DNA from: a virus | Taxonomy: Duplodnaviria; Heunggongvirae; Uroviricota; Caudoviricetes | IMG/VR virus record: IMGVR_UViG_2778261247_000004 | Length of the DNA: 26,352 nt | Direction: 5' to 3' (one strand) | In this document: piece after piece, positions 1 through 26,352 of the stretch | Layout: each line of letters opens with the position of its first letter | Numbering within the stretch: the stretch's first letter is position 1 | The notes under the pieces: model-generated | Databases searched by the model: none | What the model was told of the DNA's origin: nothing | The model's input: only the letters and a program-made list of their open reading frames with translations | Translations under genes and position numbers: made by a program

Positions 1-582
1 GATCAGTGGCGCACGCCGGACAACATTTTCTGGGGAATTAACACCCTGTTTGGCCCGTTTGTTCTGGATCTGTTCACCGACGGTGGTAACGCCAAATGTG
101 CCGCGTATTACACGGCGGAAGACAATGCGCTGGCGCATGACTGGTCAGAACGTCTTGCGGAGCTTAAAGGTGCTGCCTTTGGTAATCCCCCATACAGCCG
201 CGCCAGTCAGCATGAGGGGCAATACATCACCGGCATGCGTTACATCATGAAGCATGCCAGTGCCATGCGTGATAAAGGCGGGCGCTATGTTTTCCTGATC
301 AAAGCTGCCACCAGCGAAGTGTGGTGGCCGGAAGATGCAGATCATATTGCTTTTATTCGCGGGCGTATTGGTTTTGAACTGCCTGTCTGGTTTATCCCGA
401 AAGACGAGAAGCAGGTGCCGACAGGCGCTTTCTTCGCTGGTGCTATTGCTGTTTTTGACAAGACCTGGAAGGGACCGGCAATCAGCTACATCGGGCGCGA
501 TGAACTTGAGGCATGTGGTGAGGCGTTTCTGGCGCAGGTTCGCCAGCAGGCGGAAAAACTGCTCAGGGAGATGGCGGCATGA
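1..582 (+). CDS. Phage DNA N6-adenine methyltransferase (Dam family), 5'-partial at window edge
   Basis: Frame 1 is open from base 1. Translation DQWRTPDNIF...FVLDLFTDGGNAKCAAYYTAEDNALAHDW...FGNPPYS matches the phage Dam signature, including the NPPY catalytic motif. Stop TGA at 580-582. Confidence 0.85.
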   Translation, partial: DQWRTPDNIFWGINTLFGPFVLDLFTDGGNAKCAAYYTAEDNALAHDWSERLAELKGAAFGNPPYSRASQHEGQYITGMRYIMKHASAMRDKGGRYVFLIKAATSEVWWPEDADHIAFIRGRIGFELPVWFIPKDEKQVPTGAFFAGAIAVFDKTWKGPAISYIGRDELEACGEAFLAQVRQQAEKLLREMAA

Positions 583-905
583 CGACGTTAACTCAATGCC
601 AGCAGCAGGTGCTGGATATGCTGATTTCTTATCAGAAAGAACGTGGCTTCCCGCCAACCAATCAGGAGGTGGCAACCATGCTGGGATACCGTTCAGTGAA
701 TGCAGCGGTGGAGCATCTTCGAGCACTGGAGAAAAAAGGCGTCATCACGATAAAGCGTGGCGTGGCCCGGGGTATCACTCTTCATACCGCGGTGAAGGAC
801 GACGACAGCGAGGCGGTCGGGATTATCCGCTCACTGCTTGCCGGTAAGGAAAACGCCAGGCTGCGTGCAGCCCACTGGTTACATGAGAGGGGCCTGAAAG
901 TATGA
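579..905 (+). CDS. LexA-like winged-helix DNA-binding protein (LexA N-terminal domain only, no S24 peptidase domain)
   Basis: 108 aa. N-terminal about 70 aa (LTQCQQQVLDMLISYQKERGFPPTNQEVATMLGYRSVNAAVEHLRALEKKGVITIKRGVARGITL) aligns by eye to the E. coli LexA DNA-binding domain. Start overlaps the Dam stop (ATGA); stop overlaps the rusA start. Confidence 0.75.
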   Translation: MTTLTQCQQQVLDMLISYQKERGFPPTNQEVATMLGYRSVNAAVEHLRALEKKGVITIKRGVARGITLHTAVKDDDSEAVGIIRSLLAGKENARLRAAHWLHERGLKV

Positions 906-1291
906 AGCTGATTCTGCCGTTTCCGCCCAGCGTGAACACGTACTGGCGACACCCCAACAAAGGGGCGTTTGCTGGTAAGAGCCTGATAAGCGCGGCGGGG
1001 CGCAAATTCCAGAGCGCGGCGTGTGCAGCAATAGTTGAGCAGTTACGTCGTCTGCCAAAACCAACGTCGGCACCTGCTTCAGTGGAGATCGTGTTGTTTC
1101 CTCCGGATAACCGGATCCGCGATCTGGACAACTATAACAAGGCGCTGTTTGACGCCCTGACCCACGCGGGTGTGTGGGAAGACGACAGTCAGGTGAAAAG
1201 AATGCTGGTGGAGTGGGGACCGGTTATCCCGGAAGGGAAGGTCGAGATCACTATCAGTAAGTACGAGAAAACGGCGGGTGCAGCTGCCTGA
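902..1291 (+). CDS. rusA: Crossover junction endodeoxyribonuclease RusA (Holliday junction resolvase)
   Basis: 129 aa with RusA family hallmarks (PFPPSVNTYW ... DLDNYNKALFDALT ... VWEDDSQV). Typical nin-region position. Confidence 0.9.
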   Translation: MKLILPFPPSVNTYWRHPNKGAFAGKSLISAAGRKFQSAACAAIVEQLRRLPKPTSAPASVEIVLFPPDNRIRDLDNYNKALFDALTHAGVWEDDSQVKRMLVEWGPVIPEGKVEITISKYEKTAGAAA

Positions 1292-1310
1292 TTAAGAGGA
1301 GAAACGAAGT

Positions 1311-2108
1311 ATGAATAATCTGATGGTTATTGATGGTATTGAAGTTCGTCGTGATGCTTATGGGCGTTACAGCCTGAACGATCTGCACAGGGCTGCCGGT
1401 TCTCTGGATAAGCATAAGCCTGCATTCTGGCTCCGCAATGAGCAAACTGAACGTTTAATAAGCGAGTTGCAGATTTGCAACTCGGTCAATATAGAGCCAG
1501 TTAACGTTATTCGTGGCGGAAATAACCAGGGGACGTATGTCTGCAAAGAACTGGTGTATGCCTATGCAATGTGGATAAGCCCGTCATTCCATCTGAAGGT
1601 GATCCGTACTTTCGATATGGTAACCAGCACACCGGAAAAATTATCCGGGCAGGCTGCTGACAAGATGCAGGCTGGCGTGATCCTGCTGGACTTTATGCGC
1701 CGGGAATTAAACCTGTCTAACTCATCAGTGCTTGGAGCCTGTCAGAAGCTTCAGGAGGCTGTTGGCTTACCGAATCTGGCACCGCGCTATGCCATTGATG
1801 CTCCTGCTGACGCGCCTGATGGCTCAAGTCGCCCGACACTGTCGCTGAGTGCACTGCTGAAACAGTATGGTATCCGCCTTACGGCTAATCAGGCATATCA
1901 CCAGATGGCGAAGCTGGGGATCGTCGAACAGCGCGAACGATACAGCCGTACAGCGATTAACAACATCAAAAAATTCTGGTCGCTGACGGCGAAAGGCTGC
2001 ATGTTCGGCAAGAACATCACCAGTCCTGCAAATCCGCGCGAGACGCAGCCGCATTTCTTCGAATCCCGATTCCCTGAGCTGTTAAAGCTGCTCGATACCG
2101 TTCATTGA
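1311..2108 (+). CDS. KilA-N domain protein (putative antirepressor-like)
   Basis: N-terminus (IDGIEVRRDAYGRYSLNDLHRAAG...KPAFWLRNEQT) resembles the KilA-N DNA-binding domain. Good RBS AAGAGGAG 9 nt upstream of ATG 1311. Confidence 0.65.
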   Translation: MNNLMVIDGIEVRRDAYGRYSLNDLHRAAGSLDKHKPAFWLRNEQTERLISELQICNSVNIEPVNVIRGGNNQGTYVCKELVYAYAMWISPSFHLKVIRTFDMVTSTPEKLSGQAADKMQAGVILLDFMRRELNLSNSSVLGACQKLQEAVGLPNLAPRYAIDAPADAPDGSSRPTLSLSALLKQYGIRLTANQAYHQMAKLGIVEQRERYSRTAINNIKKFWSLTAKGCMFGKNITSPANPRETQPHFFESRFPELLKLLDTVH

Positions 2109-2109
2109 G

Positions 2110-3105
2110 GTGACCGTGAGAGCACTACTGACCCCTGAAATTGCCCCGCGTATGGGGATCGTATTGTTCAGGCCCGGTTCAGAGCTGATGCCCCTGTTTA
2201 TGCAGGGGCGTGTCCTGCTGGAGCCTGAGCCGGAACGTTATTCATCTTTTGCCAGTGGTGCCGTTCCGGCGGCATCACAACCGCTGGCGGATGATCCTGC
2301 CATTCGGGCCGTGTTCCGCAATGAGGCAGTTATTCGTCGTGCGGGGGGTGTGGAATGTCTTGAAAGCTGGTTACTTCGTGAAAAGGGCTGTCAGTGGCCT
2401 CATTCCGGATGGCACAGCGAGAACATGACCACAATGCGACACGCGCCGGGCGCAATCCGTCTGTGCTGGCACTGCGATAACCTGCTTCGCGATCAGTTCA
2501 CGGAACGGCTGGAATCAATGGCAACGGATAACTGTGCCCGCTGGGTGTTGTCTGTTGTGCGTCGGGATCTCGGTTTTGATGATAGTCACGTTGTGACAAT
2601 GCCGGAACTGTGCTGGTGGCTGATTCGTAATGACCTGGCGGATGCCTTACCGGAAAGTGCAGCCCGTAAGGCACTGAGATTACCGAAGCCTGTTGTGCCG
2701 TCTGTCACCCGGGAAAGTGACCTTGTGCCTTCGGTTCCTGCCACCAGCATCATCCAGGATAAGGCGAAAAAGGTGCTGGCGCTGAAAGTGGATCCGGAGT
2801 CGCCGGAGTCTTTTATGTTACGCCCAAAACGTCGCCGCTGGGTTAATGAAAAGTACACGCGCTGGGTTAAGACACAGTCGTGTGCATGTTGTGGAAAGCC
2901 CGCTGATGATCCCCACCACCTGATAGGCCACGGACAGGGTGGAATGGGTACAAAAGCGCATGACCTTTTTGTGTTGCCTTTGTGCAGAAAGCATCACGAC
3001 GAGCTGCATGCGGATACCGTGGCATTTGAAGAGATGTATGGCTCCCAGCTGGAGCTGATATTTCGTTTTATCGATCGTGCGCTGGCAATTGGCGTACTGG
3101 TGTAA
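2110..3105 (+). CDS. DUF968 family phage protein (YdfU-like) with C-terminal Cys/His cluster
   Basis: 331 aa if the GTG at 2110 is used (alternative ATG at 2152). C-terminus CACCGKPADDPHHLIGHGQGGMGTKAHDLFVLPLCRKHHDELH is a zinc-finger/HNH-like motif. Sits immediately upstream of Q, as I recall for ydfU next to quuQ in the Qin prophage. Confidence 0.6.
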   Translation: MTVRALLTPEIAPRMGIVLFRPGSELMPLFMQGRVLLEPEPERYSSFASGAVPAASQPLADDPAIRAVFRNEAVIRRAGGVECLESWLLREKGCQWPHSGWHSENMTTMRHAPGAIRLCWHCDNLLRDQFTERLESMATDNCARWVLSVVRRDLGFDDSHVVTMPELCWWLIRNDLADALPESAARKALRLPKPVVPSVTRESDLVPSVPATSIIQDKAKKVLALKVDPESPESFMLRPKRRRWVNEKYTRWVKTQSCACCGKPADDPHHLIGHGQGGMGTKAHDLFVLPLCRKHHDELHADTVAFEEMYGSQLELIFRFIDRALAIGVLV

Positions 3106-3118
3106 GTGGAGAACGAGC

Positions 3119-3871
3119 ATGAACCTTGAAGCCTTACCGAAATATTACTCCCCAAAATCTCCAAAATTGAGCGATGACGCATCGGCGACAGGCTCGGGTG
3201 GTTTAACAATTACGGATGTAATGGCTGCGCAGGGGATGGTGCAGTCGAAAGCACCGCTTGGGTTTGCCTTATTCCTGGCAAAAGTTGGTGTTCAGGATCC
3301 TCAATTTGCGATTGAAGGTCTGCTCAATTACGCGATGGCACTGGATAACCCGACATTGAACAAATTGAGTGAAGAAACCCGGTTACAGATCATCCCTTAC
3401 CTTGTGAATTTTGCCTTTGCTGATTATTCCAGGTCTGCGGCAAGTAAGGCTCGCTGTGAGCATTGTACTGGTACTGGATTTCATAATGTATTGCGCGAAG
3501 TGGTGAAACATTCCAGAAGCGGGGAATCCGTTATCAAAGAAGAGTGGGTGAAGGAACTGTGTCAGCATTGTCATGGCAAGGGAGAAGTCAGCACGGCGTG
3601 CAGAGGGTGTAAGGGTAAAGGTATTGTCCTGGATGAAAAAAGAACCCGGCTTCATGGCACGCCTGTTTATAAGACTTGTGGGCGTTGCAATGGAAACCGG
3701 TTTAGCCGTTTACCGACTACACTGGCACGACGTCATGTCCAGAAGCTGGTTCCAGACCTGACTGATTATCAGTGGTACAAAGGATATGCAGACGTAATTG
3801 ATAAACTAGTAACAAAGTGCTGGCAGGAAGAAGCATATGCTGAAACACAATTGAGAAAGGTGACGAGATAA
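3119..3871 (+). CDS. Q: Late-gene antitermination protein Q (QuuQ-like, zinc-finger type)
   Basis: 250 aa from ATG 3119 (RBS GGAG about 7 nt upstream; the track start at 3077 overlaps the previous gene). Repeated CxxCxGxG motifs (CEHCTGTG, CQHCHGKG, CRGCKGKG, CGRCNGN). Position directly upstream of the promoter/terminator region and lysis cassette. Confidence 0.7.
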   Translation: MNLEALPKYYSPKSPKLSDDASATGSGGLTITDVMAAQGMVQSKAPLGFALFLAKVGVQDPQFAIEGLLNYAMALDNPTLNKLSEETRLQIIPYLVNFAFADYSRSAASKARCEHCTGTGFHNVLREVVKHSRSGESVIKEEWVKELCQHCHGKGEVSTACRGCKGKGIVLDEKRTRLHGTPVYKTCGRCNGNRFSRLPTTLARRHVQKLVPDLTDYQWYKGYADVIDKLVTKCWQEEAYAETQLRKVTR

Positions 3872-3889
3872 GTGATTTTCGCCGAAGAT

Positions 3890-3978
3890 AGTGACATGAA
3901 GCTTGCATTTTTCAAAAAATATGGATAAGATTTTCTCAACGATGGGCTTTGTATGTCTGCCGTTGATAATTTTCACGA
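3890..3978 (+). promoter_or_regulatory. Candidate Q-dependent late promoter (PR'-like) and qut region
   Basis: Intergenic AT-rich stretch between Q and the first terminator, with TTGCAT and TTGATA -35-like hexamers. Exact -10/-35 not resolved by eye. Confidence 0.3.
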
Positions 3979-4004
3979 ACCCGCTGTTGAGCGGGTTTTT
4001 ATTT
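3979..4004 (+). terminator. Rho-independent terminator (tR'-like) downstream of the late promoter
   Basis: ACCCGC-tgttga-GCGGGT hairpin followed by TTTTTATTT. Confidence 0.6.
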
Positions 4005-4056
4005 ACTTGTACTGAAACACATTATATAACCTCATATCAGTTAAAAAGGAGGTTGT

Positions 4057-4392
4057 ATGATTAATGCCGTTGAGTACAGATTACCGTTAGGAAATATCTC
4101 TCCAGAGAATCTTGACGCGTTGTCAGAACTTATCGTTAAGCATTCCGATAAATTTAATAACTATGTACTTAGTTCTATTTCTGATGATGATATTCGATAT
4201 TCTTACGATTACTACAATTTTGAAATCACAGAGATAGATGAATATGGGTTTCACTTTATAGCACCATATAGCTATTATGAAGGATGCGTTGACAATAACT
4301 TCTCAGGAGAGGTTGAAGGTTATGCAGAATACGAAATTATTGATAATGAATTAGTCTTCTCTCTTGAGGAACTACCTTGGGATGTAAAATAA
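4057..4392 (+). CDS. Hypothetical highly acidic, Tyr-rich small protein (cargo gene in the Q-holin slot)
   Basis: 111 aa ORF with strong RBS AAGGAGG 5 nt upstream of the ATG. Visibly AT-rich relative to flanking phage genes. About 24 Asp/Glu against 5 Lys/Arg, counted by eye. No family recognised. Confidence 0.6.
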   Translation: MINAVEYRLPLGNISPENLDALSELIVKHSDKFNNYVLSSISDDDIRYSYDYYNFEITEIDEYGFHFIAPYSYYEGCVDNNFSGEVEGYAEYEIIDNELVFSLEELPWDVK

Positions 4393-4403
4393 ATATCAAT
4401 AAT

Positions 4404-4435
4404 AAAGGCCGTAACGAACGGCCTTTATTATTATA
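4404..4435 (+). terminator. Rho-independent terminator after the acidic cargo ORF
   Basis: AAAGGCCGT-aacga-ACGGCCTTT hairpin (9 bp stem) followed by ATTATTAT; A-run upstream, so possibly bidirectional. Confidence 0.6.
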
Positions 4436-4543
4436 AAATCATCAATGCCTGATGAATTAGAATGTAATTTTCGAATTAATAATAAATCAACATATCATTT
4501 CACGCTCCGATTTTCTGTCGGAGGCGAAACTGCGGCTATTCAT

Positions 4544-4849
4544 ATGCACGAAAAAGAGAATCTTGCCGGAGCGTTCTGGCTTGTTTTGCTGATCATCGCA
4601 GGTTGGGGGGGGCTTGTCCGTTACCTGATTGATGTGAAGCAGAGTAAAGCAACGTGGAGCTGGATAAATGCCCTCGCTCAGATAGTTGTATCAGGATTCA
4701 CCGGTGTTATTGGTGGCCTAATCAGTATCGAAAGTGGATTCAGTATTTACATGATTCTCGCAACTGCGGGGATTAGTGGTGCGATGGGTTCGGTTGCACT
4801 GACGTACTTCTGGGAACGACTGACAGGGGTGAAAAATGCAAAATCTTAA
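4544..4849 (+). CDS. Putative holin (three predicted transmembrane segments)
   Basis: Three hydrophobic segments (FWLVLLIIAGWGGLV; WINALAQIVVSGFTGVIGGLISI; IYMILATAGISGAMGSVALTYFW) and a charged C-terminus. 3' end overlaps the endolysin start. Start uncertain: ATG 4544 preferred; the track start at 4445 adds 33 non-hydrophobic residues and lacks an RBS. Not lambda S-like by eye. Confidence 0.6.
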   Translation: MHEKENLAGAFWLVLLIIAGWGGLVRYLIDVKQSKATWSWINALAQIVVSGFTGVIGGLISIESGFSIYMILATAGISGAMGSVALTYFWERLTGVKNAKS

Positions 4850-5312
4850 TCCTCAGCGTAAAGCTTTCCTCGATATGGTGGCCTGGTCAGAAGGAACGGA
4901 TAATGGGCTACAACCGACACGTAATCATGGTTATGACGTCATTGTGGGCGGAGAAATATTCACTGATTACTCCGATCACCCTCGCAGACTTGTCACGCTA
5001 AACCCAAAACTCAAATCAACGGCTGCCGGGCGCTACCAGCTTCTTTCCCGCTGGTGGGATGCATACCGTAAACAGCTTGGACTGAAAGACTTCTCTCCAA
5101 AAAGCCAGGATGCTGTTGCACTGCAGCAGATTAAAGAGCGTGGTGCTTTACCGATGATTGATCGCGGTGATATTCGTCAGGCTATCGACCGTTGCAGCAA
5201 TATCTGGGCTTCACTGCCGGGAGCTGGTTATGGTCAGTTTGAGCATAAGGCTGACAGCCTGATTGCAAAATTCAAAGAAGCCGGCGGAACGGTCAAAGAG
5301 ATTCAGGTATGA
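4836..5312 (+). CDS. R: Endolysin, lambda R-type lytic transglycosylase
   Basis: 158 aa, near-identical over most of its length to phage lambda R as I recall it ([17 protein letters not shown]...[123 protein letters not shown]). Confidence 0.95.
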
Positions 5313-5746
5313 GCAGAGTAACGGTGATTATATCCGCTCTGGTTATCTGCATCATCGTCTGCTTGTCATGGGCTGTTGATAATTACCGTGATGACGCCAT
5401 CGTCTACAAAGTACAGCGCGATAAAGCCACATCCATCATCGCTGATATGCAGAAGCGTCAACGTAATGTAGCTGAACTCGATGCCAGATATACAAAGGAG
5501 CTTGCTGATGCTAATGCGACTATCGAAAGTCTTCGTGCTGATGTTTCTGCTGGGCATAAGCGCCTGCAAGTCGCCGCCACCTGTACAAAGTCAACGACCG
5601 GAGCCAGCGGCATGGGCGATGGAGAAAGCCCTAGACTTACAGCAGATGCTGAACTCCATTATTACCGTCTCCGAAGTGGAATCGACAAGATAACCTCACA
5701 GGTCAATTACTTGCAGGAGTATATCAGGACGCAATGTCCCAACTAA
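5309..5746 (+). CDS. Rz: Spanin inner-membrane subunit (i-spanin), lambda Rz-like
   Basis: 145 aa. N-terminal TM segment [22 protein letters not shown] plus coiled-coil periplasmic domain, closely resembling lambda Rz. Start overlaps the R stop (ATGA). Confidence 0.9.
5508..5693 (+). CDS. Rz1: Spanin outer-membrane lipoprotein subunit (o-spanin), Rz1-like, embedded in the +1 frame of Rz
   Basis: +1 frame ORF wholly inside Rz. Signal peptide with lipobox ([20 protein letters not shown]) then a Pro-rich mature region ([13 protein letters not shown]). RBS AAAGGAG about 8 nt upstream of ATG 5508. Confidence 0.75.
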
Positions 5747-5843
5747 TCACATTTTGAGGATATTTAACGTCTATGCTTTAATGATTTTATTCATTGTTTT
5801 ATAATCGCGAAGAATAATGATGAACTTGGCAAAGGATATGATT

Positions 5844-6068
5844 ATGCGTATTAAACCTCAAGATTTTAAGTTTGATGTGTTGACTGTTGCTGGTTACGCT
5901 AACCCTAAAGCTAAAACACATTTCGCACCTTCTGCTTCTGGATTTAATTTTAAATGGGAGTGGGAAGGGAAAATTTATGAGCTTCATATCGAGCAAGAAA
6001 AATTACAGTACCCTGATTTTATTCTTGAACGACTTTTTGATGCCGCAATTGAGATGGCTAAAAAATGA
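5844..6068 (+). CDS. Hypothetical small protein (AT-rich island, unknown function)
   Basis: ORF 5817-6068; preferred start ATG 5844 (RBS AAGGA about 8 nt upstream), giving about 74 aa. AT-rich; a TATAAT-like hexamer at about 5800-5805. No family recognised. Confidence 0.45.
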   Translation: MRIKPQDFKFDVLTVAGYANPKAKTHFAPSASGFNFKWEWEGKIYELHIEQEKLQYPDFILERLFDAAIEMAKK

Positions 6069-6174
6069 CAAAAATCACCGGATGGGGTTTTTGTTTATAG
6101 ATATTCACACATAGCCCTTGCATCTAGAACAGAAAATCTTGTCATGGCGCGGGGCTATGTTAGCAAAAATTTAT

Positions 6175-6615
6175 TTAATAGGATATTTTGTTTGCAGATT
6201 TAAGCTCTTTAAGAGTAGCGTCAAGTATATGTAAAAATAGAGAAGTGTCGCCATACTCATAATGTGGCTCGGATTTGTATTCTCTAATATAAATAAATCC
6301 ACCTTTGGATAAAAATAAATCAATCAGCTCGTTGTTATTTTCATCGGTTGGGTCAATGGCAGCAAACTTCAATACAGGAGCTTCATCAATGACTAGCAGT
6401 GTTTCTTTGAAAATAAGTTCTAGTTCATATGTTGAAAGTTTGAGGGTTAACCTATTTTTTTTATCTTTATTGAAAATTATTGTGTCGCCAAGAAAATCGT
6501 ATTCAGAGCTTGAGTCAATAATGTTATTCTTAAGTTTGAGAGATATTGCATCTAAAGCCTTTTTATGCTCTGCGCACTTAACAACTTTATGAACATCTAA
6601 ACTGGGGATACTCAT
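6175..6615 (-). CDS. Hypothetical protein, minus strand (AT-rich island, unknown function; candidate accessory gene)
   Basis: 147 aa from ATG at 6615 with RBS AGGTGG 8 nt upstream on the minus strand (track ORF reaches 6678). Strongly AT-rich. Opposite in orientation to every flanking phage gene. No TM segment and no motif I recognise. Confidence 0.5.
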   Translation of the reverse strand: MSIPSLDVHKVVKCAEHKKALDAISLKLKNNIIDSSSEYDFLGDTIIFNKDKKNRLTLKLSTYELELIFKETLLVIDEAPVLKFAAIDPTDENNNELIDLFLSKGGFIYIREYKSEPHYEYGDTSLFLHILDATLKELKSANKISY

Positions 6616-6717
6616 AATACAACCACCTATGTAAGAACTAAAGAGCATTGAGTCTATGTGATTAATATCAAGACCCAATTAAATTTTTTAAATTATTAGA
6701 GTTAGATCCCACTTTAA

Positions 6718-7068
6718 ATGCCCCCACGAACCCCAAAAGCCTGCCGCGTTCGCGGCTGCCGCCAAACCACCACTGATCCGTCAGGCTATTGTGAAAGCCA
6801 CAAAAGCGAAGGCTGGAAACAATACAAGCCAGGACAATCCCGTCACCAGCGCGGCTACGGTTCGAAGTGGGATGTTATCCGCGCGCGCGTGCTGAAGCGT
6901 GACAAAGGCCTGTGTCAGTTGTGCCTGCATGTCGGTGTGGTGCGTGAGGCGAAAACCGTTGACCACATCATCCCTAAAGCGCATGGCGGCACTGATGCAG
7001 ACTGCAATCTGCAGAGCCTGTGCTGGCCGTGTCATAAGGCGAAGACGGCCCGTGAACGACTGAAGTGA
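6718..7068 (+). CDS. Phage HNH endonuclease (terminase-associated type)
   Basis: 116 aa with CxxxGC...YC..H N-terminal zinc knuckle and HNH core (VDHIIPKAHGGTD...NLQSLCWPCHKAKT). Immediately upstream of the small terminase, as in HK97-like phages. Confidence 0.85.
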   Translation: MPPRTPKACRVRGCRQTTTDPSGYCESHKSEGWKQYKPGQSRHQRGYGSKWDVIRARVLKRDKGLCQLCLHVGVVREAKTVDHIIPKAHGGTDADCNLQSLCWPCHKAKTARERLK

Positions 7069-7092
7069 TAATAATTCTCAACTTTCTGAGGG

Positions 7093-7160
7093 GAGGGGCG
7101 GGTCAAATCCCTGTGACCTGACGTCTTCCGGACTGCCCGCCCCATCGTTTTTTTATACCC
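7093..7160 (+). other. GC-rich inverted repeat / candidate cos (cohesive end) or packaging-recognition region
   Basis: GGGGCGGG ... CCCGCCCC inverted repeat flanking about 34 nt, followed by a T-run. Lies between HNH and TerS, where HK97-like phages carry cos. Could instead be a terminator. Confidence 0.3.
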
Positions 7161-7193
7161 GCGAAAAATGAAATTTAACCAGGAGTGCCGCAT

Positions 7194-7688
7194 ATGGCTG
7201 GAACGGCGGGGCGTTCCGGGCGTCGCCCCAAGCCAACGGCGCGCAAGGCGCTGGCCGGAAACCCCGGCAAGCGAGCCCTGAACAAAGATGAACCTGTTTT
7301 TACGCCCATCAAAGGTGTTGAGCCACCGGAGTGGTTCGCTGAAGAAGATCTCCCTCTCGCCACGATCATGTGGCAACTGACAACCAAAGAACTCTGCGGT
7401 CAGGGCCTGCTGTGCGTGACTGACCTCGCGGTGCTTGAGCGGTGGTGCGTGGCCTATGAGTTCTGGCGACGTGCTGTGAAAAATATTGCCATACAGGGCA
7501 ATACCATCACCGGCGCAATGGGCGGCAGGGTCAAAAATCCGGAGCTGACAGCCAAAAAAGAACAGGAGTCCGAGATGAGCAGCACGGGGGCAATGCTCGG
7601 ACTCGACCCCAGCAGCCGTCAGCGTCTGATTGGCCTGGCGGGGCAGAAGAAAGCCACTAACCCGTTTCTGAAAATCATCGAATCATGA
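7194..7688 (+). CDS. Terminase small subunit (P27 family)
   Basis: RBS AGGAG 8 nt upstream of ATG 7194 (track alternative GTG 7185). Basic N-terminus ([22 protein letters not shown]) typical of P27-family TerS. Directly precedes TerL with a 4-nt overlap. Confidence 0.8.
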
Positions 7689-9418
7689 GCCGGAAATCTT
7701 ACCCCAACGTAAATGCTGCCAATCAGTATGCCCGGGATGTCGTGCGCGGAAAGATTGTGGCCTGCCAGTTTGTGATTCAGGCCTGCCAGCGCCATCTTGA
7801 TGACCTGATGGCGGAAAAAAGTAAGTCGTTTCGTTACCGCTTCGACAAGGACCTGGCTGAACGGGCCGCCAAATTTATTCAGCTGTTGCCGCACACCAAG
7901 GGTGAGTGGGCATTTAAGAGGATGCCCATCACGCTGGAGCCGTGGCAGCTCTTTGTGATCTGCTGCGCGTTTGGCTGGGTCAATAAAGGCTCCCGGCTGC
8001 GCCGCTTCCGGGAGGTGTATACCGAAATCCCCCGTAAGAACGGCAAATCGGCAATCTCTGCCGGTGTTGCCCTGTATTGTTTTGCCTGTGATAACGAGTT
8101 TGGCGCGGAAGTGTATTCCGGTGCCACGACAGAGAAACAGGCGTGGGAAGTCTTTCGCCCGGCTCGACTGATGTGTAAACGCACACCCATGCTGACGGAA
8201 GCGTTCGGGATTGAGGTTAACGCCTCAAACATGAACCGTCCGGAGGATGGCGCGCGGTTTGAACCGCTGATCGGTAACCCCGGTGATGGTTCATCACCCC
8301 ACTGTGCGGTGGTGGATGAATATCACGAGCACGCCACCGATGCGCTTTACACCACGATGCTTACCGGGATGGGGGCGCGACGTCAGCCACTGATGTGGGC
8401 TATCACCACCGCCGGGTACAACATTGAGGGGCCGTGCTACGACAAGCGGCGGGAAGTCATCGAGATGCTCAATGGCTCGGTGCCTAACGATGAACTGTTC
8501 GGGATCATCTATACCGTTGATGAAGGTGACGACTGGACCGACCCGCAGGTGCTGGAAAAAGCCAATCCAAATATTGGCGTGTCGGTTTATCGCGAATTTT
8601 TGTTAAGTCAGCAGCAGCGTGCGAAAAATAACGCCCGTCTGGCAAACGTCTTTAAAACAAAACACCTCAATATCTGGGTGTCGGCGCGTTCGGCGTATTT
8701 CAACCTGGTGAGCTGGCAGAGCTGCGAGGATAAATCACTGACCCTTGAGCAGTTCGAGGGGCAGCCGTGCATTCTGGCCTTTGACCTGGCGCGTAAGCTG
8801 GATATGAACAGCATGGCGCGACTTTATACCCGCGAGATTGACGGTAAAACGCATTACTACAGTGTGGCCCCGCGTTTCTGGGTACCGTATGACACGGTGT
8901 ACAGCGTCGAGAAAAATGAAGATCGACGGACAGCCGAACGCTTTCAGAAATGGGTGGAAATGGGCGTTCTGACCGTTACCGATGGTGCGGAGGTGGATTA
9001 TCGCTACATCCTCGAGGAGGCCAAAGCGGCGAACAAAATCAGCCCGGTCAGTGAGTCACCCATCGACCCCTTCGGGGCGACCGGGTTGTCACATGACCTT
9101 GCTGATGAAGACCTGAACCCCATCACTATCATTCAGAACTACACCAACATGTCCGACCCGATGAAAGAGCTGGAAGCGGCAATTGAATCGGGGCGCTTTC
9201 ATCATGATGGCAATCCCATCATGACCTGGTGTATCGGCAACGTGGTCGGCAAAACCATTCCGGGTAACGATGATGTGGTGAAACCCGTCAAAGAGCAGGC
9301 GGAAAACAAAATCGATGGTGCAGTTGCGCTGATTATGGCGGTTGGCAGAGCCATGTTGTACGAGAAAGAAGACACGCTGTCTGACCACATTGAGTCCTAC
9401 GGGATCCGCTCGCTTTAA
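7685..9418 (+). CDS. Terminase large subunit
   Basis: 577 aa; size, position and ATPase/nuclease-like organisation consistent with HK97-type TerL. Start overlaps the TerS stop. Confidence 0.9.
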
Positions 9419-9429
9419 CTGAGGTAATT

Positions 9430-9612
9430 ATGATCATGCTGATTCTCGCGCCTCTGGTGGGCGTGCTGGGTGCGCTTTTGCTGGCATATGGTGCCTGGCT
9501 GATTTATCCCCCGGCGGGTTTTGTTGTTGCCGGGGCGCTGTGCCTGTTCTGGTCGTGGCTGGTGGCGCGATATCTCGATCGTACACAGCTGTCTGTCGGC
9601 GGAGGTAAATAG
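9430..9612 (+). CDS. Hypothetical small membrane protein (two predicted TM helices)
   Basis: 60 aa, very hydrophobic ([26 protein letters not shown]...[15 protein letters not shown]). Between TerL and portal; stop overlaps the portal GTG start. Confidence 0.4.
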
Positions 9613-10853
9613 TGTTCTTTTCGGGATTATTTCAACGAAAAAGTGACGCGCCGGTGACCACGCCAGCAGAGCTGGCGGAGGCTATCGGGCTGTCATACGA
9701 CACCTATACCGGAAAGCAGATCAGCAGCCAGCGGGCCATGCGACTGACGGCGGTTTTTTCCTGCGTCAGGGTGCTGGCAGAGTCGGTCGGGATGTTGCCC
9801 TGCAATCTGTATCACCTGAACGGCAGCCTGAAACAGAGGGCCACCGGCGAACGTCTGCATAAGCTGATCTCCACGCATCCCAATGGCTATATGACGCCGC
9901 AGGAGTTCTGGGAGCTGGTGGTCACCTGTCTGTGCCTGCGGGGAAACTTTTACGCCTACAAAGTGAAAGCATTTGGCGAAGTGGCTGAACTGCTGCCCGT
10001 CGATCCTGGCTGTGTGGTACCGAAGCTTAACAGTAGCTGGGAGCCGGTCTATCAGGTCACATTCTCGGACGGCTCCACGGATGTGCTGAGCCAGGAAGAT
10101 ATCTGGCATGTGCGCACGCTGACGCTGGACGGTCTGGTGGGGCTGAATCCCATCGCCTATGCCCGCGAGGCAATATCGCTGGCAGCTGCGACCGAAGAGC
10201 ACGGGGCCAGACTGTTCAGCAATGGTGCGGTGACGTCGGGTGTGTTGCGTACAGAGCAGACGCTGTCAGATCAGGCTTACGAGCGCCTGAAGAAAGATTT
10301 TGAGGAGCGTCACACCGGGCTTGGTAATGCTCACCGCCCGATGATCCTTGAGATGGGGCTGGACTGGAAGTCGATGGCGCTGAACGCCGAGGACAGCCAG
10401 TTCCTGGAAACCCGCAAGTTTCAGCTTGAAGAAATCTGTCGTCTGTTCCGGGTGCCGTTGCACATGGTGCAGAACACCGATCGCGCCACCTTCAACAATA
10501 TTGAAGAGCTGGGGCTGGGATTTATCAACTATTCACTGGTGCCGTATCTGACCCGCATCGAGCAGCGGATCAACACCGGACTGGTTCGAAAAAGTAAGCA
10601 GGGCGTTTATTACGCCAAATTTAACGCCGGGGCGTTACTGCGCGGGGATATGAAGTCCCGTTTTGAAGCCTACGCCACCGGGATTAACTGGGGAATTTAC
10701 TCTCCCAATGACTGCCGCGACCTGGAAGATATGAATCCCCGTCCCGGTGGGGATGTCTATCTCACACCGATGAACATGACCACGAAACCCTCCGATGGCA
10801 GTAAAGCCGGTAAGCAGAAGGATAACGCCAATGCAGACGAAACAACGTCTTGA
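9612..10853 (+). CDS. Portal protein (HK97 family)
   Basis: 413 aa from GTG 9612 with RBS GGAGG 6 nt upstream. Position between terminase and prohead protease; HK97-family portal-like sequence. Confidence 0.9.
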   Translation: MFFSGLFQRKSDAPVTTPAELAEAIGLSYDTYTGKQISSQRAMRLTAVFSCVRVLAESVGMLPCNLYHLNGSLKQRATGERLHKLISTHPNGYMTPQEFWELVVTCLCLRGNFYAYKVKAFGEVAELLPVDPGCVVPKLNSSWEPVYQVTFSDGSTDVLSQEDIWHVRTLTLDGLVGLNPIAYAREAISLAAATEEHGARLFSNGAVTSGVLRTEQTLSDQAYERLKKDFEERHTGLGNAHRPMILEMGLDWKSMALNAEDSQFLETRKFQLEEICRLFRVPLHMVQNTDRATFNNIEELGLGFINYSLVPYLTRIEQRINTGLVRKSKQGVYYAKFNAGALLRGDMKSRFEAYATGINWGIYSPNDCRDLEDMNPRPGGDVYLTPMNMTTKPSDGSKAGKQKDNANADETTS

Positions 10854-11481
10854 TGTACCGCTGAGTCTGAAATCTGTCAGTGACTCCGGTGAGTTTGAAG
10901 GGTATGGCTCCGTCTTTGGTGTAAAGGACAGCCACGATGATGTGGTGATGTCCGGGGCATTTGCTGCTTCCCTGCGGGCGTGGAGTGACAGAAAAGCGTT
11001 ACCTGCGCTGCTCTGGCAGCACCGCATGGATGAACCCATCGGTGTTTACACCGAAATGAAGGAAGACGATGTCGGGCTTTACGTCAGGGGACGGTTGCTT
11101 ATTGATGATGATCCCCTCGCAAAACGCGCACATGCACACATGAAGGCCGGTTCGTTAACCGGCCTTTCTATTGGGTACGTCCTGAAAGACTGGGAATACG
11201 ACCGGAGCAAAGAAGCCTTTCTGCTGAAAGAAATCGACCTCTGGGAAGTCAGCCTGGTGACGTTCCCGTCTAACGACGAGGCGCGGATCAGCGACGTCAA
11301 GAACGCACTGGCCCGCGGGGAAATCCCCGAACAGAAAAAAATCGAAAGAGTCCTGCGTGATGTCGGACTCTCCCGTACCCAGGCCAAAGCATTCATGGCC
11401 GGGGGCTATGGCGCACTGTCCCTGCGCGACGCTGAGGATGTGGGCTCTGCACTGAATGCACTGAAAAATCTGAACTTCTAA
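10831..11481 (+). CDS. Prohead maturation protease (HK97 gp4 family)
   Basis: Likely start ATG 10831 (track ORF starts 10795), overlapping the portal 3' end. HK97-type prohead protease features; position between portal and major capsid. Confidence 0.85.
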   Translation: MQTKQRLDVPLSLKSVSDSGEFEGYGSVFGVKDSHDDVVMSGAFAASLRAWSDRKALPALLWQHRMDEPIGVYTEMKEDDVGLYVRGRLLIDDDPLAKRAHAHMKAGSLTGLSIGYVLKDWEYDRSKEAFLLKEIDLWEVSLVTFPSNDEARISDVKNALARGEIPEQKKIERVLRDVGLSRTQAKAFMAGGYGALSLRDAEDVGSALNALKNLNF

Positions 11482-11495
11482 TCAGGAGAAATACG

Positions 11496-12701
11496 ATGGC
11501 GGTTGATATTAAAGATGTCGAACAGGTCGCGCAGGAGCTGCAGCAGAAGTTTGACGACTTCAAAGCAAAGAACGACAAGCGCGTGGATGCGATTGAGCAG
11601 GAAAAAGGCAAACTTGCCGGGCAGGTGGAAACCCTGAACGGGAAACTCAGCGAGCTGGAAAACCTCAAAAGCGATCTTGAAAAAGAGCTGCTTGAGCTGA
11701 AACGTCCGGCAGGTGGTGCACAAAATAAACTGGCCACCGAGCATAAAGAAGCGTTTGTGGGCTTCCTGCGTAAAGGCCGTGAAGATGGTCTGCGCGATCT
11801 GGAGCGCAAGGCATTGCAGGTGGGCACCGATGAAGACGGCGGCTATGCCGTGCCGGAAGCACTGGATCGCAACATTCTCACCCTGCTGAAAGATGAAGTG
11901 GTGATGCGCCAGGAAGCCACGGTGATCACCGTTGGTGGTTCCGACTACAAAAAACTGGTGAATCTGGGCGGCACGGCTTCCGGATGGGTTGGCGAGACTG
12001 ACGCGCGCTCCCAGACTGCCACCTCAAAACTGGGCCTGATTGAACCTTTCATGGGGGAAATCTACGGTAACCCGCAGGCCACCCAGAAAATGCTGGATGA
12101 TGCCTTTTTCAACGTGGAAGCATGGATCAACAGTGAGCTGGCAACCGAATTTGCCGAACAGGAAGAAATTGCCTTTACCACCGGCGATGGTACCAAGAAG
12201 CCGAAAGGGTTCCTGGCGTATGAATCCACTGATGAAACCGATAAGGTCCGGGCGTTCGGCAAACTTCAGCATATTGTATCCGGCGAAGCGACGGCGGTGA
12301 CCGCAGACGCCATTATCAAACTGATTTACACGCTGCGTAAGGCACACCGCACTGGCGCGAAGTTCATGATGAACAACAACAGCCTGTTTGCCATCCGTCT
12401 GCTTAAAGACAGCGAGGGTAACTATCTGTGGCGTCCGGGGCTGGAACTGGGGCAGCCGTCCTCTCTGGCGGGTTACGGTATCGCTGAAAACGAACAGATG
12501 CCGGATATCGCCGCTGATGCGAAAGCCATTGCATTTGGTAACTTCAAACGGGGTTACACCATCGTTGACCGTATCGGCACCCGCATTCTGCGTGACCCGT
12601 ACACCAATAAACCGTTTGTCGGTTTTTATACCACCAAGCGCACCGGCGGGATGCTGGTCGATTCGCAGGCCATCAAACTGCTGAAGATTGCAGCGGCGTA
12701 A
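11496..12701 (+). CDS. Major capsid protein (HK97 fold) with N-terminal coiled-coil delta domain
   Basis: 401 aa. N-terminal about 100 aa is a Lys/Glu-rich coiled coil (scaffolding-like delta domain) followed by a capsid domain. RBS AGGAG 7 nt upstream. Confidence 0.9.
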   Translation: MAVDIKDVEQVAQELQQKFDDFKAKNDKRVDAIEQEKGKLAGQVETLNGKLSELENLKSDLEKELLELKRPAGGAQNKLATEHKEAFVGFLRKGREDGLRDLERKALQVGTDEDGGYAVPEALDRNILTLLKDEVVMRQEATVITVGGSDYKKLVNLGGTASGWVGETDARSQTATSKLGLIEPFMGEIYGNPQATQKMLDDAFFNVEAWINSELATEFAEQEEIAFTTGDGTKKPKGFLAYESTDETDKVRAFGKLQHIVSGEATAVTADAIIKLIYTLRKAHRTGAKFMMNNNSLFAIRLLKDSEGNYLWRPGLELGQPSSLAGYGIAENEQMPDIAADAKAIAFGNFKRGYTIVDRIGTRILRDPYTNKPFVGFYTTKRTGGMLVDSQAIKLLKIAAA

Positions 12702-12708
12702 TCACTCA

Positions 12709-12728
12709 GGGGCGCGGAACCGCGCCCC
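12709..12728 (+). other. GC-rich stem-loop just downstream of the major capsid gene (weak terminator or RNA-stabilising hairpin)
   Basis: GGGCGCG-gaac-CGCGCCC hairpin with no following U-run. Confidence 0.3.
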
Positions 12729-12750
12729 CTGTTCTGACGGGTGAAGAATC

Positions 12751-12951
12751 ATGATCCTGAAACAAGATCTGAAATGGTCACCGGACGGTATGCGTGTTGA
12801 GGTCATTCGGGCCGGTGAGTATGACGATGGGGCGCTTCCTGCCCGGGTGCAGGAGATTGCACTTCAGGCCGGGTTAGCAGAGCGCGGAATCAGTGCAAAA
12901 AGCAGTAAAGCGGCAAAAGAGAAAAAAGCCACGACCAGTAAAGAGGGCTGA
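12751..12951 (+). CDS. Hypothetical small head-module protein
   Basis: 66 aa ORF between capsid and connector genes, Lys-rich C-terminus. No family recognised. Confidence 0.4.
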   Translation: MILKQDLKWSPDGMRVEVIRAGEYDDGALPARVQEIALQAGLAERGISAKSSKAAKEKKATTSKEG

Positions 12952-12953
12952 GT

Positions 12954-13277
12954 ATGCTTCTGACAATGGAAGAGATTAAAGCCCAACTCCGGCTGGATGA
13001 GGATTTCGATGCTGATGACCGCCATCTGCAACTGCTGGCCTGTGCGGCACAAAAGCGGACGGAAACGTATCTGAACCGGAAGCTCTATGCACCGGATGAA
13101 ACCATTCCGGACAGCGATCCGGACGGGCTGCACCTGCCGGATGATATTCGTCTGGGGATGCTGATGCTTATCAGCCATTTTTACGAAAACCGCTCGTCGG
13201 TTACGGAAGTGGAGAAACTCGACATGCCGCAGAGTTTTGGCTGGCTTGTCGGCCCGTACAGGTACTTTCCGCAATGA
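12954..13277 (+). CDS. Head-tail connector (gp6-like adaptor) protein
   Basis: 107 aa with the N-terminal MEEIKAQLRLDEDFDADD signature typical of gp6-like head-tail connector proteins. Position after the capsid gene. Confidence 0.75.
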   Translation: MLLTMEEIKAQLRLDEDFDADDRHLQLLACAAQKRTETYLNRKLYAPDETIPDSDPDGLHLPDDIRLGMLMLISHFYENRSSVTEVEKLDMPQSFGWLVGPYRYFPQ

Positions 13278-13684
13278 AAATTCGTCAGGCGCAGACCAGC
13301 GCAACCTACATTCTGCCGGACCCCGGTGAACTGAATAAACGCGTCCTGATCCGCCTGCGGGTGGATATGCCCGCGGATAACTTTGGCGTGGAGCCTCAAT
13401 ACCTGATTACGTTCCGGACATGGGCGAAGGTTATCCAGACCAGTGCCACCACCTGGCAGGAAACCGCGCAGACCGGGGACGCCATCACCCATTACATCAC
13501 CATTCGTTACCGCCGGGGGATTACCGCTGATTATGAGGTGGTCTGCGGTGACAGTGTGTACCGGGTGAAACGTCAGCGCGATCTGAACGGGGCGCGGCGC
13601 TTTCTGCTGCTGGAGTGTACGGAGCTGGGCGAATGTAGGCAGAGTCACGGAGGCAACAATGACGACTTCCTTTTTGCACGTTGA
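13274..13684 (+). CDS. Head closure / head-tail joining protein
   Basis: 136 aa; size and position (after the gp6-like adaptor) fit a head-tail joining protein. 3' end overlaps the next gene. Confidence 0.55.
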   Translation: MKIRQAQTSATYILPDPGELNKRVLIRLRVDMPADNFGVEPQYLITFRTWAKVIQTSATTWQETAQTGDAITHYITIRYRRGITADYEVVCGDSVYRVKRQRDLNGARRFLLLECTELGECRQSHGGNNDDFLFAR

Positions 13685-14165
13685 TTTTCAGCAGCCCGCG
13701 GAGATGCGCTTTAACCGCGCCCGTGTCCGGCGGGCGTTTGTCACGATTGGTCAGCGTCATATGCGTGATGCCCGTCGGCTGGTGATGCGCCGTGCGCGGT
13801 CGGCACCGGGTGAAAACCCCGGTTATCAGACCGGACGCCTGGCTCGTTCGATTGGTTACATGGTACCCAGAGCCAGTAAACATCGCCCTGGTTTTATGGC
13901 ACGTATAGCCCCTAACCAGCGTAATGGAGAGGGAAACCGCCGTATCACCGGTGATTTTTATCCGGCTTTTTTGTTCTATGGCGTGAGGCGAGGGGCAAAG
14001 CGTCGTCGCAGCCATCATCGTGGTGCATCCGGTGGCAGCGGCTGGCGACTGGCTCCACGTAATAACTTTATGGTGGAAACGCTTGAAAAGAACCGCAGCT
14101 GGACACGCTATTTTCTGGCGCGGGAATTACGTAAATCACTGAAGCCGGAGCGACGACGCAGATGA
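13659..14165 (+). CDS. HK97 gp10-like neck / tail-completion protein
   Basis: 168 aa with a GYQTGRLARSIGY motif like the HK97 gp10 family. Alternative start ATG 13704. Confidence 0.6.
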   Translation: MTTSFLHVDFQQPAEMRFNRARVRRAFVTIGQRHMRDARRLVMRRARSAPGENPGYQTGRLARSIGYMVPRASKHRPGFMARIAPNQRNGEGNRRITGDFYPAFLFYGVRRGAKRRRSHHRGASGGSGWRLAPRNNFMVETLEKNRSWTRYFLARELRKSLKPERRRR

Positions 14166-14722
14166 AACTGACGCCTGTTATTGCTGCGCTGCGTGCCCGC
14201 TGCCCGTATTTTGAAAACCGGGTGGCAGGCGCGGCACAGTTCAAAAATCTGCCGGAGGTCGGAAAGCTGAGACTCCCGGCGGCATATGTGGTACCGGGTG
14301 ATGACTCTCCGGGAGAAAACAAAAGCCAGACCGACTACTGGCAGGAGCTGAAAGAGGGCTTCTCCGTGGTTGTCATACTGAGTAACGGACGTGATGAGCG
14401 CGGTCAGTTTGCCTCGTATGATGTGGTGGACGATGTCCGGCAGATGCTCTTTAAGGCCCTGCTGGGCTGGAACCCGGAAGCGTGCGGTAACCCGATTACC
14501 TATGACGGCGGCACGCTGCTGGATCTGAATCGTCATGAGCTGATTTATCAGTTCGATTTTTCGGTCATCAGCGAGCTGACCGAAGACGATACCCGCCAGC
14601 AGGATGACCTGAACAGTCTGGATGAACTGCGAACGCTGGCGATTGATGTTGATTATCTCGATCCCGGTAACGGGTCTGACGGCGATATCGAACATCACAC
14701 CGAAATACCCCTTCCTTCCTGA
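14162..14722 (+). CDS. Tail terminator / tail completion protein (Mu-like, DUF1834-type)
   Basis: 186 aa immediately upstream of the DUF2635-sheath-tube block, the usual place for the tail terminator of Mu-like contractile tails. Confidence 0.5.
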   Translation: MKLTPVIAALRARCPYFENRVAGAAQFKNLPEVGKLRLPAAYVVPGDDSPGENKSQTDYWQELKEGFSVVVILSNGRDERGQFASYDVVDDVRQMLFKALLGWNPEACGNPITYDGGTLLDLNRHELIYQFDFSVISELTEDDTRQQDDLNSLDELRTLAIDVDYLDPGNGSDGDIEHHTEIPLPS

Positions 14723-14730
14723 GGATCATC

Positions 14731-14901
14731 ATGTTTGTGAAACCTGTTAAAGGGCGGTCAGTGCCTGACCCTGCCCGCGGCGACCTTTTGCCCGCCGAAG
14801 GGCGAAATGTTGATGAGAACAACTACTGGCTGCGCCGTGAAGCAGCGGGTGATATCCGGCGCGTGAATAAAAAGGTGAACACCGATGACGATAAGCTTTA
14901 A
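14731..14901 (+). CDS. Small DUF2635-like protein preceding the tail sheath (not in the supplied ORF track, under 60 aa)
   Basis: My own translation: MFVKPVKGRSVPDPARGDLLPAEGRNVDENNYWLRREAAGDIRRVNKKVNTDDDKL (56 aa). RBS GAGGA 5 nt upstream. Resembles the short conserved ORF found before Mu-like sheath genes. Overlaps the sheath start. Confidence 0.5.
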   Translation: MFVKPVKGRSVPDPARGDLLPAEGRNVDENNYWLRREAAGDIRRVNKKVNTDDDKL

Positions 14902-16381
14902 CACCATTCCGTCGAATACGCTGGTTCCGCTGTTTTATGCGGAAATGGATAACCAGGCTGCGAATACTGCACAGGACAGCGGAGCATCGCTGCTGATTGG
15001 TCATGCCAATAACGGTGCAGAGATTGTTGCCAACAGTCTGGTACTGATGCCGTCGGCAGACTATGCACGCCAGATTTGTGGTGCGGGAAGTCAGCTGGCG
15101 CGTATGGTCGAGGCTTATCGCCAGACTGACCCGTTTGGCGAGCTGTATGTGATTGCCGTTCCTGAATCCACAGGCGCGGCGGCAACGGTTACGCTGACGG
15201 TGACCGGGGCGGCAACCGAAACCGGCACGGTGAATGTGTATGTGGGACGTACCCGCGTGCAGGCACCGGTGACTAACGGCGATAACGTTACGATGATTGC
15301 CAGCAGTATCCAGGATGCCATCAATGCCGTTCCGACCCTGCCGTTTACGGCTTCATCTTCGGCAGGCGTGGTCACACTGACCGCGCGTCATAAGGGGCTT
15401 TGCGGGAATGAAATTCCTGTCAGCCTCAATTACTACGGCTTTGGTGGGGGCGAAGTGCTGCCAGCGGGCGTACAGATTGCCGTGGTGACGGGTACCGCCG
15501 GAACGGGTGCTCCGGTTCTCACCGGCGCTGTGGCTGCAATGGCGGATGAGCCGTTTGATTATATCGGCCTGCCGTTCAACGACACGGCCTCCGTTAACAC
15601 GCTGGTGACCGAGATGAACGATACCAGCGGTCGCTGGAGCTATGCGCGTCAGCTGTATGGTCATGTGTATACGGCAAAGACCGGCACGCTGTCAGAACTG
15701 GTGACCGCAGGTGACCAGTTTAACCAGCAGCACATTACCCTGGCGGGGTACGAAAAAGACACCCAGACGCCTGCCGACGAGCTGGCGGCAAGCCGTACCG
15801 CCCGCGCAGCGGTGTTTATCCGCAACGATCCGGCACGTCCCACGCAGACCGGTGAGCTGGTGGGTATGCTGCCTGCGCCGAAGGGGAAACGGTTCACGAT
15901 GACCGAACAAAAGACCCTGCTGTCTCATGGCGTGGCAACGGCGTATGTCGAAAGCGGGGTACTGCGCATTCAGCGTGATGTCACCACGTACAGGAAAAAC
16001 GCTTACGGGGTTGCGGATAACAGCTACCTCGACAGCGAGACGCTGCATACCAGTGCGTATGTACTGCGCAAACTGAAATCCGTCATTACCAGTAAGTACG
16101 GGCGTCACAAGCTTGCCAGCGACGGTACCCGCTTTGGTCCCGGTCAGGCGATTGTCACCCCGGCGGTGATCAAAGGGGAACTGCTGGCAACCTACCGTCA
16201 GCTTGAGCGTGCGGGGATCGTGGAAAACTACGAACTTTTTAAGCAGTACCTGGTTGTGGAGCGTGATGCCAGCGATCCGAACCGCCTGAACACGCTGTTC
16301 CCGCCTGACTATGTTAACCAGTTGCGTGTCTTTGCCGTGGTTAACCAGTTCCGTCTTCAGTATTCAGAGGAGTCCGCATAA
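14885..16381 (+). CDS. Contractile tail sheath protein (Mu gpL-like)
   Basis: 498 aa; size, composition and position directly upstream of the tube gene. Confidence 0.85.
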   Translation: MTISFNTIPSNTLVPLFYAEMDNQAANTAQDSGASLLIGHANNGAEIVANSLVLMPSADYARQICGAGSQLARMVEAYRQTDPFGELYVIAVPESTGAAATVTLTVTGAATETGTVNVYVGRTRVQAPVTNGDNVTMIASSIQDAINAVPTLPFTASSSAGVVTLTARHKGLCGNEIPVSLNYYGFGGGEVLPAGVQIAVVTGTAGTGAPVLTGAVAAMADEPFDYIGLPFNDTASVNTLVTEMNDTSGRWSYARQLYGHVYTAKTGTLSELVTAGDQFNQQHITLAGYEKDTQTPADELAASRTARAAVFIRNDPARPTQTGELVGMLPAPKGKRFTMTEQKTLLSHGVATAYVESGVLRIQRDVTTYRKNAYGVADNSYLDSETLHTSAYVLRKLKSVITSKYGRHKLASDGTRFGPGQAIVTPAVIKGELLATYRQLERAGIVENYELFKQYLVVERDASDPNRLNTLFPPDYVNQLRVFAVVNQFRLQYSEESA

Positions 16382-16737
16382 TGGCCCGTATCGGGGGAAC
16401 CTGTTATTTCAAAATTGACGGTCAGCAGCTATCGCTGACCGGCGGCATTGAGGTGCCCATGAACAGGACGGTCAATGATGACATCATCGGCCTGGACGGT
16501 TCAGTGGACCGCAAGGAAACTCACCGTGCGCCTTATGTTAAAGGGACCTTCAAGGTGCCGAAGAATTTTCCGGTGAGCAAAATCACCTCGTCTGATGAGA
16601 TGACCATCACTGCCGAGCTGGCGAACGGTCAGGTCTATGTACTGTCGTCTGCCTGGCTGCACGGCGAAGCGAACCATAATGCCGAAGAAGGGACGGTTGA
16701 TCTTGAGTTCCACGGTGAAGAAGGGGATTACCAGTAA
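16381..16737 (+). CDS. Tail tube protein (Mu gpM-like)
   Basis: 118 aa directly after the sheath gene; start ATG overlaps the sheath stop. Confidence 0.8.
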   Translation: MARIGGTCYFKIDGQQLSLTGGIEVPMNRTVNDDIIGLDGSVDRKETHRAPYVKGTFKVPKNFPVSKITSSDEMTITAELANGQVYVLSSAWLHGEANHNAEEGTVDLEFHGEEGDYQ

Positions 16738-17006
16738 TGAAAGAGCTTGAGTTAAAGAAACCGATTACCGCTCATGGCGAGACACTCTCCGTACTGGAGT
16801 TTGATGAGCCCACCGGGAAAGATGTCCGCGAGCTGGGGTATCCCTACCAGATGAATCAGGATGAGTCCGTCAGACTTCTGGCGCATGTGGTATCGAAATA
16901 CATTGTGCGGCTGGCGAAAGTGCCGCAAAACTCTGTCGACCAGATGTCTCCGGCAGACCTGAATGCTGCGGCGTGGCTTGTGGCTGGTTTTTTCCTCCAG
17001 GTCTGA
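16737..17006 (+). CDS. Tail assembly chaperone (short, in-frame product)
   Basis: 89 aa ORF immediately upstream of the tape measure gene (TAATG overlap with tube). Ends just after a TTTTTTC slippery heptamer. Confidence 0.7.
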   Translation: MKELELKKPITAHGETLSVLEFDEPTGKDVRELGYPYQMNQDESVRLLAHVVSKYIVRLAKVPQNSVDQMSPADLNAAAWLVAGFFLQV

Positions 17007-17155
17007 CGGCTGAATACCTCACTGATCGCTTCTTTGACTGCGCCAGCTACTGGCGCATTAATCCCTTCGAATTGCTGAATATGCCGATCAGTGAAATTCC
17101 CTTGCTGGTCAGTCAGGCAAACAGGATAGAGCAGGAGAAACGCACACATGGCTGA
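16737..17155 (+). CDS. Tail assembly chaperone, predicted -1 frameshift fusion product (lambda G/GT analogue)
   Basis: Slippery heptamer T_TTT_TTC at 16988-16994 in the 0 frame. The -1 frame (track ORF 16973-17155) stays open for about 54 more codons and ends inside the start of the tape measure gene. Confidence 0.5.
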
Positions 17156-18983
17156 ATTTGAGCTTAAGGCGTTGATCACCGGTGTCGACAGGCTTTCTCC
17201 CGCGCTGTCGAAAATGCAAAAGAAAATCCGGGGATTTAAACGCCAGGCGGAAGAAGCGTCACAGGGTGGGCTGGCGCTTGGTGGCGGACTGGCTGCGGGT
17301 CTGACGCTTTCCCTGAAATCTTATGCCGATCAGGAAAACGCCGCCACCGGGCTGAAAGTTGCCATGATGGATGCGAACGGTGAGGTCGGAAAGCGCTTTC
17401 AGGACATCAATAAACTGGCTATTGGTCTGGGTAACCAGCTACCCGGTACAACGGCTGATTTCCAGAACATGATGCAGATGCTGGTGCGTCAGGGGATCCC
17501 GGCAGAAAACATTCTTGGCGGTGTGGGTAAAGCGACAGCTTATCTTGCGGTACAACTGAAAAAAACACCGGAAGCGGCTGCCGAGTTTGCCGCAAAGATG
17601 CAGGATGCTACCGGAACGGCGTCAGAAGACATGATGGGGCTGTTCGACACTATCCAGAAGGCGTTTTATCTGGGCGTTGACGATACCAACATGTTGTCCT
17701 TCTTCACTAAAACCAGCTCTGTTCTGAAGATGGTGAACAAGGACGGTCTTCAGGCTGCACAGAGCCTTGCCCCCATCAGCGTCATGATGGATCAGATGGG
17801 GATGAACGGGGAGTCGGCAGGTAACGCCCTGCGAAAAGTTATCCAGTCCGGATTAAGCGTTAAGAAAATCAGGGACGTCAATAAAGTCATGGCCCGCCAG
17901 AAACTCGGGGTACAGCTCGATTTTACTGACGGCAAAGGGAGTTTTGGCGGTCTTGATAACATGTTCAGGCAACTGGCAAAGCTGCGAAAACTGACCGACG
18001 TTAAGCGAACTGGTGTACTTAAGGCAATATTTGGTGATGATGCCGAAACCCTTCAGGTGGTCAATGCACTAATCGATAAAGGAAAGGATGGCTACGACCA
18101 GATCCAGCAGAAGATGAATAAACAGGCCAGTCTGAATAAACGTGTTCAGGCACAGCTTGGTACGCTGTCCAACCTGTGGGAGGCAATGACAGGGACCGCA
18201 ACTAACGGCCTTGCGGCTATTGGCGGCGCATTTTCTGGTGACGCTAAAAATATCACGCAATGGCTGGGGGAGTTGGGGGAGAAATTCACGAAGTTTGCGG
18301 ATGAAAATCCCCGGGTTATTCGCGGCGTCGTCGGGCTTGCTGCCGGTCTTGCGATTCTGAAACTGGGATTGATGGGCGTTGGCGGTGCCATCAGTATTGT
18401 CAGCAGGATCATGTCGATGACGCCGATTGGCATGATTGCGACGGCGATAGCCCTGGCTGCGGGATTAATTATCACTAACTGGGATGTTGTCGGACCTTAT
18501 TTCAAGAAGCTCTGGGAAACCATTGGTCCTTATTTTGAGGCTGGCCGGGAACTTCTGAAGAAGGTTTTTGCCTGGTCGCCGCTGGGGATGGTAATCAATA
18601 ACTGGGGACCGGTTGTTAAGTGGTTTCAGGATATGTGGGACAAGCTGAAGCCAATTATTGAGTGGTTTACCGACAGTTCCGGTGACACGGTCGATGCCAT
18701 TAACTCTGCGCAGTGGGGCGCGGGTGCTTATGATGCTTATGGGACGGGAATACCGGCACGGGGATACACACCTTATCAGGCGGTGGATCCGGCTCAGTCA
18801 AACAACGCCTCCGGTGCCACAGGCCCGAATCCCTTCATGATTAACAAAGCTTCTGCGCCAAAAGTTGATGGTGAGATCAAGGTCTCTTTTGTGAATTCAC
18901 CTCCGGGTATGCGGGTTATGGAAACGCGATCCAGCGGTTTTGATGTCAGCCATGATGTTGGCTATACGCGCTTTGGCAGGTAA
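17148..18983 (+). CDS. Tail tape measure protein
   Basis: 611 aa, Ala/Gly/Leu/Lys-rich, with a hydrophobic internal segment. Position after the frameshifted chaperone pair. Confidence 0.85.
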   Translation: MAEFELKALITGVDRLSPALSKMQKKIRGFKRQAEEASQGGLALGGGLAAGLTLSLKSYADQENAATGLKVAMMDANGEVGKRFQDINKLAIGLGNQLPGTTADFQNMMQMLVRQGIPAENILGGVGKATAYLAVQLKKTPEAAAEFAAKMQDATGTASEDMMGLFDTIQKAFYLGVDDTNMLSFFTKTSSVLKMVNKDGLQAAQSLAPISVMMDQMGMNGESAGNALRKVIQSGLSVKKIRDVNKVMARQKLGVQLDFTDGKGSFGGLDNMFRQLAKLRKLTDVKRTGVLKAIFGDDAETLQVVNALIDKGKDGYDQIQQKMNKQASLNKRVQAQLGTLSNLWEAMTGTATNGLAAIGGAFSGDAKNITQWLGELGEKFTKFADENPRVIRGVVGLAAGLAILKLGLMGVGGAISIVSRIMSMTPIGMIATAIALAAGLIITNWDVVGPYFKKLWETIGPYFEAGRELLKKVFAWSPLGMVINNWGPVVKWFQDMWDKLKPIIEWFTDSSGDTVDAINSAQWGAGAYDAYGTGIPARGYTPYQAVDPAQSNNASGATGPNPFMINKASAPKVDGEIKVSFVNSPPGMRVMETRSSGFDVSHDVGYTRFGR

Positions 18984-19006
18984 TGAAAAATTAATCTGTT
19001 AATGAG

Positions 19007-19029
19007 TCCCACTCCGGTGGGATTTTTTA
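19007..19029 (+). terminator. Rho-independent terminator-like hairpin inside the tail operon
   Basis: TCCCAC-tccg-GTGGGA hairpin followed by TTTTTT, between the tape measure stop (18983) and the next start (19044). Confidence 0.5.
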
Positions 19030-19043
19030 TGTACGGAGTTTAT

Positions 19044-20372
19044 ATGACGTGGAAAGACAGACTTCAGGACGCGTCATTTCGCGGTGTGCCGTTTAAGGTT
19101 GAAGAAGAAAGTGCGGGAACCGGTCGTCGTGTGGAAACGCACGAATACCCGAACCGCGACAAACCCTATACCGAAGACCTGGGGAAAATCACTTTCCGCC
19201 CGTCCATCACAGCTTATGTGGTGGGAGATGACTGCTTTGACCAGCGCGATCGCCTGATTGACGCGCTGAATAAACCCGGTCCCGGCACGCTTGTCCATCC
19301 GACTTACGGTGAGCTGAAAGTCTGTGTTGACGGGGAAGTTCGGGTCAGCACATCGAAGAGTGAAGGGCGTATTGTCCGCTTTGACCTGAAGTTTGTCGAA
19401 GCGGGAGAACTCTCTTACCCCACTTCAGGTGCGGCGACGGCGCAGACGCTGATGTCATCCTGTTCTGCACTGGATGACTGCATCAGTGACAGCTTCAGTG
19501 GTTTCAGTATCGATGGCGTGGCAGATTTTGTGCAGAACGACGTCGTCGGTAATGCCAGCACAATGCTTGGGTATGTTTCTGATGCGATGAAAGTGGTGGA
19601 TTCTGCCGTATCGGATGCCGCCAGGCTGTTGCAGGGGGATATCTCGGTACTTCTGCCGCCGCCATCGTCAGGCAAAAATTTCGTTGAGCAGGTGCAGAAA
19701 ATGTGGCGTACCGGGAAACGCCTTTATGGTAACGCCAGCGACCTGGTCACCATGATCAAAACGCTTTCCGGTGTCAGCCTCGGCAGCGATCTGCAACCGC
19801 GCGGCGTCTGGAAAACGGACAGTAAAACCACCGCCACGGCGACGCAGCAGCGTAACGTGGTTGCCAGCACCCTTCGTACGACCGCAATCAGCGAAGCGGC
19901 GTATGCCGTCACACGATTGCCTGCGCCCACAACTTCCGCGGTGATGCAGAATGCCACAGTGGGGCAGTCAACAACACCCGCGCAGAGCACCGGCTGGCCT
20001 TCTGTCACGCATCCGGCACTGAACAATGCACCGGCGGTGAAAAACACGGTTGACCTGCCAACGTGGGAAGAACTGACCGACATTCGCGACACACTGAATA
20101 CGGCAATTGATAAGGAGTTGTCCCGTACAACCAGTGATGTGCTGTTTCTGGCGCTGCGCCGGGTGAAAGCAGATCTGAATGCGGATATCAACACGCGCCT
20201 TGAACAGTCTGCACGGATCATTCAGCGCACACCGGATGAGGTTTTACCCGCGCTGGTGCTGGCGGCGACCTGGTTTGATAACGCGGCGCGTGACGCGGAC
20301 ATTATCCGGCGTAATGCCATTACGCATCCCGGCTTTGTGCCGGTGATCCCTCTGAAGGTGCCAGTGCAATGA
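19044..20372 (+). CDS. DNA circulation protein (Mu gpN-like) / baseplate protein
   Basis: Start ATG 19044 (track ORF begins 19002 inside the terminator hairpin). N-terminus MTWKDRLQDASFRGVPFKVEEESAGTGRRVETHEYPNRDKPYTEDLG matches the Mu N signature. Confidence 0.75.
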   Translation: MTWKDRLQDASFRGVPFKVEEESAGTGRRVETHEYPNRDKPYTEDLGKITFRPSITAYVVGDDCFDQRDRLIDALNKPGPGTLVHPTYGELKVCVDGEVRVSTSKSEGRIVRFDLKFVEAGELSYPTSGAATAQTLMSSCSALDDCISDSFSGFSIDGVADFVQNDVVGNASTMLGYVSDAMKVVDSAVSDAARLLQGDISVLLPPPSSGKNFVEQVQKMWRTGKRLYGNASDLVTMIKTLSGVSLGSDLQPRGVWKTDSKTTATATQQRNVVASTLRTTAISEAAYAVTRLPAPTTSAVMQNATVGQSTTPAQSTGWPSVTHPALNNAPAVKNTVDLPTWEELTDIRDTLNTAIDKELSRTTSDVLFLALRRVKADLNADINTRLEQSARIIQRTPDEVLPALVLAATWFDNAARDADIIRRNAITHPGFVPVIPLKVPVQ

Positions 20373-21448
20373 ACGATAACGTCACGCTACGGGTAAATGG
20401 CCGGGAGTGGAATGGCTGGACATCGGTGCGCATCGGTGCCGGTATTGAACGGCTGGCGCGGGATTTCAGTGTGGAGATCACCCGCCAGTGGCCGGGTGAT
20501 GAGGGTATCACCACGCTTCAGCCGCGCATTAAAAACGGTTCAAAAGTGGAGGTGCTGATTGGTGATGAGCTGGTGATCACCGGCTGGGTGGAGGCGACGC
20601 CCGTTCGTTACGATGCCCGTTCGGTCAGCACCGGTATTGCCGGACGCAGTCTGACCGCTGACCTGATTGACTGTGCAGCCGAACCGACACAGTTTAACGG
20701 ACGATCGCTGGTACAGATTGCGCAGGCGCTTGCTGCGCCTTTCGGCATTGAGGTGGTGAACAACGGTGCGCCGTCGGGTGTTATTCCTGACGTCCAGCCC
20801 GATCACGGTGAAACGGTGATTGAGGTAATCAACAAAATACTCGGTCAGCAGCAGGCACTGGCTTACGACGACCCACACGGCAGGCTGGTGATTGGCGGTA
20901 TTGGCTCAACGCGGGCACATACTGCGCTGGTACTCGGGGAAAACATCCTTTCCTGCGATACGGAGAAGAGTATCCGGGAGCGGTTTTCTGTTTACCAGGT
21001 GGCGGGGCAGCGTGCTGGAAACGACGATGATTTCGGTGAGGCCACCACCAGCGCGCTGCGGGCCCGCACAGAGGACGCATTTATTGCCCGTTACCGTCCG
21101 ATGTATATCAGGCAGACAGGGCAGGCTACGGGGGCAGGCTGTATTGCGCGTGCTGACTTTGAAGCCCGACAACGGGCGGCGCGGACGGATGAAACCACCT
21201 ATGTGGTGCAGGGCTGGCGACAGGGTAACGGTACGCTGTGGCAGCCCAACCAGCGGGTGATTGTCTTCGATCCGGTCTGTGGTTTCGACAATACCGAACT
21301 GCTTGTCTCGGAAGTCACGTTTACTCAGGACCAGAACGGCACCCTGACGGAAATCCGTGTCGGCCCACCTGATGCTTATCTGCCTGAACCCGAAGCCCCC
21401 GGCGCGCGGAAAAAGAAAAAAGCCAGAGTACAGGAGGACCCGTTCTGA
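20369..21448 (+). CDS. Baseplate hub / tail protein (Mu gpP-like)
   Basis: 359 aa; position after the gpN-like gene and before the gp45-like spike; start overlaps the upstream stop. Confidence 0.7.
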   Translation: MNDNVTLRVNGREWNGWTSVRIGAGIERLARDFSVEITRQWPGDEGITTLQPRIKNGSKVEVLIGDELVITGWVEATPVRYDARSVSTGIAGRSLTADLIDCAAEPTQFNGRSLVQIAQALAAPFGIEVVNNGAPSGVIPDVQPDHGETVIEVINKILGQQQALAYDDPHGRLVIGGIGSTRAHTALVLGENILSCDTEKSIRERFSVYQVAGQRAGNDDDFGEATTSALRARTEDAFIARYRPMYIRQTGQATGAGCIARADFEARQRAARTDETTYVVQGWRQGNGTLWQPNQRVIVFDPVCGFDNTELLVSEVTFTQDQNGTLTEIRVGPPDAYLPEPEAPGARKKKKARVQEDPF

Positions 21449-21996
21449 TGAGTACGATTGAAGCCATGCAGCGACAACTCCTCGGCCTGATTGGGCGGGC
21501 AGTGGTGAAAAGCATCAGTGCCGCCACGAAATGTCAGACCGTGGATGTGTCCCTGATTGCCGGTGAACCCAAAGCCGGGGTTGAACATCTTGAACCCTAC
21601 GGTTTTACCGCAAGGGCAAACAGCGGTGCGGAAGCGGTGGTGTTGTTTCCGGATGGTGACCGTTCTCATGCGGTGGTTGTTACGGTGTCGGACCGGCGCT
21701 ACCGCCTGAAAGGGCTGCAGACGGGTGAGGTGGCGGTCTATGACGATCAGGGGCAGTCTGTGACGCTGACCCGGGAGGGGAGCGTGGTGGACGGTGCAGG
21801 TAAAACGATCACGTTTCGCAATGCACCTGAAGCACGTTTTGAAATGGACCTGGAAGTGACAGGACAGGTGAAAGACCTGTGCGACTCCAGCGGCACCACC
21901 ATGTCAGCGATGCGGCTTGCCTATAACGGGCATCGTCACAGAGAGAACGGTCAGGGCAGTAACACCGACAAACCTGATAAAGCGATGGAGGCATGA
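21448..21996 (+). CDS. Baseplate spike / assembly protein V (Mu gp45-like)
   Basis: 182 aa; RBS AGGAGG upstream; position and size match gpV/gp45-type baseplate spikes. Confidence 0.7.
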   Translation: MSTIEAMQRQLLGLIGRAVVKSISAATKCQTVDVSLIAGEPKAGVEHLEPYGFTARANSGAEAVVLFPDGDRSHAVVVTVSDRRYRLKGLQTGEVAVYDDQGQSVTLTREGSVVDGAGKTITFRNAPEARFEMDLEVTGQVKDLCDSSGTTMSAMRLAYNGHRHRENGQGSNTDKPDKAMEA

Positions 21997-22421
21997 TGGA
22001 ACTGTGGCTGACGGTGAACGGTAAACGCACCTGCGCCAGCGCACCGCTGGATCCGCTGACCCGCGCCGTGGTGATTTCCCTGTTTACCTGGCGGCGGGCG
22101 GAGCCTGATGACAACGCCGACGTCCCGATGGGATGGTGGGGGGATACCTGGCCTGCGGTACAGAATGACCGTTACGGCTCCCGACTGTGGCTGCTTCAGC
22201 GCAGCAAACTGACCAATCAGCTGGTGCAGACGGTAAGGGGGTATATCCGCGAATGCCTGCAATGGATGATTGATGACGGCGTGGTGTCCCGTATTGATCT
22301 GGATATCCTCCGCACCGGGATTAATGAACTGGGTAACAGTATCACTCTCTGGCGTCGTGACGGACCGGTAATGATTTCTTTAGATGATCTGTGGAGTGCG
22401 ATAACGCATGGCGGACAGTGA
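21993..22421 (+). CDS. Baseplate protein (Mu gp46 / gpW-like)
   Basis: 142 aa; ATGA overlap with the upstream gene; position before the baseplate J-like gene. Confidence 0.7.
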   Translation: MMELWLTVNGKRTCASAPLDPLTRAVVISLFTWRRAEPDDNADVPMGWWGDTWPAVQNDRYGSRLWLLQRSKLTNQLVQTVRGYIRECLQWMIDDGVVSRIDLDILRTGINELGNSITLWRRDGPVMISLDDLWSAITHGGQ

Positions 22422-23466
22422 ATTTCAGCGCCCGACGCTGGCAGAAAATATCAGTATGCTCCGTAACGATTTATTCGCCAGGCTGGACGTCAGCGACACG
22501 CTCCGGCGCATGGATGAAGACGTGCGGGCAAAGGTGTATGCGGCGGCGCTGCATACGGTTTACGGGTACATCGATTATCTGGCAATGAACATGCTGCCTG
22601 ACCTGTGCGATGAGTCCTGGCTGGCGCGACATGCTGCGATGAAACGGTGTCCGCGCAAGGGGGCCACGACTGCCAGCGGGTATATGCGCTGGGAAGGCGT
22701 CAGCGATGGCCTGAAGGTGACCGCCGGGAGTGTTATTCAGCGCGATGACCTGATTCAGTACACGGCAACTGCCGATGCAACCAGCGCCGGTGGTGTCCTG
22801 CGCGTGCCGATCGCCTGCTCAAGTGCAGGCGCGGTCGGTAACGCTGACGACGGTACGTCATTAATCCTGGTCACGCCGGTTAATGGTCTGCCGTCTTCCG
22901 GCGTGGCAGACACTCTGACAGGTGGATTTGATACTGAAGAGCTGGAAACGTGGCGCGCCCGCGTCATTGAGCGGTATTACTGGACGCCTCAGGGCGGGGC
23001 TGACGGGGACTATGTTGTCTGGGCTAAAGAATTGCCCGGCATTACCCGCGCATGGGCATACCGTCACTGGATGGGAACGGGGACTGTCGGTGTGATGATT
23101 GCCAGCAGTGACCTGATTAATCCCATTCCGGAAGAATCAACGGAAACGGCGGCAAGACAACATATCGGGCCACTGGCCCCGGTGGCAGGCTCTGATTTGT
23201 ATGTGTTCAGGCCGGTGGCGCATACGGTGGATTTTCATATCCGTGTGACGCCGGATACACCGGAAATACGGGCTGCCATCACCGCGGAGTTGCGTTCGTT
23301 CCTGCTGCGTGATGGTTATCCGCAGGGAGAACTGAAGGTGTCGCGTATCAGTGAAGCGATTTCCGGTGCGAACGGGGAATACAGCCATCAATTGCTTGCA
23401 CCGGCGGAAAATATCTCCATTGCAAAAAATGAACTGGCGGTTCTGGGGACGATTTCATGGGCGTGA
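22408..23466 (+). CDS. Baseplate J-like protein (Mu gp47-like)
   Basis: 352 aa; position and size consistent with the baseplate J family. Confidence 0.8.
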
Positions 23467-24041
23467 CAAACGATGATTACATCCGTCTGTTGTCGGCACT
23501 GCTGCCGCCCGGTCCGGCGTGGTCAGCCAGCGATCCGGCGATTGCCGGTGCGGCACAGTCATTAACCCGCGTTCATCAGCGTGCGGATGCCCTGATGCGG
23601 GAGCTGGATCCGCGCACCACCACCGAACTGATAAATCGCTGGGAGCGTCTGTGCGGCCTGCCGGATGAATGTATTCCCGCAGGAACACAGACCCTTCGCC
23701 AGCGTCAGCAACGACTGGATGCGAAGGTTAACCTGGCGGGCGGCATCAATGAGGATTTTTACCTTGCACAGCTTGCTGCCCTGGGCAGACCAGACGCCAC
23801 CATCACGCGATACGACAAAAGCACGTTCACCTGCTCATCGGCCTGTACTGACGCGGTGAATGCGCCGGAATGGCGGTATTACTGGCAGGTCAACATGCCA
23901 GCCGCCACCAACAGCACCTGGATGACATGTGGCGATCCCTGTGATTCCGCGCTGCGTATCTGGGGCGACACCGTCGTCGAATGTGTGCTTAACAAACTCT
24001 GCCCTTCGCATACCTACGTAATTTTTAAATATCCGGAGTAA
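23457..24041 (+). CDS. Tail protein, Mu gp48-like (DUF2313; YmfQ-like)
   Basis: 194 aa, directly upstream of the tail fibre gene, as for ymfQ in the e14 element. Confidence 0.65.
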
Positions 24042-24044
24042 TCC

Positions 24045-24788
24045 ATGCATCGTATAGACACGAAAACCGCGCAGAAGGATAAGTTCGGCGCGGGTAAGAA
24101 CGGTTTTACCCGTGGTAACCCCCAGACAGGCACGCCTGCCACCGATCTGGATGATGACTACTTTGACATGTTGCAGGAAGAACTCTGCAGCGTGGTGGAG
24201 GCATCCGGTGCCAGTCTGGAGAAGGCGCGGCACGACCAGCTGCTTACCGCGCTTCGTGCGCTGCTGTTAAGCCGCAAGAATCCGTTTAGCGATATCAAAT
24301 CGGACGGCACGGTGAAAACGGCTCTCGAAAACCTTGGTTTGGGAGAAGGCTCTGCATTACCTGTTGGTGTGCCTGTTCCATGGCCTTCAGCCACACCGCC
24401 AACAGGCTGGCTGAAATGCAACGGTGCGGCTTTTTCTGCTGAAGAATACCCGGAACTGGCAAAGGCTTATCCGACAAATAAATTGCCTGATTTACGTGGT
24501 GAGTTTATTCGTGGCTGGGATGATGGGCGCGGCGTTGATTCAAGGCGTGCGGTGCTGTCAACACAAGAGCCAACTGTAGGTACTTTTTATGTGGAGCTAG
24601 CTATCATCTCGGGAACTTTGAGCGGCTCAGGTGCTAAATTTACCGATTCAGTAGGGATTGGATCAACCAGTAGTAACATTACCGTTAGCAACGGTAATGA
24701 CCAGTCCGTGTCGGGTACAGTGGCCGTTAACCCCGTCGATACCCGTCCACGCAACATTGCATTTAACTATATCGTGAGAGCAGCATAA
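24045..24788 (+). CDS. Tail fibre protein (constant N-terminal part plus currently expressed variable C-terminal part)
   Basis: 247 aa. Contains a phage tail-collar signature ([30 protein letters not shown]...[17 protein letters not shown]). The left inversion site lies inside it at 24322-24347. Confidence 0.8.
24322..24347. repeat. Left crossover site for a Hin/Gin/Pin-family serine invertase (hix/gix-like)
   Basis: TCTCGAAAACCTTGGTTTGGGAGAA has the AAACC-NN-GGTTT core of hix/gix/pix sites. Its reverse complement matches the right site over 13 consecutive bases. Confidence 0.6.
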
Positions 24789-25390
24789 TGGATAAAGCAA
24801 TATTAAATAGTGGACTTGTTGCTACAAAGGCAGGGGATATTACCGTTTATAACTATGATGGTGAAACTCGGGAATATATTTCCACTTCAAGTGAATATCT
24901 TGCCGTTGGTGTTGGTATCCCGGCATATTCCTGTCTGGATGCACCAGGTATACATAAGGCGGGTTATGCTATCTGTCGTTCTGTGAATTTAAATTCATGG
25001 GAATATGTGCCAGACCATCGCGGTGAAATCGTCTATAACACCGAAACGGGAGAATCAAAACAAATCACAGCACCGGGTGATTACCCCGAAAATACAACCA
25101 CTATTGCCCCATTAACGCCATACGATAAATGGGATGGTGAGAAATGGGTGACCGATACTGAGGCACAGCATAGCGCCGCAGTAGACGCGGCAGAAGCACA
25201 GCGTCAGTCACTGATTGATGCTGCAATGGCTTCCATCGGTCTGATTCAGCTGAAATTACAGGCCGGACGGAAGCTGATGCAGGCAGAAACAACCCGGCTT
25301 AACGCTGTGCTGGATTACATTGACGCGGTGACGGCAACAAATACCAGCACAGCGCCGGATGTCATCTGGCCTGAACTGCCGGAGGCGTAG
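24788..25390 (+). CDS. Tail fibre assembly protein (Tfa/U-like)
   Basis: 200 aa; TAATG overlap with the fibre gene; C-terminal Tfa signature (...LDYIDAVTATNTSTAPDVIWPELPEA). Confidence 0.8.
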   Translation: MDKAILNSGLVATKAGDITVYNYDGETREYISTSSEYLAVGVGIPAYSCLDAPGIHKAGYAICRSVNLNSWEYVPDHRGEIVYNTETGESKQITAPGDYPENTTTIAPLTPYDKWDGEKWVTDTEAQHSAAVDAAEAQRQSLIDAAMASIGLIQLKLQAGRKLMQAETTRLNAVLDYIDAVTATNTSTAPDVIWPELPEA

Positions 25391-25805
25391 GCCATTCAAT
25401 ATCTGGCGCACAGGAAGTATCGACCAGTTCCAGTGCGTCCAGATAATCCAGCCACGAATTATATTGCGCCAGTTCCTCGCCTTTCAGACGACCAATAGCA
25501 GCTTTGCCAGGCCACTGATGGGTATTGATGTAGGTATTGACTTCTGAAACCAAAGATATTTTTTTCATTTCAGCCGTCAACACCTCATCCTCTTTTGAAG
25601 GGGGTGGGGAATTAATCCATACTGGCCGTCCTGAACTGTCAGCGCCAATTTCTTTCCCTTCTGGATGCAGACCAAGAAATTGCTCATATGTTTCTCTGGT
25701 AATTTCAATAACATCATCAGGAAGCGTTCCCGCATCCTCATATTCTGGAAACAATTCTTGCAGATAAAAACTTTTACTTCCGGGTGAAAAGAATACTGAG
25801 TTCAT
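25362..25805 (-). CDS. Alternative tail fibre assembly protein (Tfa'/U'-like), minus strand
   Basis: 147 aa, convergent with and 3'-overlapping the + strand tfa. C-terminal Tfa signature (WLDYLDALELVDTSCAPDIEWPTPP). Confidence 0.75.
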   Translation of the reverse strand: MNSVFFSPGSKSFYLQELFPEYEDAGTLPDDVIEITRETYEQFLGLHPEGKEIGADSSGRPVWINSPPPSKEDEVLTAEMKKISLVSEVNTYINTHQWPGKAAIGRLKGEELAQYNSWLDYLDALELVDTSCAPDIEWPTPPAVQAR

Positions 25806-25807
25806 TA

Positions 25808-26352
25808 TTACCGTCCAATGATTAACGCTGAGACGCTGGTATCTGAAGGAAAGGCTGCATTCAGTGGTTTGTCGACTTTGAACACAATCGTATTATTCCC
25901 CCTGACAGCGGCAAAAGAACAAACCGCCGTCGCGTATGAACCTGTAATATTACTGGATACACCACCATAAGCTGTTGTTGATACCAGAGGGATAACGCCC
26001 AGCACCTTATTAGGAAATACAAAGGGCAATGTGGCTGTGGCAATATAAGACTTATTAGAACCTGTGATGGCATAAGCATTATCAGTCATTCCATTCATCG
26101 CCACTGGGCCGCTTATACTTACAGTAACCATCTGAATGATTAGCCCGTCAGGTTGACGAATCACAAAATTTCCATTGCTACCAGTAACCGTCCAGAAAGA
26201 CATATCAGGGATTTGGTTTTCCCCGTTGCCCACATTCCGTTTTGCCGCTTCTCCCAAACCAACGTTTATGAAAATGGTAACCGGCTCATTTAAACCGTCT
26301 GGTCTGTTTCCTCCGGCTCTACAAAAATAATGTCCATCATTTTTAATGGACA
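25808..26352 (-). CDS. Alternative tail fibre variable C-terminal segment (Sv'-like), minus strand; frame stays open to the window edge
   Basis: The track ORF starts at TTG 26257, but my translation of the same frame stays open through 26352 (...PDGLNEPVTIFINVGLGEAAKRN...). Shares an N.GLGE junction with the + strand fibre exactly at the inverted repeat. Stop is 2 nt before the tfa' start. Confidence 0.6.
   Translation of the reverse strand, partial: SIKNDGHYFCRAGGNRPDGLNEPVTIFINVGLGEAAKRNVGNGENQIPDMSFWTVTGSNGNFVIRQPDGLIIQMVTVSISGPVAMNGMTDNAYAITGSNKSYIATATLPFVFPNKVLGVIPLVSTTAYGGVSSNITGSYATAVCSFAAVRGNNTIVFKVDKPLNAAFPSDTSVSALIIGR
26246..26271. repeat. Right crossover site (inverted copy) for a serine invertase
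   Basis: TTCTCCCAAACCAACGTTTATGAAAA. The central dinucleotide AA is the reverse complement of the left site's TT, as required for inversion. Confidence 0.6.

Follow-up and report, generated by a model that had tools for sequence, protein, structure and literature searches.

The SOS response governs prophage induction, Shiga-toxin release, mutagenesis and antibiotic tolerance, and several phage- or plasmid-encoded proteins damp or reshape it in the host. LexA dimerises through its C-terminal domain; the natural N-terminal fragment of the repressor is a weak DNA binder, and the C-terminus laid bare by cleavage targets it for degradation by ClpXP. The base contacts of LexA involve residues S39, N41, A42, E44 and E45 of helix 3 (PMC3091678), and the spacing of its half-sites has been credited to the wing (PMC8565304). 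Two mobile-element modulators of the SOS response, GIL01 gp7 and 434 Hex, have been described (PMC6182141, PMC3564112). The closest characterised analogue of the protein considered below is gp6 of GIL01, a tectivirus of Bacillus thuringiensis; it is an early, DNA-binding product that consists essentially of the LexA winged-helix domain and has no peptidase (PMC6182141).

The stretch of Caudoviricetes DNA analysed here, 26,352 nucleotides long and referred to as the window, carries a gene for a protein of this general type. Its product of 108 amino acids, designated LexN, corresponds to the LexA N-terminal domain only, as far as resemblance to LexA goes, and is followed by a tail of its own.

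The LexN gene, its neighbours and its family

LexN is encoded on the plus strand at positions 579-905 (ATG start, stop codon included), within an unbroken series of plus-strand genes upstream of the antiterminator Q gene (3077-3871, plus strand; PF03589, E=3e-54; the RefSeq start corresponds to window position 3119), the gene with which the early, nin-type region containing LexN ends. The preceding plus-strand gene, whose 3' part (1-582) is cut by the window start, encodes Dam, a phage N6-adenine methyltransferase (PF05869, E=1.5e-16; TIGR01712, 127.6 bits against a cutoff of 97). Its stop codon (TGA, 580-582) and the LexN start codon (ATG, 579-581) share the ATGA at 579-582, with a Shine-Dalgarno-like motif, AGGGAG, upstream of the LexN start. 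A second ATGA, at 902-905, is shared by the LexN stop codon (TGA, 903-905) and the start codon (ATG, 902-904) of a plus-strand gene for a RusA-family Holliday-junction resolvase (902-1291; PF05866, E=6e-15). A preliminary description had set this phage-encoded gene in an operon with Dam and RusA, with ATGA overlaps on both sides; the overlaps were confirmed from the sequence, and the profile matches of the two neighbours agree with the assignment. Further downstream on the same strand lie an antirepressor-like KilA-N domain gene (1311-2108; PF04383, E=2e-26) and a DUF968 gene encoding a His-Me-finger protein of the YdfU family (2110-3105; PF06147, E=6e-80), while a promoter/terminator scan placed a PR'-like promoter and terminator at 3891-3998, after Q.

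As a sequence feature LexN is ordinary and already annotated. The protein is identical to RefSeq WP_000210172.1 ("LexA family transcriptional regulator") and matches from end to end (residues 1-108 against profile positions 1-106 of 106, E=5.9e-59) PHROG 362, a phage "transcriptional repressor" family of about 106 amino acids; orf42 of SfV is a further catalogued entry. These three entries represent the same gene family as LexN, with no difference in sequence, and consist of annotations only; in SfII and mEp460 the family appears as "LexA DNA binding domain protein". Copies 95-100% identical are carried by SfV, SfII, SfIV, mEp460, cdtI, Stx2c and some Stx2a phages, and 2233 of the 5426 complete genomes of E. 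coli (about 41%) likewise have one. Full-text literature searches found no study of the enterobacterial LexN family; for phage 1720a-02, whose copy is 99% identical, the published account ascribed prophage interference to Cro and left the LexN gene unmentioned. A PADLOC search gave no defence-system membership for LexN, which had only a weak match at the level of the winged helix-turn-helix (wHTH) to a CARF protein (E=3.6e-4), and no match for RusA or DUF968; on this result LexN was rejected as a component of a known anti-phage defence system.

A role as immunity repressor is ruled out as well, because the prophage has separate genes for this purpose: a ymfK-like CI of the S24 type (PF00717, E=1.5e-26) with GTAC-type operators, a Cro-like gene beside it, and a CII-like gene. 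LexN is located 3.3 kb downstream of CI, in the early operon.

A LexA-type domain followed by a conserved tail

Residues 1-68 (579-782, plus strand) form a LexA-type wHTH, as indicated by PF01726, the AF2 secondary structure and the Foldseek alignment to 3jso, with helices H1 (6-22), H2 (28-35) and H3 (40-52) followed by a beta-hairpin wing (56-68). The homology to LexA is far above chance, which bears out the earlier reading of the first 70 or so residues. Residues 1-65 match positions 1-65 of the 65 positions of PF01726 (LexA_DNA_bind) with 69 bits (cutoff 23.7, E=2.9e-19), the top PDB sequence match is 1lea (E=6.9e-16), the DNA-binding domain of E. coli LexA, and an ungapped alignment with residues 1-69 of E. 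coli LexA gives 35 identities in 69 (51%). In Foldseek, 68 residues of the AlphaFold model of LexN (pLDDT 83) fit the LexA-DNA complex 3jso with an rmsd of 1.0 Å; the matches beyond LexA are generic wHTH regulators with full-length rmsd values of 8-12 Å.

In the segment formed by Ser39 and the recognition helix (residues 39-52, S-V-N-A-A-V-E-H-L-R-A-L-E-K; 693-734, plus strand, by alignment to LexA), four of the five base-contacting residues of LexA are kept (S39, N41, A42 and E45), E44 being replaced by Val. The signature N-A-A-x-E-H is present in most LexN relatives at 40-50% identity, and 10 of the 16 wing residues (53-68) are identical between LexN and LexA. The aligned tail-bearing relatives never have Glu at position 44, however, and LexA's Arg28 is replaced, which means that the DNA specificity of LexN may have drifted.

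The peptidase half of LexA is absent. No Peptidase_S24 match was found in LexN by Pfam profile search, and the LexA equivalog model TIGR00498 aligns through positions 1-91 of 203 only, with 69.3 bits against a cutoff of 110.95. LexN thus scores below the threshold for a LexA repressor proper, and the view of it as a 108-residue protein without the S24 domain holds; lacking a peptidase domain, it cannot cleave itself. The preliminary description erred in denying it an Ala-Gly site, since Ala88-Gly89 (840-845, plus strand) is aligned to the LexA cleavage site Ala84-Gly85 by both MAFFT and Smith-Waterman, in a region where the LexN/LexA alignment is weak and 19 residues before the protein ends. 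The pair is probably a relic or a coincidence: it is replaced in homologues 83-86% identical (LLVGEE, LLANEE), lost in most of the distant relatives, and embedded in a segment that AF2 predicts as helical and not as an extended cleavage loop.

Past the wing, an acidic linker predicted with low confidence (residues 69-74; 783-800, plus strand; pLDDT below 50 for residues 71-75) leads to a conserved two-helix hairpin (residues 75-103; 801-887, plus strand), with helices at 75-88 and 93-103 and an AF2 pLDDT of about 88. The pattern EAVxxIRxLLAxxxxARxRAxxWLxxxG is kept in relatives at 40-50% identity, and the dN/dS of the tail, measured in one subfamily (P0128), is 0.18-0.21, the same as that of the wHTH. 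The 38-residue tail is thus a conserved element under purifying selection. A search with a tail-only profile did not recover LexA and found no related solved structure, returning only summed weak matches to designed PPR repeats. Judging from the monomer model, the hairpin is proposed to serve as a dimerisation or partner-binding element.

Possible roles of LexN

The reading that we favour, with a probability of a little under 40%, is that LexN stands in for LexA during lytic growth, as a surrogate that cannot be cleaved and keeps host SOS genes repressed. On this view LexN belongs to the delayed-early genes of a temperate phage resembling SfV and e14, and would be transcribed only after cleavage of the prophage CI or after infection, and the host LexA pool would be low when it is made. 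It would bind the LexA-type CTGT half-sites, that is, the host SOS boxes, in a paired manner, by means of LexA-type wing-wing contacts on DNA and/or dimerisation through the C-terminal helical hairpin. Because the S24 peptidase domain is absent, RecA* would be unable to inactivate it, and the SOS regulon could stay repressed, or be repressed anew, during phage replication. The phage might benefit, for example, if mutagenic polymerases, toxins or competitors induced by SOS were silenced. In this scheme the DNA specificity of LexN, its oligomeric state, the repression and the gain to the phage are only what we infer. The preliminary idea that LexN could occupy SOS boxes whether or not DNA is damaged would fit the retained S39, N41, A42 and E45, the LexA-like wing, and the canonical SOS-box promoter that precedes the gene, next to dinI, in one divergent subfamily. 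GIL01 gp6 provides a precedent of a truncated LexA homologue retained by a phage as a working DNA-binding regulator (PMC6182141).

Of the 36 loci of the subfamily concerned (P0136, 42% identical), 29 have a canonical SOS box, which lies 0.4-1.1 kb upstream. In one of them (L152) a terminator is followed by a promoter, the SOS box, orf82 and LexN, and in another (L161) the SOS-box promoter drives the gene for a DinI homologue (PF06183, E=8e-22), with LexN next in line; dinI often adjoins LexN in this divergent subfamily. Such an association was found in none of 64 and none of 81 loci of two other subfamilies, and the subfamily to which the window belongs has none. Related loci also seemed enriched in CTGT-N15-ACAG and CTGT-N6-ACAG, but this signal was rejected, because it arose from single conserved coding sequences being counted many times. 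A more specific version of the surrogate model, in which LexN of enterobacterial temperate phages, Stx2c-converting phages among them, would dimerise through the hairpin, re-occupy host SOS boxes after LexA loss, shut down the SOS regulon inside the induced cell and, in some lineages, act with DinI behind its own SOS box as a phage-borne SOS off-switch, must be regarded as doubtful.

The phage itself offers no candidate sites for a protein with LexA-like recognition. The SOS-box scan found no perfect CTGT-N8-ACAG in the window or in the whole prophage, and the sites with one mismatch (13 against 8.3 expected in the window, 13 against 10.0 expected in the whole prophage) all have poor spacers or lie inside genes. 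Throughout the intergenic DNA of the window, the PR' region (3872-4056) among it, no CTGT/ACAG inverted pair with a spacing of 0-20 was found, and the intergenic DNA of the rest of the prophage likewise contained no CTGT/ACAG inverted pair. The scan of positions 1-7200 for inverted repeats, promoters and terminators detected only the expected PR'/tR' and a bidirectional terminator. The preliminary suggestion that LexN might act on phage operators thus finds no backing, given also the GTAC-type operators used by the resident CI, and a LexA-like specificity would need targets outside the phage.

Some considerations weigh against the surrogate model. The isolated LexA N-terminal domain is a weak DNA binder, and that the LexN tail might compensate by dimerising is something we infer only from a monomer model with a pTM of 0.56. 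As GIL01 gp6 shows, such proteins can gain a new site and become activators. In addition, the near-obligate linkage of LexN to DUF968 points to a different, DNA-processing role.

A new site would make LexN a phage-specific transcription factor with its own operator, regulating phage genes (by activating or repressing a nin-region, late or moron promoter) and not the host SOS genes. This is unlikely. In its favour, GIL01 gp6 binds GaCACAnnTGTGaC and activates a late promoter, the residues corresponding to E44 and R28 of LexA are replaced throughout the LexN family, and PHROG 362 is filed in the transcription regulation category. However, late genes are controlled here by Q, with its PR'-like promoter and terminator, and the window shows short inverted repeats without an obvious operator in addition to lacking intergenic CTGT/ACAG pairs. 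There is no regulatory DNA adjoining LexN either, because the flanking genes overlap it on both sides, and apart from position 44 the recognition helix has remained LexA-like.

The linkage to DUF968 suggests instead that LexN could be a DNA-binding accessory of this His-Me nuclease and/or of RusA, with the tail docking on the enzyme and the wHTH targeting or restraining it on DNA, a role that we consider rather improbable. Across three subfamilies at 40-50% identity, DUF968 is the most constant downstream companion of LexN: 173 of 185 viral loci have it, with zero or one variable gene in between and with truncated contigs accounting for most of the exceptions. In pairwise divergence, LexN follows DUF968 more closely (Spearman 0.65) than DUF968 follows the gene immediately downstream of it (0.41), but the correlation is confounded by the sampling of three subfamilies. 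A translational overlap between LexN and RusA occurs in the window, in mEp390 and in a further locus (L002), and the conservation of the tail under selection would suit a docking function. Nevertheless, DUF968 is present in 186 phage records against 61 with LexN and must therefore work without it, the intervening genes vary (RusA, KilA-N, Rha/ANT and small ORFs), and gene order in the lambdoid nin region is conserved anyway.

Finally, it is very improbable that LexN is a decoy or competitor, acting as a de-repressor that displaces host LexA or pairs with it on DNA without repressing, or that its Ala-Gly region fills the catalytic site of LexA, UmuD or CI in trans and so delays their cleavage, since, despite the alignment of Ala88-Gly89 with the LexA site and the conservation of the wing, a mediator of domain-domain contacts on DNA, the dipeptide is neither maintained in homologues 83-86% identical and most of the distant ones nor predicted to lie in an extended loop, the tail-only profile does not find LexA, the dominant-negative partnership once suggested is unlikely by the usual route because LexA's dimerising C-terminal domain is missing from LexN, and any occupant of SOS boxes is likely to repress, as these boxes overlap promoters.

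LexN among known phage and host regulators

E. coli LexA and LexN share the same fold, the helix-3 contacts except E44, and a similar wing. In extent, LexN approximates the autocleavage fragment of LexA (residues 1-84) plus about 20 residues; its C-terminus is not at the end position of that fragment, and a C-terminal helical hairpin stands in place of the S24 catalytic and dimerisation domain. Lambdoid CI-type repressors of the S24 family are, as is proposed for LexN, phage DNA-binding repressors tied to the SOS signal, but they have a cleavable S24 domain and are divergent to cro, whereas LexN has neither feature and belongs to an early operon.

GIL01 gp6, compared by its published description, resembles LexN in being a phage-encoded LexA DNA-binding domain without peptidase. 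It derives, however, from a Gram-positive LexA, ends just past the wing and activates from its own palindrome at the late promoter P3, where the palindrome overlaps the -35 element. In contrast, LexN belongs to the proteobacterial LexA lineage, has CTGT-type recognition residues and carries the extra two-helix tail, while its phage, unlike GIL01, exerts late control via Q and has no CTGT/ACAG palindrome at the late promoter (PR' region).

If LexN binds SOS boxes, many natural E. coli isolates would have a second, phage-timed control of the SOS response, probably absent in K-12, whose e14 and CPS-53 remnants presumably lack the LexN region. As an off-switch of the kind described above, LexN would hold in check colicins, toxins, mutagenic polymerases and rival prophages that SOS induces, and might influence the induction of Shiga-toxin phages. 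If LexN serves the DUF968 or RusA nucleases instead, it would give a first way into the function of the DUF968 family, which is uncharacterised. Prophage DinI homologues, plasmid PsiB, GIL01 gp7 and 434 Hex, the phage- and plasmid-encoded modulators introduced above, have RecA* or the LexA protein as their target, while LexN would take the place of the repressor on the DNA. Should this prove true, operator DNA would become the target of a third mode by which mobile elements intervene in the SOS response, besides RecA* (DinI, PsiB) and the LexA protein (gp7).

A LexA DNA-binding domain followed by a helical tail

LexN, a 108-residue protein encoded from an ATG start at 579..905 (+), matches the whole Pfam LexA_DNA_bind model (PF01726) with its residues 1-65 (69 bits, E=2.9e-19), and its closest solved relative is the DNA-binding domain of E. 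coli LexA (1lea, E=6.9e-16). The alignment to the LexA N-terminal domain suggested in the preliminary description is ungapped over LexA residues 1-69, with 35/69 identical positions, and the profile search likewise places the protein in the LexA family. An AlphaFold2 model computed from 17 family sequences (mean pLDDT 83) predicts three helices and a beta-hairpin wing in residues 6-68, an acidic linker of low confidence (residues 69-75) and, in the C-terminal tail, two more helices (75-88 and 93-103); Foldseek superimposed it on the LexA-DNA complex 3jso at 1.0 Å over 68 residues. Pfam found no S24 domain (the self-cleaving peptidase domain of LexA and CI) in LexN, and the LexA equivalog model TIGR00498 is matched over positions 1-91 of 203 only, with 69.3 bits, below its cutoff of 110.95. 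LexN therefore belongs to PF01726, and to PHROG 362 (“transcriptional repressor”), which it matches end to end (E=5.9e-59), as a LexA DNA-binding domain without peptidase, as originally proposed; given the score below cutoff, the missing S24 domain and a cleavage site that is not conserved, it does not qualify as a LexA by TIGR00498.

The accompanying statement that the Ala-Gly cleavage site is absent holds only in part. An Ala88-Gly89 pair (840-845) does exist, and both MAFFT and Smith-Waterman align it with Ala84-Gly85 of LexA. However, we do not think that it is a working site, because the surrounding stretch has minimal identity to LexA, homologues that are 83-86% identical carry other residues in place of the pair (LLVGEE, LLANEE), as do most of the distant ones, the segment is predicted to be helical by AlphaFold2, and a profile built from the tail only did not recover LexA.

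The tail itself is a real, selected element. Among the relatives gathered by exhaustive HMMER search, several homologous proteins and subfamilies (P0124, P0125, P0128, P0129, P0136 and others) carry it at 40-50% identity, with the common pattern EAVxxIRxLLAxxxxARxRAxxWLxxxG after the wing, and in the P0128 subfamily (n=68 distinct genes) the tail gives a dN/dS of 0.18-0.21, against 0.21 for the wHTH. No solved relative was detectable in a profile search with the tail alone. Being a two-helix amphipathic hairpin joined to a DNA-binding domain of a type that must normally pair, the tail would most simply be a dimerisation or partner-docking module.

Gene setting and distribution

The open reading frame had been correctly located, and so had its ATGA overlaps with both neighbours: at 579-582 the LexN ATG overlaps the TGA of an upstream phage-type Dam methyltransferase gene, which the window start truncates (PF05869; TIGR01712 127.6 bits, cutoff 97), and at 902-905 its TGA overlaps the ATG of the RusA gene directly downstream (PF05866). 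A scan revealed neither promoter-like nor + strand terminator-like elements between LexN and these neighbours. RusA is followed by genes for a KilA-N protein, a DUF968/His-Me-finger protein and the antiterminator Q. In E. coli prophages the gene directly 5' of LexN varies, encoding either a Dam methyltransferase or a PerC/YfdN-family regulator, and the 3' RusA is constant in E. coli genomes among the matches listed. The DUF968 protein (2110-3105, YdfU family) shows a weak resemblance to HNHc_6 and, with E=0.66, to the RecA-dependent nuclease Ref. Q (3077-3871) is long (264 aa as ORF, 250 aa in RefSeq) and matches a DnaJ-type CXXCXGXG zinc finger (E=9e-9) N-terminal to the Antiterm domain.

The window covers a temperate phage's right-hand two thirds, with nin-type early genes and Q, the lysis genes, and genes for HNH and terminase proteins, for a head of HK97 type and for a contractile tail with its fibres. 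Between the lysis and HNH/terminase genes, a 167-aa ORF without PHROG match (6175-6678, -), annotated in RefSeq as a hypothetical protein of 146 aa, may be a moron. Near the right end, a tail-fibre C-terminal segment and an assembly chaperone (24045-25390, +) are opposed by another chaperone (25362-25805, -) and an alternative C-terminus for the fibre (25808-26257, -); 24045-26257 is arranged like a Mu/P1-type invertible host-range cassette, whose invertase would fall past the window end.

The window shares 100% identity over the queried gene with a prophage found in E. coli ATCC 11775. LexN belongs to the rightward early operon, with the genes for replication, PerC and Dam on its 5' side and Q on its 3' side, and from this position its production should be expected only after CI loss or after infection. 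The immunity region of the ATCC 11775 prophage, 3.3 kb upstream of LexN, comprises a ymfK-like repressor with Peptidase_S24 (E=1.5e-26) together with Cro-like and CII-like genes; as the prophage thus has a separate S24-type CI and its partners, a role of LexN as lysogeny repressor is ruled out. GTAC-containing inverted repeats such as TTGTACCGTTAAGGTACAAG, found between the CI and Cro-like genes (11940-11970 and 12700-12775 of the prophage locus L001), are presumably CI/Cro operators unrelated to SOS boxes.

LexN is a real, already annotated and extremely common entity, and no new kind of thing. Copies 94-99% identical occur in SfV (orf42), SfII, SfIV, mEp460, cdtI and 1720a-02, as well as in fifteen Stx2c-converting phages and some Stx2a phages, where they are labelled “LexA DNA binding domain protein”, “LexA-like protein” or “repressor, lexA family”; the RefSeq name is “LexA family transcriptional regulator”. 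Its DNA is present in 2233/5426 complete E. coli genomes, with up to 4 copies per genome, and the protein collection has clusters of thousands of members. A full-text literature search returned no experimental work on LexN, and a preprint on phage 1720a-02 attributes prophage interference to Cro, leaving the LexN gene unmentioned. DNA-binding-domain-only LexA derivatives appear widespread: the metagenome library holds many LexA-domain-only proteins of 69-80 aa, and chains with two tandem LexA DNA-binding domains and no peptidase domain (P0131, P0132, P0148, P0154, P0155).

DNA recognition and SOS boxes

LexA is reported to contact bases through S39, N41, A42, E44 and E45 (PMC3091678). At these positions the alignment gives S39, N41, A42, V44 and E45 in LexN, and the next two residues, H46-L47, are shared with LexA as well; S39 never varies in the family, and N41 and H46 hardly do. 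Tail-bearing relatives have A, V, T, F or L at position 44, never E, which appears in two alignment rows (P0153 and P0238) that resemble LexA fragments or fusions, and LexA Arg28 is not retained in the family. In the wing (53-68), which in LexA is credited with setting the half-site spacing (PMC8565304), 10/16 residues are identical to LexA. Since the recognition-helix and wing residues of LexA are largely kept, the LexN target is most likely a CTGT-type half-site, with a specificity that could have shifted.

The search for SOS boxes, the CTGT-N8-ACAG sites of host LexA, that the preliminary description had called for was negative in the phage itself, as neither the window nor the rest of the prophage holds a perfect box. 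One-mismatch sites occur there at chance frequency and are unconvincing, and the window intergenic regions contain no CTGT/ACAG inverted pair with spacing 0 to 20. If LexA-like specificity has been kept, LexN targets would thus lie outside the phage, in the host SOS boxes.

In 185 viral loci representing three divergent LexN subfamilies, perfect boxes are three times over-represented (61 observed vs 20.6 ± 4.3 expected), the excess being due to genuine AT-rich SOS boxes (e.g., CTGTTTATTTATACAG, CTGTATATATATACAG). Boxes lie 0.4-1.1 kb 5' of LexN in 29/36 loci of the P0136 subfamily, whose LexN is 42% identical to that of the window, and in 0/64 and 0/81 loci of the other two. In loci L152 (3507-4408) and L161 (3209-4327) a canonical box overlaps a sigma-70-like promoter ahead of the LexN unit. 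The order in L152 is terminator, TTGCAA-17-AATAAT promoter, SOS box, orf82 and LexN, and no terminator-like site was seen between this promoter and LexN; in L161 the box overlaps a TTGACC promoter followed by a DinI homologue (PF06183 E=8e-22), with a weak 5-bp terminator-like hairpin 3' of it, an 80-residue ORF and LexN. The conserved ~80-residue ORF preceding LexN in both loci has no Pfam match. With an SOS-box promoter upstream, and dinI beside it in L161, LexN of the P0136 lineage appears to be placed under host LexA control, next to the known SOS damper DinI. A further locus, L185, has at 2831-3199 a second canonical box (CTGTTTATATATACAG) upstream of a 109-aa ORF starting MGFPSPAKDYAEQ, which resembles the start of UmuD'; this ORF shows no obvious GDSM motif and no Pfam match.

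Possible functions of LexN

Our preferred reading, to which we assign a probability of roughly 0.4, is that LexN acts as an uncleavable LexA surrogate repressing the SOS regulon during lytic growth. It would be made only while the phage grows lytically, when host LexA would be depleted if that growth began by SOS induction, and would occupy SOS boxes pairwise, joined by contacts of the wings and/or by the tail hairpin, keeping the regulon repressed. Speculatively, LexN could in this way silence competing prophages that SOS induces, genes for colicin and lysis, toxins and error-prone polymerases.

It is less probable that LexN is a regulator with an operator of its own, in the manner of gp6 from phage GIL01. 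Rather unlikely is a third role, in which LexN would assist the DUF968 or RusA enzymes by binding DNA. A DUF968 gene follows LexN in 173/185 loci (the exceptions being mostly truncated contigs), separated from it by at most one variable gene, i.e., RusA, KilA-N, a Rha/ANT antirepressor-like gene or a small ORF. DUF968 is also found without LexN (186 phage records vs 61 with LexN), and the correlation of pairwise divergence, although higher for LexN-DUF968 (Spearman 0.65) than for DUF968 and its own downstream neighbour (0.41), is confounded by locus sampling. That LexN is a decoy directed at LexA or at S24 active sites is very improbable, and the remaining probability belongs to something else. 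The near-constant DUF968 companion is one lead on function, and the conserved, selected hairpin tail and the SOS-box/dinI wiring of one subfamily are two further ones.

The nearest characterised case by function is GIL01 gp6, which is a truncated homologue of LexA and activates the late promoter of the tectivirus (PMC6182141). The two proteins share the architecture principle, but LexN differs in lineage, has an extra conserved tail, keeps LexA-type recognition residues and comes from a phage that relies on Q for its late genes.

Follow-up and report, generated by a model that had tools for sequence, protein, structure and literature searches.

The concept of the moron goes back to Hendrix and co-workers, with bor, lom and the morons of HK97 and HK022 as examples from the lambdoid phages. 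We use the term as it is defined in PMC9928086. In the lambdoid late operon the promoter pR' is constitutively active, and its transcription is stopped at tR' in lysogens until Q is made (PMC7547250). At lambda pR' the sequence AACGAT, occupying +1 to +6, is followed by a discriminator-like GGG, and together these form a sigma-70-dependent pause at which Q loads (PMC4005639). The stxAB genes of the Shiga-toxin phages lie beyond Q, pR' and tR', ahead of the holin gene, a position from which Q-coupled expression is expected, and stx1 has a promoter of its own, Pstx1, besides pR' (PMC7547250). Phages use this slot for products made in large amounts on induction, Shiga toxin being an example.

Here we describe a gene that occupies the same slot in a prophage of lambdoid type that is present in E. 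coli UTI89, S88, APEC O1, IHE3034 and other strains. The DNA analysed is a stretch of 26,352 nucleotides, referred to below as the window. The product is a single acidic protein of 13 kDa, predicted to be cytoplasmic and without homology to Stx, an AB5 toxin that has signal peptides and is secreted. We are very confident of the anatomy, in which the gene is cargo on an add-on 'moron' cassette of ∼500 bp at the head of the late operon. As such it is nothing out of the ordinary, being a moron of an uncharacterised family in a variable slot that is well known. Our best explanation taken as a whole, that this late-operon moron would make an acidic inhibitor or decoy, is a tentative one, which we judge slightly more doubtful than probable.

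The slot between Q and the holin gene

The gene lies downstream of pR'- and tR'-like elements and upstream of the lysis genes, with Q before it and the holin, lysozyme and Rz-like genes after it, all on the same strand (Table 1). It thus has the stx-equivalent position assigned to it by the original prediction, being downstream of pR' and tR', where pR' transcripts end until Q is made. The TAAGAT hexamer is followed by AACGATGGGC at 3939-3948, which contains AACGAT and GGG (3939-3947), a -10-like pause element identical to that of lambda. The late promoter is kept in strain YPE10 and in those IMG/VR loci whose Q belongs to the same family, and the tR'-like hairpin is kept, with base changes, in Salmonella and Citrobacter loci. 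On folding, the leader that includes this hairpin gives -21.3 kcal/mol (z = -2.7).

Table 1. Features of the late-operon head in the window
Feature	Position	Strand	Basis and details
Antiterminator Q gene	3119-3871	+	PF03589 Antiterm, E 2.7e-54; RefSeq 'antitermination protein'
pR'-like late promoter	3903-3948	+	TTGCAT 3903-3908, 17 nt, TAAGAT 3926-3931; sequence reading
tR'-like intrinsic terminator	3977-4005	+	9-bp GC-rich stem, loop GUUG, U-run; hairpin 3977-3998
Candidate own promoter	4002-4030	+	TTTACT 4002-4007, 17 nt, TATAAC 4025-4030
Variable cargo cassette	∼4012-4511 (∼500 bp)		Homology breaks among E. coli genomes
Ribosome-binding site AAGGAGG	4046-4052	+	4 nt (TTGT) before ATG; sequence reading
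Acidic protein gene	4057-4392	+	111 aa; phrog_13663 member; RefSeq WP_000606308.1 'hypothetical protein'
Cassette hairpin terminator	4398-4436		15-bp perfect inverted repeat, 4398-4412 / 4418-4432
Holin	4544-4849	+	PF16083, E 1.5e-21; RefSeq
Lysozyme	4836-5312	+	RefSeq; after holin
Rz-like lysis protein	5309-5746	+	RefSeq; after lysozyme

Several smaller features of this region deserve mention. The Q protein carries, in addition to its PF03589 domain, a DnaJ-type CXXCXGXG zinc motif (residues 148-193) that scores just under the Pfam cut-off. From the leader between pR' and tR' (3938-4005) a short RNA of ∼65 nt, folding into two hairpins, would be made constitutively; its position corresponds to that of lambda 6S RNA and of StxS, the Hfq-binding sRNA of Stx phages (PMC7547250). 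A search of 3700-4700 against Rfam gave only sub-threshold noise. A holin start at 4445, which would make a 134-aa ORF, was rejected because prophage homology begins only at ∼4512, and this upstream extension of the holin frame to the ATG at 4445 is not kept in other prophages. The start accepted is that of RefSeq, at 4544, for which the nearest GGAGG is 19 nt upstream, an unusually long spacing.

The limits of the cassette were taken from 3,734 E. coli genomes with matches to parts of 3500-5000. Homology on the Q side stops at ∼3999-4011, just after tR' (alignment ends at query positions 498-512), and on the holin side it resumes at ∼4512 (starts at query position 1013). Of 5,426 complete E. 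coli genomes, 131 carry the cassette, at ≥99.6% identity, and one further E. coli copy has 69% identity. Its carriers include the E. coli type strain and the well-known extra-intestinal pathogenic strains UTI89, S88, IHE3034, APEC O1 and NU14; identity over this stretch is 100% in UTI89, S88, IHE3034, NU14, several APEC strains and the type strain, ATCC 11775. Close relatives have the slot either empty or filled with something else, which, together with the breaks in homology at both edges, bears out the view that the gene is inserted cargo. O157 strain EC4115 and an ST131 strain have an empty slot, with the same holin behind a different Q. Strain YPE10 shares the gene order from an N6-adenine methyltransferase through Q, with a Q end that is 92% identical, and has in the slot a 67-aa ORF and an N6_N4 DNA methyltransferase. 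The Qin prophage of K-12, cited in the original prediction as carrying csp genes here, does hold cspF, cspB and ynfU, behind a Q end that is 87.5% identical. These alternative occupants, cspB/cspF and the methyltransferase cassette, thus stand behind related Q genes, and their proteins are unrelated to the one described here. A repeat search around the cassette found no flanking repeats, insertion signature or target duplication.

An identical ORF is seen at 30865-31200 of a 37,667-bp circular 'plasmid' of E. coli CX04 (L050; NZ_CP081716.1). This sequence is a complete related phage genome, with an integrase beside a dusA fragment and with many frameshifts, as in an unpolished long-read assembly. 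The 'plasmid' is probably an excised circular phage, in which case such phages would still be active.

A second AT-rich island lies further downstream in the window, at 5750-6700 (GC 0.29-0.36), between the Rz-like gene and an HNH endonuclease gene. It contains a plus-strand ORF at 5817/5844-6068, 'hypothetical' in RefSeq, and a minus-strand ORF at 6175-6678 of 167 aa (146 aa from the start chosen by other gene callers) that RefSeq leaves unannotated in UTI89. The minus-strand ORF has few close homologues (61-99% identity) and no match in Pfam, PHROG, PADLOC or NCBIfam, and is probably another moron.

The acidic gene and its family, phrog_13663

A direct count of the 111 residues gives 24 Asp and Glu, 5 Lys and Arg, and 12 Tyr, exactly the acidic, Tyr-rich composition that had been given in the original prediction. 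The computed pI is 4.05, the molecular mass 13.0 kDa and the net charge -19. Among the 42 annotated proteins in the UTI89 copy of the region this is the most acidic, with a net charge per residue of -0.171 against -0.086 for the runner-up. No hydrophobic segment is present in the protein (Kyte-Doolittle maximum 0.59 over 19 aa), which argues against a signal peptide or membrane helix. The gene is also, as had been claimed, much more AT-rich than its neighbours, with a GC content of 33.3% (GC3 29%) compared with 46.9% for Q, 47.7% for the holin gene and 52.9% for the window; set against its flanking genes as a group the values are 0.33 and 0.47-0.49, and a sliding GC profile has a sharp AT-rich trough at ∼4000-4550. 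The near-perfect ribosome-binding site AAGGAGG is where it had been placed, although its spacer is 4 nt and not 5, a trivial difference. The GGAGGTT-ATG arrangement is also kept in two related loci, L005 and L008.

The protein matches the phrog_13663 profile of PHROGs v4 over its full length (1-111 of 111, E 9.4e-54), as do all 25 of the diverse relatives tested. The family is unannotated, is covered by no model in Pfam or NCBIfam and includes no member that has been studied; searching the literature by accession and locus tag turned up nothing on the gene, neither an experiment nor an expression report. The ORF itself has no match in Pfam, NCBIfam or PADLOC (NIR_SIR_ferr, at E 0.016, falls under the cut-off), and when 25 diverse members were compared one by one with Pfam no family was matched by more than one of them.

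The family set comprises at least 62 distinct sequences, all acidic and of ∼110 aa. A word-based search recovered only relatives in Salmonella (72%) and Citrobacter (69%), an exhaustive profile search gave 26 representative clusters at E≤1e-3, and a second search with an alignment added further members in Enterobacter, Citrobacter, Salmonella, Duffyella and Erwinia; another 26 loci came from IMG/VR. It is thus a small family, confined to Enterobacterales wherever the source organism is named, and nearly restricted to the slot between Q and holin. Three members compared by tblastn with 50,697 deposited phage genomes gave no match, and apart from two lone chromosomal copies the family is known only from prophages and viral contigs.

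For pairs in which synonymous sites are not saturated, dN/dS is 0.06-0.28; between the window gene and its Salmonella and Citrobacter orthologues dN is ∼0.2 with dS saturated. Such low ratios argue for a real, selected protein, and on this comparative evidence we conclude that 4057-4392 is a protein-coding gene of a family under purifying selection, and more than a chance ORF. The cargo assignment also survives: no characterised non-cargo family was hit, and relatives of the gene show purifying selection and recur in the slot.

Conservation within the family takes two forms. The residues Phe33, Asp45, Arg47, Tyr48, Phe55, Gly76, Cys77, Asp/Glu104, Glu105 and Trp108 are nearly invariant. Acidity is kept throughout, with means of 22 Asp and Glu and 7 Lys and Arg and a pI range of 4.05-4.74 in 43 members; consistently acidic alignment columns number only 8 among the 62 unique sequences. 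The alignment therefore suggests that charge is conserved in bulk and not as a fixed pattern of positions. The abundance of Tyr is limited to the subgroup of the window, Phe taking its place elsewhere. Low GC content is a property of all copies measured, which have values of 0.33-0.40 in loci of 0.45-0.53.

Examination of Salmonella, Citrobacter, Enterobacter, Duffyella and Erwiniaceae genomes and of IMG/VR contigs places the gene after Q and before the holin gene in more than 20 prophage contexts. Three unrelated Q families are found upstream (PF03589, PF06576/PF06530 and phrog_753) and four holin families downstream (PF16083, PF16931, PF04971 and PF05106). In most of the prophage loci the holin gene follows immediately, and the gaps between the two are ∼95-450 bp. 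Six loci have an N6_N4 methyltransferase in the same slot, either upstream or downstream of the family gene. Departures from this placement are seen in a decayed Erwinia tracheiphila prophage and in two chromosomal copies that stand alone outside any visible prophage, one between ycgN and dsbB homologues and the other beside sbcB. Fidelity to the slot may reflect vertical descent of an old insertion while the neighbouring modules are exchanged, as for bor or lom; since this would give the same pattern, slot fidelity alone is no proof that late expression is required.

The slot itself is modular, and combines in various ways a small winged-helix-like ORF, the acidic gene and the N6_N4 methyltransferase, with a conserved intergenic sequence upstream of the methyltransferase joining the modules (L003:3626-5032, L017:5662-6567, L023:2833-3879, L039:4501-5553 and L043:3555-3848). 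A functional link to a neighbouring DUF968/HNH gene was considered and rejected, the Duffyella and Erwiniaceae copies being without that neighbour.

Signals for expression

The cassette ends in a strong hairpin terminator of its own, as had been predicted: the 15-bp palindrome is perfect, has a folding energy of -20.2 kcal/mol (z = -7.5 against shuffled sequences) and folds on both strands. A hairpin and T-run follow directly after the stop codon in most of the relatives read. The cassette thus shows three marks of a moron, in being absent or replaced in relatives, deviating in composition and having its own downstream terminator. It is like the lambdoid morons bor, lom and those of HK97 and HK022 in its absence from close relatives, its AT-richness, its terminator and possibly a promoter of its own. 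The differences are that its product is no membrane or surface protein and that its slot is not that of bor or lom.

A candidate for such a promoter lies immediately after tR', where the hexamers of TTTAC(T/A)-17-TATAAC are kept, with a variable spacer, in all three close copies (window, Salmonella and Citrobacter). A strict consensus promoter scan made no call at 4002-4030, and TATAAC is without the T at -7, so that any promoter here would be weak. Some expression independent of Q may nevertheless be possible from these hexamers.

A different and better conserved arrangement is found in 13 more distant members, in which an upstream element of ∼55 nt is kept, also where the pairs compared have saturated synonymous sites. 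Its sequence is ATTTCTGA, an A-run, TTT(T/C)TG(A/G)CATAA, 15 nt and TAnnnT, and there is good evidence, from this conservation, that it is a promoter or operator belonging to the gene in that subgroup. In form it looks like a promoter with a regulator-binding site. The element contains two direct ATTT(C/T)TGA half-sites ∼20 bp apart, the second overlapping the TTGACA-like hexamer (L011:4905-4965, L015:4905-4965, L026:3905-3965 and ten other loci). A sigma-54 reading of the TGGCA-like element in distant relatives was rejected, since most copies read TGACA. A third subgroup (L045, L046 and L048) has no promoter-like element upstream.

Read-through dependent on Q is predicted from the architecture of promoter, terminator and Q. 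On induction, RNA polymerase modified by Q would start at pR' and read through both tR' and the cassette terminator, and the protein would then appear alongside the lysis and structural proteins, in the manner of stx. The weak promoter-like element after tR' may add a low level of Q-independent expression in lysogens; were the gene so expressed, the cassette terminator would shield the holin gene from such transcription. The safest reading of these signals is Q-dependent read-through for all copies, with extra Q-independent expression possible for some. Such dual expression would parallel that of stx1, with Pstx1 in addition to pR'.

Predicted structure and possible function

AlphaFold models of the protein improved from a pLDDT of 74 with 4 sequences in the alignment to a pLDDT of 88 and pTM of 0.80 with 25. 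The predicted topology comprises strand β1 (3-10), helices α1 (19-28) and α2 (30-41), and strands at 48-50, 56-60, 64-73, 82-95 and 98-105. The odd positions of the strand 82-95 are Ser83, Glu85, Glu87, Tyr89, Glu91, Glu93 and Ile95, and one face of the sheet would therefore be mainly acidic with an aromatic residue. The best fold matches are weak and are to NTF2-like, SnoaL-like and ketosteroid-isomerase-like proteins and to VirB8-like domains; for these and for cystatin-like α+β folds the scores are too low, with identities of 3-15%, for membership of a superfamily to be claimed. Foldseek found nothing at E≤1e-3 among the BFVD viral structures, a profile search against every PDB sequence had no hit with E under 0.1, and no enzyme family matched the confident fold model.

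In the explanation that we prefer, the product would be a soluble, cytoplasmic α+β protein of 13 kDa, neither an enzyme nor a component of lysis or the virion, that would bind and block a basic nucleic-acid-binding protein, such as a nuclease, a defence protein or a DNA-binding protein, whether from the host or from a competitor. Since the negative charge is conserved in total, and mostly not by position, we think stoichiometric action most likely. We regard an acidic inhibitor or decoy as a possible but doubtful mechanism for a protein of this sequence. A point against it is that the invariant residues are not those of the acidic surface and might instead outline a ligand pocket or an active site.

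The original prediction had likened the protein to DNA mimics with an anti-restriction role, and had named Ocr and ArdA for comparison. Ocr is reportedly robust to the loss of acidic residues. It is the product of T7 gene 0.3 and has, in 116 aa, 34 acidic and 6 basic residues (PMC4872106); its charge is reported to be conserved in bulk (PMC3439906). The present protein, with its 111 aa, 24 acidic and 5 basic residues, is similar in size and charge bias, and its family resembles Ocr in the bulk conservation of charge. The likeness goes no further than composition. Ocr and ArdA are absent from the fold and sequence matches, and the comparison of structures gave no likeness to either of them or to any solved structure. 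Anti-restriction proteins that protect incoming DNA are not normally encoded in a late operon. For proteins of the Ocr and ArdA kind, expression first on entry, from an early or leading region, would be expected, whereas more than 20 contexts place the family gene in the late operon. The suggestion of a DNA mimic is thus favoured by composition and disfavoured by fold, sequence and timing of expression, and as to function is neither supported nor excluded. A bolder proposal would see in phrog_13663 acidic nucleic-acid mimics or anti-defence inhibitors of a novel structural class, of α+β fold and unrelated to Ocr and ArdA, which the lambdoid prophages of Enterobacterales would produce with the late genes, and perhaps at a low level in lysogens, against a nuclease-type or DNA-binding defence, often beside a methyltransferase serving the same end; this we consider decidedly unlikely. 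Should the protein inhibit a defence system or nuclease, the few acidic mimic proteins known would be joined by one of a new fold, and a use would have been found for a recurrent cargo of the slot between Q and holin.

The gene could instead be a classical lysogenic-conversion moron, expressed in the lysogen between its own promoter and terminator to the benefit of the host, with late read-through incidental. The promoter-like hexamers kept right after tR' in the window subgroup favour this reading, as does the much better conserved TTGACA-15-TAnnnT upstream of the 13 distant members, but the -10 sequence TATAAC in the window is weak and went uncalled by the scan, and the third subgroup lacks any such element. 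Further points in its favour are the gene's AT-richness, the terminator present in most copies read, the existence of lone chromosomal copies and the occurrence of the family in prophages and viral contigs only, the 50,697 phage genomes having none. The benefit could be, for example, superinfection exclusion or defence, or orphan immunity against a nuclease bacteriocin or a CDI or T6SS toxin. Small acidic proteins are typical nuclease inhibitors, which suits the latter. The suggestion of an immunity protein, also made in the original prediction, fares poorly here, however: there is no adjacent cognate toxin gene in the contexts examined, and the protein matches no known immunity family profile (Pfam Imm families included) and no PADLOC defence-system profile. 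On balance we think lysogenic conversion rather unlikely; were it correct, this would be one more uncharacterised conversion gene.

Two other proposals have less to commend them. The weak matches to NTF2-like, SnoaL-like, ketosteroid-isomerase-like and VirB8-like folds, and the invariance of Arg, Tyr, Cys, Trp and Asp/Glu residues in place of a distributed acidic array, could point to a small-molecule binder or enzyme with an NTF2/cystatin-like cone, for instance a sponge for a nucleotide second messenger of defence; the site would then be formed by Asp45-x-Arg47-Tyr48, Gly76-Cys77-x-Asp79 and Asp104-Glu105-x-x-Trp108. We consider this very unlikely. An accessory role in the lytic programme, in lysis timing, regulation of endolysin or holin, or virion assembly, is suggested by the position immediately upstream of the holin gene in most loci examined, but it is hard to reconcile with neighbouring holins of four unrelated families, with endolysins that differ too (GH24 in RefSeq, Glyco_hydro_19 and PF00959), or with the many close relatives that have the same holin and not the gene. 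In several loci a methyltransferase intervenes between gene and holin, two copies are outside prophages, and the protein is soluble with no membrane segment, all of which makes such a role extremely improbable. Whether the protein is an inhibitor or a conversion factor, the family, its conserved motifs and its upstream element are defined well enough for a simple genetic test.

Bacteriocin genes are present in two of the prophages, kilobases from the family gene. In a Citrobacter prophage (L008:1181-2275) this is a gene with a pore-forming colicin domain (PF01024), on the opposite strand. In an Erwiniaceae prophage (L021:7598-10160) it is a pyocin-S/colicin-DNase gene, which lies just after the lysis genes together with its own PF01320 immunity gene.

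Follow-up and report, generated by a model that had tools for sequence, protein, structure and literature searches.

The locus considered here raises the question of whether a strikingly AT-rich interval of roughly 1 kb, lying between the lysis genes and the packaging genes of an Escherichia coli prophage, holds a single accessory system of an undescribed kind. The window, by which we mean the whole stretch of DNA that was analyzed (26,352 nucleotides; IMG/VR record IMGVR_UViG_2778261247_000004), had been inspected previously from its letters alone. The original prediction was that this interval (positions 5747-6717) carries two convergent genes that together might constitute a system for defense or superinfection exclusion, or a toxin/immunity pair. 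The reading that we favor, and consider probable rather than secure, is that the island consists of two independent single-gene morons in a recombination hotspot between lysis and packaging functions, and is not one system. The two genes are referred to below as A and B.

The prophage and its AT-rich island

The window is 100% identical to sequence in ATCC 11775 and in many ST95-type ExPEC/APEC genomes, including those of S88, BEN2908, and ExPEC XM, and it is a prophage of ST95-type ExPEC/APEC E. coli. In the neighborhood of the island, the ORF list and RefSeq annotation place on the + strand genes for a Q-type antiterminator, holin, lysozyme, and Rz, then for an HNH endonuclease, the small (P27-family) and large terminases, portal, HK97-type protease, and capsid. 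The head module is HK97-type. The flanks are co-directional, as had been described, with the genes for holin, lysozyme, and Rz to the left, up to 5746, and those for HNH, TerS, and TerL to the right, starting at 6718, all on the + strand. Immediately to the left of the island is the last gene of the lysis cassette, encoding the Rz i-spanin or "lysis protein" (5309-5746, + strand), and immediately to the right is the gene for the HNH endonuclease (6718-7068, + strand), ahead of that for the P27-family small terminase.

Some features of the surrounding sequence are recorded here in their own right. An Rz1 ORF is embedded in the +1 frame inside Rz at 5481-5693 (+ strand), with the lipobox (…LLGISAC) and proline-rich stretch typical of an Rz1 o-spanin; RefSeq labels just the outer "lysis protein" at this position, leaving the embedded ORF without annotation. 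Between the HNH stop codon at 7068 and TerS, at approximately 7093-7143, a G-rich inverted repeat (GGGGCGGG … CCCGCCCC) is followed by a T-run and might serve as a cos site, as a recognition site for terminase, or alternatively as a terminator. A second AT-rich dip (3750-4500, GC 0.30-0.37) lies between the Q-type antiterminator and the holin, where an ORF of 111 aa (4057-4392, + strand; GC 0.33) matches phrog_13663, a family with function unassigned, at E 9e-54. The antiterminator-to-holin interval is the other classic cargo slot of lambdoid phages and is the one in which Stx phages carry stx. At the right end of the window, two minus-strand ORFs (25362-25805, 147 aa, and 25808-26257, 149 aa) come after the + strand genes at 24045-25390, a layout that would resemble an invertible tail-fiber segment if those + strand genes are tail-fiber genes.

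The island has a GC content of 0.330, compared with 0.529 for the window as a whole. Just 0.05% of all 971-bp segments of the window (mean GC 0.531, S.D. 0.054) are as low in GC, the lowest of all starting at 5749. Genes A and B have GC contents of 0.36 and 0.32 and GC3 values of 0.25 and 0.29, respectively, as against GC contents of 0.48 for the flanking Rz gene and 0.58 for that of HNH. The observation that a stretch of about 1 kb is AT-rich between GC-richer flanks is therefore borne out by windowed GC and GC3, the island being both deviant in composition and the GC minimum of the window.

That minimum coincides with mosaic junctions. On the right, the sequence shared with one phage and four further prophages restarts at 6711-6718, at most a few bases from where HNH translation begins (6718); on the left, homology to other prophages stops at or before 5736 (5736 in the best case). 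Because homology stops and restarts at these points, the boundaries originally drawn for the island can be identified as recombination junctions. A repeat search returned short repeats at chance level only, with no att-like or IS-like ends, and an insertion of the transposon type is therefore ruled out for the island. No RNA family was found when the window was searched against Rfam, and a consensus scan for promoters and terminators returned sites at chance level.

A variable slot between lysis and packaging genes

The island is present in 106 of 5426 complete E. coli genomes, always in the chromosome. Identity is at least 99% in 105 of these, and in the remaining one a match of 72% identity covers gene B alone. 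More than 4000 genomes contain the Rz and HNH sequences of the flanks, and the content of the slot was compared wherever the two flanks stand close together. E. coli A42 carries iss, a homologue of bor, on the − strand at exactly the Rz-to-HNH junction, FDAARGOS_1265 carries the gene for a DUF2441 protein, and E17 carries that for a DUF6979 protein together with an ORF of 67 aa. In 0H23 the slot is occupied by ORFs of 50 and 74 aa, in ARL09/232 by an ORF of 76 aa, a B homologue, and an ORF of 58 aa, and in phage vB_EcoM-720R4 by 26 bp only. The cargo thus varies between the same flanks in related prophages, the Rz-to-HNH junction is a true mosaic hotspot, and the earlier description of it as the moron slot of lambdoid phages proves to be accurate. 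The island (5747-6717) is replaceable cargo, at present filling a recombination hotspot that separates the lysis cassette from the HNH/terminase packaging module. Variable moron cargo between lysis and packaging genes is a textbook kind of element, and is ordinary for lambdoid prophages.

Gene A

Gene A (5844-6068, + strand) is present as first described and encodes a soluble protein of 74 aa that RefSeq annotates as a hypothetical protein (WP_001220676.1). A putative −10 hexamer, TATAAT, lies at 5800-5805 (+ strand) with a weak −35 element, TTTAAT, 17 nt upstream, and the ribosome-binding site, AAGGA, lies at 5832-5836 (+ strand), 7 nt before the ATG. The hexamer is kept at −41 to −48 from the ATG in the window and in five other loci (L006, L009, L013, L015, and L041), the surrounding DNA of which diverges. 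In more distant homologues the corresponding position reads GATAAT, TAGAAT, or TGTAAT, and in L040, a close variant, it reads TATTCT. All five A loci that were aligned retain AAAGGA. Immediately beyond the stop codon, an A-tract, GC-core, and T-tract at 6067-6095 are predicted to form a hairpin (fold z = −3.8 on the + strand) that looks like a bidirectional intrinsic terminator. A GC hairpin and T-run occur downstream of the A stop in all nine A loci, within 10 nt of it in eight. Gene A therefore has the appearance of a self-contained cassette, made up of a putative −10 box, a ribosome-binding site, an ORF, and a predicted intrinsic terminator.

Homologues of A sharing 54-78% identity are found in prophages of Enterobacter, Citrobacter, and Pantoea and on IMG/VR contigs. 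The family is 72-74 aa in length and aligns without internal gaps down to 54% identity, with a C-terminal helix (EKLxFPDLILERLFEAAIEMAKK) that is nearly invariant. Pairwise dN/dS values of 0.03-0.17 indicate that A is a real protein-coding gene under purifying selection. The predicted protein is mildly acidic and soluble, having no transmembrane segment and no signal peptide (maximum KD19 0.44). Its AF2 model (pLDDT 68) shows an alpha-beta3-alpha fold, a generic sandwich, for which the best structural matches are a designed protein, ribosome hibernation factors, and uncharacterized phage proteins; none is a functional match.

The A loci that were followed come from Enterobacter asburiae, Citrobacter freundii, and metagenomic and IMG/VR contigs. 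A is co-directional with the flanking long ORFs in nine of nine loci and, in those with gene calls, adjoins a PF03245 Rz gene, lying approximately 90-105 bp after its end. Among the four IMG/VR loci that carry A alone, tblastn located an Rz homologue just upstream of A in two. The genes that follow A in the Enterobacter and Citrobacter loci are other cargo on the minus strand, either a DUF2158 gene and an ORF of 80 aa or an ORF of 65 aa, and then a Terminase_2-type packaging module; in L015 they are ORFs of 206 and 78 aa. B is absent from all of these loci.

Gene B

Gene B (6175-6615, − strand) encodes a soluble protein, annotated in RefSeq as a hypothetical protein (WP_000026993.1). The original prediction placed the ORF correctly but gave its length as 147 aa; the product has 146. 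The ribosome-binding site proposed for it, AGGTGG, is found at 6623-6628, 7 nt before the ATG and within the divergent intergenic region (6616-6717, − strand) that separates B from HNH. This region is approximately 72% conserved, including a TTGATA block, with the corresponding region of L003, which belongs to a branch of B proteins of 63% identity. A search of 6616-6717 for a sigma-70 promoter of B gave none that was convincing, the consensus scan performing no better than chance. Just downstream of the B stop codon, at 6109-6160, a second and longer hairpin is predicted (CATAGCCC...GGGCTATG), and B homologues in other loci have canonical terminator hairpins 3′ of the gene.

An indexed search of 5.8 billion proteins yielded a B family of 16 clusters, those with a named source coming from E. 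coli, Salmonella, Citrobacter koseri, Atlantibacter, and Lelliottia, and a full HMMER pass over 1.84 billion representatives yielded six B relatives only. An alignment of 13 members shows a length of 143-146 aa and few indels down to 27% identity. In pairs with unsaturated synonymous sites, dN/dS is 0.17-0.40, which argues that B is a real protein-coding gene under purifying selection; a coding signature, in the form of dN/dS well below 1, is thus found for A and B alike. The B protein has a pI of 5.4, a charge of about −5, and no signal peptide or transmembrane segment (maximum KD19 1.12), as expected of a soluble protein. Its invariant positions are mostly hydrophobic, with D7, K18, K29, G106, and E112 in addition, and the 13-member alignment contains no conserved pattern of Cys, His, or Ser. 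The AF2 model of B, with a pLDDT of 43, is unusable.

The layout around B recurs. In most of the 18 loci compared, B runs opposite to the long ORFs beside it; 14 of the loci have such ORFs to left and right, and in 12 of these B is antisense to both. It comes right behind the lysis cassette, of which at least three types are represented, and ahead of the genes for HNH and HK97-type terminases. Its homologues have a GC content of 27-35% everywhere, in contexts of approximately 50%.

Other ORFs accompany B in some branches of the family. In the 63%-identity branch (L003, L008, and L029-L034), an extra ORF of 58 aa, c3, lies upstream on the strand of B (6602-6778, − strand, in L003), and an ORF of 76 aa, a3, usually lies between the spanin gene and B where downstream sequence exists; the window has neither c3 nor a3. 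The most divergent homologues, with 27-33% identity (L016, 3887-5922; L019, 4447-6924; L021, 5467-6924; L036, 3449-5924), stand head-to-head, across a 76-nt gap, with the gene for a conserved protein of 485 aa, the N terminus of which gives a weak match to GT2 glycosyltransferases (E 0.003). Most of these loci also have a gene for a protein of 195-198 aa inside the late operon, between lysis and HNH.

Broken alleles of gene B

Within B, a homopolymer at 6455-6462 (T8 on the + strand, and hence A8 on the coding strand, in codons for D-K-K-N) is a frameshift hot spot. UTI89 and related strains have T7 here, by which B is cut to a product of 55 aa, and RefSeq annotates gene A only in these genomes. 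When full-length copies of the island were sampled evenly down the ranking, 16 of 38 (approximately 40%) had a 1-bp deletion, with the A7 allele shown for UTI89. Truncated B is present on 871 contigs and intact B on at least 1000. The tract is also the site of an in-frame codon loss in P0002, and P0020 and P0003 represent independent truncations of B, the former at the same tract. A further lesion is found in L005 (APEC E18006), where IS1B abuts the island at approximately 6531 (window equivalent), inside gene B. In this genome the lysis genes, gene A, and most of B have been replaced, to the left of IS1B, by early-region remnants, and the prophage is therefore one in decay.

Gene A is intact in the genomes with frameshifted B that were examined. 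The frequency with which B is broken implies that it is dispensable for keeping the prophage and is of conditional value at best.

Family, structure, and literature searches

The original prediction could assign neither protein to a recognized family, and database comparison does not alter this: when A, B, and the relatives aligned to them were searched against Pfam, PHROGs, NCBIfam, and PADLOC, the matches were all below threshold. These matches, to YueH, DUF1062, PDC-M24A, and phrog_33369, were dismissed as uninformative. The suggestion that the island might contain a known defense system found no support in PADLOC-DB 2.0 (5027 models), for which the best match, PDC-M24A, extends over 31 residues in three of the 13 B family members (E 0.011-0.016) and is not significant. 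Profile searches against PDB sequences gave nothing below E 0.06, and tblastn of A and B gave no match in 50,697 deposited phage genomes or 72,556 plasmids. The GTDB species representatives include no relative of B and one of A, in Pantoea latae. A literature search on accession numbers and locus tags found no mention of either protein; a paper on GiPD474 was set aside as describing an unrelated ATPase. As judged by these comparisons, A and B appear to be two uncharacterized, narrow-range protein families that belong to no described family.

Function and alternative explanations

In the reading of two independent morons, gene A is an autonomous cassette that sits directly behind the spanin gene in the sense direction. 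Because this cassette has its own −10 box and is sense-oriented behind the spanin gene, A may be made both from its putative promoter in the lysogen and by late read-through. B is antisense to the late operon, and this bor/iss-like layout suggests that it would be expressed in the resting prophage and silenced by converging late transcription during lytic growth. Both proteins are best read as small, soluble, and non-enzymatic. In the case of B, the largely hydrophobic character of the invariant residues and the lack of a Cys, His, or Ser pattern point to a binding protein rather than an enzyme, and for A and B, neither of which has a catalytic signature, the most likely mode of action is binding to another protein.

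The idea that A and B constitute one two-gene system, acting as a unit in the manner of a toxin/antitoxin or sensor/effector defense pair, draws on their being adjacent and convergent with a terminator region in common, and on their joint inheritance, both in the 105 E. coli genomes where identity is at least 99% and in one diverged copy of the island. It fares badly when the distribution of the genes is considered. A occurs without B in eight distinct loci and B without A in 14, and the two are together only in the present island and one close variant (L035/L040), which has the same flanks, an A 92% identical, and a B that is 89% identical and itself frameshifted. In the large share of carriers in which B is frameshifted, A is intact, and this argues against B as an antitoxin or immunity partner of A. 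PADLOC and toxin-antitoxin families gave no match, and comparison of the A family with the B family by hhalign revealed no relation. The pair hypothesis is thus largely refuted by distribution, to the extent that we regard it as hardly credible; A and B are two unrelated, independently travelling genes. Taken by itself, A might be an accessory of the lytic program, expressed with the late operon and serving, for example, to tune lysis or late gene expression. Such a role would explain its constant place behind the spanin gene, and would be in keeping with its co-directionality and its fixed spacing from Rz, with the very strong purifying selection acting on it, and with the near-invariance of its C-terminal helix. 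We nevertheless think it rather unlikely, since the conserved −10 box and terminator fit an autonomous unit, the gene is AT-rich like foreign cargo and absent from every deposited phage genome searched, and related phages and prophages, such as vB_EcoM-720R4 and L022-L025, respectively, manage lysis and packaging in its absence.

For gene B, the abundance of broken alleles invites the view that it is dead weight in this lineage, a decaying remnant kept by linkage only. The deletion in some 16 of 38 evenly sampled copies, the truncated product on 871 contigs, the independent truncations in P0003 and P0020, and the IS1 truncation in another strain are all as this view would have it. It is improbable all the same, because the family has kept its length and frame to 27% identity with dN/dS of 0.17-0.40, the intact allele is found on at least 1000 contigs, and position and orientation are kept in most of the 18 loci. 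A different proposal, that B is a counter-defense or host-takeover factor produced from its own promoter as soon as the adjacent DNA end enters a new cell, takes its appeal from the small, acidic, and non-enzymatic character of the protein and from the location of the gene, which adjoins the HNH/terminase junction and lies no more than approximately 0.6 kb from the presumed cos end; this junction marks the genome end in HK97-type phages. Yet 2-4 kb separate B from HNH in the divergent branch, with glycosyltransferase-like genes between, and the charge of B, at about −5, does not approach that of DNA mimics, so that we consider an entry function very improbable.

Returning to the reading of two independent morons, we commit to the view that B is probably a lysogen-expressed accessory factor of conditional value, dispensable for the phage. 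Whether that value lies in action against other phages, through superinfection exclusion or abortive-type defense, is more doubtful: the position, orientation, patchy distribution, and moderately fast evolutionary rate of B, together with analogy, make this the role that we prefer to guess at, although it is less likely than not. The frequent loss of B would be equally well explained if it had no useful function in this lineage. A bolder and correspondingly unlikely version would have the B family as an undescribed single-protein factor of approximately 145 aa, restricted to Enterobacteriaceae prophages and always encoded antisense right after the lysis cassette, that is produced by the resting prophage and blocks superinfecting phages or another mobile element by binding a phage protein, with the A8 tract as an on/off switch between ST95 sublineages and A as a second, independent moron of the inhibitor type.

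The finding so far documents one more variable cargo slot and corrects the notion of a two-gene system. Were a phenotype to be established for A or B, it would mean a new small, single-gene prophage accessory factor in ST95 ExPEC/APEC, a lineage of clinical importance to which UTI89, S88, NU14, and the E. coli type strain belong, and natural knock-out alleles of B already exist for comparison.

Comparison with known systems

In phage lambda, bor is a lysogen-expressed gene that follows Rz and is encoded on the other strand. It and E. coli iss resemble B in occupying the same slot in antisense orientation, iss of A42 being on the − strand at exactly this junction, and in being single genes that are dispensable for the phage. 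The proteins are quite different: Bor and Iss are outer-membrane lipoproteins of approximately 97 aa with a signal peptide and lipobox, whereas B is a predicted cytoplasmic protein of 146 aa with no signal peptide or transmembrane segment. Neither A nor B matched Iss from the same slot by BLASTP, and neither has a hydrophobic N terminus, by which a Bor/Iss lipoprotein was rejected for both. A resemblance of B to the fold of the SycE/CesT-type (type III secretion class I chaperone-like) proteins, alpha-beta3-alpha-beta2-alpha, comes from matches to the model with a pLDDT of 43 and is not reliable, and no sequence-level match to these chaperones was found.

Morons that confer exclusion or defense through single proteins include HK97 gp15, P22 SieA, and lambda RexAB. 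They are like A and B in being small prophage accessory genes outside the core modules, fast-evolving and patchy in distribution. Many of them, in contrast, are membrane proteins, whereas A and B are predicted to be soluble and have no PADLOC homology.

The closest parallel is with morons as a class, which were defined for HK97/HK022 and the P22-like phages as independently expressed genes inserted in a phage operon (PMC2629481). No structural difference separates these from A and B, which are known here from sequence alone. Like them, A and B are present or absent between syntenic phages and deviate in base composition. Each is also followed by a predicted terminator, and gene A has in addition a putative consensus −10 box, conserved in six loci.

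Follow-up and report, generated by a model that had tools for sequence, protein, structure and literature searches.

What does a single small gene, set against the direction of the whole late operon, contribute to the prophage that carries it? The window (the whole stretch of viral DNA analysed, 26,352 nucleotides) is an e14/SfV-type prophage, its head HK97-like and its contractile tail Mu-like, and is identical to a prophage region of E. coli ATCC 11775 (NZ_CP033092.2). An earlier reading of the sequence alone (the original prediction) described here a minus-strand orphan gene with its own expression signals, probably active in the lysogen. The gene was followed up by annotation, comparison with related prophages, homology searches and structure prediction.

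The antisense gene and its product

The gene and its ribosome binding site are as follows.

6175..6615, minus strand: coding sequence of the antisense gene (ORF and translation, RefSeq annotation WP_000026993.1, family alignment)
6623..6628, minus strand: Shine-Dalgarno sequence AGGTGG, 7 nt before the ATG (read from the sequence)

By ORF calling and translation, the minus-strand gene starts with the ATG at 6615 and stops with the TAA at 6177-6175, giving 146 amino acids plus a stop codon; the gene itself is thus as originally described, while the 147 amino acids first assigned to it include the stop codon. RefSeq annotates a CDS with identical bounds (WP_000026993.1, "hypothetical protein") and, in agreement with the original prediction, no other minus-strand gene in the window outside the invertible fibre segment. 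The reading frame is open upstream of ATG 6615 as far as a TTG at 6678, and the probability of a 167-codon open frame arising by chance at 32% GC is approximately 2e-6 per frame start. From the sequence, ATG 6615 is judged to be the true start because a Shine-Dalgarno sequence is in place, because the relatives keep a Shine-Dalgarno sequence and ATG at this point, and because in one relative (L002) an in-frame ATG further upstream runs into a stop. The Shine-Dalgarno sequence had been placed 8 nt from the ATG, near enough to the 7 nt found, and its equivalent (AGGAG or AAGGAG) is present in all relatives. The encoded protein has a mildly acidic pI of 5.4, a GRAVY of -0.2 and neither a signal peptide nor a transmembrane segment, and is predicted to be small, soluble and cytoplasmic.

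Genomic setting

An AT-rich island between the lysis and packaging genes holds the antisense gene; the parts of this region are listed below.

5309-5746: Rz lysis gene (Pfam Phage_lysis)
5747..6717: variable cargo slot, AT-rich island (composition and comparison of related prophages)
5844..6068, plus strand: 74-aa ORF WP_001220676.1, convergent with the antisense gene (annotation)
6718-7068: HNH endonuclease gene, with the small and large terminase genes next (annotation)

The slot contains the sense 74-aa ORF, hairpins and the antisense gene. GC content is 0.30-0.36 over approximately 5750-6700 and 0.50-0.60 on either side; the CDS itself, at 0.32, is AT-rich as had been noted. In a related E. 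coli prophage (L027) the slot is empty, with the stop codon of Rz1/lysC 26 nt from the HNH ATG, compared to an interval of 971 nt in the window. A second related E. coli prophage (L028), with HNH/terminase flanks that are ~92% identical, carries in the slot an antisense iss gene (a bor homologue) between an Rz-type gene and the HNH gene, while the cargo of other relatives here comprises a DUF6236 protein, an S1 peptidase and a KilA-N protein. Homology to the prophages with an empty slot or other cargo restarts exactly at the HNH ATG (6718). Morons have been defined by differing GC content and by their own promoter and terminator (PMC3594210). The island is additional DNA that parts genes adjoining one another in other prophages, and its composition departs from that of its surroundings; the element is therefore probably a single-gene moron or accessory gene.

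The 74-aa ORF was considered as a partner of the antisense gene and rejected, since its homologues (64-78% identity) occur after the spanin genes of Enterobacter asburiae and Pantoea latae prophages in which no member of the antisense family is present. It is also unrelated to the small ORFs beside other family members and, judged by sequence comparison, is a separate module.

Three further observations were made on the layout of these prophages. A second AT-rich insert (4057-4392, plus strand, GC ~0.32) places a 111-aa ORF between the Q-type antiterminator and holin genes; this ORF matches PHROG 13663 and has homologues in the equivalent slot of L009 and L006/L007. The pin-type recombinase gene by the invertible fibre segment (approximately 26329-26352; 40630-40752 in L001) is annotated as an incomplete pseudogene, and the fibre switch of the window prophage may be locked for that reason. 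Finally, a 14-nt sequence, GTTCGAAGTGGCAT, in two relatives (L010, approximately 7885-7900; L002, approximately 6880-6895) resembles the reverse complement of the 5' end of the window HNH gene, ATGCCCCCACGAAC (6718-6731). The L010 and L002 cassettes bear GTTCGAAGTGGCAT although no HNH gene adjoins them, and the sequence may be the scar of a transfer from an HNH-adjacent site.

Expression signals

The following elements flank the coding sequence.

6616..6717, minus strand: 5' non-coding part of the cassette, presumed promoter/regulatory region (conserved blocks)
6690..6718, minus strand: weak candidate sigma-70 promoter, TTTAAA-17-TAATTT (PWM scan)
6109..6160, no strand assigned: inverted repeat, a long imperfect hairpin 15 nt past the stop codon (repeat finder)
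6067..6095, no strand assigned: second hairpin, with U-runs after it on both strands (folding)

The 5' non-coding region stops exactly at the HNH start codon of the other strand, and blocks of it are common to the window, L002 and L010, the cassettes of which are 61-64% identical. Compared to a diverged allele (L022), it shows 0 substitutions in 102 nt. When both non-coding flanks (6040-6175 and 6616-6717) are taken together, this pair differs at 1 of 208 sites there, against 15 of 441 in the CDS (Fisher p = 0.028), which hints that something besides the protein could matter.

A consensus scan of the window for sigma-70-like promoters returned 4 matches against 3.9 expected, none suitably placed upstream of the ATG, so that no promoter stands above chance there. 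A PWM scan picked out the weak candidate listed above (score 6.6); at the equivalent position L010 and L021 have a stronger element, TTGAGA-16-TAAACT, which scores 11.0 in each. The end of the candidate -10 hexamer lies 72-74 nt before the ATG in all three, and the consensus scan picks up the L010 element while missing that of the window.

Downstream of the gene, the inverted repeat has perfect 9-nt arms (6109-6117 and 6152-6160) that are 34 nt apart, and folding of 6060-6180 gave z-scores of -2.3 for the minus strand and -4.2 for the plus strand. This repeat had been put forward as a bidirectional terminator; the repeat is present, but its loop is long, the gene strand lacks a U-run after it, and it is not a canonical terminator. 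The hairpin at 6067-6095, between the convergent genes, is the more plausible candidate for a bidirectional terminator on sequence grounds. A terminator scan called neither of the two window hairpins. In the relatives, canonical intrinsic terminators occur right after the stop codons (in L005, AGCCTC-loop-GAGGCT followed by TTTTGATTTTC), and hairpins follow the stop codon in L003 and L010. A search of 5600-6900 against Rfam returned nothing. Of the expression signals originally credited to the gene, the Shine-Dalgarno sequence and the downstream hairpins were recovered, whereas a promoter was not, no match in the window rising above chance.

A family of antisense genes in enterobacterial prophages

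The gene had been called an orphan. A search of clustered proteins (5.8 billion) recovered 4 clusters when the single sequence was the query and 16 when a profile was used, and six matches were obtained when 1.84 billion representatives were scanned exhaustively with HMMER. The members, of 143-146 aa and at 27-64% identity, were found in E. coli, Salmonella, Citrobacter koseri, Lelliottia and Atlantibacter hermannii. Thus the gene belongs to no named family, as predicted, but is not solitary, being one of a small family found only in the prophages of Enterobacteriaceae. Searches by tblastn of 50,697 sequenced phage genomes and of 72,556 plasmids gave no match, and no relative was found among the GTDB species representatives; in IMG/VR, eleven contigs carry the gene. 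A literature search for the accession WP_000026993.1 found no mention of it.

At all of the approximately 24 loci recovered, the gene occupies the interval that separates the lysis cassette from the packaging genes and runs counter to the late operon, so that the opposite orientation noted for the window gene is borne out in every relative. These loci span at least 8 combinations of lysis and packaging modules, including terminases of the lambda GpA type, of the P27 type with HNH, and of the Hendrixvirinae type. The neighbouring genes vary by clade (a 74-aa ORF, 76/78-aa ORFs, or genes of 485 and 198 aa). A conserved partner gene in the same orientation, as would be found in a toxin-antitoxin or other two-gene module, was looked for and none was seen; the neighbours are only convergent or divergent. 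The unit that is constant across clades is the antisense gene alone.

In one clade (L005 3887-5922; L006 5447-7924; L009 5102-7924; L023 3449-5924) a divergent gene encoding 485 aa lies 76 nt from the antisense gene. Its product has a glycosyltransferase-2 match with an E value of 7e-4, which is under the Pfam cutoff. A conserved 198-aa gene is always nearby downstream in this clade, overlapping the 485-aa gene in L005 and separated from it by other genes in L006 and L009. The GT2-like gene was rejected as a general companion since it is confined to one clade and the pair is missing from the window. In the Lelliottia prophage (L006, 6095-6430, plus strand) a gene for an IraP-like anti-adaptor (PF10796) was also found in the lysis-to-terminase slot beside the family member, antisense to the late operon.

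The CDSs of the family have a GC content of 0.27-0.35. For pairs with unsaturated synonymous sites dN/dS was 0.17-0.44, and on this basis the protein is considered to be under purifying selection. The gene is intact and is not a decayed fragment of a known gene, one of the outcomes that would have undone the original prediction. Among close alleles 9 non-synonymous and 4 synonymous codon changes were counted, which points to fast or relaxed evolution.

Length variation of a poly-A tract

One feature inside the coding sequence varies between carriers.

6455..6462, minus strand: poly-A tract A8, codons 51-54 (length compared between genomes)

The tract is A8 in the window, L013 and L014, A7 in UTI89, L015 and the diverged allele L022, and A5 (in frame) in L031; A7 is therefore seen on two different allele backgrounds. 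A 54-aa product (P0008) fits A9. From these variants the tract is read as a recurrent site of length change, a hotspot at which the frame is easily switched off. Another member (P0003) is frameshifted at a different site.

The window allele was found in 106 complete E. coli genomes out of 5,426; the carriers, BEN2908 among them, are for the most part B2 extraintestinal and avian pathogenic strains. The state of the gene was determined in 60 of the 106 carrier genomes, evenly spaced.

Intact gene, 441 nt: 33/60 genomes (55%)
One base short, 440 nt: 25/60 genomes (42%)
First 85 nt only: 2/60 genomes (3%)

Frameshifted carriers include UTI89, IHE3034, NU14, APEC O18 and PMV-1, and no CDS is annotated at 24 of the 25 short copies. 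The two genomes that keep only the first 85 nt, at 100% identity, are E. coli ZJ3920 and APEC E18006 (H130 and H131), and these remnants would imply a recombination or deletion breakpoint inside the CDS. The tract is a coding homopolymer with a length polymorphism that toggles the frame, one feature of a phase-variable (contingency) gene, the other being reversible high-frequency switching within a clone; homopolymer sequencing error is possible in some assemblies. The variation could be phase variation, or a plain decay hotspot, or in part homopolymer sequencing error. With ~42% of sampled carriers frameshifted, any claim of a strong benefit is weakened, and selection for retention appears weak in at least one lineage.

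Predicted fold and homology searches

The original prediction of a soluble-looking protein with no assignable motif was upheld by the GRAVY value given above and by searches of Pfam, NCBIfam, PHROGs and PADLOC with the window protein and all 13 members, in which nothing rose above noise. In PADLOC-DB v2 the only hit was PDC-M24A (E 0.011-0.016, 13 bits), obtained for 3 of the 13 members, all from one clade, and at noise level. No match was found in the PDB by sequence profile.

A model was built with AlphaFold from the 13-member alignment (pLDDT 86.5, pTM 0.79); with 5 sequences only, pLDDT was 45.6, and the 13-sequence model was the one used. In it a long N-terminal helix (residues 8-37) is followed by an antiparallel sheet of seven or eight strands, and residues 126-140 form a C-terminal helix. 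In the family alignment the invariant residues are nearly all core hydrophobics, helix 1 is lysine-rich, and the single cysteine (C14, in helix 1) is not invariant, being Leu in P0009 and Ser in P0014.

Foldseek returned no match in the PDB. The model resembles frataxin/CyaY and the RWD/UEV/E2-like sandwiches in topology alone. Frataxin/CyaY, marked by an acidic ridge on helix 1 and strand 1, was rejected because there is no sequence membership and helix 1 is lysine-rich rather than acidic. An E2/UBC-like enzyme, which would have an invariant catalytic cysteine in the loop after the beta-meander, was rejected because C14, the only widely shared cysteine, lies in helix 1 and is not invariant. 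The Gifsy defence protein GiPD474 was also rejected as a relative, as it is an unrelated ATPase. The class of fold in the model suggests a small protein-binding module.

The remote homology and structure searches originally proposed as a check have thus placed the protein in no known sequence family, and yielded one significant viral structural match, a protein of Burkholderia phage Mana (UniProt A0A873WDE3; Foldseek E 2e-5, TM 0.72/0.70 over ~150 residues). This entry was equated with CPT_Mana_015 by length alone, that gene being the only 151-aa CDS of phage Mana. The Mana gene is a small uncharacterised CDS of a P2-like temperate phage, situated between the tail-completion genes and gpV with its own annotated terminator, and it also looks like a moron. 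It differs from the antisense family in lying on the sense strand rather than against the late operon, in host and in phage type, and the two proteins have no sequence likeness (hhalign probability 0.2%).

Proposed role and alternatives

The full reading that we favour is a moron encoding a protein-binding factor which benefits the lysogen, with an anti-phage role as our guess; taken whole, it has about an even chance of being correct. The prophage would have gained horizontally a cassette made up of ~100 nt of conserved 5' non-coding DNA, the ribosome binding site, the 146-aa CDS and the downstream hairpins, set backwards in the slot between the lysis genes and the HNH/terminase genes. Facing Q-antiterminated late transcription, the gene would yield its product only from its own promoter. 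Because the antisense orientation is invariant, expression is probably uncoupled from Q-driven late transcription; orientation and precedent together suggest that it would occur mainly in the lysogen and not during lytic growth. Antisense placement relative to lytic genes is characteristic of prophage accessory loci, and one such gene is transcribed from its own promoter in lysogens (PMC7067206). The lysogen-expressed antisense gene STMMW_20121 of prophage ST64B was considered as an equivalent in the same slot and dropped, since the reference ST64B record shows only sense ORFs there and no homologue.

The protein would act by stoichiometric binding of another protein, a mode that is likely because it has no catalytic motif and its conserved residues are nearly all core hydrophobics. 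Protection would come from superinfection exclusion or defence through sequestration of a phage or host factor. As a statement of role, protection of the lysogen against other phages by binding such a factor is tentative, and somewhat unlikely when taken by itself. A part in phage-phage or phage-host conflict does fit a protein that bears no mark of catalysis and has an interaction-type fold, and it fits a gene that evolves fast, is patchily distributed and has been lost repeatedly; a defence role would be plausible. It is weighed against by the other antisense cargo of this site, iss/bor and the IraP-like anti-adaptor, which act on the host, and the protein resembles no known defence or exclusion protein. 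The most specific version, in which the protein is a new single-protein anti-phage or exclusion factor expressed in the lysogen from the bor/iss slot, with a fold new to immunity and an ST95-type allele that is phase-variable through the poly-A tract, is rather improbable.

Modulation of the host ranks close behind the anti-phage role, because the known cargo of the slot (iss/bor and the IraP-like gene) acts on the host. According to this explanation, the gene is one of lysogenic conversion, the protein acting on host physiology or virulence, for instance by binding a host regulator, adaptor or stress protein in the manner of IraP-type anti-adaptors, to the benefit of ExPEC/APEC hosts. The serum-resistance lipoprotein gene iss/bor shares both slot and orientation in a related E. 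coli prophage, the anti-adaptor gene adjoins a family member in the Lelliottia slot, and the fold class comprises small protein-interaction modules. Most strains with the allele are B2 extraintestinal and avian pathogens (UTI89, IHE3034, NU14, APEC O18, BEN2908), yet this association may reflect clonal inheritance of one prophage, and the best-studied virulent carriers (UTI89, IHE3034 and NU14) hold a frameshifted copy. There is also no homology to known regulators or virulence factors, and on balance we consider this explanation unlikely.

The product could alternatively serve the phage's own cycle, as a counter-defence protein or a regulator of the timing of lysis or packaging, made early from its own promoter before late transcription overruns the gene; we regard this as quite improbable. 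A little less probable still is that the gene is a selfish or decaying passenger with no function, hitch-hiking with the prophage. The poly-A frameshift in ~42% of E. coli carriers, the 85-nt remnants, the frameshift elsewhere in P0003, the 9 to 4 excess of non-synonymous changes in close alleles and the want of an evident promoter in the window are what such a passenger would show, but five genera still have full-length members (143-146 aa) despite saturated synonymous sites, dN/dS is 0.17-0.44, the Shine-Dalgarno sequence and terminator are conserved in all clades, and the hydrophobic core has been kept along with enough co-variation in the family for a confident fold prediction.

It is very improbable that the antisense transcript or the act of transcription matters rather than the protein, with the cassette serving as a roadblock or insulator to keep leaky late transcription in the lysogen from reaching the packaging genes. 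The invariant orientation, the flanks, which have changed less than the CDS when the window is compared with L022, and the precedent of the exclusion-mediating prophage antisense RNA STnc6030 of BTP1 (PMC7067206) favour it, but the protein is conserved while synonymous sites are saturated, frame, length and Shine-Dalgarno sequence are kept in all clades, no late gene is overlapped by the transcript, as the hairpins come before the convergent 74-aa ORF, and Rfam gave nothing.

Should the protein prove to have a phenotype, the known prophage cargo genes would be joined by another small family, and there would be a clean case in which the junction between lysis and packaging genes in lambdoid and HK97-like prophages is a docking site used repeatedly by antisense genes expressed in the lysogen. 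Work on the family should be easy, since it concerns one small soluble protein, of which the E. coli type strain has the intact allele and UTI89 a naturally frameshifted one. For now this is one more uncharacterised accessory gene of a known sort, and no existing view is challenged by it.

Comparison with known phage systems

In the best-supported view, what is already familiar here is a moron in the bor/iss slot, and what is new is a very small uncharacterised protein family. In lambda-type phages bor/iss occupies the lysis/packaging slot in antisense orientation, and its product is an outer-membrane lipoprotein of ~97 aa which confers serum resistance. The slot (from Rz to the packaging genes), the antisense orientation and the single-gene cassette are all common to lambda bor/iss and the antisense gene. 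The proteins differ: there is no sequence relationship (no Pfam match at E <= 0.1), and the N-terminus of WP_000026993.1, MSIPSLDVHKVVKCAEHKK, has no hydrophobic signal segment and no lipobox, whereas Bor/Iss is a lipoprotein. Membership of the Bor/Iss family was rejected on these grounds. As regards expression, bor is expressed in lambda lysogens (PMC7067206).

The morons of the Hendrix type, such as HK97 gene 15, offer a second comparison. The product of HK97 gene 15 is a membrane protein, whereas that of the antisense gene is predicted to be soluble. HK97 gene 15 lies in the tail operon, the antisense gene in the lysis/packaging slot, and HK97 gp15 has been reported as a superinfection-exclusion protein (PMC3594210). 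Morons of this type have flanking expression signals, for which the window cassette has a Shine-Dalgarno sequence, hairpins and a weak candidate promoter. Insertion between genes that are adjacent in relatives, deviating composition and the coding of one small accessory protein are all features that the window cassette has in common with them.

Follow-up and report, generated by a model that had tools for sequence, protein, structure and literature searches.

A Din-type invertible tail-fibre cassette orphaned of its invertase in an SfV/e14-like prophage of Escherichia coli

Described fibre switches and the related prophage locus

Phages Mu and P1 carry invertible segments whose two orientations give virions of different host range (summarised in PMC12529663), and inversion of the segment in the e14 element by PinE and PinQ was shown experimentally (PMC12529663; PMC4272514). 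According to previous work (PMC12529663), the e14 segment is also a substrate of PinQ, both the Mu G segment and the Salmonella H segment are inverted by PinE, and the latter is in addition a target of Fin, which provides a precedent for flipping in trans.

The window analysed here, a stretch of 26,352 nucleotides from a virus of the Caudoviricetes (IMG/VR record IMGVR_UViG_2778261247_000004), carries near its right end a phage fibre switch of this known and ordinary kind, in a copy orphaned of its invertase. It very probably represents an invertible tail-fibre cassette of the Din family (Hin/Gin/Cin/Pin), equivalent to the P segment of e14 and the G segment of Mu. The cassette's own invertase is dead, and its later flips most likely came about through an invertase acting in trans. 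The cassette ends the Mu-like tail module of an SfV/e14-like E. coli prophage, and the gene upstream of it matches the Pfam family Phage_Mu_Gp48. This prophage has a complete complement of genes for head and tail and adjoins ssrA in strain UTI89. It shows signs of decay outside the cassette as well, its integrase being annotated as a pseudogene, and the phage may no longer be viable.

The P segment of e14 in E. coli K-12 (ymfQ-stfP-tfaP / tfaE-stfE' / pinE) resembles the window in gene order and in the flanking gene ymfQ, and its 26-bp sites, as well as the intergenic region from the site to pin, are identical to those of window-type loci. The two differ in segment length (1797 bp in e14 versus 1929 bp in the window), in the tip of the alternative fibre end (S'v), which shows little similarity, in the alleles of the chaperone gene tfa', and in the distal tip of the expressed fibre end (Sv). 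Moreover, e14 is a 15-kb relic at icd, whereas the cassette described here belongs to a full-length SfV-like prophage. The pinE gene of e14 is intact and followed by mcrA, while pin in the window lineage consists of 41 codons followed by a DUF262 gene, with an IS66-family element between the site and this stub here. The e14 element itself was ruled out as the identity of the locus by the full-length prophage beside ssrA (in UTI89), the other S'v and tfa' alleles, and the truncated pin.

The G segment of Mu (S/U, U'/S', gin) has the layout Sc / Sv-U / U'-S'v / invertase, which matches that of the window, and in both cases the cassette follows a Mu-type baseplate module (gp44-48 homologues). The gix sites of Mu share the AAACC-NN-GGTTT layout, whereas their outer half-site sequences differ from those of the window. 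The Mu segment is also longer (~3 kb, with fibres of ~500 aa, compared with 247 aa for the window fibres), and Mu possesses gin, unlike the window locus, which is without an active invertase. The C segment of P1, with cin, cix sites and an enhancer within cin, belongs to the same class of switch. However, cin is found at the opposite end of the P1 segment, and this segment measures 4.2 kb and carries different fibre genes.

In addition, cassettes with contents 89-92% identical to window positions ~24323-26276 are present in P2-like prophages (for example Escherichia phage P2 from O157:H43 T22, pro483, 500465-1 and Fels-2), where they are followed by a DNA invertase gene with 80-84% DNA identity to pinE. 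The fibres to which these cassettes are attached are of the P2 gpH type and the tail module is that of P2, in contrast to the Mu-like/SfV-like baseplate found here.

Gene content and crossover sites

The fibre gene, an ORF at 24045-24788 on the plus strand encoding a Phage Tail Collar domain, contains the left crossover site within it. Codons 1-96 and the first base of codon 97 make up its constant N-terminus (Sc; 24045-24333, plus strand), which is not part of the invertible segment. Over residues 1-100, the identity to the e14 StfP N-terminus is ~97%, and Sc is common to SfV-family phages at 96-97% identity, up to window position 24348. The expressed variable C-terminus (Sv; 24334-24788, plus strand) matched the Pfam Collar family (PF07484, E=1.2e-15) and the PHROG tail fibre/tail collar fibre families; its first ~75 residues past the site are identical to e14 StfE, and the tip then diverges. 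Next comes tfa (24788-25390, plus strand), which encodes a TfaE-like tail-fibre assembly chaperone of 200 aa paired with Sv (Pfam Caudo_TAP, E=4.4e-30). The product is 91% identical to TfaE of K-12 e14, and the gene is annotated as tfaE in strains DE17 and UTI89.

On the minus strand, tfa' (25362-25805) encodes the alternative assembly chaperone of 147 aa (Caudo_TAP, E=5.9e-28), which is paired with S'v and is 54% identical to e14 TfaP. The alternative fibre C-terminus itself (S'v; 25808-26262, minus strand, ORF 25808-26257) matched PHROG tail-fibre families, together with a weak Pfam match to Gp53-like_C below the cut-off, and is unjoined to Sc in the present orientation. Each fibre end accordingly has its own chaperone, encoded by a Caudo_TAP gene directly 3' of it on the same strand; the 3' ends of tfa and tfa' overlap by 29 bp. 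ORFs, Pfam and PHROG all agree with the initial annotation, which had placed a fibre C-terminus and tfa on one strand and tfa' with an alternative C-terminus on the other.

The segment between the cores (24334-26262, 1929 bp core to core) is bounded by two inverted, imperfectly symmetric 26-bp sites with matching 2-bp cores, as is characteristic of the Din family, and these could be aligned with the e14 and Mu sites. The left, pixL/gixL-like site occupies 24322-24347 on the plus strand (CTCTCGAAAACC-TT-GGTTTGGGAGAA, core TT at 24334-24335), and the right, pixR/gixR-like site occupies 26249-26274, likewise read on the plus strand (TTCTCCCAAACC-AA-CGTTTATGAAAA, core AA at 26261-26262). Their arms are complementary at 19 of 20 positions (24329-24348 versus 26248-26267), and an exact inverted core of 14 bp, TTGGTTTGGGAGAA, occurs at two places in the window, on opposite strands (0.00 expected, from 100 shuffles). 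A third crossover site, of the kind known from the p15B and P1 multi-inversion systems, was not found in the window, where a 19-mer search allowing up to 3 mismatches returned the two sites only (0.03 expected). As well, a AAACCNNGGTTT-like match at 13814 was rejected as a crossover site, since it is at chance level.

Two inverted Hin/Gin/Pin-type sites bounding the fibre segment had been proposed beforehand, and both were recovered here, with a 14-bp core and none expected by chance. Some details needed revision. The right site had been placed at 26246-26271, which is 3 nt off; the identity between the sites is exact as claimed and extends over 14 bp rather than 13 bp; and the AAACC-NN-GGTTT core assigned to both sites is exact in the left one, while the right one has a single mismatch (CGTTT). 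The central dinucleotides are complementary, as had been noted and as is needed for inverted sites.

The left site has the same sequence as its counterpart in e14, and its architecture is that of Mu gixL. It includes the e14 inverted repeat TTGGTTTGGGAGAAGG published in PMC12529663, which was inverted experimentally by PinE and PinQ (PMC12529663). The right site is identical in UTI89, APEC O1, MLI104K1 and K-12 e14. The repeat encodes a conserved peptide motif, LGLGE, at a fibre domain boundary, and might on that ground be regarded as a coincidence of protein conservation in a locus where nothing inverts. The probability of this is negligible, and it is refuted by the exact inversion products that occur in nature; the sites are, moreover, identical to experimentally recombined sites, and the right site runs on into non-coding DNA conserved beside pin. 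An N-x-G-L-G-E motif across the site was read in both fibre frames, as initially reported, and the prediction that inversion would swap the C-termini in frame was borne out by a computed inversion, which yielded an uninterrupted fusion protein of 247 aa.

Orientations among complete genomes

The computed fusion of Sc with S'v is present in APEC O1 as an annotated CDS of 744 bp, and the predicted flipped junction was matched at 99.9% identity over 1334 bp. In total, 39 complete E. coli genomes carry this junction, counted as genomes covering at least 80% of the Sc+S'v junction query. The segment of APEC O1 is the reverse complement of the window segment with 1 mismatch in 1929 positions, and the sequence on either side of it is the same. 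Of the genomes that share the truncated pin junction, 79 are in the window orientation and 24 in the opposite orientation. Both orientations, with breakpoints in the sites, thus occur among complete E. coli genomes, the variation being seen between genomes. An assembly artefact was rejected as the source of these differences, because any read is longer than these repeats of only ~20 bp and the assemblies are complete. The earlier view of an invertible fibre segment captured in one orientation is supported by the inversion product in near-identical prophages, by sites that are those of e14 (pix), and by a 98%-identical relative with an intact pinE.

The polymorphism might alternatively reflect homologous recombination or gene conversion with a prophage copy of opposite orientation rather than site-specific inversion. 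Homology for such exchange is ample, as many other prophages (SfV-like and P2-like) share the constant fibre part as well as the cassette, the latter at 89-92% identity, and mosaic joints are found at the crossover site. Nevertheless, this origin is highly unlikely, given that the flipped segment of APEC O1 differs at 1 of 1929 positions and that its flanks are identical, including the lineage-specific junction of stub and DUF262 gene. A flipped donor of exactly the same sequence would itself require inversion, and the breakpoints coincide with validated invertase sites.

Both orientations among genomes with the same truncation show that inversion went on after the invertase had been lost. Public genomes with the window sequence leave the invertible segment unmarked and call its fibre halves 'phage tail protein' or 'hypothetical protein'. 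Recognising the cassette accounts for a 1.9-kb inversion difference between closely related ExPEC/APEC genomes; its importance beyond correct annotation is little.

The truncated invertase and probable flipping in trans

The genome of E. coli DE17 is 100% identical to the window, within an SfV/e14-like prophage, and shows what lies to the right of it. After the right site, IS66 tnpA, tnpB and a transposase are annotated, followed by a 123-bp recombinase pseudogene. No working invertase was found to the right of the window in this identical genome; only the first 41 codons of pin are present, ~2.8 kb from the site and behind the IS66-family element, and the rest of pin is replaced by DNA with the DUF262 gene. 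The left end of the element, which is ISCro1-like, occupies 26277-26352 on the plus strand of the window, inserted 2 bp past the right site according to the DE17 annotation and alignment. The target site duplicated by the insertion, the 8-bp TGAAAATG, covers 26269-26276, and the alignment indicates that the right site was kept intact. Genomes of the UTI89 type match the window up to 26276 only, and both UTI89 and APEC O1 carry the same pin stub without the IS.

By contrast with the window genome, which has no intact small serine recombinase gene adjacent to the segment, a 98%-identical locus in MLI104K1 carries an intact pinE of 181 aa immediately beyond the right site. Its product contains the Resolvase (PF00239) and HTH_7 (PF02796) domains and aligned along its whole length to the Gin protein of Mu (PDB 3UJ3, E=4e-92). 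The cognate invertase is thus, as judged from the gene remnant, dead in the window's genome, and with its loss any current switching needs an invertase in trans. An invertase gene and its enhancer had initially been expected to the right of the window; the intact gene is missing, while the 41-codon stub does retain a homologue of the cin enhancer.

The enhancer is annotated at nt 19-90 of cin in the P1 record. The homologous stretch of the pin stub, which sits outside the window, is identical at 72 of 72 positions to the intact pinE, at 70 of 72 to e14 pinE and at 55 of 72 to P1. By this homology, the stub may keep an enhancer role. Hin needs only the 26-bp sites and the enhancer, which acts from kilobases away (PMC3798978).

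As in other members of the family, a small serine invertase would bind both 26-bp sites and, with a Fis-bound enhancer, would cut the TT/AA cores with a 2-bp stagger and rotate the 1.93-kb segment. Sc (codons 1-96), to which attachment of the fibre at the baseplate is ascribed in this family of fibre switches, would then be joined in frame either to Sv with tfa, as in the window, or to S'v with tfa', and inversion would change the receptor-binding tip along with its matching chaperone. A role of the cassette in host-range switching is inferred from its homology with Mu, P1 and e14. In the window lineage, an invertase supplied in trans by another prophage, a plasmid or an infecting phage would act on the intact sites and the enhancer homologue of the stub, and the flips after invertase loss presumably took place in this way. 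The locus is a further natural example of a Din-type segment flipped after its own invertase was lost, which fits the invertase cross-talk between prophages already shown for Fin/Hin and PinQ/e14.

Candidate sources of such an enzyme were surveyed by blastn with chimeric queries, in which a lineage-specific anchor was combined with pinE or pinQ, and matching places were counted per chromosome, without coordinates. One extra pinE-type place was detected in each of UTI89 and IHE3034, and one extra place with the pinQ/anchor query in each of APEC O1 and S88. At blastn sensitivity, no other pinE-like or pinQ-like chromosomal DNA was found in PMV-1, GN06489 or ZJ3920, among which both orientations are represented. 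DE17 carries many IS66 copies, which confound the place counts in that chromosome. Among E. coli genomes at large, pin-like genes are very common, a pinE/DUF262 query matching 4826 of 5426 genomes.

It is quite possible that the cassette is locked in the window's strain, with no compatible invertase and an orientation that is merely inherited. Only the 41-codon stub is left there, the IS66-family element has inserted between the site and the enhancer stub, both IS carriers (DE17 and VTB96815v) share one orientation, several related chromosomes lack other pinE-like or pinQ-like DNA, and pinE mutants of K-12 are locked in one orientation (PMC12529663). However, neither 26-bp site is damaged, DE17 keeps the enhancer homologue ~2.8 kb off, and the Hin enhancer acts across kilobases (PMC3798978). 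The two orientations with the same truncation show that flips took place in the lineage after truncation, and the abundance of pin-like genes likewise argues against locking. Against the preferred reading of an orphaned cassette flipped in trans stand the loss of a functional invertase from the locus and, at blastn sensitivity, the lack of other pinE-like or pinQ-like DNA in several chromosomes of either orientation; many strains may have a frozen orientation, and flips may have been rare events of the past.

The cassette might also have been co-opted by the host, such that a flip by the invertase of another prophage yields a fibre-derived protein blocking adsorption of an unrelated phage and does not serve the host range of the prophage itself. 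This was described for e14 in K-12, where T2 adsorption is blocked by the chimeric StfE2 once PinQ of the Qin prophage has flipped the P segment (PMC12529663). The window has the same sites as e14 and a constant part ~97% identical, and IS-free relatives have a 163-aa ORF, equivalent to e14 stfE, that starts at an ATG lying 26 nt outside the right site and extends into the silent half of the fibre. Such a role is nevertheless improbable here, considering that the tips differ from those of e14, that the IS in the window removes the external start of the right-hand ORF, and that the full head and tail gene set is unlike that of a reduced relic.

Beyond the orphaned cassette flipped in trans, it is conceivable, if unlikely, that the locus is more than a product of decay and that the lineage maintains an invertase-less switch, consisting of intact sites and a stub with the enhancer homologue, which is flipped only on the arrival of a compatible invertase with another prophage, a plasmid or an infecting phage. 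Its fibre-derived products might then benefit the host, for instance through receptor blocking of the sort reported for e14 StfE2 under PinQ. The identical pin stub is carried by 281 complete genomes, with both orientations among them, which is compatible with such maintenance.

Crossover sites and gene content of the segment

The tail-fibre locus carries two 26-bp crossover sites on the + strand coordinates, of which the left one (CTCTCGAAAACC-TT-GGTTTGGGAGAA, 24322-24347) lies inside the fibre reading frame 24045-24788 and the right one (TTCTCCCAAACC-AA-CGTTTATGAAAA) occupies 26249-26274, 3 nt higher than the 26246-26271 of the initial annotation. The pair constitutes the top inverted repeat of the region in a repeat search (20 nt, 95% complementary, 1899 nt between the arms), and 14 bp, not the 13 originally counted, are identical between the sites. 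The 14-mer TTGGTTTGGGAGAA is present in exactly two copies in the 26-kb window, one per strand (0.00 expected from shuffles), and no third crossover site was found in the window, because a 19-mer search allowing up to 3 mismatches returned the same two places only (0.03 expected). Sites in inverted orientation need complementary central dinucleotides, and the cores TT (24334-24335) and AA (26261-26262) are indeed complementary, as had been claimed.

The segment spans 1929 bp from core to core (24334-26262). The fibre gene (24045-24788, +) encodes a 247-aa protein with a Phage Tail Collar domain and is followed by a Caudo_TAP tail-fibre assembly protein (24788-25390, +), while a second Caudo_TAP protein (25362-25805) and a second fibre C-terminus (25808-26262) are encoded on the - strand. 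The genes upstream of the fibre are those of a Mu-type baseplate, gp47/J and gp48/YmfQ. The core TT supplies the second and third bases of codon 97 (CTT, Leu) of the fibre, and computed exchange of the segment at the cores gave a 247-aa protein without interruption, which bears out the proposal that inversion swaps the fibre C-termini in frame. The convergent assembly genes overlap at their 3' ends by 29 bp (25362-25390). As well, an inverted repeat (25309-25326 and 25435-25452) mirrors the conserved C-terminal coding sequence of both.

Inversion of the segment among E. coli genomes

A set of 5,426 complete E. coli genomes was searched for the junction predicted after inversion, which consists of 634 bp ending in the constant fibre N-terminus (Sc) joined to the reverse-complemented right end of the segment. 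This junction was found with 99.9% identity over the full 1334 bp, and at least 80% of it was covered in 39 genomes, such as APEC O1, IHE3034 and IMT5155. APEC O1 has the same flanks with the annotated genes in flipped order, and its segment, once reverse-complemented, differs from that of the window at 1 of 1929 positions. Therefore, the segment, initially proposed as invertible from the window alone, has inverted in nature, with breakpoints within the shared core. By homology to known systems, it might act as a host-range switch.

Loss of the invertase and subsequent flipping

E. coli DE17 and VTB96815v are 100% identical to window 23400-26352, and many ExPEC/APEC genomes, including UTI89, S88, NU14 and ATCC 11775, show 100% identity as far as 26276. 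Positions 26277-26352, at the end of the window, belong to the left end of an ISCro1-like element of the IS66 family, and this insertion is common to DE17 and VTB96815v only. Its 8-bp target duplication, TGAAAATG at 26269-26276, takes in the outermost 6 bp of the right site, which is intact despite this overlap.

In MLI104K1 (98.3% identical), the start of pinE, the gene of a 181-aa serine invertase, lies 68 bp beyond the right-site centre; the protein combines Resolvase and HTH_7 domains and can be aligned over its full length to Mu Gin (PDB 3UJ3, E=4e-92). In UTI89 and APEC O1, pin is reduced to its first 123 bp, annotated as a partial recombinase; this stub matches intact pinE exactly through nt 122 and thereafter gives way to DNA with a DUF262 gene. 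The same stub-DUF262 junction is shared by 281 or more complete genomes. The DUF262-domain gene replacing the 3' part of pin lies on the opposite strand (UTI89 locus 11053-13043; DE17 locus 13862-18201), and in DE17 it is itself interrupted by a second IS66-family element. In DE17, the invertase gene that had been expected beyond the right edge of the window is absent, because pin has been cut to a stub and an IS inserted, placing the stub about 2.8 kb beyond the right site, past the IS. With the local invertase a stub behind an IS, current switching activity in the strain of the window is doubtful.

Genomes bearing the stub were sorted by orientation with 800-bp queries consisting of the segment inner end, right site, stub and DUF262 flank, for which 80% coverage is out of reach of genomes with intact pinE; 79 genomes have the orientation of the window and 24 the opposite one. 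Since the truncation was a single event on one molecule, both orientations behind it mean that the segment flipped after pin was truncated, and acquisition of the opposite orientation through replacement by recombination is much less likely. What a post-truncation flip driven in trans requires appears to be in place. Both 26-bp sites are intact, and the stub keeps a stretch homologous to the enhancer annotated at nt 19-90 of cin in the P1 record (72/72 positions against intact pinE, 55/72 against P1), which is a putative enhancer on this resemblance. The enhancer of Hin, 65 bp long, sits about 100 bp away from one hix site and is active over kilobases (PMC3798978). Previous work showed that the segment of e14, a cryptic K-12 prophage, is flipped by PinQ of prophage Qin, that the Mu G and Salmonella H segments are flipped by PinE, and that the H segment is acted on by Fin of Fels-2 (PMC12529663). 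Some chromosomes carry one extra pinE-like or pinQ-like place, and others, of either orientation, have no further such place at blastn sensitivity. Flipping is probably an uncommon event, with the segment probably locked in many strains. The evidence that the segment flipped once its cognate invertase had been lost is the sole mildly notable point of the locus; systems of this kind are already known.

Relation to e14 and other phages

Judged by sequence, the locus is one more allele of a textbook switch. Its gene order is that of e14 (ymfQ-stfP-tfaP / tfaE-stfE' / pinE), and both crossover sites are base-for-base equal to those of e14; the published e14 repeat TTGGTTTGGGAGAAGG (PMC12529663) is contained in the sites of both. 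Identity to e14 is about 97% in the constant fibre part and 91% in TfaE, whereas TfaP is only 54% identical to tfa', the alternative assembly gene of the window. StfE shares an identical collar part with the expressed C-terminus (Sv) but differs in the distal tip, and the alternative C-terminus (S'v) has a different tip. Earlier studies described how the e14 segment phase-varies in culture and documented inversions of the P segment across deposited E. coli genomes (PMC4272514; PMC12529663).

The host prophage combines lambdoid early genes, an HK97-type head and a Mu-like contractile tail, and may be defective despite a full structural gene set. As gene names and order are shared between the DE17 prophage and e14, it appears to be a full-length relative of the phage ancestral to e14. 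It is adjoined by ssrA in UTI89. At its left end in DE17 (locus 1-78), an incomplete Arm DNA-binding domain protein is annotated, an integrase pseudogene, and its right end bears a DinI-like pseudogene.

In phage Mu, the same layout recurs at a larger size. P2-like phages of E. coli, Salmonella and Klebsiella carry the cassette with 89-92% identity (window ~24323-26276) followed by their own DNA invertase, and the cassette is thus common to prophages with Mu-like and P2-like tails. The Shigella phages SfV, SfI, SfII and SfIV are 96-97% identical over window 23400-24348 and divergent beyond, their similarity stopping at the exact end of the left site. A mosaic joint between fibre modules falls at the left site, or at the LGLGE motif encoded there.

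In IS-free relatives, a 163-aa reading frame (MPFARYFCIFINVGLGE...) starts at an ATG located about 26 nt beyond the right site and runs into the "silent" fibre half (APEC O1 locus 8108-8600, equivalent to window 25808 to ~26300); this frame is the counterpart of e14 stfE. A chimeric form of e14 stfE reportedly blocks adsorption of T2. The IS in the window takes away the start of the 163-aa frame.
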